Source: Candidatus Omnitrophota bacterium
GTDB lineage: Bacteria > Omnitrophota > Gorgyraeia > B26-G9
Assembly (NCBI GenBank): GCA_018813905.1
Contig: JAHJAO010000005.1
Span: 1-60,187, forward strand
DNA length: 60,187 bases
Reading direction: 5' to 3'
A program made the position numbers and the translations under genes. Shown one piece after another: positions 1 through 60,187 of the stretch. The notes below the pieces were generated by a model. It worked only from the letters and a program-made list of their open reading frames with translations. It ran no database searches and was not told the DNA's origin. Every line of letters starts with the position of its first letter. Positions within the stretch are counted from its first letter, which is position 1.

Positions 1-1
1 C

Positions 2-1117
2 ATGCTGCGGGTGAAAAACATGATTATTATTACCATTTCCGAGCAGAAAGGGGCGAAAGCGGCGGAACGGGCGGCGAATAAAAGAGTTAAGCCGGAGGAG
101 CTGGTAATTTTCTCCCGGCAGCTGGCAACCATGGTCAATGCGGGGATACCGCTGGTGCAGAGTTTGGATATTTTATCCGAGCAGATGGATAGTTTGGCCT
201 TTAGGAAAATCGTCTCCCAGGTCCGCGCGGACGTAGAATCCGGGGCCAGTCTGTCTGCGGCCTTGGAAAAACATCCAAAGGTATTTTCTTTTTTATACGC
301 AAATATGATAAAAGCCGGCGAGACGAGCGGCATGTTAGATGAAATTTTAGAAAGGCTGGCCGGGTATCTGGAGAAAAACGATGCCCTGCAGCGCAAAGTA
401 AAATCGGCCATGGTTTATCCGGCCGTGGTATCGGTTATGGCGATCGGGATCACGTTAGTTTTACTTTTGAAAGTCATCCCGACTTTCAAAGACATTTTTG
501 CATCTTTAGGCGGGACGTTGCCCGCACCCACGCAAATACTTATCACCATATCCGATATAGCCAGGAACTATTTTTTAGTCGCGGTAATTGCTTTTGGCGC
601 CTTTATTTTTGTGCTGCAAAAGGTTGTATCTACGCCAAAGGGAAAAGCAAAATTTGACGAGCTAAAACTTAATATGCCGGTATTCGGCCCGCTCCTGCGC
701 AAAGTGGCGGTTGCCCGTTTTTCAAGGACTTTGGCGACTTTAATCCGCAGCGGCGTACCGATTTTAGGTTCACTGGAGATTGTGGGCAAGACCTCGGGCA
801 ATACTGTTATCGAGCAGGCGGTAGACAAAGCCCGGATCGGGATCCGGGAAGGGGAAAGTATTTCTACTCCGCTTGCGCGCAGCAAGGCCTTTCCGCCGAT
901 GGTTACGCGGATGATTGCCGTCGGGGAAGAATCGGGGGAGCTTGAGAAAATGCTTAGCAAAATCGCGGACTTTTATGAAACGCAGGTAGACGCGGCGGTC
1001 AGCGGGTTAACCAGTATGATTGAGCCTTTAATTATCGCGTTTTTAGGTATTGTGGTCGGTTCAATCGTAATTGCCATGTTTCTGCCGATATTTAAAGTTA
1101 CAGAACTTATTGGATAA
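2..1117 (+). CDS. pilC: Type IV pilus platform protein PilC (GspF family), 5'-truncated by the window edge
   Basis: The ORF is open to the window start. It has the GspF-type repeat pattern (…AGIPLVQSLDILSEQ… and …SGVPILGSLEIVGK…), three hydrophobic TM segments and a typical C-terminus (…MFLPIFKVTELIG). It is followed by pilin genes. Confidence 0.9.
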   Translation: MLRVKNMIIITISEQKGAKAAERAANKRVKPEELVIFSRQLATMVNAGIPLVQSLDILSEQMDSLAFRKIVSQVRADVESGASLSAALEKHPKVFSFLYANMIKAGETSGMLDEILERLAGYLEKNDALQRKVKSAMVYPAVVSVMAIGITLVLLLKVIPTFKDIFASLGGTLPAPTQILITISDIARNYFLVAVIAFGAFIFVLQKVVSTPKGKAKFDELKLNMPVFGPLLRKVAVARFSRTLATLIRSGVPILGSLEIVGKTSGNTVIEQAVDKARIGIREGESISTPLARSKAFPPMVTRMIAVGEESGELEKMLSKIADFYETQVDAAVSGLTSMIEPLIIAFLGIVVGSIVIAMFLPIFKVTELIG

Positions 1118-1171
1118 TTTATAAATTGTTTATTTACAAGAAGTTACAAAACTAAATTTTTTATAAAAGTG

Positions 1172-1200
1172 TTGACAAAGTTGGGTTTAAAAGGTATACT
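1172..1200 (+). promoter_or_regulatory. Sigma70-type promoter for the riboswitch and minor-pilin operon
   Basis: TTGACA (1172-1177), a 17 nt spacer, then TATACT (1195-1200). It lies about 35 nt upstream of the riboswitch aptamer. Confidence 0.7.
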
Positions 1201-1233
1201 TATATTAGAGCAAGAAAACAATTCATTCTTTTA

Positions 1234-1317
1234 TCGAAAAAGGCAAATCCGTCGAAAGGCGGAGACGCAAAGCTACGGGTCTAAAAGATTTTTCTGTTTA
1301 GACGGCCGAGTTGCCGA
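1234..1317 (+). promoter_or_regulatory. c-di-GMP-I (GEMM-I) riboswitch aptamer
   Basis: The sequence reads AAAAGGCAAAUCCGUC-GAAA-GGCGGAGACGCAAAGCUACGGGUCUAAA…UUUAGACGGCCGAGUUGCC. It has a GGCAA/UUGCC closing helix, a GAAA (GNRA) tetraloop hairpin UCCGUC/GGCGGA, the invariant GACGCAAAGC junction, and a second hairpin GUCUAAA/UUUAGAC carrying the CUAAA receptor-like element. It is colinear with the V. cholerae Vc2 aptamer as I recall it. Confidence 0.85.
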
Positions 1318-1340
1318 AAAAAAGGGAAAACTTATGACCG

Positions 1341-1374
1341 CCGGGCTGCCGAAATAAAGGTAGGCCGGTTTTTT
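1341..1374 (+). terminator. Intrinsic terminator acting as the riboswitch expression platform
   Basis: Stem CCGGGCUGCC (1341-1350) pairs with GGUAGGCCGG (1359-1368) with one G.G mismatch. The loop is 8 nt, followed by UUUUUU (1369-1374). It ends 15 nt before the first pseudopilin start. Confidence 0.75.
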
Positions 1375-1388
1375 AATTTTAAGGGCAA

Positions 1389-1862
1389 ATGCGGAAAAAA
1401 ATAAAAAAAAACAAGCGGGGTTTTACGTTAGTAGAAGTGCTGGTTTCGCTGGGGATATTGGCGATTGCGGTTGCTTCAACTATGCAGCTGATGATTTTTC
1501 TCGTGCAGCTAAGCGAAACGAATGATATTATGCTGCCGACGATGAACTCGCTGGAAGGGATTATGGACGAAATCAGAAATGCGCCATTTGAGGATATCAC
1601 CAGCGCTTATGATGATACGACGTTTACGCTGGATGAACTAGATGGTCGTGGCATTCAAAATATGGGCGTGATTACGGTCGATACGATTGAAGCAAATTAC
1701 CTGTTGCGCGTAAAGATAGTTTTATGCTGGAAGCAGAAAAACCGGGTTATGGGAGAAGACAAGAATTTCAACGGACTATTGGATCTGGGCGAGGATGAAA
1801 ACGGGAATAACGAGTTGGATTCGCCCTGCAGCATAGAGGGATCTGTGCGGTGGGCGATATGA
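1389..1862 (+). CDS. Minor pseudopilin (prepilin-type N-terminal cleavage/methylation domain)
   Basis: The N-terminus MRKKIKKNKRG|FTLVEVLVSLGILAIAV has the class III signal peptide (G-F-T-L-x-E) followed by a hydrophobic helix. It is the first gene after the riboswitch. Confidence 0.85.
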   Translation: MRKKIKKNKRGFTLVEVLVSLGILAIAVASTMQLMIFLVQLSETNDIMLPTMNSLEGIMDEIRNAPFEDITSAYDDTTFTLDELDGRGIQNMGVITVDTIEANYLLRVKIVLCWKQKNRVMGEDKNFNGLLDLGEDENGNNELDSPCSIEGSVRWAI

Positions 1863-1872
1863 TTATAAATTT

Positions 1873-2553
1873 ATGAAGATAAAAAAATATTGCCGGAGAA
1901 ATTTAAAAAAAAACGCGGGTTATACATTAATAGAAGCTATATTTACCGTAGGAATTTTTACTTTTGTTATCGGCAGTCTGTTTACGATGCTTATCCATCA
2001 GAACAGCTTTTTTAACCGGACGATGAGCAAGTTCGACGTATCACGCATGACGAGAAAAGTGATGAATATCATGGTCAAAGAGATTCGGTTTTCGAATCTG
2101 CTTACCGTATCCATTTACGACCGGCCTATGGACAGATTTGGCGTAACTAGTGAGTATCGGGACGGCAAAAGCATTGAATTTCAGGTGCCGGTAGACTATG
2201 AGCCGAAGGACGGTGATTTTACCGACGAGTTCGGCCGCTTGGAATGGGGCGCGGACGGGCAACTTGATTGGTCCATAGAATACTGCTGGGATAGTGAGAC
2301 CGAACAGGTTTTTCGACGGGTTTGGGACGAGAACAGCGTACTCGTTAGCGAGATAGAGATTGGCAGCGAGATTACCTCTTTTAGCATCAAAGGGTATAGT
2401 TTTAAAGCCGGGCCGGATAGGTATAAATTAGACTCTGCGTATAAAATTATAGAAATAGAGCTGAGTTCCGTAAAAACGACTATGGCCGGCCGGACGTTGG
2501 ATAATCCGATTTCCTGCACTTTGAGCCAGCGGATTATGTGCCGGAACTCGTAA
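1873..2553 (+). CDS. Minor pseudopilin (PilW/GspJ-like by position)
   Basis: The N-terminus …KKNAG|YTLIEAIFTVGIFTFVIGSLF has a prepilin cleavage/methylation motif with Glu at +5. Confidence 0.8.
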   Translation: MKIKKYCRRNLKKNAGYTLIEAIFTVGIFTFVIGSLFTMLIHQNSFFNRTMSKFDVSRMTRKVMNIMVKEIRFSNLLTVSIYDRPMDRFGVTSEYRDGKSIEFQVPVDYEPKDGDFTDEFGRLEWGADGQLDWSIEYCWDSETEQVFRRVWDENSVLVSEIEIGSEITSFSIKGYSFKAGPDRYKLDSAYKIIEIELSSVKTTMAGRTLDNPISCTLSQRIMCRNS

Positions 2554-2615
2554 GAACTAAGTTATAAATGATGAGTTATAAACTATAAATTAAAACATAA
2601 TAAAGGAGGAAGATT

Positions 2616-5513
2616 ATGAAGTTGACGAACAAAAGAGGCGCGATGCTGATTGCCGCGTACCTGGTGTTATTCGTCATTATTATTGTGATAACCGCGGTTT
2701 TTTCGGTAGTGATGAACGAACGTAAGGAGGTAGAACGCAATGCCGAAGAAATGAAGGCGTTGAATTTCGCGGAGATGGGGTTGGCCTACGCCTATTTTGA
2801 ATCCCAGAATTTAGGCTGGCAATGGTACACGCATAAGTGGAATGCCTCTTTGGACACGTTAATTCCGCTTGAGCCCACAGACTCCCAGTATCAGCAGCAG
2901 GTCCGAACCGACTGCCATTTTGACGCGGACGGTTTTTACGCGGCTGACGACGGAAGCTTTATGGTCAAGTCATACCCCAGCGCTACGGTGGACGGCGAGA
3001 CCATTGTTGTGGCTTTAGGCCTAAGCGGCGGCTATCGCAAGGCCGTAATTTATAATTTGAGCCGGCAGGGAATATATGACTTTTTCTATTTCAGCCCGTA
3101 CAATATTGATTTGGATAATGCTGTCGGCAATTATCCAAAATTAAACGGCGGCGGCATTCACACTAACCAAAACATCTGGTTTGACAATCCGGTGAGACTG
3201 GAGAATATTTCGGAACTAAGCACCGGCGATAACGGCCGTATTTATTACGCGGAGTCCGGCAAGTACCTGGCGCCGCATTACGCGGACGATTTTGACGGAG
3301 CTCGGGACAGCAAAGCCCCGATTGTGCGCCTGGACCAATACACGAATGTTTTCCGCGACGATGCGAATAATGACCCCGGGCCGTTTGGTGAGTATTATTT
3401 GGATAAATATAACAACCGGCTGTGGAGGTTTAAAAGCAACGCGACCTTGTTTGCCCCGCAGTATTCCAGCTGCTGGCCTTACTCGACCACCTATGGCGGC
3501 ACGACCGCGTTTTTAAACACGGAATATAAGTTCTATGGAAATAATCAGCCCTGGTATAATATCCAGCCGGGCAAGTCAGACCCTCAAGTGAGTTCAAGCA
3601 TCAAAAACGATAGCGATGTAGCAATAAACCGGTATAATGTCTGGATTAAGCCGTATCTTGGCCAGACCGAAGACAATAAGATAATTTCCGATGTCTGGAA
3701 GGAAATCCCGGCGGAGCTGGACCAGTCCTGGAGCTGGCAGAAATACGCCTATGTCGCCAGCGGCGAACAGCCAGTTACTTTTTATACTTATAATGACGCC
3801 GGAGAAAAGGTGGATGTGGAAGATACGTATTGGGGGATAAAGACTATAAATCACGAAAACCGATGGGCTGTCCCTCCGGAAGAGTGGGATTTTATTGTGA
3901 TGATATTTACTGACCCGCGTTTTAAAAACGGACCAGCTGGAGCGGGAGGAGTTGAACTTGATTTTGATACGCACGAAGTGATCTGGAGTTGGATTGAGGA
4001 GACGTTTTCGATGATTAACCCGGATGAGTTGGCTGATCATCCCGAAGCCAAAAATTACTGGGATACATATAAATCCCCGGAATATTGGGCGTATATGGGA
4101 AAATATCCGTCCTATCCTTATACCTGGCCGGAATATTTGGATAATGGTATTTTTGACGGCACATACGGAGATGAGTTAAGCAGCGGCGGCCGCATTGACG
4201 TTAAGAGTACCAATAGCCAGGAGCAGCCCGAGGCCTGGAAATCGTTTCTCAGCGCATCGGGTTTAGACAACATTGTGCGCGACGGCAATTCCGGAGGCAA
4301 AGACCTTACTCCGCCGGAATTTGACGCTACTTATAAAAAGTTAGCCGACCGCGACGGGCTTTATATAGGTTTGTCTGATTCTATTAATGACGAATTCAAT
4401 TTTAGCGATTATGACGAGTGGATACAGGTCCTGGAAGAAAGAGTGGGCATTGCGGTGGAACGCTTAAACGAAGGAGAAATAGAGAGCGACAAAATCGCGC
4501 GGAAGGTGAAGTTTATCAATACATACACCGGAAAATGGAACGTGCTTTTGGAAATTGACCTGGAGAAAATGCAGAAAGCGGACAAGTATCCGGATAACGG
4601 GATTATATATACCCAAGTGCCGATACGGTTTACAAACGCAGAAAAGCTGCCGCGTAAAATGGCGAACTATGGGTTTACAGTCATGGGAGAAGAGAATGTT
4701 TATTTAAAAGGGGATTTTAACGTGGACGAATGGGTTACCGCCGCGGTGGTTTCCAAAAAACGGGTGTTCACCTTATCCGATGACTTTAACGACCCGCAGA
4801 ATAAACCGGCAACCCAGCATTACCGGGATTATCCCTATCTGTATGTAAAAGACAATGGTTCCGGCACCTATGTGGAATCCAACCCCGCGCTCGGCGGCGG
4901 GATGTGGGTGTACCGGGATTATTTAAACCACGCTACGACCGAATATTATAACCAAATCTCCTCGGAAAACGAACAGGTGTTAAAAAATATCATCATTCAA
5001 AAAGACGCGGCTTATCTAAGCATGTTTGACAAAAAAGATGATAGCGGCGCAAAAACCGACACCTTTACCTGGCCGGCAAGCGGAGAAAGTTACACTTACG
5101 GCATGATGCCAAACACCGTCAGCAAGAATCACACTTATAATTGCCTGATTGCCGCCAACCGCGACGTAAAAGGGTATAGCTTGGAACGATGGGGTTCGGC
5201 CAGAAAATATTTAAACGGTTCGTTTTTCATCCTGGAATCTACGGGTTTTACCGCGCCGTATCGAAGCCTGGTGGATTATGAGCCGGGAACCGGAACCGGA
5301 GCTAAGGATTTGCCTTATGACAACCGGGACCGCTTAGCTTATGGCCGTACTTATGATTATGCGGGCTACGCCGTATCCGCGCCATCTACTTACTTAAGTT
5401 ATGACCCGCGGTTTAAGACCGCGGCGCGCAGCCCGTCGGATGTCTTCTTCGGCGGCGCGCAATCGTTGTGGATGGAATCTACGCCCGAGTTTTTCTATCA
5501 GCTGAGTTTTTAA
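2616..5513 (+). CDS. Giant pilus-associated protein with a PilX-N/GspK-like N-terminus and an unassigned C-terminal region of about 900 aa
   Basis: A strong RBS (AAAGGAGGAAGATT-ATG) precedes it. The N-terminus KRGAMLIAAYLVLFVIIIVITAVFSVVMNERKEVERNAEEMKALNFAEMGL resembles the PilX N-terminal domain. The remainder is Y/W/D/N/G-rich and I recognise no motif in it. Confidence 0.7.
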   Translation: MKLTNKRGAMLIAAYLVLFVIIIVITAVFSVVMNERKEVERNAEEMKALNFAEMGLAYAYFESQNLGWQWYTHKWNASLDTLIPLEPTDSQYQQQVRTDCHFDADGFYAADDGSFMVKSYPSATVDGETIVVALGLSGGYRKAVIYNLSRQGIYDFFYFSPYNIDLDNAVGNYPKLNGGGIHTNQNIWFDNPVRLENISELSTGDNGRIYYAESGKYLAPHYADDFDGARDSKAPIVRLDQYTNVFRDDANNDPGPFGEYYLDKYNNRLWRFKSNATLFAPQYSSCWPYSTTYGGTTAFLNTEYKFYGNNQPWYNIQPGKSDPQVSSSIKNDSDVAINRYNVWIKPYLGQTEDNKIISDVWKEIPAELDQSWSWQKYAYVASGEQPVTFYTYNDAGEKVDVEDTYWGIKTINHENRWAVPPEEWDFIVMIFTDPRFKNGPAGAGGVELDFDTHEVIWSWIEETFSMINPDELADHPEAKNYWDTYKSPEYWAYMGKYPSYPYTWPEYLDNGIFDGTYGDELSSGGRIDVKSTNSQEQPEAWKSFLSASGLDNIVRDGNSGGKDLTPPEFDATYKKLADRDGLYIGLSDSINDEFNFSDYDEWIQVLEERVGIAVERLNEGEIESDKIARKVKFINTYTGKWNVLLEIDLEKMQKADKYPDNGIIYTQVPIRFTNAEKLPRKMANYGFTVMGEENVYLKGDFNVDEWVTAAVVSKKRVFTLSDDFNDPQNKPATQHYRDYPYLYVKDNGSGTYVESNPALGGGMWVYRDYLNHATTEYYNQISSENEQVLKNIIIQKDAAYLSMFDKKDDSGAKTDTFTWPASGESYTYGMMPNTVSKNHTYNCLIAANRDVKGYSLERWGSARKYLNGSFFILESTGFTAPYRSLVDYEPGTGTGAKDLPYDNRDRLAYGRTYDYAGYAVSAPSTYLSYDPRFKTAARSPSDVFFGGAQSLWMESTPEFFYQLSF

Positions 5514-5582
5514 CATGGGCAATATTGATATTATAGGTTATACCTATTTTTTACTTCGTAAAAAATAAAAAAAAGGGGGGGT

Positions 5583-6176
5583 ATGGACAAAAACATGAAA
5601 TTGGTGCTTATCTTCGGCTCGGTTATATTGGCTTTGGTCTTGGTTTGGGTCGTGGCGGACAGCTTTAGGTCCACAACCGGAAAAGCCATGTTGAAAAACA
5701 AAGGGGCAGGAGCGGACTTTGAAGCCAAAGGAAAAGGTAGCTTGTCCGGGACAAATTATGATTCCGCGGCTAATGCGCCCCTGGGAACCAAAGCCCAGGT
5801 CCAGGCCCAGGGGAGAAAGCACAGTTATTATTTTCCCAAAGTAGAACGTAAAGTCGTCCGGACATTTGAGCCGCGTTCCGAACTTGACGACCTCTATTCG
5901 GATAAGATTGAGGATGTATCCGGACAGGAAACGATAGATGGAGTTGCTCCGCTTAGTGAAAAAGAGAGGTTACAACTGATGCAGGTCGCGCCTTCTGTTT
6001 TAGTCGTGGATGAACCGGAGGCAATAGAGAAGAACGCGGAAAAGAAAACGGTTTCTCAAAACTTGCGCCAGGCCCTGCTGGATGCGGGTATGGAAGAACC
6101 GGACGGATTTCTGGAGCACGCGCCGCCGGAATTGCTCGAGGTTTTAGAGCGGGAGATTACGCAAAAGCAGCAATAG
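5583..6176 (+). CDS. Hypothetical membrane-anchored protein, last gene of the minor-pilin operon
   Basis: It has a G-rich RBS, a single N-terminal TM helix (LVLIFGSVILALVLVWVV) and a low-complexity, acidic C-terminal part. No family was recognised. Confidence 0.5.
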   Translation: MDKNMKLVLIFGSVILALVLVWVVADSFRSTTGKAMLKNKGAGADFEAKGKGSLSGTNYDSAANAPLGTKAQVQAQGRKHSYYFPKVERKVVRTFEPRSELDDLYSDKIEDVSGQETIDGVAPLSEKERLQLMQVAPSVLVVDEPEAIEKNAEKKTVSQNLRQALLDAGMEEPDGFLEHAPPELLEVLEREITQKQQ

Positions 6177-6381
6177 GGTAGTTTACCGGCAAGTTAAAGC
6201 TAAGAATAATAACGCAGCTGTTCAGTAGCGGGTTATTGGGAATAGCTTGACGCACTCGGCAACAAATCCGCAGGGTTTTTTTTGTTTCAGGACGAAACAA
6301 CACCGTCGAGAAACAGGAAGTTTTGCCTCAGGCGGGGCCAGTATCAAGCCGAATATTAAGGAATAAACAATTCCTAATGGC

Positions 6382-6410
6382 TTGACATTCAACCCGCGCT
6401 TTTCTATAAT
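6382..6410 (+). promoter_or_regulatory. Consensus sigma70 promoter of the pilS-like/pilR operon
   Basis: TTGACA (6382-6387), a 17 nt spacer, then TATAAT (6405-6410). The TTG 'start' given in the ORF track is the -35 box itself. Confidence 0.75.
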
Positions 6411-6417
6411 AACTTGC

Positions 6418-7674
6418 ATGTTAGATAGCCGAAGTTCCCTGCACACCAAAATAGTTTTCTACCGGTTTGTTATCGCCTCGACAATCTTAATTGTTAACGT
6501 GGCCTTGTTCGGTTTAAACCGCACGCCGATATATTTTCTTATCGCTTCCATATATTTCTTTACAATTATCTATCTGTTTTTCATTTTGTTCCGCGTTTAT
6601 AACATAAGTTTACTTTACGCCCAGGTAGTTATTGACTTGATTAGCGAGGCGCTCCTGATTCATTACACCGGCGGGATTGATTCGGTGCTCGTGCTTTTGT
6701 TCCCGCTTTCCAGCATTGCCGCAAGTATCCTGATTTCACCGCGCGCGGCGGTTCTGGTGGCGCTAGTCGGCAGCAGCTTTTATGCCGGGATAATAACTTT
6801 GGAATTTTTCAATGTGCTGCCTTTACCTTTTGGGGCCGGAGCATTGTTTTTAAGAGACAGCTCTTATGTTTTCACCCTGTTGTATTTTCGGGTGACGATT
6901 TTTTGCATAATTGGTTTTTTAAGCGCCTATATCGCCGAACAAATCAAAAGCCGTGACCGGCAGGTTCTGTCTTTGCAGCAGCAGTTAAGAAGGGAAGACC
7001 GCTTGCTGGCAATCGGGAGATTAGCCGCTAATACCGCGCATGAAATCCGCAACCCTTTAGCTTCCATTTCCGGCTGTGTGGAGGCATTGCAGGGATCAGT
7101 AAAGCTGGATGCGAATAACCAGCGTTTATTCGATTTAATCCTAAAAGAAAGCGCGCGTTTGAATAATATAATCAACGGGCTCCTGGAATACGTTAATCCC
7201 AAAAATTTCCGTTTTCATAACGCGCTTTTATCCGATGTGTTGGACGAAGGTGTTTTGTTGGTGGAAAACAACAAAGACCTGACAAAAAAGTTTTTGATAA
7301 AGCGGGAGGATGATTTTGCGAAATTAAAGGTTATCTGCGATGAACAGAAAATGCTGCAGGTGTTTTTCAACCTCTTGCTTAACGCGGTCGAAGCCGTAAC
7401 CGATGAAGGGGTAATCGTTATCGGCGGCCGGGCGGATATGGATAGGCAAACCGTTCAAATCGAAATTAGCGATAACGGGCGGGGCATGAGCCCGGAGCAG
7501 CTCGAGCATGTTTTCGAGCCTTTTACCAGCGGCAAAGACAAAGGCGTGGGGCTCGGATTGTCTATCGCTTTAAGTATTATGAAAGAGCACGGCGGTGATA
7601 TCCTGGCGGAGAGCAGTTTGGGAAAGGGCTCGGTTTTTAAAGTAATTTTACCGCTAAAAACAAATTTAAAATAA
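6418..7674 (+). CDS. pilS: Membrane sensor histidine kinase, PilS-like
   Basis: It has about 6 N-terminal TM helices, the H-box ANTAHEIRNPLASI, the N-box FFNLLLNAVEA, G1 DNGRGM and G2 GVGLGLS. It lies directly upstream of a sigma54 EBP and pilA. I moved the start to ATG 6418, the first ATG after the consensus promoter. Confidence 0.85.
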   Translation: MLDSRSSLHTKIVFYRFVIASTILIVNVALFGLNRTPIYFLIASIYFFTIIYLFFILFRVYNISLLYAQVVIDLISEALLIHYTGGIDSVLVLLFPLSSIAASILISPRAAVLVALVGSSFYAGIITLEFFNVLPLPFGAGALFLRDSSYVFTLLYFRVTIFCIIGFLSAYIAEQIKSRDRQVLSLQQQLRREDRLLAIGRLAANTAHEIRNPLASISGCVEALQGSVKLDANNQRLFDLILKESARLNNIINGLLEYVNPKNFRFHNALLSDVLDEGVLLVENNKDLTKKFLIKREDDFAKLKVICDEQKMLQVFFNLLLNAVEAVTDEGVIVIGGRADMDRQTVQIEISDNGRGMSPEQLEHVFEPFTSGKDKGVGLGLSIALSIMKEHGGDILAESSLGKGSVFKVILPLKTNLK

Positions 7675-7723
7675 GGAATTCAAGAGGAAGTTTGTTAAAT
7701 CTTTTTAATCTTTGAGGTAAATA

Positions 7724-9085
7724 ATGCCGGATAAAATATTACTAGTGGATGATGAAACGGATCTGCTCGAATGGCTGAGCGTAGTTTTGGAAAAAGAAGG
7801 ATATAGCGTTTGTTGCGCCAGTTCCGGACAGGAAGCGTTGGAGTGGTTTAAAAAAGAAGCTTTTAACATGGTAATCAGCGATATCCGGATGAGCCCGATG
7901 GACGGCATAGAGCTTTTAAAAAAAATCAAAATCATTAATCCGGAAGTTATTGTGCTGATGATTACGGCTTATGCTTCTGTGGATACCGCGGTCAGCGCCT
8001 TTCGTTACGGAGCGTATGATTATTTATTGAAACCCTTCAAATTAGATGAGATAAAATTGGTGATAAAAAAGGCGGCAATACAAAAAAGAATTTTTTCCGC
8101 CGATAAAAGTTCTCAGAAAAAATTAAAACAGCGTTACGGATTTTCCAATATCATCGGTCAAAGCCGCGTTATGCAAAATGTGTTTGACCGGGTCGAAAAG
8201 GTGGCTAAAAGCAATTCTACCGTGCTTATCTATGGCGAAAGCGGCACGGGAAAAGAATTGATCGCCAAGGCCCTTCACTATCACAGCTTACGGGCGAGGT
8301 GTCCGTTTGTATCCATTGACTGCGGGGCCTTGCCGCAGGAGCTGCTTGAAAGCGAGCTGTTCGGCCACATAAAAGGCTCGTTTACCGGGGCGATATCCTC
8401 AAAACTTGGGTTGTTTGAAGTGGCGCATGGCGGGACGTTATTCCTGGATGAAATCGGAGAGACCTCGCCCGCCTTGCAGATGAAATTGCTGCGGGTATTA
8501 CAGGAAAAAGAAATCCGGCCCGTAGGCGCGACAAAGCCGATTTTGGTGGATGTGCGGATTGCGGCGGCCACTAACCGGGATCTGGAAGAAGAGATTAAAA
8601 AGAATAACTTTCGCGAAGACCTTTTTTACCGCTTAAGCGTCATTTCCTTGTATCTGCCGCGCCTCGAACAACGCCTTGAAGATATCCCGCTGCTTGTGTC
8701 TTTTTTTCTCAAGAAATATAACCTGCCGGGAACGGATCTAAAAAAAATCGGAAAGAAAACATTAGAGTTGCTTACGGGCTATAGCTGGCCGGGCAATGTC
8801 CGGGAGCTTGAAAATTGCATCGAGAGCGCGGTGACCTTGGCGGAAAAAACTACAATCGAACCCGAAGATCTGCCCGAACGCATCCGCAATTTTAGGACTC
8901 AACAAGGAAAAGAGGCAAAACCGGCTTCGTTGAGGGGTAAAATAGAATCGTTTGAGAAAGAAATAATTTATGATACCCTCCAGAAGCTGAACGGCGATAA
9001 AGAAAAAACCGCAAAAATACTGAAAATGACCCGCCGCAATCTGGATTATAAGATTAAAAAATATCAGATTAAAACATCCCGGTGA
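7724..9085 (+). CDS. pilR: Sigma54-dependent response regulator (NtrC family), PilR-like
   Basis: It has a REC domain (LLVDDE…DIRM), an AAA+ sigma54-interaction domain (GESGTGKE, ESELFGH, GSFTGA loop) and a C-terminal Fis-type HTH (KTAKILKMTRRNLDYKIKKY). Confidence 0.92.
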   Translation: MPDKILLVDDETDLLEWLSVVLEKEGYSVCCASSGQEALEWFKKEAFNMVISDIRMSPMDGIELLKKIKIINPEVIVLMITAYASVDTAVSAFRYGAYDYLLKPFKLDEIKLVIKKAAIQKRIFSADKSSQKKLKQRYGFSNIIGQSRVMQNVFDRVEKVAKSNSTVLIYGESGTGKELIAKALHYHSLRARCPFVSIDCGALPQELLESELFGHIKGSFTGAISSKLGLFEVAHGGTLFLDEIGETSPALQMKLLRVLQEKEIRPVGATKPILVDVRIAAATNRDLEEEIKKNNFREDLFYRLSVISLYLPRLEQRLEDIPLLVSFFLKKYNLPGTDLKKIGKKTLELLTGYSWPGNVRELENCIESAVTLAEKTTIEPEDLPERIRNFRTQQGKEAKPASLRGKIESFEKEIIYDTLQKLNGDKEKTAKILKMTRRNLDYKIKKYQIKTSR

Positions 9086-9108
9086 AATGTTGCGCGATTT
9101 ATGGTTAA

Positions 9109-9141
9109 GAAAAATTTTTCTCGCGTTTGGAAAAATTTTTC
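9109..9141 (+). promoter_or_regulatory. Tandem 12-bp palindromes, a candidate enhancer (UAS) for the PilR-like activator
   Basis: GAAAAATTTTTC occurs twice (9109-9120 and 9130-9141). The centres are 21 bp apart (two helical turns). They sit about 120-150 bp upstream of the -24/-12 promoter. Confidence 0.45.
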
Positions 9142-9260
9142 CGCATAAGACAACCCCCGTTTATTTATCCCCAATGATTTTCGCAACTTTATTTTATATA
9201 ACATATTATAAATAAAGAGGTTAAAAAAGGATAGCACCAATTTTCCGATTTTTTAAAAAT

Positions 9261-9276
9261 TGGCACGCATATTGCT
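9261..9276 (+). promoter_or_regulatory. Sigma54 (-24/-12) promoter of pilA
   Basis: TGGCACG-CATA-TTGCT is an exact match to TGGCACG-N4-TTGCW. It lies 64 nt upstream of the pilA ATG and downstream of a sigma54 EBP gene. Confidence 0.85.
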
Positions 9277-9339
9277 CTAATATAAGTAGATTGAATATTT
9301 GAGTATTAACCGTAAAAACAGTAAAGGAGGTGTAGAGAT

Positions 9340-9807
9340 ATGAATCGCAGAGGTTTTACGCTTGTAGAAATCATGATTGTAGTGGCAATTATTGCGTTGC
9401 TCGCAGCTATCGCGATCCCGAACCTTTTGCGCGCCCGGCACAATGCTAATGAAGCCGCAGCGCAGGCAACTTTGAAAACAATTTCGGCCGCGTGTGAGAG
9501 TTTCCGTGCTGCACAGACAACGCCGACTTATCCGGCAACTCTTCTGGTTTTAAGCACGGCTGACCCGGAATATATCGATGACGTTTTAGCCGCGGCTACA
9601 GCAGTAGGGACAGCCAGGCAAGGGTATTACTATACGTATACCTTTGTCACTCTTAACGAGTATGTGTGTTCAGCCCGTCCGGCGAATCCGAACGTCTCCG
9701 GTACGAGAGCGTTTGCCATCAATGAAAGCGGTGTAATCAGGGCGGTCGCAGCAGATGCGGCGTGCGGTGACGAAGCTACTTATGATGGTATGACGGTAGT
9801 GCAGTAA
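9340..9807 (+). CDS. pilA: Major type IV pilin
   Basis: RBS AAAGGAGG. The short leader MNRRG|FTLVEIMIVVAIIALLAAIAIPNLL is a type IVa-style prepilin. The protein is 155 aa with C-terminal Cys residues. It has a dedicated sigma54 promoter and a strong terminator. Confidence 0.9.
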   Translation: MNRRGFTLVEIMIVVAIIALLAAIAIPNLLRARHNANEAAAQATLKTISAACESFRAAQTTPTYPATLLVLSTADPEYIDDVLAAATAVGTARQGYYYTYTFVTLNEYVCSARPANPNVSGTRAFAINESGVIRAVAADAACGDEATYDGMTVVQ

Positions 9808-9828
9808 TCTGCAGAAAAACTTGGTCTT

Positions 9829-9868
9829 AATACAATACGGCACTTATTTAAGTGCCGTATTGTATTTT
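9829..9868 (+). terminator. Intrinsic terminator after pilA
   Basis: A perfect 17-bp stem AATACAATACGGCACTT (9829-9845) pairs with AAGTGCCGTATTGTATT (9850-9866). The loop is 4 nt and the 3' end is T-rich. Confidence 0.8.
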
Positions 9869-9939
9869 AAGAGAAAACAAACCCGCCAAGAAACAGGATG
9901 TCAAGATAAAATTATCCGGCCCAAAATGTTGTTTTTTGC

Positions 9940-9969
9940 TTGACAAAAATTATTTTTAAGTGATACAAT
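9940..9969 (+). promoter_or_regulatory. Sigma70 promoter with an extended -10, upstream of the diguanylate cyclase/pilMNOPQ genes
   Basis: TTGACA (9940-9945), then TG-n-TACAAT (9961-9969) with an 18-nt spacer. Confidence 0.6.
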
Positions 9970-10154
9970 CGTAATAAGATATAGTTGTTATAACCGCTTT
10001 AAAATGGAATTAAAGATAGACAAGGAGGTTTTGTGTCTTTAGCGTCCTCGTTTTGTTTTGTTTCCTTTCCGAAATCCGATTTTAACACCCCTTGTACTTG
10101 CAATATCCAAGAAAGCTTTTTTCATAAAATCGAATATTGTAACCTCTTAATCGG

Positions 10155-11447
10155 ATGGCGGTTATGGATAAGTTTATAAAAATCGCATGTATCGCCGGCG
10201 TATGTTTTCTCATCTTTTTTTTGATATTCAATCCCGCTTTGGGTGCGGTGGTATTTTTTATTACCTTTCCTTTTATCGGGTTTTCCTTTTACGCCAATAT
10301 CCGTTTTCAAAAAACGACAAAGGAGCTTAAAGACGAATTGGATGTTTTGCGGCATGAAAAAAGAGAAATTTTACGCAAAGAAGATGAGGTTGACAGAAAA
10401 CGGCGGTTGCAGTTTGAAAAATTAAAACAGTTTTCCCAGGACCTCGCTTCTTCAGAGGATAAAAACGAAATGCTGCGTTATGTAGTTACCGCTTTTGCCA
10501 AGGCCACGACTTTAACGGCAAGCGAAAGCCAGTGTTTTTTGCTTATCCGCGAGCCGGGCACAAGCGATTTTACCTATGAGGTCGGGTATAATTTCAACCG
10601 CAATAATTTAAGCTCAATGCAGTTCAGCCAGTATGATGAAGTGATAAGCCATGTTGTGGGATCGCAAAACATCGCCTTGTTTTTTGGGAACGTTATAGAC
10701 CGGGATTCAAAACTGCAATATTTTCTGTCCAAAAAAGACAGCGCCATCTTTCGCGCGCAGCTGGATTCTCTGGCCTTGATTCCGCTTGTGCTTGAGGAAA
10801 AAGTGTGGGGGATTATCGTCGTAATTTGCCAGTCCCAGGCAGCAACATACATAAAAAATGAAGAGGAATTTTTCACGTTAATGGTGGCCGAAGCATCTAT
10901 TGCCTTGGGCAGCGCCATACATCGGAGCCTGGCTTCGGTGGATAAATTAACCCAATTATATAACCGGACATTCTTAAATAAACGGGTAAAAGAAGAAATT
11001 GCATTTTGCAACCGGCAGAGGCTGTCGATAAGTTTGTTTGTTATCGATATCGACCATTTTAAGCACGTTAATGATACGTATGGGCACCAGGAAGGCGATA
11101 TGATTTTAAAACGGATATCGCAGCTTTTGGTAAAAAATGTGCGCATTACGGATATCTGCGCGCGTTATGGCGGAGAAGAGTTTGTGATCGTTCTGCCGGG
11201 CTTGGATGAAAAAAAAGACCCAGCGTTTTCGATCGCGGAAAGAATACGTAACGCGGTAGAACATGAAGAATTCATAGTTTTAGGCAAACAAAAAATTGCC
11301 ATTACGATAAGCATCGGCGTGGCGGTTGCGTATTATGCCGAGGATAGAAAGCGGGATTTAGAAGCAATGATAAACAAGGCGGATAATTTATTGTATCAGG
11401 CCAAAAGGGAAGGCCGCAACCGGGTCTGCTATCCAGAGGATGTATAA
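10155..11447 (+). CDS. Membrane-anchored GAF-GGDEF diguanylate cyclase
   Basis: It has two N-terminal TM helices, a coiled region and a GAF-like middle domain. The C-terminal GGDEF domain has an intact active site (RYGGEEF) and an RxxD I-site (RITD) five residues upstream. Confidence 0.88.
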   Translation: MAVMDKFIKIACIAGVCFLIFFLIFNPALGAVVFFITFPFIGFSFYANIRFQKTTKELKDELDVLRHEKREILRKEDEVDRKRRLQFEKLKQFSQDLASSEDKNEMLRYVVTAFAKATTLTASESQCFLLIREPGTSDFTYEVGYNFNRNNLSSMQFSQYDEVISHVVGSQNIALFFGNVIDRDSKLQYFLSKKDSAIFRAQLDSLALIPLVLEEKVWGIIVVICQSQAATYIKNEEEFFTLMVAEASIALGSAIHRSLASVDKLTQLYNRTFLNKRVKEEIAFCNRQRLSISLFVIDIDHFKHVNDTYGHQEGDMILKRISQLLVKNVRITDICARYGGEEFVIVLPGLDEKKDPAFSIAERIRNAVEHEEFIVLGKQKIAITISIGVAVAYYAEDRKRDLEAMINKADNLLYQAKREGRNRVCYPEDV

Positions 11448-11470
11448 GTTAAAATTGCAAGGCAGGTATA

Positions 11471-13150
11471 ATGTTTAAAAAGTTTCAAGAAGCGGTGGGG
11501 ATCGAAATCGGCGATGGGTTGATTAAGGCCGTATTTATCCGTTCCCACGCAACCGAAAACCAATTAATCGCTTACGAGGCGGCAAAAGTTAACTTTATCG
11601 AAGGCCGGGACGGCCTGATTAAAGCGATAAAAGAAGTTTTAGAAAAAATACCCCTAAATCCTAAAAAACATAAGATTAATATTTCCGTATCCGGCGAATC
11701 CGTGGTCGTGCGGGATATCCATTGGCCGCAGATGTCGGATGTGGAAATAAAAAAGGCGCTTCAGTTTGAAGTGGAGCGCCAGGTGCATTTTAAGCTGGAT
11801 GAGATAGTTTTTGATTATTATTCCGTACTAGATAAAACCGTTGCCGAAACGAAAACACGCGTTGTTTTGATTGCGGCAAAAAAGAATCTTATTGATAATT
11901 ACACCACCTTGATTACCGATTCGGGGTATATCAGCGGGTTTGTGGAGGTGGATACTTTCAGCTTAATGAATTGTTTTTATGCGAGCGGCCCGCAACTTGA
12001 CCCGGCAAAAACCGTAGCGATAATTAACGTGGGGCTGGAAGTAACCAATATCGATATTATCAAAGGGAAGATTGTCGGACTGACTAAAGATGCGTTTGTC
12101 GCCTGGAATAATCTGATTGATGCTTTGCCGGAAAATATTGAGCTGGATTTTAACAATATTTCTAATTTAAAAGGATTGTCCGGCAGCGACGATATTTATG
12201 AGCTGTGCTCTTTTATTATGAACGCGCTTTCCAATCAGATCAGCCGGACAATAGAATTCTTTGAAAGCCAGGGGCAGGATTCCGTGTCGGAAATATTTTT
12301 GAGCGGCCGTATCGCCCTCTTTAAGAATTTGGACAAGTATCTGGAAAGTGTTTTAGGGCTGAAAATAACTCTTTGGAATCCGCTTTCAAACATCAAGCTG
12401 TCGGTACCGGTCACTAAAAGAAAAGAAATAGAAGACAATTCCTTGATGCTTGCCTTATGCGTGGGCCTGGCCTGCTGGCGGCATTTCTATATCGACTTAT
12501 CGGTGAAGAAGGCAGAGGTAAAGAAAAATGTATTCGAGCAGTTTATTTCCAAGTATAAAGAATTTTTTCAAGTGGCTGGAATTTTTATTTTCTTTTTACT
12601 TAGCGTTTGGGTGGTTTTGTTCAGCCAGATAAAAATAAAAAACGTAAACCGGTTGCGCTTAGAACGTCAAAACCAGCAGGTCATCCAGGTCCTGCGCGAT
12701 ATCGACCAATTAAAAGAAGGGCGCAAGAAATTGGAAGGGCATATGACGGTCGTCCAGGCGCTTTTTTCCCATCGCATACTTTGGAGCCGTACGCTCTATG
12801 AAATAAGCAGATGTGTGCCGGAAAATTTGTGGATTACGGATCTGGCCTTTGCGGATTTAAGGCCGGAGGAACTTGCGCAAACAAGTTTTGCTTTGAATAT
12901 CTTAAAAGAACTGACCAGTGCAACGTTATCCGGTTTTGAAGGCAAAAGCAAGCTGATGGTCATATTTATCAAAGGGCAGGTTTATGCGCCGACTAATGAC
13001 CAAATGCTTTCTGTCCTGAATAAGTTCATAAATGATATGAAGGATAACGAGCGGTTTGGCAATGATTTTAAAAATGTTGAATTAATCCGGACCTATCATC
13101 AAAAAGTTGTTGAATCAAATGTCATGCGTTTTGAAATGGAATGTTTTTAA
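11471..13150 (+). CDS. pilM: PilM-PilN fusion protein (GspL-like architecture)
   Basis: Residues 1-~340 are an actin-like PilM ATPase fold (VGIEIGDGLIKAV…, …IINVGLEVTNIDI…, …IFLSGRIALFKNL…). These are followed by a linker, a TM helix (VAGIFIFFLLSVWVVLF), a coiled coil and a PilN-like periplasmic domain. Confidence 0.8.
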   Translation: MFKKFQEAVGIEIGDGLIKAVFIRSHATENQLIAYEAAKVNFIEGRDGLIKAIKEVLEKIPLNPKKHKINISVSGESVVVRDIHWPQMSDVEIKKALQFEVERQVHFKLDEIVFDYYSVLDKTVAETKTRVVLIAAKKNLIDNYTTLITDSGYISGFVEVDTFSLMNCFYASGPQLDPAKTVAIINVGLEVTNIDIIKGKIVGLTKDAFVAWNNLIDALPENIELDFNNISNLKGLSGSDDIYELCSFIMNALSNQISRTIEFFESQGQDSVSEIFLSGRIALFKNLDKYLESVLGLKITLWNPLSNIKLSVPVTKRKEIEDNSLMLALCVGLACWRHFYIDLSVKKAEVKKNVFEQFISKYKEFFQVAGIFIFFLLSVWVVLFSQIKIKNVNRLRLERQNQQVIQVLRDIDQLKEGRKKLEGHMTVVQALFSHRILWSRTLYEISRCVPENLWITDLAFADLRPEELAQTSFALNILKELTSATLSGFEGKSKLMVIFIKGQVYAPTNDQMLSVLNKFINDMKDNERFGNDFKNVELIRTYHQKVVESNVMRFEMECF

Positions 13151-13166
13151 AAAATAGGATAAAAAC

Positions 13167-13757
13167 GTGAAAAAAGAATTATCGGCGCGGGAACAATATA
13201 GAATTGCCGGGTTGATCCTAATGTTTATAATTGCGGTATTTTATTTTTCGTTAGTTGTCCATCCGCAGCTTAAAAGGCTTATTATCCTTACGGCTCAGGA
13301 AAAAGCCCTCCGGCACAGGATTAGAAGCGTGGAAGAATTGAACAAAGACAAGGAAAGTTTGGATAAAGATATCCAAAAGATAAAAGACCGGTTGGATTAT
13401 TTTGAAGAGCAACTGCCTTCCCAGGTCAATATCCCGCAAATTCTGGAGAGCCTGGTAACGATAGCAAAAAACTGTAATGTGAATTTTACTGCGGTCGAAC
13501 CGCAAAAAATCGAGGAAATCAGAGTTGGAGAAGAGGGGGGGAGAACTTATCTTGAAATTCCGATAAAATTAAGATTGGAAGCGGGTTATCACGAATTGGG
13601 CCGGTTTATTAACCGCATCGAAAATTACCCCCGGTTTATGAAAGTCAACAAGATAAAAATTGAAGAAAGAAACCTGAACAGTAAACGGCATTCAGCGGAT
13701 TTAACGGTGAACGCTTTTGCTTTAAGCGAAGCGCATAATGGTCCTAACAAAAAATAG
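13167..13757 (+). CDS. pilO: Pilus assembly protein PilO
   Basis: GTG start, one TM helix, a coiled coil and a C-terminal ferredoxin-like part (…YHELGRFINRIENYPRFMKV…) typical of PilO. Its position is between pilMN and the secretin. Confidence 0.8.
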   Translation: MKKELSAREQYRIAGLILMFIIAVFYFSLVVHPQLKRLIILTAQEKALRHRIRSVEELNKDKESLDKDIQKIKDRLDYFEEQLPSQVNIPQILESLVTIAKNCNVNFTAVEPQKIEEIRVGEEGGRTYLEIPIKLRLEAGYHELGRFINRIENYPRFMKVNKIKIEERNLNSKRHSADLTVNAFALSEAHNGPNKK

Positions 13758-13758
13758 C

Positions 13759-14193
13759 ATGAATAAGTATAATATCAGGGTAAAACTTCTGCGTGTATTT
13801 TTCACGATGATTTTTTTCGGGCGTTTATTCATAACGCCTCTTTTATTCGCGCAGCAATCAACATCCGGAGATATCGGAAAAGAAAAGTTTATTTATCCGG
13901 AAGGCGTGATAAAAGACCCGTTTGTCTCTATCTTGGATACAACCGGTGGGGTCAGGGATGCGGGGCCCACGCCGCAAGAATTGTTTGATATGAAATTAAA
14001 AAAACTGCTGGTAAACGGAGTATTTTGGGATGCTTATAGTCCGCTGGCAATGATAAACAATGAACTGTATAAAACCGGCGATATCGTTATCGAGGGAGTT
14101 TCGGTTTTAGAGATTAAAGAGGACTTTGTGATGTTCGGATACCAGGGATTGAAAAAAAAGATTTCCTTAATTGAGGAAAAGCATTATAATTAG
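13759..14193 (+). CDS. PilP-like small periplasmic protein, called by position
   Basis: It has a signal/anchor segment (FFTMIFFGRLFITPLLFAQQ), is about 145 aa, and sits between pilO and pilQ. The start was moved to ATG 13759, immediately after the pilO stop. Confidence 0.5.
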   Translation: MNKYNIRVKLLRVFFTMIFFGRLFITPLLFAQQSTSGDIGKEKFIYPEGVIKDPFVSILDTTGGVRDAGPTPQELFDMKLKKLLVNGVFWDAYSPLAMINNELYKTGDIVIEGVSVLEIKEDFVMFGYQGLKKKISLIEEKHYN

Positions 14194-14218
14194 AAGATAG
14201 GGAAAAGGAGACTTATAA

Positions 14219-15859
14219 ATGGCGGGAAAAAATCAAAAGATAAATTCCAATTCCACAGTTTTATACTGCGTCTTTTTGCTGATTATCGCCGGCTATTTTG
14301 CCGCAAGTGATACTTATTTTGGATTCGCTCAATCCGAAGAGGCGGCGCCGGAGGTAGCGGTGGAATTGGTCGGCGAAAGCGATGTCCCGGACGACCCGCA
14401 TCTTGTCTCTTTGAATTTCAAAGATACGGATATCCGCGAGATCATAAATATTATTGCCTATAAAGGCGGGGTTAATATCGTGGCCGGAGACGATGTTAAG
14501 GTCAAAGTCAACGTGAAGCTGAAAAGTGTCCATTGGGAGAAAGCCCTGGATGTTATCCTGAAAACTTATAACTTTACTTATAAACGCGATGACAATTTAA
14601 TCCGGGTTATGAGCCTACAGCGCGCGCTTGAGGAAGAGGGCAAAATCCCTTTAGTGACCAAAATTATCCCGCTTAATTTTGCGGATGTAGGAAAACTTAG
14701 AGAGTCTTTGGCTAAGGTCTTAAGCAAGCGGGGAAATATTTCCATCGATACCCGTACGAATGCGTTGATTGTTACCGATATCCCCGAAGCTGTGGATAGC
14801 GTTGCGGTGGCGGCAAAGAATCTGGACGCGCGTACGCCCCAGGTTTTAATTGAAGCGATGATGGTTGATATCAAGATCACGAATAACGATACCTGGGGGA
14901 GTCTGTTGAATGCCGTGCGCGGCAGCGATGCTTTGACCCAGAATCTAACGAATTTAGCCGCAAACCAGGTTACCTGGGGCCAAGGGACTGATCCGCTAAC
15001 CGGGGTTGTTACGAGTAAGGATATAAATGGAGTTCTTGATTTTTTGATAAGTCAGAATAGAGCCAAAATTCTTGCTAATCCCAAAGTGCTTACTTTGGAT
15101 AACCAAGAAGCGAAAATAGAAATAACCGAAGAAATTCCGTATCTTGAAAGCGTGGATTCGGGCTCAGGCACGACGACAAACGTTAAGTTTAAAGAAGCGG
15201 GAATAAAGTTGTTCGTGACGCCGCATATAACCAGCGGGGAATATATATCCATGAATGTGAAGCCGGAGCAAAGTTTTAAGTCCGGCGAAGCGCAAGGCCA
15301 GCCTTTAATCGACGGCCGCAAAGCGGAAACGAACCTTTTGGTCAAAGACGGCGAGACGATTGTGATTGGCGGCTTGCGTCAGAGAAAGGATACTTATAGT
15401 GTTGACAAAGTGCCATTTTTAGGCGACATCCCGCTTATTGGCCTTTTGTTTAAAAAAAGAACCAAGACTGAAGTAGAGACGGAATTGGTTTTGTTTGTTA
15501 CCCCGCACATTGTCCGCGAGCCGATTTTAAGCGAACACGAAGTTGCCTTGTTCAAAGAATTGGGGGAAAAGAAGCAGTTGCATGCGGACGAACGTACCGA
15601 GGTCGAGAAATTCAAGGCGATGGTGGATAAGATGTGGGAGAAACTGCAGGCGAGCAAAATCGAAGACAAAGAAGTTATGCGGCGTAAAGCCCGGCGAAAA
15701 AACAGCGCGGCAAATACGGAAAAAATATTGCAGGCGGATGGGGCGGGATACGCCAAAAAAGAGGTTGGTGAAGATAAAATTAATGAATTGGACGATAAAA
15801 TAACCCGGCTCAAAGAAACTTTGGAACAGATGCAGGATGAAATAGCCCGGGAAAAATAA
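14219..15859 (+). CDS. pilQ: Type IV pilus secretin PilQ with a charged C-terminal extension
   Basis: It has a signal peptide, secretin N-domains and a secretin core (…KVPFLGDIPLIGLLFK…ELVLFVTPHIV). About 110 extra K/E-rich residues are predicted to be helical. Confidence 0.9.
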   Translation: MAGKNQKINSNSTVLYCVFLLIIAGYFAASDTYFGFAQSEEAAPEVAVELVGESDVPDDPHLVSLNFKDTDIREIINIIAYKGGVNIVAGDDVKVKVNVKLKSVHWEKALDVILKTYNFTYKRDDNLIRVMSLQRALEEEGKIPLVTKIIPLNFADVGKLRESLAKVLSKRGNISIDTRTNALIVTDIPEAVDSVAVAAKNLDARTPQVLIEAMMVDIKITNNDTWGSLLNAVRGSDALTQNLTNLAANQVTWGQGTDPLTGVVTSKDINGVLDFLISQNRAKILANPKVLTLDNQEAKIEITEEIPYLESVDSGSGTTTNVKFKEAGIKLFVTPHITSGEYISMNVKPEQSFKSGEAQGQPLIDGRKAETNLLVKDGETIVIGGLRQRKDTYSVDKVPFLGDIPLIGLLFKKRTKTEVETELVLFVTPHIVREPILSEHEVALFKELGEKKQLHADERTEVEKFKAMVDKMWEKLQASKIEDKEVMRRKARRKNSAANTEKILQADGAGYAKKEVGEDKINELDDKITRLKETLEQMQDEIAREK

Positions 15860-15874
15860 AACTGTTCAGGGGGC

Positions 15875-15902
15875 TTGACAAGTTTGAAAATTATAGTATA
15901 AT
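15875..15902 (+). promoter_or_regulatory. Sigma70 promoter of the nusA-infB unit
   Basis: TTGACA (15875-15880), a 16 nt spacer, then TATAAT (15897-15902). Confidence 0.7.
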
Positions 15903-15934
15903 TGTAACTTACAAAGCGCAGATGAGCTGGACCT

Positions 15935-15963
15935 AAAAGTGGGAAAGAATTCCCACTTTTTTT
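15935..15963 (+). terminator. Intrinsic-terminator-like hairpin in the nusA leader (attenuator)
   Basis: AAAAGTGGGAA-AGAA-TTCCCACTTTTTTT has an 8-11 bp stem, a 4-nt loop and a 7-nt T tract. It lies between the promoter and the nusA ATG (16030). Confidence 0.65.
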
Positions 15964-16029
15964 GTGGAAAAATTAATATACGAAAGATATATAAAGGCGC
16001 AAAATCGCAAGGGAAATTGGGTGGTAATT

Positions 16030-17169
16030 ATGGCAAATGAACTGTTGTCGGTTTTGGATTATATTGAAAGAGAAAAGGGCATAGATAAGCGTGTGATCAT
16101 CTCCGCGATTGAATCCGCTTTGCTTTCGGCGGCCCGTAAACGTTTTGGGGAAACCGCAGAGTTAAGCGTGTCTATCGATGAAAAAACCGGGCAGATAAAG
16201 GTTAAAAAGAACAATGAAGTTGTTAAATCCGACGAATTTGGCCGAATCGCTGCTCAGACCGCCCGGCAGATAATCACCCAGAAAATCCGCGAAGCGGAAC
16301 GGGAAGTCGTATATAATGATTACAAGACGAAGATCGGCGATATAACGAACGGGATAGTGCATCGGTTTGAACAGGGCAATATTATCGTAGATTTGGGAAA
16401 GACAGAAGGAGTTTTGTCTTTCAAGGATACTCTGCCTAAAGAGGAATTTAGACAGGGTAGCCGTGTCCGGGCACTGATTTTAGACGTGAGAAAAACAAAC
16501 AAGGGGCCGCAGATTATTCTTTCCCGTACCCATGCCGGTTTTGTCAAGCGCCTATTTGAATTGGAAGTGCCGGAAATTTATGAAGGGATCGTAGAGATAA
16601 AATCTATATCCCGTCAGCCGGGGGAAAGGACTAAGGTCGCGGTTTGTTCCAAAGATGAAAAAATTGATAGTGTGGGCGCCTGTGTCGGCGTGCGCGGCTC
16701 AAGAATTAAGAATATCGTTCGGGAACTGCACGGGGAAAAGGTGGATATTGTGCGTTGGCAGGAAGACGTTAAAGAATACGTTAAAGCGGCGCTTAGTCCG
16801 GCAAAAATATCAAAGATAAATCTTGATTCCGAAAATAAAAAAATGGACATCGTGGCCGATGAGGACCAGCTTTCTTTGGCAATCGGCAAACACGGCCAGA
16901 ATGTCCGTTTGGCTTCAAAGCTTATCGGTTGGTCGATTAATATCGTGGGCAAAGAGCAGTTAAAAGAAGCTAAAGAGAAAGCGAAAACGCAAATATTTGA
17001 GCAATTGGAAGGGGTCGGCGAAAAAACGCAGGAAGCGCTGGCTGCGGCCGGCTTTGAGACCAAAGAAGCTTTAATGAATGCTGCGGTTGAAGATTTAGTG
17101 AAAGTTAAAGGCATCGGTAAAAAACGGGCAAAACAAATTGTCGAACAGATAAAGAAGATAACCGGATAA
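16030..17169 (+). CDS. nusA: Transcription termination/antitermination factor NusA
   Basis: The N-terminus MANELLSVLDYIEREKGIDK is canonical, and S1, KH1/KH2 and C-terminal HhH (…VKGIGKKRAKQIV…) regions are present. The GTG 15964 start in the track would include the terminator T tract, so ATG 16030 is preferred. Confidence 0.93.
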   Translation: MANELLSVLDYIEREKGIDKRVIISAIESALLSAARKRFGETAELSVSIDEKTGQIKVKKNNEVVKSDEFGRIAAQTARQIITQKIREAEREVVYNDYKTKIGDITNGIVHRFEQGNIIVDLGKTEGVLSFKDTLPKEEFRQGSRVRALILDVRKTNKGPQIILSRTHAGFVKRLFELEVPEIYEGIVEIKSISRQPGERTKVAVCSKDEKIDSVGACVGVRGSRIKNIVRELHGEKVDIVRWQEDVKEYVKAALSPAKISKINLDSENKKMDIVADEDQLSLAIGKHGQNVRLASKLIGWSINIVGKEQLKEAKEKAKTQIFEQLEGVGEKTQEALAAAGFETKEALMNAAVEDLVKVKGIGKKRAKQIVEQIKKITG

Positions 17170-17176
17170 GGCATTT

Positions 17177-19138
17177 ATGGGAGTGCGTGTTTACGAATTA
17201 GCTAAGGAACTGGGCTGCAGTTCCCGGGAGCTTGTCCAGAGATTGCAGGAGCGGCATATCCTGGTTAAAGGACATATGAGCGCATTGGATGAGGAAACAG
17301 CCGAAATTATCCGGCATGAATTCGCAGCAAAAAAGGGCAAAGCGACTAAAACCAAATCCCACAAAGAGCAGAAACCACCGTTAAAAAAGATCAGCATCGC
17401 TTTTCCCTTCAATGTCCGGGAACTTGCGGCCAAACTCAAAATCGGACCTGCAGACTTAATCGCGAAGCTTGCGCACATGAAGGTAATGGCGGGGTTAAAT
17501 GAGATTCTGGAGTTTGAAACCGCAAGGTGTGTAGGGATAGAATTCGGTTTTGATGTCGAAAAAGAATTGACGGACGAAGATGTTTTACTCGCAAAACATA
17601 GAGGAGAAGATGATAAGGCGGGCAAAGAACATCGTCCGCCGGTCGTGACGCTGATGGGGCATGTGGATCATGGCAAGACCTCACTCCTTGATGTCATTCG
17701 CAAATCGAATATTACGGTAAAGGAATCGGGCGGCATAACGCAACATATCGGTGCTTATCAGGTGGATACCGATAGGGGTAAAGTGGTATTCTTAGATACG
17801 CCCGGCCATGAAGCGTTTACTTCGATGCGGGCAAGGGGAGCAAATATAACGGATATCGTTATTATCGTAATTGCCGCTGATGACGGCGTAATGCCGCAGA
17901 CGGTTGAGGCAATAAATCACGCCAAGGATGCGCGCGTGCCCATTGTTGTGGCTATTAACAAAATTGATTTGCCGGGCGCGGATATAGATAAGGTTAACAG
18001 GCAATTGGCCGAACTTGAACTTACGCCGGAAGATTGGGGAGGCAAGACAATTACCGTTAAGGTTTCGGCAAAGGAAAAAAAGGGGATTGACCAGTTACTA
18101 GAAATGATATTGTTGGAGGCGGAATTGCTCGAACTTAAGGCCAATCCCAAAAGCCCTGCCCGGGGAATGGTTATTGAAAGCAAGCTGTCCAAAGGAAGTG
18201 GGCCGACCGCAACGATGCTTGTACAAAACGGGACATTACATATCCAGGATGTGCTTGTTTGCGGCAAAACGTACGGCAAAATCCGTGCCATGGCCAACGA
18301 TTGGGGGGAAAGGATACAGGATGCCGGGCCTTCTATTCCGGTAGAAGTGTATGGTTTGTCGGAAGTGCCGCAGGTCGGAGACGCTTTTTATGTCGTAGCC
18401 GATGAGAAAAAAGCGAAAGAGTTATGCGCAAAAAAGAGCGAGGAATTAAGGCAGAAACGCCTTGTGCCCGCTCAACGCATGAGCCTGGAGCAGATTTTTC
18501 AAAAAGCAAAGGAAGGCGAATTAAAAGATTTAAAGCTGATAATTAAAACGGATGTGCAGGGCTCGCTTGAGGCTTTAACTACCTCGCTTGAGCAATTGAA
18601 CACAAAAGATATCGCCGTAAAAATAATTCATGCGCAAGTAGGCAATGTTAGTGAGTCTGATGTAATGCTGGCCGTTGCCAGTAACGCGGTAATTATTGGT
18701 TTTCATGTGGGCGTAGAGGCAAAGGTTAAAGAAATCGCGGAACAGAAACAGATTGATGTGCGACTTTACCGAATTATATATGAGGTAATAAATGATGTGC
18801 GCCTGAGCATGGAGGGATTGCTTGAACCGACGATTAAAGAAATATTTATAGGCAAGGGAAAAGTTTTGCAGATGTTTAATATTTCCGGGTTCGGCGCCAT
18901 CGCCGGCTGTGTTTTGATAAAGGGAAAATTTTTGCGCACGGCAGATTTAGTTCGGCTATTCCGGAATGAACAGCGTATTTACGAAGGCAAATTCAGTTCT
19001 TTAAAAAGATACAAGGATGATGTAAAAGAAGTAGGTGAAGGATTAGAATGCGGTATTGCTTTAGATAAGTTTTCGAATATTGAATCAAATGATATCATAG
19101 AATGTTACCGGATAGAAAAAGTAGCGCGTAAGTTATAA
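17177..19138 (+). CDS. infB: Translation initiation factor IF-2
   Basis: The G domain has [20 protein letters not shown] and NKID. The C-terminal IF-2 domains are present, and it follows nusA. Confidence 0.95.
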
Positions 19139-19142
19139 GGCC

Positions 19143-20126
19143 ATGAAGAAGCGAATATTGAGCGGAATGCGGCCGACAGGAAAACTGCATTTGGGGCATC
19201 TGGTAGGTGCTTTAAAGAATTGGAGCCAATTGCAGGATAAATTCGATTGTTTTTTTATGGTTGCCGACTGGCATGCGTTGATGAGCGAGTATGAAAACAC
19301 AGCGTCCTTAAACGCGTATATCCTGGATAATGTTATTGATTGGTTGGCCTGCGGCATCGACCCGGAGAAGTCGGTTTTATTTATCCAGTCCCAAATCCCC
19401 GAACATCTGGAATTAGCTATGATTTTTTCCTGCGTTACACCTCTGGGCTGGCTTGAACGCTGTCCTACTTATAAAGAACAGCTGCGCGAGCTAAGAACAC
19501 GCCAGATTAATACCTATGCCTTTTTAGGCTATCCGGTCTTGCAGGCGGCAGATATTTTGTTATACCGCTCCGAAGTTGTCCCGGTAGGAGAAGACCAGTT
19601 GCCGCATCTGGAGTTGACCCGGGAAATTGCTAAGCGTTTCAACCATATTTTTAAAAAAAAGATTTTCGGCCAGCCTCAGGCGGAACTTACTAAAGTACCC
19701 CGGCTTTTGGGTCTTGACGGCCGAAAAATGTCTAAAAGTTACGATAATTTTATTGCCTTAAGCGATGATGAAAATGCCGTCAAAAAGAAGGCAATGAGTA
19801 TGTTTACTGATCCGAAAAGACTTAAGCGGACTGACCCCGGTCATCCTGAAGTTTGCAATGTTTACGAATATTACGGTGTTTTCTCGGATAAAATGTTATT
19901 GCCGAAAATCAATTCTGAATGCAAAAAGGCCCAGCGCGGTTGTACGGATTGCAAAATGCAGCTGGGGCAGCTGTTATGCGAATACTTAGAACCTATCTGG
20001 GCAAAACGGACAGAATTTTTGAAAGATAAAAACCGTACCCTTGATATTTTGGCCCAAGGGAAAAGAAAAGCGCAAAAAATCGCACAAGCGACCATGGACG
20101 AGGTAAGGGAGAGTGTCGGGCTATGA
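19143..20126 (+). CDS. trpS: Tryptophan-tRNA ligase
   Basis: A class I synthetase with the HIGH-type motif (GKLHLGHLVG) and KMSKS. Its 327 aa length is typical of TrpS. Confidence 0.92.
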   Translation: MKKRILSGMRPTGKLHLGHLVGALKNWSQLQDKFDCFFMVADWHALMSEYENTASLNAYILDNVIDWLACGIDPEKSVLFIQSQIPEHLELAMIFSCVTPLGWLERCPTYKEQLRELRTRQINTYAFLGYPVLQAADILLYRSEVVPVGEDQLPHLELTREIAKRFNHIFKKKIFGQPQAELTKVPRLLGLDGRKMSKSYDNFIALSDDENAVKKKAMSMFTDPKRLKRTDPGHPEVCNVYEYYGVFSDKMLLPKINSECKKAQRGCTDCKMQLGQLLCEYLEPIWAKRTEFLKDKNRTLDILAQGKRKAQKIAQATMDEVRESVGL

Positions 20127-20869
20127 GTTATAAGATCAAACTGGAAGTTTTTGAAGGCCCTTTGGATTTATTGCTGTATCTGATAAAAAAGGCGCATATT
20201 AATATTTATGACATTCCCGTCGCTCAGATCACCGAGCAGTATTTGCAATACATGGAATTGATGCGGATGTTAGACCTCAATATCGCCGGCGAATTTTTGG
20301 TGATGGCGGCAACGTTGATGCATATAAAATCAAAGATGCTGCTGCCGCCGGATGAAAATGAGGCCGAGGAAGCGGAAGAGGAAGATCCCAGATCCGAGCT
20401 TGTCCGTAAACTTTTAGAATATAAAAAATTTAAGGAGGCGGCGGGGTACTTGGGAGATTGCGAGGAGATGCAAAGAAGTATTTTTCGCCGTGAGAGCGTC
20501 CCCGCGGATATCGAAATTGAAGAAGAAGTATTTTTCGAAACAAGCCTGTTCGATCTTATAACCGCTTTCTCTAAAGCGCTCAAAGATGTCCCTAAGGATA
20601 TCTTCCGGGAAATTATAAAGGATGAATTTACGGTCGAGGGAAAAATCCACGATTTACTGCATATTTTGGTAAAGGAGAAGAAATTATCGTTAACAAAATT
20701 GTTTGAACGGTCAAAAAATAAATATGAAATCATCGCTACTTTTTTGGCGGTGTTAGAACTTATTAGACAGAAAGAAATTGTAGTGGCGCAGAAAGGTTTA
20801 TTTGGGGAAATTTTTGTTTTTCTTAATCAAGAACGGATTTTGCCCAAACTGCATGCAAGCCTTATTTGA
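20123..20869 (+). CDS. scpA: Segregation and condensation protein A
   Basis: FEGPLDLLLYLIKK…ITEQYLQYM is the N-terminal signature of ScpA. An ATGA overlap joins it to trpS. Confidence 0.9.
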   Translation: MSYKIKLEVFEGPLDLLLYLIKKAHINIYDIPVAQITEQYLQYMELMRMLDLNIAGEFLVMAATLMHIKSKMLLPPDENEAEEAEEEDPRSELVRKLLEYKKFKEAAGYLGDCEEMQRSIFRRESVPADIEIEEEVFFETSLFDLITAFSKALKDVPKDIFREIIKDEFTVEGKIHDLLHILVKEKKLSLTKLFERSKNKYEIIATFLAVLELIRQKEIVVAQKGLFGEIFVFLNQERILPKLHASLI

Positions 20870-21564
20870 AGTTTGAAGCGCTGAAAGAAAGGCAAGGGAA
20901 GGGTCAAGCGGATATGGATGAAAATGAGCTAAAAAAACATCTAGAAGCAGTTTTGTTTGTGAGTGATAAGCCTTTAAGCTTAAAACAATTAACGGAAGTA
21001 TTTGAAGGCGCAGATAGTGCGGATATTAAAGAAGCGCTCAAGAAATTAAAAGAGGAGTATAATGAACCAGGACATGGTGTCCAGATCGCCGAGATCGCGG
21101 GCGGATACCAATATTCTACCCATCCGGATTGCGCGGAATATCTGAAAAAATTATATAAAAACCGCCGGGTTTGGCGGTTGTCTTCTCCGGCGCTGGAGAC
21201 GGTAGCAATTATTGCTTATAAACAGCCGATAACCCGGGCGGAAATCGAATTTATCCGCGGCGTAAATGTTGACGGGGTTATCCGGACTTTGCTTGAAAGA
21301 GGTTTAATAAAGATTAAGGGCAAGAAGGATGTGCCTGGCCGGCCGATTCTTTATGGCACGACCGAGGAATTTCTTAAATATTTTGGCTTAAAAAATATTG
21401 GGGAGTTGCCGTTGATTGAAACATTTGTGCCGCAGGCGCTGGAGAGGGGCAGTTTGGAATCTGAAGGTGAAATACCCAAACAACACGAAGAGCAGGACGA
21501 TGTTAAAAATTTAGCAGAGGGGGTCGAACAAGATGACCAAGATGAGTATTCGGAAATTGCGTGA
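20866..21564 (+). CDS. scpB: Segregation and condensation protein B
   Basis: LEAVLFVSDKPLSLKQL… and two winged-helix repeats are present (…YKQPITRAEIEFIRGV…). The true start may be ATG 20914 (MDENELKK…). Confidence 0.88.
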   Translation: MKFEALKERQGKGQADMDENELKKHLEAVLFVSDKPLSLKQLTEVFEGADSADIKEALKKLKEEYNEPGHGVQIAEIAGGYQYSTHPDCAEYLKKLYKNRRVWRLSSPALETVAIIAYKQPITRAEIEFIRGVNVDGVIRTLLERGLIKIKGKKDVPGRPILYGTTEEFLKYFGLKNIGELPLIETFVPQALERGSLESEGEIPKQHEEQDDVKNLAEGVEQDDQDEYSEIA

Positions 21565-22603
21565 CGCGATTGATAAGCTCGACGGGAAGATTATCGCTAC
21601 TTTAAATCGGCGTACAAAATTAGCTATTTCTATCGGTAAGCTGAAAGCAAAGCTGAAAAAGTCGGTTTATATGCCGGACCGGGAGTCACAGATTTATAAG
21701 CATATCAAAAAAGTCAACCGGGGGCCGCTTAATAATGAGACTTTACAGGCGATATACCGGGAAATAATGAGCGGTACTTTAATGCTCCAAAAACCCTTGC
21801 GGGTGGCGTATCTGGGGCCTCGGGCTACTTTTACGCATTTGGCTGCTTTGAAAAAATTCGGTGCACAGGTAGAGCATATTGGGTTACAGAATATAACCGA
21901 TGTTTTCAGTGAAGTTGAACGGGATAACTGTGATTATGGGGTCGTGCCTGTAGAAAATTCGATAGAAGGCGCTGTAAACCATACTCTGGATATGATGGTG
22001 GATTCGGATTTAAAGATATGCGCTGAAGTGCTTTTGGATATTTCGCATAATCTTTTGGCCAACTGCCCCATTAAAAATATCAAGAAAGTTTATAGCAATC
22101 CACAGGTGTTCGGTCAATGCCGGATTTGGCTGGAAACCAATTTGCCCGGTTGCGAGTTGATTGAAGTTTCTAGCACGACCAAGGCGGCGGAGATAGCTGC
22201 CCGCCAGAGATGCGCTGCGGCCCTGGCCAGCAGCCTGGCGGCGCGGATATATAAACTCAAAATGATTGCTTCTTCTATTGAAGACAGTCCGCATAATGTA
22301 ACACGATTTTTAGTTATCGGAAAGAAAGAATCCAACCCTACGGGGCAAGATAAGACGTCGGTTGTGTTTTCCGTAAAAGATCGCGTTGGCGCATTGCACG
22401 ATATGTTGTCTTCTTTTAAGGCGGAAAAAATTAACCTGACTAAAATAGAATCGCGGCCATCGAAAAAGAAAGTCTGGGATTACTATTTCTTCATGGATTT
22501 TGAAGGGCATATTTGCGAGAAGAAAGTGCAAAAGGCCTTAGCGCAGCTTGAGAAAAAATGCCATTTTCTTAAAATCCTGGGTTCGTATCCGCAGTTTTTG
22601 TGA
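21533..22603 (+). CDS. pheA: Bifunctional chorismate mutase/prephenate dehydratase (P-protein)
   Basis: It has an N-terminal CM_2 helix (LRDAIDKLDGKIIATLNRR), a PDT domain (RVAYLGPRATFTH…) and a C-terminal ACT domain (…LTKIESRPSKK…). Confidence 0.92.
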   Translation: MTKMSIRKLRDAIDKLDGKIIATLNRRTKLAISIGKLKAKLKKSVYMPDRESQIYKHIKKVNRGPLNNETLQAIYREIMSGTLMLQKPLRVAYLGPRATFTHLAALKKFGAQVEHIGLQNITDVFSEVERDNCDYGVVPVENSIEGAVNHTLDMMVDSDLKICAEVLLDISHNLLANCPIKNIKKVYSNPQVFGQCRIWLETNLPGCELIEVSSTTKAAEIAARQRCAAALASSLAARIYKLKMIASSIEDSPHNVTRFLVIGKKESNPTGQDKTSVVFSVKDRVGALHDMLSSFKAEKINLTKIESRPSKKKVWDYYFFMDFEGHICEKKVQKALAQLEKKCHFLKILGSYPQFL

Positions 22604-22636
22604 ACGGTTAATATAATAGGCAAGAAGGCTTTTGAT

Positions 22637-23746
22637 ATGAGCGTCAAACAACTAGTAAGAAATTGCGTTTTAAAAATAAAACCGTATAAACCGGGAAAAC
22701 CCATTGAAGAGCTGAAGCGGGAATTTAATCTGCGCGATATCCGCAAAATGGCATCTAACGAAAATGCGCTTGGCGCATCGGCAAAAGCGGTTGCCGCGAT
22801 CAAAAAACACCTTGCCGATATCAACCGTTATCCGGACGGAGAATGCTTTTATTTAAAAAAAGCCTTAGCAAAAAAATACGGATTAAAAGTAGAATCGCTA
22901 ATCATCGGCAATGGTTCGGATGAAATCATCAATTTAGCTGTCCGGGCGTTTATAAATAAAGGGGATGAGGTCGTAATTGCCGAGCCTACTTTTCTTATCT
23001 ACAAGCTGGCGGCAACGTTAGCCGATGCGAAAGTAATCGCTGTCCCGCTTAAAGCTTACCGTTATGATTTGGCAGCAATAAAAAGCAAGATTACGAATCG
23101 GACAAAACTCGTATTTATCGCTAACCCGGATAACCCGACCGGCAGCTATGTGACTAGAGATGAAATTGAGAGCTTTTTAAGAGGGTTGCCGAAACAGGTT
23201 ATTGTGTTTTTTGACGAGGCTTATTATGAATATGTCGAGTCCGAAGACTATCCCAATACCATGAAATACTTAGGCCGGGGGCACATTATTGTCAGCCGCA
23301 GTTTCTCTAAAATCTATGGGATGGCCGGATTAAGAATCGGTTGGGCGACGGCATCGCGGGAGATCATCGAGTATCTTAATTCGGTACGCGAACCTTTCAA
23401 CGTAAATAGACTGGCACAGGTGGCGGCCACTGCGGCGCTTGATGATAAAAAACATGTCGAGCGGAGTAAAAAAATGGTTCGTATCGGCAGGAAGTTTTTA
23501 TGCGAGGAGTTTAATAAATTAAATTTGTTTTATGTAAGAAGCGTGACAAATTTTATTTTGGTTAATTTGGGCGGGAAAGCCGGGTTTATTTATAGCCGGT
23601 TGCTGGGCAAAGGCATAATTGTCCGGGAGATGTCCGATTGGGGATTATCTAATTTTATCCGGGTAACTATCGGGACGATGCCGGAAAATAGGTTGTTTTT
23701 GAAAGAGTTAAAAAAAATCATGTTTGAGTTGAAGAAAGGAGTATAA
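22637..23746 (+). CDS. hisC: Histidinol-phosphate/aromatic aminotransferase (class II PLP)
   Basis: It has the motifs …NENALG…, …NPDNPTG… and SFSKIYGMAGLRIGW (the PLP lysine). It is embedded in an aromatic amino acid gene cluster. Confidence 0.88.
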   Translation: MSVKQLVRNCVLKIKPYKPGKPIEELKREFNLRDIRKMASNENALGASAKAVAAIKKHLADINRYPDGECFYLKKALAKKYGLKVESLIIGNGSDEIINLAVRAFINKGDEVVIAEPTFLIYKLAATLADAKVIAVPLKAYRYDLAAIKSKITNRTKLVFIANPDNPTGSYVTRDEIESFLRGLPKQVIVFFDEAYYEYVESEDYPNTMKYLGRGHIIVSRSFSKIYGMAGLRIGWATASREIIEYLNSVREPFNVNRLAQVAATAALDDKKHVERSKKMVRIGRKFLCEEFNKLNLFYVRSVTNFILVNLGGKAGFIYSRLLGKGIIVREMSDWGLSNFIRVTIGTMPENRLFLKELKKIMFELKKGV

Positions 23747-23749
23747 GCG

Positions 23750-24763
23750 GTGATTATAGTTTTAAAACCCGCAATCACACCGCAAGAAAAAGAGAAAATA
23801 CTTGAGAAAATAAAATCGCTGGGTTTAAACACCATGATTTCGCAGGGGGTGGAGAGGACAATTATCGGTGTTATCGGCGAGGAAGACCTGTTGCGCGTAC
23901 AGCCCCTGGAAGCTTTCCCGGGCGTGGAAAAAGTTATATCGGTTTTGGCGCCGTATAAACTTGTATCGCGGGAATTCAAACCGGAAAACAGTAAAATTAA
24001 AGTTGGCAATGTAGAAATCGGCGCAGATAAGATTGTCGTTATGGCCGGCCCGTGCGCCATAGAAAGCCGGGAAGCATTGCGCGAGATTGCCGAATTGGTT
24101 AAAAGATGCGGAGCGGTAATTCTGCGCGGCGGCGCTTTTAAACCGCGTACTTCTCCCTACACTTTTCAAGGGTTAGGCGAAGAGGGGTTGAAGATTATGA
24201 AAGAGGTAAGCGGAACTTTGGGGTTGTTAACTGTGACCGAAGTTATGGATCCCCGCGACGTGGAACTCGTGATAAAGTATGTAGACATCATGCAGATCGG
24301 TGCCCGGAATATGCAGAATTTTAATCTATTGAAAGAGGTAGGCAAGACAAATAAACCGGTGTTGTTGAAAAGAGGCATGATGTCCACGATAAAAGAATTA
24401 TTGATGAGCGCGGAATATATCTTAAGCGAAGGCAATTTTAATGTGATCCTCTGCGAACGCGGTATCCGCACATTCGAAGATTATACGCGTAATACCCTGG
24501 ATATCGCCGCTGTTCCGATTATAAAACAATTGAGCCATTTGCCGATTATTGTTGACCCCAGCCATGCTACGGGTAAATGGGGGCTGGTGGGTTCGGTGAG
24601 CAAAGCGGCAATCGCCGCCGGCGCAGACGGATTATTAGTCGAGGTTCATACTCATCCTGAACAGGCAGTTTCCGACGGAATCCAGTCGTTAAATTCGGAC
24701 AATTTCCAAAAGATGATGAAAGAGATCAGTGTTGTCGCCAAAGCAGTCGGGAGAAAAATATAA
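23750..24763 (+). CDS. aroF: 3-deoxy-7-phosphoheptulonate (DAHP) synthase, type I-beta, with an N-terminal regulatory domain
   Basis: GTG start. An N-terminal ferredoxin-like domain of about 65 aa precedes a KdsA/DAHPS TIM barrel (…MAGPCAIES…, …LRGGAFKPRTSPY…, …VDPSHATG…). Confidence 0.85.
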   Translation: MIIVLKPAITPQEKEKILEKIKSLGLNTMISQGVERTIIGVIGEEDLLRVQPLEAFPGVEKVISVLAPYKLVSREFKPENSKIKVGNVEIGADKIVVMAGPCAIESREALREIAELVKRCGAVILRGGAFKPRTSPYTFQGLGEEGLKIMKEVSGTLGLLTVTEVMDPRDVELVIKYVDIMQIGARNMQNFNLLKEVGKTNKPVLLKRGMMSTIKELLMSAEYILSEGNFNVILCERGIRTFEDYTRNTLDIAAVPIIKQLSHLPIIVDPSHATGKWGLVGSVSKAAIAAGADGLLVEVHTHPEQAVSDGIQSLNSDNFQKMMKEISVVAKAVGRKI

Positions 24764-24765
24764 GG

Positions 24766-25611
24766 ATGAAATTAAAATTTAATAAGGCAGTTATTGTTGG
24801 CCCCGGGTTGATTGGCGGGTCCATTGGCATGATTTTGCGCCAAAAAAAAATTGCCGCATCAGTCGTTGGGATTGCCAGAAAAGATAAGACTTTAACCGTG
24901 GCGCGCCGCCGCGGATTGATAGACTATGGCACCAAAGACGTAAAGCGAGCAATCCGGGGAGCGGATTTAATCGTCCTGGCCTTGCCGGTAGATGCGATAA
25001 AGAAAACGATCAAACTGATCGGCAGATATGTGCAATCCGGCTGTTTGATTTTTGATGTGGGCAGCACAAAGAGAGAAATTCTTAAGGCCGCGGCTAAGAT
25101 GCTGCCGAAAAAAGTGTATTTTGTGGGCACGCATCCCATGGCTGGTTCGGAAAAATCCGGGCCCGCGCACGCAAACAGCGGCATATTTAAAAAATCATTA
25201 TGTTTTGTTGTAATGTCTGATACGACAAATCGTTGCGCATTGAAAAAAGTTGTTAAACTTTGGAAGTTTTTCGGCGCCAGGGTCGAGTTGATTTCTGCAG
25301 CAAAACACGACCGAATTGTCGCTCAAATGAGCCATCTGCCGCATCTGATCAGCGCGGCTTTGGTTGAGTCGGTTGAAAAGAAAAATTTAAAGTTTGCGGC
25401 AACCGGCTTCAAGGATACTACCCGGATCGCCGCGGCCGATTCTGTTATGTGGCAGAGTATTTTTTTCAGCAACAGAAAAGAGATTTTGGGGGCGATAAAG
25501 ATTTTTGAAAGCCGCTTAAAGAAATTCAAAAACGATTTAGAACAGAACCGGATTAGGAATTTTAAAAAGCAGCTTGAGCGCGCCAGGGGCAAAAGAGAGA
25601 CTGTCGTTTAA
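24766..25611 (+). CDS. tyrA: Prephenate dehydrogenase
   Basis: It has a Rossmann motif (VGPGLIGGSIG), GTHPMAGSEKSG and …SHLPHLIS…, all typical of TyrA. Confidence 0.88.
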   Translation: MKLKFNKAVIVGPGLIGGSIGMILRQKKIAASVVGIARKDKTLTVARRRGLIDYGTKDVKRAIRGADLIVLALPVDAIKKTIKLIGRYVQSGCLIFDVGSTKREILKAAAKMLPKKVYFVGTHPMAGSEKSGPAHANSGIFKKSLCFVVMSDTTNRCALKKVVKLWKFFGARVELISAAKHDRIVAQMSHLPHLISAALVESVEKKNLKFAATGFKDTTRIAAADSVMWQSIFFSNRKEILGAIKIFESRLKKFKNDLEQNRIRNFKKQLERARGKRETVV

Positions 25612-25638
25612 ACACTTCCATCCTTAAAGCACATAAAT

Positions 25639-26931
25639 ATGGTTATAACTATAGACGGTCCGGCCGGTGCCGGTAAAAGCACGGTTGCCAAACTTGTCGC
25701 TGCGCGGTTAAATTTTTTGTACGTGGATACCGGCGCGATGTACCGGGCGCTGACTTTAAAGGCGATGAGAGAGAATGCGGATCTGCAAGATGTGCATGAG
25801 TTAGTTAATCTGGCCCGGCGGACTAAAATTATCTTAAGACAAGCTTCTTGCGGCATTAAGGTATTTTTAGACGGAAAAGATGTGTCCAGCGAAATCCGTG
25901 ACCCGCAGCTTACCAATAACGTGTTTAAAATTGCAAGCATCCCCGAAATACGGCAGATTATGGTAGATTGGCAAAGGGAATATGGATATAAGCACGATAT
26001 CGTTATTGAAGGCCGGGATATCGGAACGGTTGTGTTCCCGCGCGCTAGGCAAAAATTTTATCTGGATGCGGATATAGAGATAAGAGCAAAGCGCCGACAT
26101 AAGGAATTGCAAGAAAAAGGGGTAAATTCTAATTTTCAAGCCGTACTAAACCAGATTCAAGACCGGGATTATAAAGACAAGACGCGTAGCTGCGGACCGC
26201 TAAAGCAGGCGCAAGATGCCAGTTATATCAATACAAGCTTATTGGATATTGAAGGCGTGGTAAGTAAAATTTTAGGATGTATTCCGGCAAAACAGAAGAA
26301 CAATTTTTATATATTTTGCCGTTTGATGCTTTTTATTTTTTTTAAGACTTTTTTCTTTTTTTCTGTCACCGGCAAAAAAAATGTGCTTTCAGACGGGGGA
26401 TGTGTTATCGCTTCCAATCATAGTAGTTTTTTAGATCCAGTGGTCTTAACTATTGCTACGGATAGGATTTTAAATTTTATGGCCAAGGAAGATTTATTTA
26501 CCGGCAACCGGTTTTTTAATTGGCTGATCAGGTCTTTGAACGCCTTTCCGGTAAAAAGAGACCGTGCCGACGTGGGTGCGATAAGGCTGGCGGTAGAAAA
26601 GTTGAAAAGGGGCGATGTCTTGATCATGTTTCCGGAAGGGACACGCAGCAGGAACGGCCAGATAAAAGATGCCCAGGTCGGCATTGCAGTTGTTGCCGCT
26701 AAAGCCGGCGTTCCCGTCATTCCGGCTTTTATTTCGGGCACGGACCGGGCTTTGCCGGTTAAAGCAAAAATTCCGGTTCCATTTATTCCGGTTAAGGTAG
26801 TTTTTGGCAGCCCGTTATGGTTTAAGCAAAACGAGCGAGGTGCCGACGCAAGGATCCAACATCAGGACTTTGCCGATAAAATAGTGGCAAGTATAAAAGA
26901 ATTATCCCGCGAAAAAAAGTCTTGTAAATAA
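25639..26931 (+). CDS. cmk: Fusion of cytidylate kinase (N-terminal) and 1-acyl-sn-glycerol-3-phosphate acyltransferase (C-terminal)
   Basis: The N-terminus is ITIDGPAGAGKSTVAKLVA…YVDTGAMYRA (Cmk). A hydrophobic segment follows. The PlsC blocks are NHSSFLDP (HX4D) and FPEGTRS. Confidence 0.88.
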   Translation: MVITIDGPAGAGKSTVAKLVAARLNFLYVDTGAMYRALTLKAMRENADLQDVHELVNLARRTKIILRQASCGIKVFLDGKDVSSEIRDPQLTNNVFKIASIPEIRQIMVDWQREYGYKHDIVIEGRDIGTVVFPRARQKFYLDADIEIRAKRRHKELQEKGVNSNFQAVLNQIQDRDYKDKTRSCGPLKQAQDASYINTSLLDIEGVVSKILGCIPAKQKNNFYIFCRLMLFIFFKTFFFFSVTGKKNVLSDGGCVIASNHSSFLDPVVLTIATDRILNFMAKEDLFTGNRFFNWLIRSLNAFPVKRDRADVGAIRLAVEKLKRGDVLIMFPEGTRSRNGQIKDAQVGIAVVAAKAGVPVIPAFISGTDRALPVKAKIPVPFIPVKVVFGSPLWFKQNERGADARIQHQDFADKIVASIKELSREKKSCK

Positions 26932-26993
26932 AAAGGATATCTGATATACTTTCTGCCTATAAAATTTATGGGAAAAAGGAGGTCGATTATGAA

Positions 26994-28601
26994 ATGTCAC
27001 GAAAAAAACATAAAGCCGTTGATTTTGAAGATCTAGACCAAAGCAAAGACAGCAGTGTATTTGCCAAAGAATTAGAACAGTTTGAACAGGAATTAAAGGT
27101 ATTAAATGAGGGTGAGATAATAAAGGGGAAAGTTGTTAGTATCGTTAAGAATGAGGTTCTTGTCGATATTGGTTACAAGTCCGAAGGTATCCTGTCGCTT
27201 GATGAATTTGATAACCCTGCCGAAATAAGTGCCGGAGATGAAATCGATGTGTTGCTTGAAAATAAAGAAGATGAAAACGGTATGGTTATTGTTTCCAAAC
27301 GCAAGGCCGACCGGACTCTTGGCTGGGAAAAAATTATAAATAATTATAAGGAAGGCGATACCATTCGCGGACGAGTGACGCGAAAAGTTAAGGGCGGGTT
27401 AATGGTGGATATTGGCCTCGATGCGTTTTTACCCGCGTCTCAGGTATCGTTGCGCGGCGCGCAAAATATCGATCAATACCTGGGAAACACCTATGAATTC
27501 ATGATCGTAAAAGTAAACATTCCGCGCAAAAACATCGTGCTTTCCCGCCGAGAACTGTTGCTTAAAGAGCGTGAAGAAAATAGAACCCGCCTGTTGCTGG
27601 AGATAGAAGAAGGCCAGATGCGTTCCGGTGTAGTCAAAAATATTGCGGATTTCGGCGTGTTTATTGACTTGGGCGGCGTGGACGGGTTATTGCATATTAC
27701 GGATATGAGTTGGGGCCGGATAAGCCATCCTTCAGAATTGGTGGCGCTTGGGGATACGATCGAAGTGAAGATTTTAAACATCGATCGGGAAAATATGAAA
27801 ATATCTTTGGGGTTGAAACAAAAAAGTGCCAGTCCCTGGGAGGGCGTGGATAAAAAATATCCGATCGGTTCGAAAATTAAAGGTAAAGTTGTAAATATTG
27901 TCCCCTACGGGGCATTTGTGGAGCTGGAAAAAGGGGTTGAAGGCTTAATCCACATTTCTGAATTTTCCTGGACCAGGAGAATAACCCATCCTTCAGAGAT
28001 GTTGGCGATTGGCGATATCGTCGAAGCGGTAGTGTTAAACTTGGAGGTGCAAAACCAGAAGATCGCTTTAGGGATTAAGCAGACTGAAACTGATCCTTGG
28101 CAGGGTATCAGCGCAAAATATCCGGCTGGCTCAAGAATAAAAGGGCGGGTTCGAAACCTGACCGATTACGGCGTGTTTGTGGAATTGGAAGAGGGAATTG
28201 ATGGTTTAATTCATGTTTCGGATATGTCCTGGACCAAAAAGATTAATAATCCCTCCGAGTTTCTTAAAAAAGGACAGAAGTTGGAAGTAGTTCTGCTGAG
28301 CATAGATGAATCCAGTCATAAGATATCGCTGGGCCTGAAACAGTTAACCGAAGACCCGTGGCCAAAAATCAGCGAAAAATATCCATTGGAAACGGAAGTA
28401 AAAGGCGTGATTTCAAAAATAACCTCCTTTGGATTATTTATGGAGCTGGAAAAGGAACTTGAAGGATTAGTGCATATTACCGAAATTAATTTAGAGCCGA
28501 CAATGAAGCTTGAAGATTCTTTTAAAGTAGGCGATGAAGTGACGGCCAAAGTCATAAAATTAGACAACGAGCAGAGAAAAATTGGATTGAGCATGAAATA
28601 A
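26994..28601 (+). CDS. rpsA: 30S ribosomal protein S1
   Basis: It has six S1 repeats (repeated …G.V..i..fGaFVdL.g.veGLiHiSe…) and the conserved cmk-rpsA synteny. Confidence 0.95.
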   Translation: MSRKKHKAVDFEDLDQSKDSSVFAKELEQFEQELKVLNEGEIIKGKVVSIVKNEVLVDIGYKSEGILSLDEFDNPAEISAGDEIDVLLENKEDENGMVIVSKRKADRTLGWEKIINNYKEGDTIRGRVTRKVKGGLMVDIGLDAFLPASQVSLRGAQNIDQYLGNTYEFMIVKVNIPRKNIVLSRRELLLKEREENRTRLLLEIEEGQMRSGVVKNIADFGVFIDLGGVDGLLHITDMSWGRISHPSELVALGDTIEVKILNIDRENMKISLGLKQKSASPWEGVDKKYPIGSKIKGKVVNIVPYGAFVELEKGVEGLIHISEFSWTRRITHPSEMLAIGDIVEAVVLNLEVQNQKIALGIKQTETDPWQGISAKYPAGSRIKGRVRNLTDYGVFVELEEGIDGLIHVSDMSWTKKINNPSEFLKKGQKLEVVLLSIDESSHKISLGLKQLTEDPWPKISEKYPLETEVKGVISKITSFGLFMELEKELEGLVHITEINLEPTMKLEDSFKVGDEVTAKVIKLDNEQRKIGLSMK

Positions 28602-28632
28602 GCTTGAAACTCAAGATAATGTTAGAAACAGG

Positions 28633-28667
28633 TTGCCCAGGCAAAATAACTGTCTGGGCAATTTTTT
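28633..28667 (+). terminator. Intrinsic terminator after rpsA
   Basis: Stem TTGCCCAG (28633-28640) pairs with CTGGGCAA (28654-28661), followed by TTTTTT (28662-28667). Confidence 0.75.
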
Positions 28668-28703
28668 ATCCAGGTTTAAGCATATGGCCAGGCATGGATT
28701 TAG

Positions 28704-28732
28704 TTGAATCGGTGATTTATTTTTGTTACAAT
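28704..28732 (+). promoter_or_regulatory. Sigma70 promoter with an extended -10
   Basis: TTGAAT (28704-28709), a 17 nt spacer ending in TGt, then TACAAT (28727-28732). It is upstream of the small membrane protein and sensor kinase genes. Confidence 0.6.
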
Positions 28733-28812
28733 TAAACCACAGAGGGCGGGGTATTCCGGCTTCTTGATTTACCGGTATTGCGCGGCAAATTTGAGAGGGG
28801 GATTATTTTTTA

Positions 28813-29019
28813 ATGAAGAAGTTAAAAAATATATTGAAAAACAAAGAGCTCAGCATTATATTGTTCTGCCTGAGTCTGGTTTTATTTGTCTGGCCGTTTT
28901 TAAGCAGCTGCCATGAAAATCCGGCGATGATGTTTGTCTATCTTTTCTTGGCTTGGGGTGCAATTATTGTTTTTTTAATTTTGATGGATACAAATTCTGA
29001 AAAGGATTCATCAGGTTAA
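28813..29019 (+). CDS. Small two-TM membrane protein, possibly a solute:sodium symporter small subunit
   Basis: It is 68 aa with two hydrophobic helices and sits immediately upstream of an SSF-domain protein. The assignment is positional and compositional only. Confidence 0.5.
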   Translation: MKKLKNILKNKELSIILFCLSLVLFVWPFLSSCHENPAMMFVYLFLAWGAIIVFLILMDTNSEKDSSG

Positions 29020-29055
29020 ACTTCGGATCTTGGAATAATAAGGGGAAAATGCACG

Positions 29056-32000
29056 ATGTTTAGTCCGCTTGCGGTTATTACCGTTTTTTGCCTCTACATG
29101 AGTATTTTATTCGTGATCGCTTTGTTGGTAGAGAGGAGAATCCATTTTGTAAAGAATTTGGTTAATAATCCGGTAATTTACTCTTTGGGCATGGCGGTAT
29201 ATTGCACGGCGTGGACCTACTATGGAAGCGTGGGTAAAGCGGCTACGTCCGGGATGCTGTTTATCACGATTTATTTAGGGCCGACATTAACGATCATATT
29301 CTGGTGGACATTATTGCGCAAACTGGTGCGGATCAAGAGTACTTACCGAATCACAAGCATCGCCGACTTTATTTCCGCGCGATATAATAAATCTCCGGCG
29401 ATTGCGGCGCTGGCGACTACGATTGCTTTTTTCGGAACCCTGCCGTATATCGCGCTTCAATTCAAAGCTATTTTTTCTACTTTCAAGGTTATTACCCAAA
29501 CAAGCGCAGATTCTAGTATCGGCCATGGCGGCAACGTAACTTACATCGTAGTTGGACTGATGATTTTATTTACGATTATTTTTGGCATAAGACGTCTGGA
29601 TCCCACCGAACGGCACCAGGGGATGATGGTTGCCGTGGCAATTGAAAATACAGTTCAATTATTTGCTTTTCTGGTTGCGGGGATTTTTGTTTGCTACTTT
29701 CTTTATCACGGATTTGGCGATATCTTGCGTCAATTTTCTGAAAGCCGTTTTTACCCGCTGATGAGTGCCGCAAGTAAAGGAAATTCTTCGTTTACGATTT
29801 GGACTACATATACGATATTGGCGATGTCCGCGATTATATGTCTGCCGCGTCAGTTTCATACAACCGTCGTGGAAAATACGAACGAAAAACATATTCGTAC
29901 GGCGATGTGGTTTTTCCCGCTATACATGTTTCTTATTAACATTTTCGTTTTGCCCATTGCTATGAGTGGATTATTAAAAGGGTATTCTGTAAGCCAGGCC
30001 GATAATTTTGTGCTGTTGTTGCCGCTCTATCACGGCAAACCTTGGGTGGCTTTGGTGGTCTTTTTAGGCGGATTTTCCGCGGCCACAAGTATGATTATGA
30101 TCACCTCAATGACCATGGCTACGATGATTACAAACCATCTTTTGTTGCCGATGATTGGATGGTTTAGGTGGTTGGGAGGCCTGCGGCGTAATCTCTTAAA
30201 GTGCCGCTGGATTGCTGCGGCCGGCTTTATTATCGTGGGTTATTGGTTTGGGCAGCTGGTCGGCGAGTCTTATATGCTTGTAAATATCGGGTTGATTGCT
30301 TTTGCGGCTGTTTTGCAGTTTGCTCCGGTAATTTTAGGGGGAATCTTTTGGCGCCGGGCGAATAAAGCCGGTGCGATAATGGGATTAAGTGCCGGGTTTA
30401 TCGTTTGGTTGTATACTTTGCTTATCCCGTCGTTTGTTAAAAGCGGCTGGGTATCGAGCTTTTTACTGGAAAAAGGGCCTTGGGGAATAAGTTTTCTCAA
30501 TCCCGAACATCTTTTCGGCGTAGTTACCTTAGATCCTTTAAGCCACGCGGTTTTTTGGTCAATGCTGTTCAATATCGGCTTTTATGTGTTGGGGGCTTTT
30601 TATTGTAAAAGCAGCGAAGAGGAGCAGAGGCACATAGACGATTTTATCGGCATATCTAAAAGTGTGGTTTCTTTTGCCCCGCCGGCCGAGAGGGAAAATA
30701 CGGTGATTTTGAACGAAAAGGCGGAAAGAGTTGAAAATTTATTTAAACAGTATTTTCCTGTCTTGGAATCTGAAAGTATGGTTAAGAAATGTCTTTGCGC
30801 GCAGGGGATTGAAAGCAGAGAAAAAATTTCCGTTGTGGAATTGGCGGGGTTGCAGAACGAAGCCGAAAAATTGCTTGCCGGCTCTATTGGCACTGCGGCC
30901 GCGCATAAGGCATTGCAGGCAGGTCCGCTCTTTACGGATAAGGAATCTCTTGAGCTATCGACTACATATGCGGATATTCTCGCAACCCTTAAAGTAGCGC
31001 CTCAGGAACTGAAGAGAAAAGTTGATTTTTATCAGGAACGGACGGCATTATTAACTCAGCATGCCGAAGAATTGGGAGGTAAAGTCCGGGAATTGGAAAA
31101 TCAAGTTGCCGAGCGCAAAAAAGCGGAAGAAGCCCTTCAGGAAGAACGCCGGCTTTTTGTCGGCGGAACAACTGTTGTTTTTAAATGGAAAAATGAGCCG
31201 GGGTGGCCGGTTGAGTATGTTTCCCAAAATGTGAAGGGGCAATTCGGTTATACAGTCGAAGAATTTATCGAAAAACAAATCTTGTATGCATCGATTATTC
31301 ATTCCGAAGATCTTGATTGGGTCACCGAAGATATTAAAATGCATAGCCGGTCCGGCGCGCCTTATTTTGAACAGGAGTATCGTATTGCCCGGGCCGATGG
31401 CCAGTATCGCTGGATATATGATTTTACGGTAGTGATCAGAGCTGGCGATGGGCAGATTACGCATTATCATGGTTATGTATCGGATATAACCGAGCGCCGG
31501 GAAGCCCAGGAAAAATTGGAAGAAGCGATGGAAGTAAAGCTAAAATTTATCTCTGTGGTTTCTCATGAGCTGCGCACGCCCTTGACCGCGATAAGAGAAG
31601 GTATTTCGCTGGTTTTATCCGGAAAAGCCGGAGTGGTAACTGATGTCCAGAAAGAGTTTCTGCATGATGTAAAGAGCAGTGTCGACCGGCTTACCCGTTT
31701 AATCAATGATGTTTTGGATTTTCAAAAACTGGAAGCGAAAAAGATGGTATTTAATTTACAGCCGGCAGATATCAATAGCGTCATTACTGAGGCAACGCAG
31801 CAGTTGGCGCCATTGGCGCGGGAAAGAAAATTGAATTTAATTGTTAAACTTGCGCAGAATCTGCCCCAAGCAAAGCTGGATAAAGATAGGATTACGCAGG
31901 TTTTGACAAACCTGGTAGATAACGCACTTAAATATACAGAACGCGGCGATATCACGATCAGCTCCGCAAAAGACGAAACCCAGGACTGTATTTGCGTGTC

Positions 32001-32226
32001 GGTACACAATCCCGGATCTGAAATCAAAAAAGAAGACATAGAAAAGCTGTTTCAAAAATTCGAGCAATTAGAACGGGGCGGCAAAAGAAAGACCGGCGGC
32101 ACAGGACTGGGCCTGGCTATTTGCAAAGAAATTATTGATCAACACAGGGGAAAAATTTGGGTGGTATCAAAAGCGGGAAAAGGGACGACTTTTAATTTTA
32201 CTATTCCGATAAAATCAGATGGGTAG
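29056..32226 (+). CDS. Sensor histidine kinase with an N-terminal solute:sodium symporter (SLC5/SSF) domain, CbrA-like
   Basis: It has about 13 TM helices with SSF-like segments, a coiled coil, a PAS domain (…YRIARADGQYRWIYD…), the H-box SHELRTPLTAI and an HATPase domain (DNALKYT, GTGLGLAIC). Confidence 0.85.
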   Translation: MFSPLAVITVFCLYMSILFVIALLVERRIHFVKNLVNNPVIYSLGMAVYCTAWTYYGSVGKAATSGMLFITIYLGPTLTIIFWWTLLRKLVRIKSTYRITSIADFISARYNKSPAIAALATTIAFFGTLPYIALQFKAIFSTFKVITQTSADSSIGHGGNVTYIVVGLMILFTIIFGIRRLDPTERHQGMMVAVAIENTVQLFAFLVAGIFVCYFLYHGFGDILRQFSESRFYPLMSAASKGNSSFTIWTTYTILAMSAIICLPRQFHTTVVENTNEKHIRTAMWFFPLYMFLINIFVLPIAMSGLLKGYSVSQADNFVLLLPLYHGKPWVALVVFLGGFSAATSMIMITSMTMATMITNHLLLPMIGWFRWLGGLRRNLLKCRWIAAAGFIIVGYWFGQLVGESYMLVNIGLIAFAAVLQFAPVILGGIFWRRANKAGAIMGLSAGFIVWLYTLLIPSFVKSGWVSSFLLEKGPWGISFLNPEHLFGVVTLDPLSHAVFWSMLFNIGFYVLGAFYCKSSEEEQRHIDDFIGISKSVVSFAPPAERENTVILNEKAERVENLFKQYFPVLESESMVKKCLCAQGIESREKISVVELAGLQNEAEKLLAGSIGTAAAHKALQAGPLFTDKESLELSTTYADILATLKVAPQELKRKVDFYQERTALLTQHAEELGGKVRELENQVAERKKAEEALQEERRLFVGGTTVVFKWKNEPGWPVEYVSQNVKGQFGYTVEEFIEKQILYASIIHSEDLDWVTEDIKMHSRSGAPYFEQEYRIARADGQYRWIYDFTVVIRAGDGQITHYHGYVSDITERREAQEKLEEAMEVKLKFISVVSHELRTPLTAIREGISLVLSGKAGVVTDVQKEFLHDVKSSVDRLTRLINDVLDFQKLEAKKMVFNLQPADINSVITEATQQLAPLARERKLNLIVKLAQNLPQAKLDKDRITQVLTNLVDNALKYTERGDITISSAKDETQDCICVSVHNPGSEIKKEDIEKLFQKFEQLERGGKRKTGGTGLGLAICKEIIDQHRGKIWVVSKAGKGTTFNFTIPIKSDG

Positions 32227-32232
32227 GTTTTT

Positions 32233-32595
32233 ATGAAGAAGATATTAGTAGTTGAAGACGAATTAATTATTCTTAAATTTGTTGTTTTCCGGCTGGAGAA
32301 AGAGGGATATGAGGTGCTTTCGGCAACCGATGGCCGGGTGGCCTTGGACATAATCCAAAACAGAAAACCTGATTTGGTATTGTTAGATGTTTTTATCCCG
32401 AGCCTGGACGGGTATGAAGTGTGTAAATGCGTTAAGGACGACACAAAATTAAGACATATTCCCGTTATTTTATTTACCGCAAGCGATCCGACGATTGTCG
32501 CGCATAAAGGCAAGGAAGTCGGGGCAGATGATTATATAATAAAACCGTTTGACCCGGAACAGTTACTGGAAAAAATTAAAAAATTTATCGGATAA
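32233..32595 (+). CDS. Single-domain (CheY-like) response regulator
   Basis: It is 120 aa with a REC domain only (VVEDE…LLDVFIPSLDG…KPF). Confidence 0.88.
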   Translation: MKKILVVEDELIILKFVVFRLEKEGYEVLSATDGRVALDIIQNRKPDLVLLDVFIPSLDGYEVCKCVKDDTKLRHIPVILFTASDPTIVAHKGKEVGADDYIIKPFDPEQLLEKIKKFIG

Positions 32596-32598
32596 TGT

Positions 32599-33153
32599 TT
32601 ATTCGGCAAAATTCAAGACGCGATCGAAGAAAGGATTTTTGCCGCTGGCGGATAAAGGAATGCCTAAAGCGATTTTAACGCTTTTGTCTTTAAACAGGTC
32701 AAGTTCCAGGGCGGCTTTTCCTAGAGAATACATAATCCGGTTATCCACATGAAAGCTGGATGCAAGATCTACTGCAGAACCCGCGGCTATTCCTAAGTCT
32801 ATAGGGTTGAATGCACAGATGGCTTTTGCTGCTTGCAGCTGTGAGCAGTCTTTGTAGCCGCAAAAACCGCAGAAGGCCAGGCCGGCTGGTTTTATTTTTG
32901 TGGCAATAAGCACAATAACCGGTGCGAGGTTTAAATTTTTTGCGTCGCGTTTAAATCCCGCCATGTTTTTATTTTTGGCGATTTGGAGCATTTTCTCGAC
33001 TAACTTTGTTTTTTTTTGTTTATTATCGATAACCAAAGTCAGGATATTATCGGCACCTTTGGCCTTAGGAGCGGTTCGGGCCGCCACGCACATAAAGCCG
33101 GCGATTTGTTTTAACGCTAGATTTTCTAATTGCTGGGATTTTTTCACATGCAC
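32599..33153 (-). CDS. DUF2148-like ferredoxin-domain protein
   Basis: This is the only convincing minus-strand gene. It has a CGFCGYKDC cysteine cluster and the overall pattern of the DUF2148 family as I recall it. Confidence 0.6.
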   Translation of the reverse strand: MHVKKSQQLENLALKQIAGFMCVAARTAPKAKGADNILTLVIDNKQKKTKLVEKMLQIAKNKNMAGFKRDAKNLNLAPVIVLIATKIKPAGLAFCGFCGYKDCSQLQAAKAICAFNPIDLGIAAGSAVDLASSFHVDNRIMYSLGKAALELDLFKDKSVKIALGIPLSASGKNPFFDRVLNFAE

Positions 33154-33195
33154 CTTAAAGCAAATTTTAGCAGGTAATTATGCTTATGTCAAGCG

Positions 33196-33224
33196 TTGAC
33201 AATAGGTTATTTATGTGTTAAAAT
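33196..33224 (+). promoter_or_regulatory. Sigma70 promoter of tyrS
   Basis: TTGACA (33196-33201), a 17 nt spacer, then TAAAAT (33219-33224). The TTG start in the ORF track coincides with the -35 box. Confidence 0.65.
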
Positions 33225-33243
33225 ACAAAAAATTATTACAGTT

Positions 33244-34488
33244 ATGGAATTTAAATCAGTAAAAGAACAATTAGAACTTATTAAACGCGGCGCGGTCGAG
33301 ATCATTTCCGAAGAGGAATTGAGTGAAAAGCTGGAATCGGCTAAAAAGACCGGCAAACCGCTGCTTATCAAAGCGGGTTTTGATCCCAGCGCACCAGATA
33401 TTCACCTTGGGCATACGGTAGTATTGAGAAAGCTAAGGCATTTTCAGCAGTTGGGGCATCAAGTTATATTTCTGATCGGTGATTTTACCGGAATGATCGG
33501 CGATCCTACCGGGAAATCGGAAGCAAGGAAACGCCTTACAAAAAAACAGGTTTTGGAAAATGCCCGGACTTACCAATCTCAATTTTTAAAAATTCTTTCG
33601 GCGACTAAAACAAAAATTGTTTTTAACAGCCATTGGTTTGAAAAAATGTCTCCGGAGGATTTTTTGGAACTTACCAGCCATCTTACTGTGGCACAAATTT
33701 TAGCCCGCGATGATTTTAAAAAAAGATACACGCAGGGCAAGGACATAAGCGTTTTGGAATTTATCTATCCACTCTTGCAGGGTTACGATTCGGTAAAGCT
33801 TAAAGCGGACGTAGAACTGGGAGGGACGGACCAAAAATTTAACCTTTTGGTCGGTAGACAGTTGCAGCGCGATTTTAATCAGACAGAACAGATAGTCATA
33901 ATGATGCCGCTGTTAGAAGGATTGGACGGCGTGCAGAAAATGAGTAAAAGCCTGGATAATCATGTGGGGATAAATGATGTCCCTGAGGAAATGTTTGCCA
34001 AGATCATGTCTATTTCCGACGAATTGATGTTTAGATACTATGAATTGCTTACGGATACGCCGCTTGCCGAAATAAAAAAAATGAAAGACGATATCGGCTC
34101 CGGTAAGCTTCATCCTAAACAATGCAAGGAAAGTCTTGCGCGGGGAATAACCGAACAGTATCATGGAGCGAGCGCCGCACAAAAGGCGAAGGATGTTTTT
34201 TCCAGCCGTTTTTCCGGAGGGACCGATTGGGGCAATATTGATAATTTTAAGCGGGCCGAATTAAAAAAAACACACTTTAAAGACAATAAAATCTGGATTT
34301 GTAAATTACTTGTTTTGACCGGAGCCGCAAAAAGTAATTCAGACGCGCGGCGCCTTATTGCGCAAAAGGCCGTAATGCTAAACGGCGAAATCGTGGGCGA
34401 TTTAAATTTAGAACTGCCGCTAGCGGCTAAGCAGATGCTGTTCAAAGTCGGCAAGAAACAGTTTTTTCGTGTAGTTGTGAATGAATAA
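33244..34488 (+). CDS. tyrS: Tyrosine-tRNA ligase
   Basis: It has HIGH (PDIHLGHTV), KMSKS and a C-terminal S4 domain. The start was moved to ATG 33244 (MEFKSVKEQLELIKRG…), downstream of the promoter. Confidence 0.92.
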   Translation: MEFKSVKEQLELIKRGAVEIISEEELSEKLESAKKTGKPLLIKAGFDPSAPDIHLGHTVVLRKLRHFQQLGHQVIFLIGDFTGMIGDPTGKSEARKRLTKKQVLENARTYQSQFLKILSATKTKIVFNSHWFEKMSPEDFLELTSHLTVAQILARDDFKKRYTQGKDISVLEFIYPLLQGYDSVKLKADVELGGTDQKFNLLVGRQLQRDFNQTEQIVIMMPLLEGLDGVQKMSKSLDNHVGINDVPEEMFAKIMSISDELMFRYYELLTDTPLAEIKKMKDDIGSGKLHPKQCKESLARGITEQYHGASAAQKAKDVFSSRFSGGTDWGNIDNFKRAELKKTHFKDNKIWICKLLVLTGAAKSNSDARRLIAQKAVMLNGEIVGDLNLELPLAAKQMLFKVGKKQFFRVVVNE

Positions 34489-36568
34489 AATACCACCTAT
34501 CCTTAAGCAGTCCGCTCAATTCATCAAGGGCGTTGGCCCCAGAAAAATAAAATTATTAAACAAACTGGATATCTATACGATCGAGGATTTGTTATATCAT
34601 TTTCCCCGTCGCTATGAGGACCGCAGCCAGTTTAAGCTGATTCGAGAACTAGAAGTTGGAACTTACGAGACAATAAAAGGAAAAGTTTTAGCTTCCGGCC
34701 TGCGCCGCACAAGAACCCGCATGACGATTTTTCAGCTTGTCGTCTCCGACGAAAGCGGCGTTGTTTATGGGACCTGGTTTAATCAGCCTTATTTAAAAGA
34801 CTTTTTTAAAAACGGAGATGAGGTTGTTTTGTATGGCAAGGTAGAACGTTACGGAAAGCTGCAGATGAACTCACCGGAATATGAGCTGTTAAACCCCCAG
34901 GATGAAGATGAAAGCACGATCCATACCGGAAGAATCGTGCCGATTTATGCGCTCACTTTTGGGTTGGGACAACGGTATTTACGCAAATTAATAAAAAGTA
35001 CTTTGGATTCGTATCTGGGGCAAATAGATGAGTTTTTGCCGAAAGAAATTTCCCGGGTAAATGAGTTGATAAGTTTGAAAGAGGCCTTAAGAGAGGTGCA
35101 TTTTCCGGAAAAATTTAAAGGAATTGACGAGGCAAAGCGGCGGCTGATTTTTGAGGAATTTTTTTTCTTGGAATTGGCGCTGGCCCGAATAAAACAGGAT
35201 CTAAAAGAAAACAGTGCCGGGATTGCTTTTGCGTGCCGGGGGCAACTTTTGCAACGTTTTAAACAGCTATTGCCTTTTACGTTGACCGCTTCTCAGCTAA
35301 AAGTAATTTCCGAGATTGAAAAGGATATGAGTTCCAATAAACCGATGAATCGTCTTCTGCAGGGGGACGTGGGCAGCGGCAAGACGGTTGTTAGTATCTG
35401 GGCGCAGGTAATCTGCGTACAAAACGGATATCAAAGCGCATTGATGGCGCCGACGGAAATATTGAGCGAACAGCATTATCGGACCGTCTTGAAATTTTTA
35501 AAACCATTAGGGGTGAAGGTAGCGCGCATCTCTAGCAGCGTTAAGAAAGAAGAGAAGAAAAAACTATTGTCTTTGATCCGAAATAAAAAAATTGATGTTG
35601 TTATCGGCACCCATGCTTTAATTCAGGACGAGGTCAAATTCGCAAAACTGGGACTAGCGATTGTAGACGAGCAGCATAAATTCGGCGTCCAACAGAGAGT
35701 AAAATTGCAGAAAAAAGGAGTTATGCCCGATGTTTTGGTGATGAGCGCTACTCCGATCCCGCGAACTTTAGCGATAACCGTATTTGGGGATTTGGATAGT
35801 TCTACTATCCGCGAACTGCCTCCGGGAAGGACGCCGGTAGAAACCTACTGGATCAGCGAGAAAAAGAGGGACGACCTTTATGAATTCTTGCGCAAGAAAA
35901 TCAGGGAAGGCAACCAGGCCTATGTCGTATATCCGGTTATCGAAAAATCTAAAATTCGGGATTTAAAAGCCGCTACCCGGATGTATGAACATTTCAAACA
36001 GTCGGTTTTTTCGGACTTTTCCGTAGGGCTGCTTCACGGCCGGATGAAGGACGGAGAGAAGAGCCGGCAAATGGAGCTGTTTAAAAATAGAAAACTGGAC
36101 CTTCTTGTGGCTACGACCGTCATCGAAGTGGGTATTGATATTCCGAACGCCTCGGTAATTCTCATTGAACATGCGGAGCGCTTTGGATTAAGCCAGCTGC
36201 ATCAGCTGCGGGGGCGGGTCGGCCGGGGCAAGGCCCAAGCCTATTGCATTCTGCTTTCTAATGCGCTAAGCGAAGATGCGCACAAACGTCTGAAGGCAAT
36301 GATAACAACTAATGACGGGTTCAAGATCGCCGAATATGATTTGCTAATTCGCGGCCCGGGTGAATTTTTCGGCTCCCGTCAACATGGGTTAACAGAGCTA
36401 AAAATCGGCAACATCCTAACGGATAGCGAAATGCTTACGGCGGCGCGAAAATGCGCTTTTGAATATTTAAGCAAAAATCCGCACTTTTCCGGCCCAGAGG
36501 CGCAATTGCTTAAAGAAAAACTTATGGAAAAATTCCCCAATGGCAAAGAGGGTATTCTATCCCGTTAG
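34481..36568 (+). CDS. recG: ATP-dependent DNA helicase RecG
   Basis: It has an N-terminal wedge/OB domain, helicase motifs (GDVGSGKT, DEQHKFG, SATPIPRT) and …LHQLRGRVGRG…. Confidence 0.93.
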   Translation: MNKIPPILKQSAQFIKGVGPRKIKLLNKLDIYTIEDLLYHFPRRYEDRSQFKLIRELEVGTYETIKGKVLASGLRRTRTRMTIFQLVVSDESGVVYGTWFNQPYLKDFFKNGDEVVLYGKVERYGKLQMNSPEYELLNPQDEDESTIHTGRIVPIYALTFGLGQRYLRKLIKSTLDSYLGQIDEFLPKEISRVNELISLKEALREVHFPEKFKGIDEAKRRLIFEEFFFLELALARIKQDLKENSAGIAFACRGQLLQRFKQLLPFTLTASQLKVISEIEKDMSSNKPMNRLLQGDVGSGKTVVSIWAQVICVQNGYQSALMAPTEILSEQHYRTVLKFLKPLGVKVARISSSVKKEEKKKLLSLIRNKKIDVVIGTHALIQDEVKFAKLGLAIVDEQHKFGVQQRVKLQKKGVMPDVLVMSATPIPRTLAITVFGDLDSSTIRELPPGRTPVETYWISEKKRDDLYEFLRKKIREGNQAYVVYPVIEKSKIRDLKAATRMYEHFKQSVFSDFSVGLLHGRMKDGEKSRQMELFKNRKLDLLVATTVIEVGIDIPNASVILIEHAERFGLSQLHQLRGRVGRGKAQAYCILLSNALSEDAHKRLKAMITTNDGFKIAEYDLLIRGPGEFFGSRQHGLTELKIGNILTDSEMLTAARKCAFEYLSKNPHFSGPEAQLLKEKLMEKFPNGKEGILSR

Positions 36569-36619
36569 CGCACCCTAACATTAAATTCTGCCCAGGGATT
36601 AGAAGAGAGTGCAGGGGAG

Positions 36620-36647
36620 AGCGCCCGGGGCGCTGTGTTTTTATTTT
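36620..36647 (+). terminator. Intrinsic terminator after recG
   Basis: A GC-rich hairpin AGCGCC-CGG-GGCGCT is followed by GTGTTTTTATTTTT. Confidence 0.65.
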
Positions 36648-36723
36648 TGATTGACCTTATTTCTAATTTTTGGTATACGTATTTTATATCTAAATTTTTT
36701 GAAAAACAGAAAATTAGGCGGAT

Positions 36724-38241
36724 ATGGATAAGGATGTTTTTACCCATCATCGTCCCCTGTGGAAAACGCATATCGGTTTCCTGCTTGCGGCCATTGGTTC
36801 GGCAATCGGTTTAGGCAATATCTGGCGTTTTCCGTACCTGTGTTATAAAAATGGAGGAGGCGCTTTTTTAATCCCGTATTTTACGGCCTTATTAGTTGTG
36901 GGCATTCCGCTGATGATCCTGGAAATCGGGCTTGGGCATAAAATGCGGGGCTCGGCCCCGGCAAGTATCGCCAGTATCTCAAAAAAATGGGAATGGCTGG
37001 GGTGGTGGCAGGTAATTTTTGTCATGTTTGGAATCGTGCTTTATTATTCCGTGGTGATTTCCTGGTGTATTAATTATTTCTTTTATTCGTTTAGTACGGC
37101 CTGGCAGGATAACCCAAACACGTTTTTCTTTCAAAAATTTCTTATTGTAAGCCAAGGACCTTTTGATTTAGGAAATTTCCGCACACCGATTCTTTTTTCG
37201 CTTATGGGAGTCTGGATTTTAAACTGGGTTATTGTATTCGGCGGGGTGCAGAAAGGTTTGGAGCGGGCAAATAAGGTTTTTATGCCGCTGTTGTTTTTTT
37301 TAACCGCGATAATCGTTTTCTGGAGTGTGCGGCTTCCGGGTGCGGCCCAGGGTATTCGCGTATATCTAAGCCCGGAATTCGAACGGTTAAAGGATATTCG
37401 GGTTTGGATTGATGCTTTCAGTCAGATATTTTTTACGCTTAGCCTCGCTTTCGGCATCATGATTGCTTATGCGTCGTATCTGCCGAAAAAAAGTCAAATC
37501 GTCAGAGACGCGTTTACGATAAGTTTTATAAATTGTCTTTTTTCTGTTTTTGCCGGGTTTGGCGTCTTTTCCGTTCTGGGGTATATGGCTAAGAGTTCCG
37601 CGGTTGAAATTAAAGAAGTGGTAAGCGAATCCATCGGACTAGCGTTTATCGTTTATCCGAAAGCGATTAGTACGCTGCCGTATTTACCGCAACTGTTCGG
37701 AGTTATTTTTTTTGCTACGCTGGTTATTGCCGGTCTTTCTTCGGCGATTTCTATAGTAGAAGCGTTTACCTGCGCGATTACCGATAAGTTCCATTATAAG
37801 CGGGAGATTGTGGTTTCCGTGCTGTGTGTGTGCGGTTTTTTGGGCAGCATAATTTTTACGACTCAGGCTGGTTTGTATTGGCTGGATATCGCTGATCATT
37901 TTTTAACCCAGTACGGGCTGGTTATTGCCGCCATTTGCGAATGTATAGTTATCGGGTGGGTGTTTAAAGCGAGAAAACTGCGCGAGCACATCAATCATTT
38001 CAGCGACTGGAAACTGCACCGATGGTGGGATCTATCCATAAAGATTATCACCCCCTTGATTTTAATCGGGCTATTAATCTCTTCGTTTATCGATGAGTTT
38101 TCTAAGCCTTACGGCGGATATTCGTCGCTTGCTTTAATTTTGATTGGCCGGGATTGGCTGATTTATGCTCTGCTTTTTGCCGTGATTATTGCGTCCTATC
38201 TTTGGCGCATTGAACCTAAAGAGCGGATGTTATCACATTAA
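36724..38241 (+). CDS. Sodium-dependent transporter, neurotransmitter:sodium symporter (SNF) family
   Basis: It has the GLGNIWRFPYLCYKNGGGAFLIPY signature and about 12 TM helices. Confidence 0.9.
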   Translation: MDKDVFTHHRPLWKTHIGFLLAAIGSAIGLGNIWRFPYLCYKNGGGAFLIPYFTALLVVGIPLMILEIGLGHKMRGSAPASIASISKKWEWLGWWQVIFVMFGIVLYYSVVISWCINYFFYSFSTAWQDNPNTFFFQKFLIVSQGPFDLGNFRTPILFSLMGVWILNWVIVFGGVQKGLERANKVFMPLLFFLTAIIVFWSVRLPGAAQGIRVYLSPEFERLKDIRVWIDAFSQIFFTLSLAFGIMIAYASYLPKKSQIVRDAFTISFINCLFSVFAGFGVFSVLGYMAKSSAVEIKEVVSESIGLAFIVYPKAISTLPYLPQLFGVIFFATLVIAGLSSAISIVEAFTCAITDKFHYKREIVVSVLCVCGFLGSIIFTTQAGLYWLDIADHFLTQYGLVIAAICECIVIGWVFKARKLREHINHFSDWKLHRWWDLSIKIITPLILIGLLISSFIDEFSKPYGGYSSLALILIGRDWLIYALLFAVIIASYLWRIEPKERMLSH

Positions 38242-38269
38242 ATTTTATGTTAACATTTATCCGCTCTTT
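38218..38269 (+). terminator. Long hairpin spanning the SNF gene stop codon, possibly a terminator
   Basis: AAAGAGCGGAT (38218-38228) pairs with ATCCGCTCTTT (38259-38269) across a 30-nt loop that contains the TAA stop. The T tract is weak. Confidence 0.35.
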
Positions 38270-38319
38270 GTGTTACCATAACTTGAGGTTATCGTCTAAC
38301 TATATGGAGGTTTTGGGTA

Positions 38320-40368
38320 ATGGGAAAATATGCGGATGACAATGTCAGAAATATAATGCTGGTTTCACATTCCGGCGCAGGAAAAACAAGTCTTGTCGAA
38401 GCGATCCTTAACAGCCAGGGTATGACCAGTCGGTTAGGTAGCGTTGCCGAGGGCAATACCAAGAGCGACTATGACCCGATTGAAATCGAACGCAAGATAT
38501 CCATTAATCTTTCGGTGCTGCATTTTATAACTAACAATATTAAAATTAATCTGTTGGATACGCCCGGCTATGCCGATTTCATCAACGAATTGTTGGCAGC
38601 GGTGCCGGCGGCTAATGCGGCATTATTACTTGTCAGCGGCTACGACGGGATTGAAGTGGGTACACAGCGGGCTTGGGATATTTTGGAAAGAGAATCTGTG
38701 CCGCGGGCAATAGTAATAACGAAGCTGGACAAGGAAAATTCCGACTTTTTTAAGACCTTAGAAGAGATCCGGGGTAATTTCGGGAAAAAATGCATTCCGG
38801 TATTTTTGCCGGCGGGTAAAGAAGCAAATTTTAAAGCGATTGCGGATATTATTGCGCAGGCGGGGATGGATAAATTAGATGCGGATTTAAAAGATAGGGC
38901 CGATAAATTCAAAGAAGGATTGATCGAACTTGTTGCTGAAGTGGACGATGCCTTGATCGAGAAATATTTGAACGGGGACGAGTTGAGCGCGGATGAAATA
39001 AGCCGGACTTTGCGCCGGGCAATAAAAGAAAATAAAATAGTGCCTGTTTTTTGTATTAACGCGCTCAATTCCATAGGCATAAAGGAATTGGTTGGATTTA
39101 TCCTGGAATATTTCCCCCGGTCAAATGAAGGTTGTAGTCTTAAAGCGCTCGATGTTAAAACTAAAGAGGAGATTCAAATTGAATCGGGTCTAGACAAGCC
39201 CTTTAGTGGCTTCGTGTTTAAAACGATATCTGACCCTTACGTGGGGCAGCTGAGTGTTTTTCGGGTTGTTTCCGGAACGCTGAATTCCAACTCTGAATTT
39301 TTCAATGTCTCCAAGGATACCGTAGAGAGATTCGGACAGTTGTATGTCCTGCAGGGCAAAGAACAGTTGCCGGCAGAAAGTATTTGCTCGGGAGATATCG
39401 CCGCCGTCGCCAAATTAAAAAATACTCAGACCGGAGACTCCTTATGCGAAGCGAAAAATGCGGTTATCTTCAAGCCCACGGTTAAAGTAGAAGCGGCGAT
39501 ATCATATTCCTTAAAACCCAAGACGCGGCAGGATGAGGAGAAAATTTCTCAATCTTTAGCTAAGTTAACCATGGAAGATAAGGGCATAAAAGTGTCGCGG
39601 GATGCTCAGACCAAAGAACTTATTATTTCCGGGATGGGAGATTTGCATCTGGAAATAACAATCGCCCGGCTCAAAAGCCGCTATAACGTGGATGTCGATG
39701 TAGGTACGCCAAAGGTGCCGTATAAAGAAACGATCAAAAAGACGGCACGTATTCAGGGTAAATATAAGAGGCAATCCGGAGGCCGCGGACAGTATGGCGA
39801 TGTTTGGCTGGAAATCGAGCCTTTGGCACACGGCCAACAGTTTGAATTTTTAAATAAAATTGTTGGCGGCGTGGTGCCGCGACAGTATATTCCTTCGGTA
39901 GAAAAAGGGGTGTTAAAGGCGATGGAGGAGGGGGCTTTGGCCGGGTATCCTCTTGTAGATATCCGCGTTACCATATATGATGGTTCATATCATACCGTAG
40001 ATTCCTCAGATATGGCTTTTCAGATTGCGGCGGGTATGGCTTTGCGTAAAGGGGTTTTGGAAGCCGGCCCGGTGCTGCTTGAGCCGATTATGGATGCCGA
40101 TATTGTGGTTCCAGAAGATTGCATGGGTGCGGTAAGCGGTGATTTAAGTTCCCGCCGTGGCCGGGTCCAGGGTATGGATGTATCGGGTAAATATGAAATT
40201 ATCAAAGCACAGGTGCCGCTGGCGGAAATGTTGAAATATGCAACAGATCTGCGTTCGATGACCTCCGGCCGGGCTTCCTACGCAATGAAATTTTCTCATT
40301 ACGAAGAGGTGCCGCAGCGTATTGCCGAAAAAGTTATCGCTCAGTCAAAGATAGAAAAAGAGGACTGA
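38320..40368 (+). CDS. Elongation factor G paralog (EF-G II-like) with divergent G motifs
   Basis: It has the five-domain EF-G layout, including a conserved domain IV (DGSYHTVDSSDMAF). The G1 motif is SHSGAGKT, G3 is DTPGY (not DTPGH) and G4 is TKLD. It is not in an str-operon context. Confidence 0.85.
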   Translation: MGKYADDNVRNIMLVSHSGAGKTSLVEAILNSQGMTSRLGSVAEGNTKSDYDPIEIERKISINLSVLHFITNNIKINLLDTPGYADFINELLAAVPAANAALLLVSGYDGIEVGTQRAWDILERESVPRAIVITKLDKENSDFFKTLEEIRGNFGKKCIPVFLPAGKEANFKAIADIIAQAGMDKLDADLKDRADKFKEGLIELVAEVDDALIEKYLNGDELSADEISRTLRRAIKENKIVPVFCINALNSIGIKELVGFILEYFPRSNEGCSLKALDVKTKEEIQIESGLDKPFSGFVFKTISDPYVGQLSVFRVVSGTLNSNSEFFNVSKDTVERFGQLYVLQGKEQLPAESICSGDIAAVAKLKNTQTGDSLCEAKNAVIFKPTVKVEAAISYSLKPKTRQDEEKISQSLAKLTMEDKGIKVSRDAQTKELIISGMGDLHLEITIARLKSRYNVDVDVGTPKVPYKETIKKTARIQGKYKRQSGGRGQYGDVWLEIEPLAHGQQFEFLNKIVGGVVPRQYIPSVEKGVLKAMEEGALAGYPLVDIRVTIYDGSYHTVDSSDMAFQIAAGMALRKGVLEAGPVLLEPIMDADIVVPEDCMGAVSGDLSSRRGRVQGMDVSGKYEIIKAQVPLAEMLKYATDLRSMTSGRASYAMKFSHYEEVPQRIAEKVIAQSKIEKED

Positions 40369-40410
40369 CCGTAAAGATTTTTTCGGCGTTAAATTCTAAA
40401 CGCAAGGGTT

Positions 40411-40836
40411 ATGTTTAAACGGAAAAAGTTTGACCAAAGCAGATTAAGACCTCAGGCAGCATTCACGCTAATAGAGATAATTATTGCCCTGACGATTTTA
40501 GGTATAGGTCTGGTAGCGGTTATGTCGTATCTGCCGGTGGCTCTCGATGCGGCTAAAAAAGGCGCGGACATAACTAAAGCGGCAATTATCGCCCAGAGTG
40601 TAATGGAAATAGTTAAAGACGCCACTTATACGGATATCACTGGCGCAGATTCTATGGATACGGCGCTGGCCTATGTGGATTACAATGATGAACCCGGATT
40701 TCAGTACCAGCTGTCTATTGTGCCGCAAGGTGTGGCGCAGACCAAAAATGTAACGATTGTTATCCGTTGGCAGTGCCGCGGCAAATTTGATACGGAAACA
40801 TTTCAGTCAAGGATTGTCAAGTATAATCCGGCCTGA
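40411..40836 (+). CDS. Orphan pseudopilin-like protein
   Basis: …RPQAA|FTLIEIIIALTILGIGLVAV has a prepilin-type motif with Ala instead of Gly at -1. It is 141 aa. Confidence 0.7.
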   Translation: MFKRKKFDQSRLRPQAAFTLIEIIIALTILGIGLVAVMSYLPVALDAAKKGADITKAAIIAQSVMEIVKDATYTDITGADSMDTALAYVDYNDEPGFQYQLSIVPQGVAQTKNVTIVIRWQCRGKFDTETFQSRIVKYNPA

Positions 40837-40923
40837 AAGTATTTGTTGAAAATCTTATCTCGAATATTTGACTAGTACGCAAATCTTAATCGACTTATTT
40901 TAAAACTCAGGGGGAACGAACTT

Positions 40924-41682
40924 ATGTCTGGACATTCAAAATGGGCAAGTATTAAACATAAAAAAGCTAATGTTGACGCTAAACGCGGCAAACTATTCAC
41001 AAAACTTATAAAAGAATTAACGGTTGCGGCCCGTTCGGGCGGCGCTAATCCGGAGGCGAATCCCCGGCTGCGCCTTGCTGTTTTGCGCGCAAAAGAGGCT
41101 AATATGCCCAAAGATAATATCGAAAAAGCGATTAAAAAAGGGACCGGAGAATTGCCCGGAGTTATCTATGAAGAGGTGACCTATGAGGGCTATGGGCCAA
41201 TCGGGGTGGCGATTCTGGTGGAAGTGCTTACGGATAATAAGAACCGCACCGCTTCGGAATTGCGCAACATCTTTTCTAAAAAAGGCGGCAATATGGTGGG
41301 AGCGGGGTCGGTAAGCTGGTTGTTCAATATGGAAGGGCTGATAATTATCGACAAAGATAAAATCAGCGAAGATAAGTTAATGAATTTGGTTTTGGAAAAG
41401 GGAGCGGAAGATATGGTTACCCAGGATAAGACCTACGAAATTAAGACTTCCGTGCGTGATTTTGAAAATGTTAAACAGGCAATCGAAACCGGTAATACAG
41501 AAATGATCTCGGCTGAACTTGCGAAGATTCCGACAACGTTAGTTAAAGTAGAAGACAAAAACACAGCACAAATGGTTCTGGGACTGGTCAATGCTTTAGA
41601 GGATCATGAGGATGTCCAAAATGTTTATGCAAATTTTGATATCCCGGACCAAATTTTAAACGAACTCGGGGAAGAAAGCTAA
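40924..41682 (+). CDS. yebC: YebC/PmpR family DNA-binding regulator
   Basis: MSGHSKWASIKHKKA…DAKRGKLFTKL is the canonical N-terminus. It is upstream of ruvCAB, as in many bacteria. Confidence 0.93.
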   Translation: MSGHSKWASIKHKKANVDAKRGKLFTKLIKELTVAARSGGANPEANPRLRLAVLRAKEANMPKDNIEKAIKKGTGELPGVIYEEVTYEGYGPIGVAILVEVLTDNKNRTASELRNIFSKKGGNMVGAGSVSWLFNMEGLIIIDKDKISEDKLMNLVLEKGAEDMVTQDKTYEIKTSVRDFENVKQAIETGNTEMISAELAKIPTTLVKVEDKNTAQMVLGLVNALEDHEDVQNVYANFDIPDQILNELGEES

Positions 41683-41687
41683 AGCTT

Positions 41688-42173
41688 ATGCGAGTTTTAG
41701 GGGTTGATCCGGGATTAGGATGCACCGGATATGGTATAATCGAATCGGTTAATAATAAACTGGTTCTGCTGGAGACCGGTACGATCAGAACTTGTGCCAA
41801 AGATAGATTGCCGCAGCGGCTAAATAAGATATATCGCGGGTTAATGCAAATAGCGAAGGTATTTCAACCGCAGTTTTTAGCCGTGGAAGAATTATATTCT
41901 CATTATAAAAATCCGCGTACCGCGATAATTATGGCGCATGCGCGCGGAGTGATTTGTCTAGTCGCATCGTATGGAAACATGCGGCTTGTGGGGTATTCGG
42001 CAAAACGGGTAAAAATGGCCGTGACCGGTAGCGGGCAGGCCAAGAAAATGCAGGTACAGAAAGTTGTGCGTAACGTTTTGGGGTTGAAAAAAGAGATCCC
42101 GGCTTCGGATATCGCGGACGCTTTGGCTTTGGCGATTACGCATATCAATGCTTTTAAACGGATAAAATATTAA
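41688..42173 (+). CDS. ruvC: Holliday junction resolvase RuvC
   Basis: MRVLGVDPGLGCTGYGII…, the catalytic acidic residues and a 161 aa length all fit RuvC. Confidence 0.92.
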   Translation: MRVLGVDPGLGCTGYGIIESVNNKLVLLETGTIRTCAKDRLPQRLNKIYRGLMQIAKVFQPQFLAVEELYSHYKNPRTAIIMAHARGVICLVASYGNMRLVGYSAKRVKMAVTGSGQAKKMQVQKVVRNVLGLKKEIPASDIADALALAITHINAFKRIKY

Positions 42174-42182
42174 GGCTCGGTT

Positions 42183-42812
42183 ATGATCAGCAGAATAAAT
42201 GGCAAGCTTACTCGGCGAGGCGAAAGTTCGCTTTTGATTGAGGTCAACGGTTTTGGTTATGAGGTATTGATTCCGGCAGGAGTCATGAAGTGTATAAGCC
42301 AGGACATAGACAGCATTAGCCTTGTGACTTATCACTATCATCAGACCGATCCATCTAAAAGCGTTCCTGTTCTGATCGGTTTTTTGAACGAAGTGGAAAA
42401 AGAGTTTTTTGAAAAATTTATTACTGTTTCCGGTATCGGGCCGAAGGCGGCAGTGAAAGCGATTAGTGAGCCGATTGCCGATTTAGCCCGGGCCATAGAC
42501 GAAGCCGATATAAAATTTTTACAGTCGCTGCCGGGTATTGGCCAACAGCGGGCCCGCGAAATCGTAGCTAAACTGCAGGGCAAAGTCGGTAAATTTGCCC
42601 TGATGAAATGCGAAGTTAAATCGGGAACCGCTGTTAAATCCGCGAAGTCGGCAATAGAACAGGAAGCCGTTTCCGTATTGTTGCAGCTGCAATATAAGCG
42701 TCCGGAGGCAGAACTAATGGTTCGCAAGGCACGAGAACGTGCTCCGGAAGTGGAAACCGTGGAAGGATTGTTAAATGAAGTTTACAGACAAAAATCAAAA
42801 CAAGCGAAATAA
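42183..42812 (+). CDS. ruvA: Holliday junction DNA helicase RuvA
   Basis: It has MISRINGKL…GFGYEVLIP and HhH motifs (LQSLPGIGQQRAREIV). Confidence 0.9.
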   Translation: MISRINGKLTRRGESSLLIEVNGFGYEVLIPAGVMKCISQDIDSISLVTYHYHQTDPSKSVPVLIGFLNEVEKEFFEKFITVSGIGPKAAVKAISEPIADLARAIDEADIKFLQSLPGIGQQRAREIVAKLQGKVGKFALMKCEVKSGTAVKSAKSAIEQEAVSVLLQLQYKRPEAELMVRKARERAPEVETVEGLLNEVYRQKSKQAK

Positions 42813-43875
42813 AAATCCTAAAAAAAACAGCGAAGATTTACTTCGCGACCCGATTTTTTTTCAACAGGAAACGGACGAAGATGTTGTTTTAAATCTCTCA
42901 TTGCGTCCGCTTGAATTCCGCGATTTTATCGGACAGGAAAAAATTAAAGAAAATTTAAAAATCGCGATTTGCGCCGCGAAATCCCGAAGCGAACCCTTGG
43001 AACACATCATTCTTTCGGGGCCGCCGGGCTTAGGCAAGACTACCCTTGCGCATATTATCGCACATGAAATGGGCACTAAAATTACGGCCACTTCCGGTCC
43101 GGCTATCGAGCGGGCCGGAGATTTAATCGGCATTCTGACTAATTTAGAACAAGGGGACATTCTATTTATTGATGAAATTCACAGGTTGTCAAAAATTGTC
43201 GAAGAATTTTTATATCCGGCCATGGAAAACTATACGATCGATTTTGTAATCGATAAAGGGCCGTATGCGAAAACGATAAAGTTTAATTTAAAACCTTTTA
43301 CTTTGATCGGCGCGACCACCCGTTCCGGGCTGTTAAGCGCGCCGTTGCGTAGCCGGTTTGGGATGTATTATCATCTTGATTTCTATCCTTGGCAAGAGCT
43401 GGTGGAGATTATCGAAAAATCTTCAAAGGTACTTGAGATGAACTTGGATAAAAATAGCGCGGTTCTAATCGCAAAACGCTCCCGGGGCACGCCCCGGGTG
43501 GCTAATCGGCTGCTACGGCGGGTTCGGGATTATGCGCAGGTAAAGACAAAGGGCGAAATTAGCGCGCAAATAACGGAAACGGCATTAAATTTACAAGGTG
43601 TGGATAACCTGGGGTTGGATGAGATCGATCGAAAAGTTTTAAAAGTTATTTTGGATACCTACCATGGCGGTCCCGTGGGGATTGAGTCCCTTGCGGCCAC
43701 CCTAAACGAGGAAAGCGATACGATTGTAGATGTCGTGGAACCCTACCTTCTAAAAATTGGATTGCTCAAACGCGGCCCGCGCGGCCGGCAGGCAACCCGT
43801 TATGCCTATGAACATCTGGGGCTTCAATACAATAAGGCCCAGCAGAAGGAGCTGTTTAAAAAGGATGGGAAGTAA
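42775..43875 (+). CDS. ruvB: Holliday junction DNA helicase RuvB
   Basis: It has LRPLEFRDFIGQEKIKENL, Walker A GPPGLGKTTLA, DEIHRL and GTPRVANRLLRRVRD. Confidence 0.94.
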   Translation: MKFTDKNQNKRNKNPKKNSEDLLRDPIFFQQETDEDVVLNLSLRPLEFRDFIGQEKIKENLKIAICAAKSRSEPLEHIILSGPPGLGKTTLAHIIAHEMGTKITATSGPAIERAGDLIGILTNLEQGDILFIDEIHRLSKIVEEFLYPAMENYTIDFVIDKGPYAKTIKFNLKPFTLIGATTRSGLLSAPLRSRFGMYYHLDFYPWQELVEIIEKSSKVLEMNLDKNSAVLIAKRSRGTPRVANRLLRRVRDYAQVKTKGEISAQITETALNLQGVDNLGLDEIDRKVLKVILDTYHGGPVGIESLAATLNEESDTIVDVVEPYLLKIGLLKRGPRGRQATRYAYEHLGLQYNKAQQKELFKKDGK

Positions 43876-44422
43876 ACCGCGGATACTTTTGCACACCTGT
43901 TGCGCGCCGTGTCTGATTTTCCCGAGTAAAAAATTAAAGTCTGCTGGATTTGAAGTAATCGGATTTTTTTATAATCCTAATATTTATCCGCAAGATGAAT
44001 ACCGCCGGCGAAAAGATACGCTCTTGTGTTATGCCGCGCAAATTAATGTAGAGATGCGCTCAGAGTCTACAGAAAACGATGCGGTTTTTTTTGACCAGGC
44101 CGTCGCGGGATCCGATAACAAACCTGCGCGTTGTTCTGCATGCTGGTATCTACGGCTTTACAGGAGCGCCCAATACGCAAAAAAGAATGCGATCGGTATT
44201 TTTACGTCGACGCTACTGGTAAGCCCTTATCAAGACATAGAGATAGTGCGGGCCATGGGCGAGAAAGCGGCCAAGGAGTTGGAAATTGCTTTCTATGATG
44301 CGGATTTTCGTTCCGGCTATCATGATTGCGTTAAGATTTCTAAGCAGGAGAATTTGTACCGTCAAAAATATTGCGGCTGCCGCAGGAGTATTGAAGAAAG
44401 TAAAGAGAAAAAAGCAAAATGA
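43865..44422 (+). CDS. queH: Epoxyqueuosine reductase QueH (DUF208)
   Basis: It has LLHTCCAPC, …ARCSACW… and …YRQKYCGC… cysteine motifs. The start was moved to ATG 43865 (MGSKPRILL…), because the longer ORF lies inside ruvB. Confidence 0.85.
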   Translation: MGSKPRILLHTCCAPCLIFPSKKLKSAGFEVIGFFYNPNIYPQDEYRRRKDTLLCYAAQINVEMRSESTENDAVFFDQAVAGSDNKPARCSACWYLRLYRSAQYAKKNAIGIFTSTLLVSPYQDIEIVRAMGEKAAKELEIAFYDADFRSGYHDCVKISKQENLYRQKYCGCRRSIEESKEKKAK

Positions 44423-44643
44423 TTAACCCAAACAGTTTCGGCAAAATTTTTATCATGATGGGCTGCGTATTTATCTTTTTTGGTTTAATCTTTTTAATTT
44501 TACCAAAAGCGCATAGGCTGGGGCATTTACCCGGGGATATCTATATTCAGAAGAAGAATTTTATTTTTTATTTTCCGCTCGCGAGCGCTATCCTTATAAG
44601 CAGCATAATTTCTTTTTTAATTTGGATTTTTTTAAAAAAGTGA
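44419..44643 (+). CDS. DUF2905 small membrane protein
   Basis: It is 74 aa with the …LGHLPGDIYIQKKNFIFYFPLAS… signature. An ATGA overlap joins it to queH. Confidence 0.8.
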   Translation: MINPNSFGKIFIMMGCVFIFFGLIFLILPKAHRLGHLPGDIYIQKKNFIFYFPLASAILISSIISFLIWIFLKK

Positions 44644-45680
44644 ATATAAAAGAATTTGAATATAATCTCCCTAAAGAGTTAATCGCACAGTTTCCCGCCG
44701 CGTGCCGCGAGCAATCGCGGCTTTTGGTCATCGATCGTAAGCACGGCCGAATCCGGCATGCGCTTTTTAAGGATATTGCGGAATTCTTAAAAAACTTCGA
44801 CGCCATTGTTTTAAATGACGCAAAGGTGCGGCCGGTAAAATTGTATGGAGTGCTTAACGGCAAAGAAACCGATGTTTTGCTTGTGCAGCGTATTGGGCGG
44901 AACGAGTATTTATTTAAAGCAAAACCTTATAAAAAATTTAAGCCGGGTACGCGGGTTAGCTTTGGCCCGGATAAGTTAACCGCATTGTGCAAAGAGCGGG
45001 ATATCGCGAATCAATCGAAAAAAATACTTCAATTCCAAACGAACGTAGACGTTGAAAGCATTCTTGAAAATATCGGATTTATGCCTCTGCCGCCTTATAT
45101 AAAAAGGTCGCCGCAAGCGGCCGATAATACCCAGTATCAGACCGTTTATGCGCGATGTCCCGGCGCGATCGCCAGCCCGACAGCCGGGTTACATTTTACC
45201 GAGGGAATTCTTGGAAAATTAAAGGAAAAAGGAGTAAAAATCATCTTCGTAACTTTGCATGTGGGGCTGGGGACATTTGAACCGGTGCGCAGCGAAAATA
45301 TCCGCCGGCATAAAATACACGAAGAAAATTTTGCGCTCACAAAAGAGGCCGCGCGGGAAATAGAGCAAACCAAAGCTGCCGGCGGAAGGATTTGTGCCGT
45401 GGGGACCACGAGTTGCCGGGTTTTGGAGAGTTGTGCTGAACATTATGGTGGAAATTTTAAAATGAATGCCCAGTCAGCGAATACGGACCTGTTTATTTAT
45501 CCGCCGTATAATTTTAAGGCAACCGATATGCTGCTTACTAATTTTCATCTGCCGCGGACAACGCTTTTGATGTTGGTTTGCGCTTTTGCCGGAAGCAGGT
45601 TATGTTTTAAGGCATATCGGGAGGCGGTAAAGAATAAGTACCGGTTTTACAGTTATGGCGATTGTATGCTGATTATATGA
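44622..45680 (+). CDS. queA: S-adenosylmethionine:tRNA ribosyltransferase-isomerase
   Basis: It has EFEYNLPKELIAQFP…, …MPLPPYIKR… and …TNFHLPRTTLLMLV…. An alternative start is GTG 44640. Confidence 0.92.
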   Translation: MDFFKKVNIKEFEYNLPKELIAQFPAACREQSRLLVIDRKHGRIRHALFKDIAEFLKNFDAIVLNDAKVRPVKLYGVLNGKETDVLLVQRIGRNEYLFKAKPYKKFKPGTRVSFGPDKLTALCKERDIANQSKKILQFQTNVDVESILENIGFMPLPPYIKRSPQAADNTQYQTVYARCPGAIASPTAGLHFTEGILGKLKEKGVKIIFVTLHVGLGTFEPVRSENIRRHKIHEENFALTKEAAREIEQTKAAGGRICAVGTTSCRVLESCAEHYGGNFKMNAQSANTDLFIYPPYNFKATDMLLTNFHLPRTTLLMLVCAFAGSRLCFKAYREAVKNKYRFYSYGDCMLII

Positions 45681-46811
<1,131 letters not shown>

Positions 46812-46907
46812 ATATGAGCTTTAAATTTAACATAAATATAGATAAAAGGAAAAAAATATTATATACTATTTACAATTAAAAATTAACGGAAGAATTAGGA
46901 GGTAAAT

Positions 46908-47234
46908 ATGTATTTATTAACTTTAGCATTTGCCCAATCGCAAACACCAGGGGCAGCTCCGGCAGGGGGAGCTAACTTTTTGGTATTATTCCCGATGTAT
47001 CTGCTTATATTTTTAGTTTTCTATTTTTTTCTGATCCGGCCGCAGCAAAAACGCGAACAGGAAAAACAGAGTATGATTTCTCAATTAAAAAAGAATGACG
47101 AAGTAATAACCTCGGGTGGAATCCATGGCACCGTAGTTAACGTGAAAGAAAAGACATTAGTCTTGCGCGTGGATGATAACGTAAAAATGGAAGTAGAGCA
47201 AAGCGCGGTGGCTGTTTTAAAAAAAGCGAGATAG
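46908..47234 (+). CDS. yajC: Preprotein translocase subunit YajC
   Basis: RBS AGGAGG. The RPQQKR motif follows a single TM helix. It shows tgt-yajC-secDF synteny. Confidence 0.9.
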   Translation: MYLLTLAFAQSQTPGAAPAGGANFLVLFPMYLLIFLVFYFFLIRPQQKREQEKQSMISQLKKNDEVITSGGIHGTVVNVKEKTLVLRVDDNVKMEVEQSAVAVLKKAR

Positions 47235-47262
47235 TTTTAACCTTAAAGAGTTTTTTGGGAGG

Positions 47263-49443
47263 ATGAGTATGCTGGCCAATCTGAAATTGAAATTACTGTT
47301 TATTATCGGTCTGGTAATATTGTGTATTTGGATAATCTATCCGTTAAATGAAAAAATAAATTTGGGATTGGATTTACAGGGGGGAATTTTTCTTACCTTA
47401 AGAGTGGATACGTCAAAGATGCCGGCAAATATTTCGGATGCCGTTCGCGCGGATGCGGTGGATAAAAGCATCGAGATTATTCGCAAAAGGATAGACCAGT
47501 TCGGGGTCAAAGAACCGTCAATTTCCAAACAGGGCAAAGACCGGATTATCGTGGAGCTGCCTGGAGTTACGGATCGTACTCGTGCGTTACAGCTTATCGG
47601 CCGTACCGCGTTACTCGAATTTAAGCTGGTTTCGGATGATGAGGAATTGATTAATGAAGCAACAGCCGCAGATGTGCCGGTCGGATACGAACTGAAATAT
47701 GACAATGAAGAGCGGCCGCTGCTTTTAGAGGAGAATTACGTTTTAACCGGCGAGAGTTTAGCGGATGCGGTAATGGGCCGGGACCAGTATGGCCGGCCGA
47801 GTGTCAAACTGGAATTTACGCCTAAGGGAGCGAGAAAATTTGAAAATATTACCGGAGCGAATGTTAACCGCCGGCTGGCCATTGTCTTAGACGGACAGGT
47901 TTATTCGGCTCCGACTATCCGGGAACAGATTTCGGGAGGGAACGCGGAAATCACCGGAAGTTTCAGCGTAGATGAAGCCAAAGACCTGTCGACGGTATTA
48001 AGGACCGGCGCGTTGCCGGCACCGATTGTAATCGAAGAAGAACGCACAGTCGGGCCAAGACTGGGCGCGGATTCTATTAAAAATGGAATTAATGCCACGC
48101 TGATCGGCGGTATCACGGTAATTATTTTTATGGCCGTATATTATTTTATCGGCGGGATTTTGGCAAACATCGCCCTTATTTTAAATGTTTTGTTTATAAT
48201 CGCGGCACTGGTAATTCTTAAGGCTACATTGACTTTGCCGGGAATCGCGGGAATCGGTTTGACCATTGGAATGGCGGTGGATGCCAATGTGCTTATTAAT
48301 GAACGTATCCGGGAAGAATTGAAACTGGGCAAATCAATACGTACGGCTATCGGTAACGGTTATGGCCGGGCGTTCCCGGCTATTTTAGATTCGAATATTA
48401 CTACAATAATTGCGGCGATTCTTCTGGTTTGGTTCGGTTCGGGGCCGGTACGCGGATTTGGTCTGACTTTAATTATTGGTCTTACGGCAAGTATGTTTAC
48501 GGCAATTGTAGTCACGCGTTTATTTTTAGATCTTTTGACGTTAAAATGGAAAAATATTCCCCTTAAGATGCTGCAGCTCATTCCGCAAACCAAGATAGAT
48601 TTTATTAAGATCCGCGGTTTTTTCTATACCTTATCTATAATCGTAATCGTGGCGGGTCTGTTTCTTTTTGTTAATAAAAAAGAGGCCAGTTTTGGGATAG
48701 ATTTTACTGGAGGAACGTTGCAGGAATTTAAATTCGAAAAGGCGATTGAAGTGGATTCGTTGCGTAATTCATTGACCGAGGTGGGGCTTGCGGATGTGAT
48801 TATTCAGCATGATAAAGAAGACCCGTCGATAATCTTGATAAAAAGCGAACAGAACTATGCGGATAAAATTATCGACCAGTTTGCCAAAAGTTTTCCGGAA
48901 AATCGTGCAGAAATCTTAAGTATCGAAAGCGTCGGTCCGGTGGTCGGAAAATTATTGAAGAAAAATGCGGCTTTAGCGTTATCTTTTGCCCTCTTGAGCA
49001 TTTGTATATATATCTGGATTAGATTCCGGGATTTTACTTACGGCTTGGCCGGAGTCGTGTCTTTGTTCCATGATGTGCTGGTCGCCATTGCCTTCTGCGC
49101 GCTTACAAACCGCCCCGTGGACCTGCTTATTGTTACGGCGTTTATGACCGTAGCCGGTTATTCCATAAATGATACCATTGTTACCTATGACCGTATCCGG
49201 GAAAACTTGAGGTTGTTGCGTAAAACGACATTTCGTGATGTCATCAATTTAAGCATAAATCAGACCTTGGGCCGGACAATCTGGACATCGGTCACTACGA
49301 TTGCGGTAGTTTTAGCCATATTTTTACTTGGCGGTAAAGTATTGCACAATTTTGCTTATGTTTTGCTTGTTGGATTTGTCAGCGGCGTATACTCGACCGT
49401 TTTTATCGCCAGCCCGCTGATCTATGCTTGGGAAAAGAAATAA
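47263..49443 (+). CDS. secDF: Fused protein-export membrane protein SecDF
   Basis: It is 726 aa. The SecD part has LGLDLQGG, a periplasmic P1 head and 6 TM helices. The SecF part has …GIDFTGGT… and 6 TM helices. Confidence 0.92.
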   Translation: MSMLANLKLKLLFIIGLVILCIWIIYPLNEKINLGLDLQGGIFLTLRVDTSKMPANISDAVRADAVDKSIEIIRKRIDQFGVKEPSISKQGKDRIIVELPGVTDRTRALQLIGRTALLEFKLVSDDEELINEATAADVPVGYELKYDNEERPLLLEENYVLTGESLADAVMGRDQYGRPSVKLEFTPKGARKFENITGANVNRRLAIVLDGQVYSAPTIREQISGGNAEITGSFSVDEAKDLSTVLRTGALPAPIVIEEERTVGPRLGADSIKNGINATLIGGITVIIFMAVYYFIGGILANIALILNVLFIIAALVILKATLTLPGIAGIGLTIGMAVDANVLINERIREELKLGKSIRTAIGNGYGRAFPAILDSNITTIIAAILLVWFGSGPVRGFGLTLIIGLTASMFTAIVVTRLFLDLLTLKWKNIPLKMLQLIPQTKIDFIKIRGFFYTLSIIVIVAGLFLFVNKKEASFGIDFTGGTLQEFKFEKAIEVDSLRNSLTEVGLADVIIQHDKEDPSIILIKSEQNYADKIIDQFAKSFPENRAEILSIESVGPVVGKLLKKNAALALSFALLSICIYIWIRFRDFTYGLAGVVSLFHDVLVAIAFCALTNRPVDLLIVTAFMTVAGYSINDTIVTYDRIRENLRLLRKTTFRDVINLSINQTLGRTIWTSVTTIAVVLAIFLLGGKVLHNFAYVLLVGFVSGVYSTVFIASPLIYAWEKK

Positions 49444-49519
49444 AACTTTGTTTCAGAAGCGGAAGCGCGGAGTCAACTTTTGCTATGCCCAGAAGAATTA
49501 AGTTGACGGAGCAGTAGTT

Positions 49520-50167
49520 ATGTATATCATAATTATCGGTTGCGGCCGGGTAGGCAGTGAACTGGCTAAAATCTTATCCGACGATTTGCATGATGTCGTA
49601 ATAATCGATAAACAGCAGAGTGCTTTTCGCCGTTTGGGGGATAAATTTAACGGGTTGACCCTTTGCGGCAATGGCTGCAATTCGCAAATGCTTAAAACCG
49701 CAGGAATAGATAAATGCGATATTTTATGCGCGCTCACCAACGGCGATAATACCAATCTTATGGCCGCTCAACTCGCCAAAGATATTTTTAAAGTTAAGCG
49801 TGTTTTTGCGCGGGTGTATGATCCGCAACGGGCGCAGATTTATCGAAGTTTCGGATTGGAGATTATTAGCGGCACAATGCTTATCGCCTTGATGATCAAA
49901 GATAAGATTATGGATTCCCGCTTTACGTCCAGCCTGATTGATATCGGAGATTTAGTCTTTGTCCGGATAAAAATAGACGATAGTCGATTTACGGGCAAAC
50001 CGGTCCGGGATGTAAATATCAAATGTGAATTTTCTATAATTTCGATTATAAGAGGGGAAAACAGTATCCTGCCGGATGCGGAAACCATTCTGGAATGCAA
50101 TGATATTGCGCTTGGCCTGGTAAAACGAAATAGCTTGGACCGGGTTAAGAAAAGATTTAAACTTTAA
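49520..50167 (+). CDS. trkA: K+ uptake regulatory subunit (TrkA/KtrA-type RCK: TrkA-N plus TrkA-C)
   Basis: MYIIIIGCGRVGSELA forms a Rossmann motif. It is 215 aa with a C-terminal TrkA-C domain. Confidence 0.88.
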   Translation: MYIIIIGCGRVGSELAKILSDDLHDVVIIDKQQSAFRRLGDKFNGLTLCGNGCNSQMLKTAGIDKCDILCALTNGDNTNLMAAQLAKDIFKVKRVFARVYDPQRAQIYRSFGLEIISGTMLIALMIKDKIMDSRFTSSLIDIGDLVFVRIKIDDSRFTGKPVRDVNIKCEFSIISIIRGENSILPDAETILECNDIALGLVKRNSLDRVKKRFKL

Positions 50168-50183
50168 AAGTTAGGGCTGAAAA

Positions 50184-50852
50184 ATGCATATATTGATAGT
50201 CGGCGGCGGTAAAGTCGGATATCATCTGGCAAAACGCCTGAGAACGCATAAGCATGTTTTAAGTTTGATTGAAAAAAACGAAGCTATTTGTCATGAGATC
50301 GCGCGGGATCTGGATATTTTAGTTATTCATGGGGATGGATGCGACCAGAAGACACTGGAAGAGGCGGATATCCGGCATTGCGATGTGGTGGTCGCTTTGA
50401 CCGGTGATGACGAAGACAATCTGATTATCTGTCAGCTCGCCAAAAGAGTTTATCGGGTTTTGCGTACGGTTGCCCGGGTGAACGATTCGGATAACGAACA
50501 TTGTTTCAGCGAGCTGGGAGTGGATGTTCCCGTAGATTCTACGGAGATAATTGCCCGGATAATCGAAGAGGAAGTCTCTTTTTCGGATCTGGTAAATTTA
50601 ATGACGTTTAAACGGGGCAAACTCTCTATCGTCCGCGTGGATCTGGACCGTAATTCGCCTGTGGTTAATAAATCGGTAAAGGACATCCGCTTGCCGCCCA
50701 ATTCGGTTTTGGTTTCTATCATTCGCGGAGAAGCGGTTATTGTCCCTCAGGGGGATACGATTTTACAGGAGCGCGATGATATTATTGCGCTGACTTTAAT
50801 AGAAAACGAACAGCAGCTATTGGAAAGCCTGGTGGGCAAGATAAAGGGGTAA
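50184..50852 (+). CDS. trkA: Second K+ uptake regulatory subunit (TrkA/KtrA-type RCK)
   Basis: It has MHILIVGGGKVGYHLA and is 222 aa. It is a paralog of the preceding gene. Confidence 0.88.
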   Translation: MHILIVGGGKVGYHLAKRLRTHKHVLSLIEKNEAICHEIARDLDILVIHGDGCDQKTLEEADIRHCDVVVALTGDDEDNLIICQLAKRVYRVLRTVARVNDSDNEHCFSELGVDVPVDSTEIIARIIEEEVSFSDLVNLMTFKRGKLSIVRVDLDRNSPVVNKSVKDIRLPPNSVLVSIIRGEAVIVPQGDTILQERDDIIALTLIENEQQLLESLVGKIKG

Positions 50853-50990
50853 GACGATCAAGCCGGTATATCTTAGAAATTCAATTAATTTAATATTGGC
50901 GGTTTTGCTTGAGATTGGGTTTGCCGCTGGGATCATTTTTGTTTGTTGTGTTATTACGGTATTTTTGGGGTAGTTAATTTTTTTTAGGCA

Positions 50991-52496
50991 ATGATTCTCG
51001 TTAAGTCACGCGTTCAAGACGTTAAAATAATTTTTTATTATTTGGGAAAGTTAACTGTTGCCATTGGATATTTTATGCTTATTCCAATGGCTTTGTCATT
51101 TTTTTTGGGCGAATACACTGTTGTTTTGGATTTTATTATCGGTTTTGCCGTATCGTTAATTTTAGGATATAGTCTGCTGGTCATTTGCAAAAGCAGCGAA
51201 AGTTTAAATTGGACTCAAGGTATGGTCGTCGTCGCCTTGATCTGGCTTATCGCCGCTTTCTTGGCGGCGATACCGCTGTTTTTCAGCGGCCATTTCCGCA
51301 CGTTTCTAGACGCCTATTTTGACGCGATGAGCGGATTCGCGACTACGGGACTCAGCGTAATTGAAGATTTAGATCATCTATCTTTCGGTCATAATCTTTG
51401 GCGGCATTTGATTATGTTTATGGGCGGGCAGGGCATTGTGGTTTTCGCGTTGAGTTTTTTTGCCAGCGGCGCCTCCGCCGCATTCAGGCTTTATATCGGA
51501 GAAGCGCGGGATGAACAGCTTCTGCCTAATGTCATAAACACCGCCCGATTTATCTGGTCTTTAAGTATTATCTACTTTATTATCGGCAGTTCTGTTTTAG
51601 CTTTTATCGGGATGCATTCGGGTATGCCGGTTTTTAATAGTATTTTTGACGGGGCATGTATTTTTATGGCCGCTTTTGATACAGGGGGCTTTACACCGCA
51701 TTCGCAAAGCATACTTTATTACCATAACAGCTTATTTGAATTAACTACCGTGGTAATCATGATTTTAGGGGCGTTGAATTTCAAATTGCATTATGAGATC
51801 TGGCATGGCAACCGGAAAGAACTTAGGAAAAATATCGAGGTCATCGCGTTTCTTATCAGCCTGGTATTGGTATTTACCGCGGTATGCTATTATTTAAAAC
51901 ACGCCGGTGTTTACAGCTCGAAACTTTCATTATTTTTTAAGAGTTTCTATCAGGTTATTTCCGCCCATACCGGTACGGGTTTCCAGACGATTGATCCCGA
52001 GATGTTAAGACGGGAGTGGAGCGATTTCGGATTATTGGCGCTTCTGGTGGCGATGGGGTTCGGCGGCGGAATTTGTTCGACGACCGGCGGGATTAAGATG
52101 CTGCGGGTAGGAATAATTTTTAAAGGGGTGTTGCAGGATATAAATAGATTTTTATTGCCGCCGTCCTGTGTTTTAGTGCAAAAGATTCATCATGTGCGGG
52201 ATATCGTATTGGAAGAGAAAATGGTGCGGACAGCTTTTGTGATAACGTTTGCTTTTATCGTTCTTTACATTCTGGGCGCTATCGTGGCTACTTTTTTAGG
52301 TTATCCGATGCTTGCCGCTTTATTCGAATCGACGTCCGCAGCCGCCAATGTCGGGCTTTCCTGCGGCATTACCGATGCGGCAATGCCCGCGCTGTTAAAA
52401 GTTACTTATATATTGCAGATGTGGGCCGGGCGGCTTGAATTTATTTCCGTATTTATTTTGTTGGGCTTTATTATTGCATTCATTAAGGGAAAATGA
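50991..52496 (+). CDS. trkH: K+ transporter membrane subunit, TrkH/KtrB family
   Basis: It is 501 aa and polytopic, with repeated M1-P-M2 units and selectivity-filter-like Gly motifs (…ATTGLS…, …DTGGFT…, …HTGTGFQ…, …ANVGLS…). Confidence 0.9.
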   Translation: MILVKSRVQDVKIIFYYLGKLTVAIGYFMLIPMALSFFLGEYTVVLDFIIGFAVSLILGYSLLVICKSSESLNWTQGMVVVALIWLIAAFLAAIPLFFSGHFRTFLDAYFDAMSGFATTGLSVIEDLDHLSFGHNLWRHLIMFMGGQGIVVFALSFFASGASAAFRLYIGEARDEQLLPNVINTARFIWSLSIIYFIIGSSVLAFIGMHSGMPVFNSIFDGACIFMAAFDTGGFTPHSQSILYYHNSLFELTTVVIMILGALNFKLHYEIWHGNRKELRKNIEVIAFLISLVLVFTAVCYYLKHAGVYSSKLSLFFKSFYQVISAHTGTGFQTIDPEMLRREWSDFGLLALLVAMGFGGGICSTTGGIKMLRVGIIFKGVLQDINRFLLPPSCVLVQKIHHVRDIVLEEKMVRTAFVITFAFIVLYILGAIVATFLGYPMLAALFESTSAAANVGLSCGITDAAMPALLKVTYILQMWAGRLEFISVFILLGFIIAFIKGK

Positions 52497-52981
52497 TAAA
52501 GTATTTAACACCAGTTACAATTTGTATCCTGATAATTTTAACAACCACTTGCGGCTACAGCTCTAGCGATGTGTCTACGGCTGATTTAATCAAAGAGTCG
52601 GCGTTCTGGGACGGCCAAATAGTTGTGATTTCCGGGGAAGCGGTGGGTGTTCCGATTAAACTTGAAAGGAATGTCTGGTTAAATATATATGACGGCAAAA
52701 GGGCAATCGGAGTCTTTTGCTCTAAAAACGCGGTCCAGTCGCTTAACTTCGGCGATTATAACTATACGGGAGACGTGCTTGAAGTCACGGGAAAATTCAA
52801 CGCGCATTGTCCCGAGCACCGGGGAGAGATGGATATGCATGCGGAATCGATAAAAATAACCAGCTGCGGCTGGCGGCGCACTCATCGGCCCGCGGCAGCG
52901 AAAGTAAAATTGGCGATTATTTGTTTAGTCGCGGCGTTCGTGAATGGATGCGTTCTGTTTTTTAAAAATACCAAACGATGA
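52493..52981 (+). CDS. Hypothetical lipoprotein-like protein with a C-terminal TM anchor
   Basis: ATGA overlaps occur at both ends (with trkH and rnfE). It has an N-terminal signal with Cys (ILTTTCGYSS), a central beta-rich segment of about 100 aa (possibly an OB-like fold), a Cys/His patch (AHCPEHRGEMDMH) and a hydrophobic C-terminus. Confidence 0.55.
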   Translation: MIKYLTPVTICILIILTTTCGYSSSDVSTADLIKESAFWDGQIVVISGEAVGVPIKLERNVWLNIYDGKRAIGVFCSKNAVQSLNFGDYNYTGDVLEVTGKFNAHCPEHRGEMDMHAESIKITSCGWRRTHRPAAAKVKLAIICLVAAFVNGCVLFFKNTKR

Positions 52982-53604
52982 AAAATAACCTGGCTTGTTT
53001 TAAATCATGTTTTAACCGGGGAATTTGCGCGGAAAATCCTACGTTTAGGCTTATGCTTGGCCTGTGCCCGACGCTGGCGGTTACGGTGACCTTGGAAAAC
53101 GGTCTGGCAATGGGGCTAGCCGCTACGTTTGTCCTGATTGGCTCGAATATTATTATTTCGCTGATTAGAAATTTTGTGCCCAGTGAAGTACGAATTCCTT
53201 GTTATATTTTGGTGATTGCCACATTTGTGACTATCGTGAAGCTTGTTTTACAGGCGTATTTTCCGCTTTTATACGCAAAGCTGGGGCTGTTTGTGGATAT
53301 CATGGTGGTTAATTGTATTATTCTTGGCCGGGCCGAAGCGTTTGCGTCCAAAAATCAGGTTTTTCTTTCTATCGCGGATGCGTTCGGCATGGGTATTGGT
53401 TTTACGTTGGCCACAGGAGCTATCGGCGCGATCCGGGAAATTATCGGCTCAGGAAAATTATTAGGCATACCTTTAGGCGCTGGCTATTTTACGCCGGCGC
53501 TAATAATGATTTTGCCGCCGGGAGCGTTTTTGACTATCGGGCTGATTATGGCATTTCTAAATAAAATGCAGGCGTTAAGTTGCGCCAGGCAAAAAGCGAA
53601 TTAG
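52978..53604 (+). CDS. rnfE: RnfE/NqrD-family membrane subunit
   Basis: It has …ENPTFRLMLGLCPTLAVT… and …VVNCIILGRAE…. It is 208 aa with 6 TM helices, and both family-conserved Cys residues are present. Confidence 0.88.
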   Translation: MKNNLACFKSCFNRGICAENPTFRLMLGLCPTLAVTVTLENGLAMGLAATFVLIGSNIIISLIRNFVPSEVRIPCYILVIATFVTIVKLVLQAYFPLLYAKLGLFVDIMVVNCIILGRAEAFASKNQVFLSIADAFGMGIGFTLATGAIGAIREIIGSGKLLGIPLGAGYFTPALIMILPPGAFLTIGLIMAFLNKMQALSCARQKAN

Positions 53605-53613
53605 GTATTTTAT

Positions 53614-54210
53614 ATGCAGATTGATTTTTCAAAGATTTTTGCGATTGTAATCGCGTCGATTTTTGTAAATAATTTTGTTTTGGCGAGATTCTTGGGGCTT
53701 TGTCCGTTTATCGGAATTTCCCGCAAACTAGACGTAGCGCTCGGTATGGGCATATCGATGACTTTTGTAGTAACGATGTCATCGATTATTACCTGGCCAA
53801 TATACCACTATATTCTACTGCCTTATAATTTAGGGTATCTTAGTATCATTATATTTATTTTGGTTATTGCTTGTTTTGTCCAAGTCGTGGAAATATTTGT
53901 GCGCAAATTCAACCCGATACTCTATAAGGCCCTGGGGATTTATCTGCCGCTCATTACCTGTAACTGTGTGGTTTTGTTTGTGACGCTGCTTAACGCTCAG
54001 GATCGGCTGAGTTTTGCCGAAAGCACTGTCCAGGGGTTTAGCGCCGGAGTCGGCTTTGCTGTGGCTTTGGTTTTGATGACTAGTATCCGGGAAAGGTTGG
54101 ACACAGCCGACCTGCCCAAAAGCATTACCGGCGCACCAATTGCGTTTATCGTTGCGGCGCTTATGTCTTTGGCTTTTTTAGGTTTTAGCGGTTTAAATTT
54201 AATAAGATGA
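53614..54210 (+). CDS. rnfA: RnfA/NqrE-family membrane subunit
   Basis: It has …NNFVLARFLGLCPFIGIS… and …PLITCNCVVL…. It is 198 aa with 6 TM helices, and both conserved Cys residues are present. Confidence 0.88.
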   Translation: MQIDFSKIFAIVIASIFVNNFVLARFLGLCPFIGISRKLDVALGMGISMTFVVTMSSIITWPIYHYILLPYNLGYLSIIIFILVIACFVQVVEIFVRKFNPILYKALGIYLPLITCNCVVLFVTLLNAQDRLSFAESTVQGFSAGVGFAVALVLMTSIRERLDTADLPKSITGAPIAFIVAALMSLAFLGFSGLNLIR

Positions 54211-54860
54211 AAAACATGAAATCGCATCTGCGCAGATATTTTATAACGGGTATTGTTGTGCTTTTGCCGGTGTTTATTACCATCAATGTCCTCGTAGCTG
54301 TTGTCCGGTTTCTAGATAACCTGCTTGGCCGGTATTTAAATCCGTATTTTGTGAAAATTTTCGGTAATCCCTTTTTCGGCGTCGGCATCTTGGCCAGCCT
54401 GATTTTGATTATCATAACCGGCATTTTAACGACAAATGTGTTTATTAAGAAAATAATGCCTTATTTTGAAAGGTTATTTTTGCGTATTCCGCTTGTGTGC
54501 CAGATATACCCGTCCGTTAAACAGCTGGTTAAATTCCTGTTTTCGGAAAATAGGATTGCCTTTAAAAAGGTTGTGCTTTTTGAATATCCGCGAAGAAATG
54601 TTTATACCCTGGGCTTTGTCACCAACGAGTTCGATATCTGCTTGGACAAAAACGAGAAAACAAGGGGCGTTTGTATCTATATCTCTTCTGCGCCTAATCC
54701 GATAACCGGATTTTTTGTTATCGTGCCGAAGGCCGAAGTTACTTTTTTGGACATGTCCATAGAAGAAGCGGTTAAAATAATCATCTCCGGCGGGGTTTTG
54801 ATGAGCGAAGAATTAATTAACAAAAAAATCAAAGAAAACGGGGACAATCTAATCCGGTAA
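54207..54860 (+). CDS. DUF502 family membrane protein
   Basis: It has …YFITGIVVLLPVFITINVL… and the …P.P.tGf..iVP… pattern (APNPITGFFVIVP). An ATGA overlap joins it to rnfA. Confidence 0.8.
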   Translation: MKNMKSHLRRYFITGIVVLLPVFITINVLVAVVRFLDNLLGRYLNPYFVKIFGNPFFGVGILASLILIIITGILTTNVFIKKIMPYFERLFLRIPLVCQIYPSVKQLVKFLFSENRIAFKKVVLFEYPRRNVYTLGFVTNEFDICLDKNEKTRGVCIYISSAPNPITGFFVIVPKAEVTFLDMSIEEAVKIIISGGVLMSEELINKKIKENGDNLIR

Positions 54861-54889
54861 AAACAAATTTTTAGCGGCAGGAAACAATA

Positions 54890-56020
54890 ATGAAAGTTCT
54901 AATCATATACGCTTCTGCGGGTGACGGGCACCGCAAGGCGACAGAAGCTGTTTACAAGGCATTCTTAAAAAGCGGAACAGAGGCGGCGGAAGTCGAAAAA
55001 ATCGACGCCTTAAATTACACAAATTTTTTTTTTAAGATCGCCTATCCTTCCACATACATCTTTTTAGTCAAGTATTGTCCTTTTCTTTGGGGGTTATTTT
55101 TCCATCTTTTGAACTTAAAGGCAATTGCCGCGCTTGCCAGGGGGCTGCGTTATTGCTTTAATTTTTTAAACGGCAGAAAATTAATCAGGTATGTTCTGGA
55201 TAAAAACCCGGACGTAATAATTTGTGCTCATTTTTTTTCCGCCCAATTAATCGCTTCTTTAAGAATCAAATCAAAGCTTAAGGGTAAAGTTTTATGTGTC
55301 GTAACTGATTTTGGCGTGCATCGGTTTTGGATAAACAAAGGAACGGATTATTACATGGTGGCGTCCGACATCACAAAAAAAGAGCTGGAAACTAAAGGCG
55401 TGCCGCCAGATAAAATCATTGTCAGCGGAATTCCGGTGGAAGAAAAATTTTCTATTCCCCAGTCCCGCACCGCTCTGCGAAACAAATTTGGGCTGGAAGC
55501 TGAACTTTTAACAATTTTGGTGATGAGCGGAGGGTTTGGGGTGGGCCCCTTGAAGCGGATCGTCCATTACTTAAACGCAATGGTTTTGCCTTTGCAGATC
55601 GTTGTGATTTGCGGAAAAAACGAAAAACTTTATCAGTATTTCGCAAAGAGCAGCTTTAAAAAACTTGTTAAAGTTTACGGATATGTCCACAATATGGACG
55701 AATTTATGTCGGCTGCGGATATGATTGTTTCCAAATCCGGAGGATTGACCGTTTCCGAATCATTGGTAAAGGCATTGCCGATGCTGATTATCAGCCCGAT
55801 ACCGGGGCAGGAAGCCAGGAACGCAGAGGTTATGAGCCAGTGTAATGCCGCAATAAAAATTTATCACGCCGTAGATTTAACGAAAACGATTGAACTTTTG
55901 GTAAAAGATAATTGTAGCAGATTAAAAGAAATGAAACAGGCCGCAAAAGTTTTGAGTAAACCAAACGCTGCGAATAAAATATGTCATTGGGTAAAAGAGA
56001 ATTTATTATCCCGCAATTAA
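54890..56020 (+). CDS. MGDG-synthase-like/UgtP-like diacylglycerol glycosyltransferase (GT28)
   Basis: It has MKVLIIYASAGDGHRKA… (MGDG_synth N domain) and a C-terminal GT28 domain (…VSKSGGLTVSESL…PIPGQE..N…). Confidence 0.82.
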   Translation: MKVLIIYASAGDGHRKATEAVYKAFLKSGTEAAEVEKIDALNYTNFFFKIAYPSTYIFLVKYCPFLWGLFFHLLNLKAIAALARGLRYCFNFLNGRKLIRYVLDKNPDVIICAHFFSAQLIASLRIKSKLKGKVLCVVTDFGVHRFWINKGTDYYMVASDITKKELETKGVPPDKIIVSGIPVEEKFSIPQSRTALRNKFGLEAELLTILVMSGGFGVGPLKRIVHYLNAMVLPLQIVVICGKNEKLYQYFAKSSFKKLVKVYGYVHNMDEFMSAADMIVSKSGGLTVSESLVKALPMLIISPIPGQEARNAEVMSQCNAAIKIYHAVDLTKTIELLVKDNCSRLKEMKQAAKVLSKPNAANKICHWVKENLLSRN

Positions 56021-56679
56021 GCGGTGCGGTTTGCCGGACAAGACAAAAACTGGAATTGGAAGAGTGGTTCTCACCCGGCTTTTCCGCCAAGAACAACACT
56101 CAGGACAAATCTTATCAGCTTAGTAAGCTTTACGCAGAAGCTGCGCGTTGCCGCCTCTGTCATATCGCCGACACGAAAACAAAGCTTGTCTTTGGCGAAG
56201 GCAGCGAGGATGCAAAACTGGTTTTTGTCGGTGAGGCGCCGGGCCGGGAAGAAGATTTGACCGGTAAGCCGTTTGTCGGCCCGGCAGGGAAGCTGCTTAC
56301 GCGGATAATCGAGGCGATGGGTTTTAAGCGCTCGGAAGTATATATAACTAATGCGCTGCGTTGCCGTCCTCCGCAAAACCGCAATCCTGACCAGGAAGAA
56401 ATTGCGAATTGCCGATCCGCTTTGGTGGCGCTCCTGAATATTATTCGGCCTCAGGTAATTTGTGCGCTGGGGAAATTTGCGGCCTGGTCCTTAACCGGCC
56501 AACAGAAGCCGATTTCTAAGCTGCGCGGCCATACTTTTAATTTTGGAAATGCGAAAATAATCGCTACTTTTCATCCGGCGTATCTATTGCGTAATCCCCA
56601 AGATAAGAAACTTGTTTGGCAGGACATGCTTAAAATAAAAGATATTTTAAAAAATAATGAATCTTGCGAAATTCATTGA
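55981..56679 (+). CDS. Uracil-DNA glycosylase, family 4
   Basis: It has CRLCHI…KLVFGEGSEDAKLVFVGEAPGREEDLTGKPFVGPAGKLL…NALRCRPP…HPAYLLRNP. The start is uncertain, because ATG 55981 overlaps the upstream gene by 40 nt and TTG 56056 is possible. Confidence 0.88.
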   Translation: MSLGKREFIIPQLSGAVCRTRQKLELEEWFSPGFSAKNNTQDKSYQLSKLYAEAARCRLCHIADTKTKLVFGEGSEDAKLVFVGEAPGREEDLTGKPFVGPAGKLLTRIIEAMGFKRSEVYITNALRCRPPQNRNPDQEEIANCRSALVALLNIIRPQVICALGKFAAWSLTGQQKPISKLRGHTFNFGNAKIIATFHPAYLLRNPQDKKLVWQDMLKIKDILKNNESCEIH

Positions 56680-57553
56680 TGAATTTTTAAATTATTTATC
56701 TTTAGAACGGGGTTTGTCCCCAAATACGATCATGTCTTATCGGCGGGATTTGCATAAATTTTCGGCATTCCTGGATAAATGTAAAGTCGGCAATCCCTTG
56801 GCGATTTGTCGCGACGATATCTTGACATTTATTTATGCGCTGAAGGATAAAAAGCTTGAACCCAGTTCTATTGCCCGGAATATCGTAACGATCAAAGTAT
56901 TTTATCGTTATCTGGCCAGCCAGCAATATATAAAAAGTGACCCGACGGAACTTTTGGAATCGCCTAAATTATGGCAATATCTGCCGGATATATTATCGGT
57001 GGAGGAGGTGGAACGGTTTCTGAATGCCGTGCGGGGAGTAAAAGTAAAAGACGTGCGCGATCGGGCCTGTTTTGAATTGATGTATGCGACGGGGTTAAGG
57101 GTATCGGAACTGGTAAGCTTAAAATTAGTGGATTGTGATTTCCGGCTGGGAATTGTCCGCTGCATCGGCAAAGGGCAGAAAGAACGGATTGTTCCGATGG
57201 GGAAAAAGGCGCAGGAAGCTTTGGACAGGTATATAAAACAAGCCCGGCCGAATCAGCTGAAAAAAGGTAAAGAGTCTAAATGTTTATTTCTTTCCAAAAA
57301 CGGAACCAGCATTTCCCGGCAGATGATTTGGAAACTTGTGAAACATTATGCCTGCATGGCGCATATAAAAAAACAAATATCCCCGCATACATTGCGGCAT
57401 TCATTTGCCACGCATCTTTTAGAAAGAGGAGCGGATTTAAGGATTGTTCAGGAACTTTTGGGCCACAGCAATATATCGACAACGCAAGTGTATACGCACC
57501 TGGATAAAGAGCGGTTAAAATCAATTCATAAAAAATTCCATCCGCGTCCTTGA
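56657..57553 (+). CDS. xerD: Site-specific tyrosine recombinase XerD/XerC
   Basis: It has …FLNYLSLERGLSPNTIMSYRRDL… and the catalytic R (ATGLRVSE), HTLRHSFATHLL and LLGHSNISTTQVYTHL. It is 298 aa. Confidence 0.9.
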   Translation: MNLAKFIDEFLNYLSLERGLSPNTIMSYRRDLHKFSAFLDKCKVGNPLAICRDDILTFIYALKDKKLEPSSIARNIVTIKVFYRYLASQQYIKSDPTELLESPKLWQYLPDILSVEEVERFLNAVRGVKVKDVRDRACFELMYATGLRVSELVSLKLVDCDFRLGIVRCIGKGQKERIVPMGKKAQEALDRYIKQARPNQLKKGKESKCLFLSKNGTSISRQMIWKLVKHYACMAHIKKQISPHTLRHSFATHLLERGADLRIVQELLGHSNISTTQVYTHLDKERLKSIHKKFHPRP

Positions 57554-57578
57554 CATCGGTCCCGTTTTAGAGTTTAAT
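57550..57578 (+). promoter_or_regulatory. Possible sigma70 promoter for the tRNA-Arg and nucleotidyltransferase genes
   Basis: TTGACA (57550-57555, overlapping the xerD stop), a 17 nt spacer, then TTTAAT (57573-57578). Confidence 0.4.
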
Positions 57579-57642
57579 ATCATAAAACTTAACATTGCTT
57601 ATTGATGGTCAGATTATAAAATTTCCGGCGTAAGTTCTTATC

Positions 57643-57717
57643 GCCCCCTTAGCTTAATGGATAAAGCACTGGCCTCCGGAGCTTGTGATGTGAGTTCGAT
57701 TCTCGCAGGGGGCGCCA
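57643..57717 (+). tRNA. tRNA-Arg (anticodon CCG) with a genomically encoded 3' CCA
   Basis: Manual cloverleaf. The acceptor stem is GCCCCCT/AGGGGGC, the D arm is GCTT-AATGGATA-AAGC, and the anticodon arm is CTGGC-CTCCGGA-GCTTG (one T.T mismatch). The variable loop is 4 nt, the T arm is GTGAG-TTCGATT-CTCGC, and the discriminator is G followed by CCA. Confidence 0.88.
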
Positions 57718-57740
57718 ATATCAAATACGATTTGAACGAT

Positions 57741-59087
57741 ATGTCAACCCCAGATTCCAATATAGATGGTGTATTTGCTAAAAATTTGTTTTCAGCAAAA
57801 GATTTTAGCGGGGAACTTAAAAAAACATTGCCCGGAAAAATATATCGCCTTTTAAGAAAAGTCGGACATATTGCTGACGACAATAACGTCCGTGTTTATT
57901 TGGCCGGCGGATTTGTCCGGGATTTAATTTCCGGCGGGCGAAATTTTGATATGGATATTGTTGCCGAAGGCGATGCCATAACCTTTGCCCCGGTTTTGGC
58001 CAGACAACTTAAGGCAACGCTGCAATTGTATCCCCGTTTTAAAACTGCGACTTTAAAATTACAAGATGATTTAAGAATTGACTTAGCCAGCGCCCGCACA
58101 GAATATTATGCACATGCGGGGGCACTGCCGGAGGTTAGATTAAGTTCGTTGCGGGATGATTTATGCCGGAGGGATTTTACCATAAATACGCTGGCGGTGA
58201 GTTTGAACAAAAAATTTTTTGGAAAGTTAGTAGATTTTTTTAACGGCCAGAAAGATATAAAGGACAAAAAAATCAAGGTGCTTCATGATTTAAGTTTCAT
58301 CGAGGACCCAACGCGGATTTTTCGGGCGGTAAGACTGGAGCAGCGTTTGGGCTTTAGAATAGACAAACACACAAAATCCCTGCTTAAGGCAGCAGTTGAT
58401 CTAAAAATGTTTGACCGGCTGTCTAAGGGCCGCATCGCGGATGAATTAAAATTACTTTTAAGCGAGCCGAGTCCGGCCAAAGTCATAAGGCGTATGGAGC
58501 AATTGCACAAACTGAAATTCTTGCATTCCCGGATTAAATATAACCGGCGGATGAAAAATTACCTTGTTTCGGCTCAAAAAATATTGCATTGGCATAAGAC
58601 TAATTTACCGCAGTACCCGATTCAGGGGTGGCTTGTGTATCTGCTTGCGATTACGGATGAATTGAAGTTCCGGGCGGCCGGGGAGTTTTATGCTGGTTTA
58701 GGATTAAAAAGAAGCGAGTGTCGTTGTCTTATGTCCTGCAAACGATACGGCAAAGAGGCTATTGCCAGCCTGCAAAAAGTTAAACTTAGTTGTCCAAGCA
58801 AAATTTATAAGATTTTAAAGCCGTTATCTGAAGAAGCGGTATTGTTTCTTGCGGTCAAATACGGTGAACGGAATTTGAGAGAGTTTTTTATGAAATTTTT
58901 AAAGAAATATGCTAAGATAAAGCTTAGGATTACCGGCGACGATATAAAAAAATTAAATTTAAGACCCGGGCCTGAATTCAGAAATATATTAGAATATATC
59001 CTCTGGGCAAAAATAGACGGACAGGTTAAATCTAAAAAAGACGAATTAGCTTTGGCCGGAAAATATATATCCCGGCTGCGTAATTAA
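57741..59087 (+). CDS. tRNA nucleotidyltransferase/poly(A) polymerase family protein (CCA-adding-type head domain)
   Basis: It has …VYLAGGFVRDLISG…NFDMDIV… (class II NTase motif), …RRDFTINTLA… and …DPTRIFRAVRL…. The start was moved to ATG 57741, because the longer ORF begins inside the tRNA gene. Confidence 0.85.
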   Translation: MSTPDSNIDGVFAKNLFSAKDFSGELKKTLPGKIYRLLRKVGHIADDNNVRVYLAGGFVRDLISGGRNFDMDIVAEGDAITFAPVLARQLKATLQLYPRFKTATLKLQDDLRIDLASARTEYYAHAGALPEVRLSSLRDDLCRRDFTINTLAVSLNKKFFGKLVDFFNGQKDIKDKKIKVLHDLSFIEDPTRIFRAVRLEQRLGFRIDKHTKSLLKAAVDLKMFDRLSKGRIADELKLLLSEPSPAKVIRRMEQLHKLKFLHSRIKYNRRMKNYLVSAQKILHWHKTNLPQYPIQGWLVYLLAITDELKFRAAGEFYAGLGLKRSECRCLMSCKRYGKEAIASLQKVKLSCPSKIYKILKPLSEEAVLFLAVKYGERNLREFFMKFLKKYAKIKLRITGDDIKKLNLRPGPEFRNILEYILWAKIDGQVKSKKDELALAGKYISRLRN

Positions 59088-59127
59088 AAGGCTATCCGGC
59101 CGGCCCCAAGGGGCAGCCCCGGACAGG

Positions 59128-59421
59128 ATGCTATACCCTATGTGCTTAGGCGTGCTTACGGTTTGTCTTTATATCAATGAGAGCAACTCTTTAAAATTCA
59201 AACGGCAGGTTTTGCGGTGCTTAAAAGACAGGATTAAAGCTAATTTTAATGTTTCTGTAAGCGAGATAGCCGAGCACGCGTTATGGCAGCGTTCGTGTTT
59301 AGGAATTGCCTGTATCGGCAAAGATAAGCCCTATGTTAATGGGGTGCTTAGCCGCGTATTTGATCTTATGGACACGTATTCTCGTGCCGAGGTTATCGAC
59401 ACAAAAATGGAGTTATACTAA
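59128..59421 (+). CDS. DUF503 (YlxP-like) protein
   Basis: It is 97 aa with …SLKFKRQVLRCLKDRIKANFNVSVSEI…. It sits directly upstream of rbfA, as in nusA-infB-ylxP-rbfA operons. Confidence 0.8.
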   Translation: MLYPMCLGVLTVCLYINESNSLKFKRQVLRCLKDRIKANFNVSVSEIAEHALWQRSCLGIACIGKDKPYVNGVLSRVFDLMDTYSRAEVIDTKMELY

Positions 59422-59813
59422 TGAGTTTAAGAAGCGAAAAAGTTGCGCAGTGGCTTAAAGAAGAAGTTAGTAAAATTATTCACGACGAGATTAAAGACCC
59501 GCGGATTGGATTTTTGACTATTTCCAAAGTCGAAATCAGCGCTGATTTACGATTTGCTAAAATATATTACAGTATTTTAGGCACAGAAGAGCAGAAAAAA
59601 AATGCCCAACAGGGGTTAAAAAGCGCATACAAATATATCCGCCGGCTGTTGGGGGAACGCTTGAAAATCAAGTTCACTCCCGATATTTGTTTTAAGCTGG
59701 ATAAGTCCTGTGAATATAGTATGCGGATGAATGAGCTGTTTGAGAAAATCAAGCAGGACCGGCTGCAACAAGAAAAGAAAGGCAAAGACCATGATCAGGC
59801 AGCAAATACTTAA
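59421..59813 (+). CDS. rbfA: Ribosome-binding factor A
   Basis: It has …RSEKVAQWLKEEVSKIIHDEIKDPRIGFLTISKVEISADLRFAKIYYS…. Confidence 0.92.
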   Translation: MSLRSEKVAQWLKEEVSKIIHDEIKDPRIGFLTISKVEISADLRFAKIYYSILGTEEQKKNAQQGLKSAYKYIRRLLGERLKIKFTPDICFKLDKSCEYSMRMNELFEKIKQDRLQQEKKGKDHDQAANT

Positions 59814-60187
59814 AATTATCGCTTCCCATAACAGATTTCTCATCGCCGGGCATATTCATCCCGAAGGAGATTCTATCGGGAGTCAACTGGCCTTGGCTAA
59901 CTTACTTGGGAAAATGGGAAAATCCGTACGGATTATAAATGCGGATAATGTGCCTAAAAATCTAAAATTTTTGCCGGGGCAGGGAAGGATTGAGACGGGC
60001 TTGGATTTTCGCAAAGAGCAGATAGAATTTGATGCCGCGATTGTGCTTGATTCGCCGGTGCTGGAGAGGATTGGAAAGGTAAGAGAACTTATTAAGAACG
60101 CATATATAATAAATATAGACCATCACGTCAGCAATGAGCGGTTTGGCCATATCAACTGGACGGATCATAAAGCGTCCGCGGCCGGCG
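59791..60187 (+). CDS. nrnA: DHH-family phosphoesterase (NrnA-like oligoribonuclease/pAp phosphatase), 3'-truncated by the window edge
   Basis: It is absent from the supplied ORF track because there is no stop codon in the window. My own translation from ATG 59791 is MIRQQILKIIASHNRFLIAGHIHPEGDSIGSQLALANLL…AIVLDSP…IINIDHHVSNE…, which contains the DHH motifs I-III. Confidence 0.8.
   Translation, partial: MIRQQILKIIASHNRFLIAGHIHPEGDSIGSQLALANLLGKMGKSVRIINADNVPKNLKFLPGQGRIETGLDFRKEQIEFDAAIVLDSPVLERIGKVRELIKNAYIINIDHHVSNERFGHINWTDHKASAAG

Follow-up and report, generated by a model that had tools for sequence, protein, structure and literature searches.

A canonical c-di-GMP-I riboswitch, probably of the OFF type, in the leader of a putative pilus-tip operon of Omnitrophota

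GEMM RNAs take their name from the motility and membrane genes with which they are associated (PMC7266159), and in the Vc2 RNA of Vibrio cholerae the residues G20, A47 and C92 contact the ligand (PMC4744006). The roles of the contact residues of c-di-GMP-I RNAs have also been described in a second study, which further covers the 3'3'-cGAMP class, where an A at the G20 position contacts the ligand adenine (PMC5888326). For type IV pili, a class II c-di-GMP riboswitch precedes pilA1 of Clostridioides difficile (Bordeleau et al. 2015, as cited in PMC6916266). Against this background, the leader RNA described here is a well-supported member of a known riboswitch class and not a new kind of element. 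What is new is its somewhat unusual expression platform, in which the 5' arm of the terminator nearly repeats the 3' half of the aptamer, a resemblance that is conserved among leaders.

The window, which comprises 60,187 nt of a Candidatus Omnitrophota contig (JAHJAO010000005.1, assembly GCA_018813905.1), opens inside a PilC/T2SSF gene at 2-1117 (Pfam E 3e-67), and all leader elements lie inside the 270-nt gap on the 3' side of this gene; these elements and the genes of the operon behind them are on the + strand. The first regulated gene (1389-1862) encodes a minor pilin of 157 aa with a prepilin N-terminal methylation motif (Pfam N_methyl E 7e-9) and weak PilV/GspI-like NCBIfam matches below cut-off. 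It is followed by a second pilin-like gene of 226 aa (1873-2553), supported by a conserved gene order and a weak Pfam N_methyl match (E 1e-3, below cut-off), then by the gene of a 965-aa protein (2616-5513), a putative large tip pilin or adhesin, and finally by the gene of a 197-aa protein not assigned to a family (5583-6176), the last of the putative operon. Profile and sequence searches of Pfam, NCBIfam and PDB sequences returned no relative of the 965-aa protein. Its AlphaFold2 model (pLDDT 65) has a long, pilin-like N-terminal helix of ~60 residues (6-66) followed by beta-rich domains, and its best PDB fold match is ComZ of Thermus (6qvi), a large competence pilin, at a weak E of 5e-3 and a probability of 0.51. 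Sixteen homologs with 41-59% identity were found, all of them from Omnitrophota or the PVC group, and comparison of their loci points to this protein as the conserved target of the riboswitch. On the 3' side of the operon lie a PilS-like kinase and a sigma-54 regulator, forming a PilS/PilR-like pair, and then the major pilin gene (9340-9807), which is preceded by a sigma-54-type promoter (TGGCAC-N5-TTGC, 9261-9276), as had been proposed in the original prediction. A GAF-GGDEF cyclase gene in the pilus cluster (10155-11447; GGDEF Pfam E 4e-46) comes next, and PilM, PilO and secretin genes are also encoded beyond it. Because the major pilin sits behind its own sigma-54 promoter, the riboswitch would govern a putative priming/tip module rather than the fibre subunit.

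The leader begins with a strong sigma-70-type promoter at 1172-1200, in which a -35 box TTGACA (1172-1177) and a -10 box TATACT (1195-1200) are separated by a 17-nt spacer; the near-consensus character ascribed to it earlier is borne out by 11/12 consensus matches, and transcription is predicted to start near 1207. Under a loose hexamer pattern, a -35/-10 pair at a similar distance is present in 19 of the 21 homologous leaders with enough upstream sequence. The leader ends in an intrinsic terminator at 1340-1374, whose arms GCCGGgCUGCC (1340-1350) and GGUAGgCCGGU (1359-1369) form 10 pairs around one G.G mismatch and enclose a loop at 1351-1358, with a T6 run at 1369-1374. A simple terminator scanner detects just the inner 5 pairs of the 1340-1369 hairpin. 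The 10-bp stem and U6 tract of the original prediction are thus retained, and the pilin ATG at 1389 lies 14 nt past the T run. In the alignment of 19 distinct homologous leaders (A2), the terminator helix is 92% paired and shows compensatory changes at pairs 121-147 and 123-145 (A-U to G-C and C-G to U-A), and a T run of at least 5 follows the hairpin in all 19.

Between promoter and terminator, cmscan returned a full-length match (model positions 1-80 of 80) at 1233-1319 of the + strand, with 76.5 bits and an E of 2.1e-16. The GEMM-I aptamer proposed earlier is thereby confirmed at the level of clan CL00126, the best model being nominally RF03167 (gathering score 59) and not RF01051 (gathering score 35). 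One further family of the clan passes its own gathering score at 1233-1319 and is hidden by clan competition. The homologous leaders likewise score above gathering with RF03167 or RF01051, the scores for RF01051 being 36-45 bits.

Loci of the 965-aa homologs were taken from genome, metagenome and assembly collections, and a c-di-GMP-I clan match on the same strand is present at every homolog locus with enough upstream DNA. In all loci except L021 it lies ~1.3-1.7 kb upstream of the giant gene and before the pilin-like genes; in L021 the second unit lies immediately before the giant gene. In about 20 Omnitrophota loci the complete leader is found in front of the homologous minor-pilin/giant-protein operon, and a motif scan found 31 leader copies, duplicates included. 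This supports the earlier view that a leader with its own promoter and terminator fronts this operon, as the RNA is kept at the same place in homologous operons. On A2, which includes several close relatives so that cell counts overstate independent events, 94.3% of the cells of the native structure are paired, compared with 31-52% for slid partners, and 10 native pairs have changed on both sides. All 6 pairs of the GAAA-tetraloop hairpin named in the original prediction are among them, while the second stem is 98.6% paired and has one covarying pair (49-84), seen as CG, UG and UA. The aptamer helices and the terminator are thus supported by covariation, and the leader is syntenic with the operon; both hairpins of the prediction and its terminator covary among relatives.

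The same evidence bears on the 62-aa ORF that overlies the leader (1169-1357). That this ORF is a real gene, with the RNA-like features being coincidental, has virtually no probability: the ORF does exist and a similar 77-aa gene is called over the riboswitch in L029, but it has no Pfam match, its start would fall inside the -35 box, conservation tracks base-pair covariation, and the lengths of the insertions that homologs have at one site (47, 71, 73 and 79 nt) are not divisible by three. The ORF had already been dismissed as spurious, and the missing Pfam match and the insertion lengths agree with that judgement.

Alignment to the family model gives a detailed anatomy of the aptamer. P1 is formed by U1234-C1235-G1236 with C1315-G1316-A1317 and is extended by pairing of 1227-1232 (UCUUUU) with 1320-1325. 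The 5' strand of extension and P1 thus occupies 1227-1236 and the 3' strand 1315-1325, in which A1320-G1325 is purine-rich and Shine-Dalgarno-like; the assignment follows the Rfam alignment, and on A2 helices 1 and 2 are 87% and 88% paired. The first hairpin spans 1243-1268 and carries a GAAA (GNRA) loop at 1254-1257. The GGCAA/UUGCC closing helix of the original prediction does not correspond to any helix of the family model, in which G1242 is the G20 equivalent and G1243-C1244 pair with G1267-C1268. The second stem pairs 1271-1281 with 1301-1312 and ends with U1311-U1312, followed by the junction bases G1313-C1314; the GUCUAAA/UUUAGAC hairpin proposed earlier is indeed paired, but represents only the distal part of this stem and not the whole second hairpin. 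This distal part is a plain Watson-Crick helix in the window (UCUAAA with UUUAGA). In the tetraloop-receptor region, the consensus of the leader family, CUAAAGG...CCUUAAUAG, resembles the RF01051 consensus CUAAgg...cuAuG, while the window's own region is fully paired. C1266 and G1305 form a candidate interhelical pair (C44-G83 in Vc2), and both are invariant in the 19 leaders, which is compatible with such a pair but gives no covariation signal.

The nominal assignment to RF03167 raises the question of ligand specificity. The GGC variant was reportedly defined by Weinberg et al. in 2017 (PNAS 114:E2077), and its name presumably refers to the conserved G that follows GACGC, GGC being read here as G20/G47/C92. 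By model alignment, the equivalents of G20, A47 and C92 in the window are G1242, A1269 and C1314. A1269 faces the conserved G of the RF03167 consensus (model position 37, directly after GACGC), whereas the RF01051 consensus has A at the equivalent position (GCAAAgC). All 19 leaders carry A at the A47 equivalent, unlike the RF03167 consensus; the C92 equivalent is invariant as well, and the G20 equivalent is G in 17/19. Membership in the GGC variant was accordingly rejected at the diagnostic base, where A1269 stands instead of G. The high RF03167 score probably reflects peripheral similarity: the peripheral sequence is near-identical to that of RF03167, which suggests that the seed of this family came from close relatives. 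An automatic Rfam label would misname the window RNA as a specificity variant.

A specificity variant of the RF03167 (GGC) or cGAMP type, sensing something other than c-di-GMP, is indeed suggested by the top-scoring Rfam model and by an A at the G20 position in paralogous leaders of L007 and L018. Such a reading is nevertheless very improbable, given that A1269 matches the RF01051 consensus and not the G of RF03167, that C1314 is kept, that a GGDEF cyclase gene lies nearby, and that G1242 occupies the position of the cGAMP-class A (PMC5888326). The cGAMP-type A is absent from the window and occurs only in these paralogous leaders, and the G20 equivalent is G as originally predicted. The window RNA is thus a canonical c-di-GMP-I (GEMM-I) aptamer with contact bases of the c-di-GMP type, and c-di-GMP is its presumed ligand. 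As a separate observation, the two paralogous leaders with A20, near 1011 in L007 and near 1393 in L018, are candidate cGAMP sensors.

The expression platform is built around a sequence repeat. In all 19 leaders, a stretch of 28-30 nt covering the terminator 5' arm and loop nearly repeats the aptamer 3' half; in the window, the comparison is between 1301-1325 and 1336-1360. Because the near-copy at 1336-1353 (cf. 1301-1318) resembles the aptamer 3' half so closely, the aptamer 5' strand 1271-1281 can pair either with its native partner or with the copy, through GAC (1336-1338) and CCGGGCU (1341-1347). This outer alternative helix (1271-1281 with 1336-1347) is 92.6% paired across leaders and has a C.A mismatch in 13 of 19. 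It shows no compensatory change on the 19 leaders, whose columns barely vary here. Positions 1337 and 1338 are not part of the terminator stem, but they retain the purine and pyrimidine that the alternative pairing calls for. The outer helix would enclose an inner one in which the loop of the second stem and its distal part (q, 1285-1296; proposed from folds of truncated transcripts) pair with the 3' strand of the P1 extension and the linker (1322-1333). In the inner helix, 5 of 10 pairs have changed on both sides, none of 500 shuffles reaches the observed number of cells changed on both sides or the covariation score, and slid controls are also exceeded; its duplex energy is -9.4 kcal/mol with its own partner and -7.7 kcal/mol with foreign partners.

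Folding energies place the two structures close together. For transcripts that stop short of the terminator 3' arm, the alternative fold is approximately isoenergetic with the aptamer (mean difference -0.4 kcal/mol), the window values being -34.3 for the alternative fold and -33.6 for the aptamer secondary structure. RNAfold picks the alternative fold unprompted for truncated transcripts of several leaders, while RNAalifold, when the alignment was cut off ahead of the terminator 3' arm, gave the native second stem and not the alternative fold. The competing pairing proposed earlier, between the aptamer 3' strand and the terminator 3' arm, fared less well: its pairing potential is 91%, a value matched in 498 of 500 shuffles, and compensatory changes are absent. 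It was discarded, since it follows automatically from the resemblance of the terminator 5' arm to the aptamer 3' strand. Pairing of the aptamer 5' strand with the terminator 5' arm is the better-supported competitor, and on this basis the sign of the switch can be predicted as OFF.

According to the proposed mechanism, binding of c-di-GMP would lock P1 with its extension (1227-1236/1315-1325) and the second stem (1271-1281/1301-1312), leaving the copy at 1336-1350 free to pair with 1359-1369, so that the terminator would form and transcription would stop at 1369-1374. In the ligand-free state, 1271-1281 would pair with the copy at 1336-1347 and enclose the helix 1285-1296/1322-1333; this alternative fold would sequester the terminator 5' arm and let RNA polymerase continue into the pilin genes. 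At high c-di-GMP, expression of the pilus priming/tip module would consequently fall, with the GAF-GGDEF cyclase encoded in this cluster as a possible source of the signal. The segment 1172-1374 is accordingly interpreted as the self-contained regulatory leader of the minor-pilin/965-aa/197-aa pilus module, with an OFF switch being the moderately favored form of its action, and the riboswitch most likely shuts off the pilus-tip operon at high c-di-GMP.

Several considerations weigh against the OFF mechanism. In full-length thermodynamic ensembles the terminator pair probability is 0.82-1.0, that is, the terminator forms regardless, hence any read-through predicted by the model must be kinetic and the full-length ensemble cannot give the sign. 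Moreover, the aptamer 3' strand is transcribed first, so the copy must displace it. The alternative fold also keeps all ligand-contact bases, and the ligand might stabilize this fold too. The same aptamer and terminator could in this case act as an ON switch, through which the tip module would be induced at high c-di-GMP, as with C. difficile pilA1, if the ligand conceivably stabilized the antiterminator. MshEN domains bind c-di-GMP and activate pilus extension in some systems, and the upstream ATPases carry such domains, which would fit an ON response; a regular-expression search of the upstream ATPases of L001 found no exact match to the MshEN c-di-GMP-binding motif. Up-regulation of type IV pili by c-di-GMP in other systems (Bordeleau et al. 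2015, cited in PMC6916266) points in the same direction. An ON switch is nonetheless unlikely, if by no means negligible, as the terminator is a separate hairpin without overlap with the aptamer, all conserved alternative pairings found sequester the terminator 5' arm or loop only with the aptamer unclosed, and nothing was found that would keep the terminator from forming alongside P1 and the second stem.

A further feature that the OFF mechanism has to accommodate is the AUG at 1334-1336, which is invariant in all 19 aligned leaders and is not fully accounted for by either fold. In the alternative fold, C1281 is the partner of G1336, and the invariant A1283 is a potential partner of U1335; inspection of the 5' leader found no conserved complement to the AUG. 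It opens a mini-ORF at 1334-1357 (ATG ACC GCC GGG CTG CCG AAA TAA, MTAGLPK*) that covers the terminator 5' arm and has its stop codon in the terminator loop, and whose length across leaders ranges from 6 to 17 codons. The AUG may start a leader peptide that blocks the terminator when it is translated, or it may represent an RNA constraint instead. Under the first alternative, a ribosome on the 7-codon ORF would cover the terminator 5' arm, and ligand-closed P1 would hide the Shine-Dalgarno-like strand, giving an OFF switch by translation-coupled attenuation. The invariance of the AUG next to two variable upstream bases, AAGGA-like purines ~7-8 nt upstream of it, the span of the mini-ORF exactly over 1340-1350 with a stop usually in the terminator loop, and an A111 unpartnered in both RNA folds are consistent with this mechanism. 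It is still improbable, because the purines are base-paired in the aptamer as well as in the alternative fold and are degenerate in L020 and L030, the ORF length is variable, RNA pairing constraints force the conservation of the AELP peptide, plausible RNA partners for G113 and U112 exist in the alternative fold (C56 and the invariant A58), and a ribosome would have little time to act over the ~35 nt between the AUG and the last T of the run. The ribosome-based reading is kept as a minor alternative.

The window RNA leaves knowledge of the riboswitch class itself unchanged. Its significance lies in linking c-di-GMP signalling to a type IV pilus priming/tip module in Omnitrophota, which are uncultured and largely uncharacterized, and in which pili and giant surface proteins are the main candidates for cell contact. 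From sequence comparison alone, it is predicted that c-di-GMP raises termination at 1369-1374. The conserved copy in the terminator represents a compact natural strand-exchange logic that could inform work on riboswitch folding and design. A wider proposal, which must be considered rather doubtful, is that Omnitrophota carry interchangeable riboswitch-gated pilus-tip modules, at most 2-3 per genome, in which G20 would confer a response to c-di-GMP and A20 to cGAMP, all built on the copy platform and possibly with a leader peptide at the invariant AUG. If it were true, second messengers would choose the pilus tip adhesin rather than turn pili on or off.

Comparison with known systems places these features in context. 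With RF01051 and Vc2, the window RNA shares two hairpins on a short P1, the GNRA tetraloop, the core GGCAAA...GAAA...GACGCAAAGC...CUAA, the contact bases equivalent to G20, A47 and C92, and the conserved C and G of the candidate interhelical pair. It differs in its Omnitrophota host, in a 6-bp U/A-rich P1 extension, in an expression platform that copies the aptamer 3' half, and in a plain Watson-Crick distal second stem where the RF01051 consensus has a receptor-like asymmetric loop. Relative to RF03167, the periphery (AGCCACGGGUC...AGACAGCCGGG, for instance) is almost the same, whereas the window and all 19 leaders have an A where that consensus has its conserved G. The 3'3'-cGAMP (GEMM-Ib) riboswitches of Geobacter have the same fold, and the window has G, not A, at the G20 position. 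The c-di-GMP-II riboswitch of C. difficile pilA1, an ON switch, resembles the present leader as a c-di-GMP riboswitch on type IV pilus genes that works via a transcription terminator; there, a class II aptamer precedes the major pilin, whereas in the window a class I aptamer precedes a minor-pilin/tip module. With classical transcriptional OFF riboswitches, the proposed mechanism has in common a ligand-stabilized aptamer, a mutually exclusive antiterminator and an intrinsic terminator. In those systems the antiterminator usually uses the aptamer 3' strand, to which the terminator 5' arm is complementary; in the window, the terminator 5' arm instead copies the aptamer 3' half, and the antiterminator would use the aptamer 5' strand, looping out the native 3' strand.

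Among the 19 distinct homologous leader sequences in the alignment, 13 aptamers carry an insertion of 47-116 nt between the equivalents of C44 and G45 (Vc2 numbering). Aptamers of this kind occur at L007-L011, L014, L016, L018, L021, L028 and L032, all handles of fetched loci (for example, L014 4553-4710), and the inserted segment folds into two adjacent hairpins, a fold that is kept while the sequences vary from locus to locus. The window aptamer represents a compact form without the insertion. To our knowledge, no described GEMM-I subtype possesses such a two-hairpin insertion domain. The automatic Rfam label for window 1233-1319, c-di-GMP-I-GGC (RF03167), was rejected because the diagnostic G of that variant is absent, its place being taken by A1269, and the same label is wrong for L006, L015 and L020, which also lack this G. 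Elsewhere in the window, a tRNA gene was detected at 57643-57714 (RF00005, 59.3 bits).

All leaders also retain a short ORF of 6-17 codons opened by an AUG. In the window, this ORF (1334-1357) begins with the invariant AUG, comprises seven codons (MTAGLPK*), spans the 5' arm of the terminator and stops in the terminator loop; it could encode a leader peptide, or it could reflect a constraint on the RNA itself. In L021, a single operon contains two complete riboswitch-terminator units (673-830 and 5822-5896), one ahead of the pilin genes and the other immediately upstream of the giant-protein gene. The arrangement is identical in L029, where an additional giant gene (939 aa) is present. The 965-aa protein of the window (2616-5513) has no relative in Pfam, NCBIfam or PDB sequences. 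Its AlphaFold2 model (pLDDT 65) comprises an N-terminal helix of 60 residues followed by beta-rich domains, and its sole fold match, a weak one, is to ComZ (6qvi), a large competence pilin from Thermus.

Inside the pilus cluster, a GAF-GGDEF diguanylate cyclase gene (10155-11447; Pfam GGDEF E 4e-46, GG[DE]EF motif present) is flanked by the major pilin gene (9340-9807) and pilM/pilO/secretin. A sigma-54-type -24/-12 promoter, TGGCACgcataTTGC (9261-9276), lies 64 nt upstream of the major pilin gene, and is itself preceded by two genes, of which the one at 6382-7674 encodes a PilS-like kinase and the one at 7724-9085 a sigma-54 response regulator. Upstream of the window start and ahead of pilC, L001 (344-4452) contains three successive MshEN-domain genes, encoding one MshEN-only protein (206 aa) and two T2SSE ATPases. 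In some systems, MshEN domains bind c-di-GMP; a simple regular expression found no exact match to its binding motif in these upstream ATPases.

Paralogous leaders in which A replaces G at the G20 equivalent (AAUAGCAAACC in both) were found in L007 (about 895-1120) and L018 (about 1270-1500), and they have the promoter, aptamer and terminator arrangement in common with the G20 leaders. In L007, the A20 leader is followed by two pilin-like genes and a gene for a 567-aa protein, and a G20 leader lies 3.7 kb downstream of it, ahead of the giant-protein module. An A at this position is the mark of cGAMP-sensing GEMM-Ib RNAs (PMC5888326).
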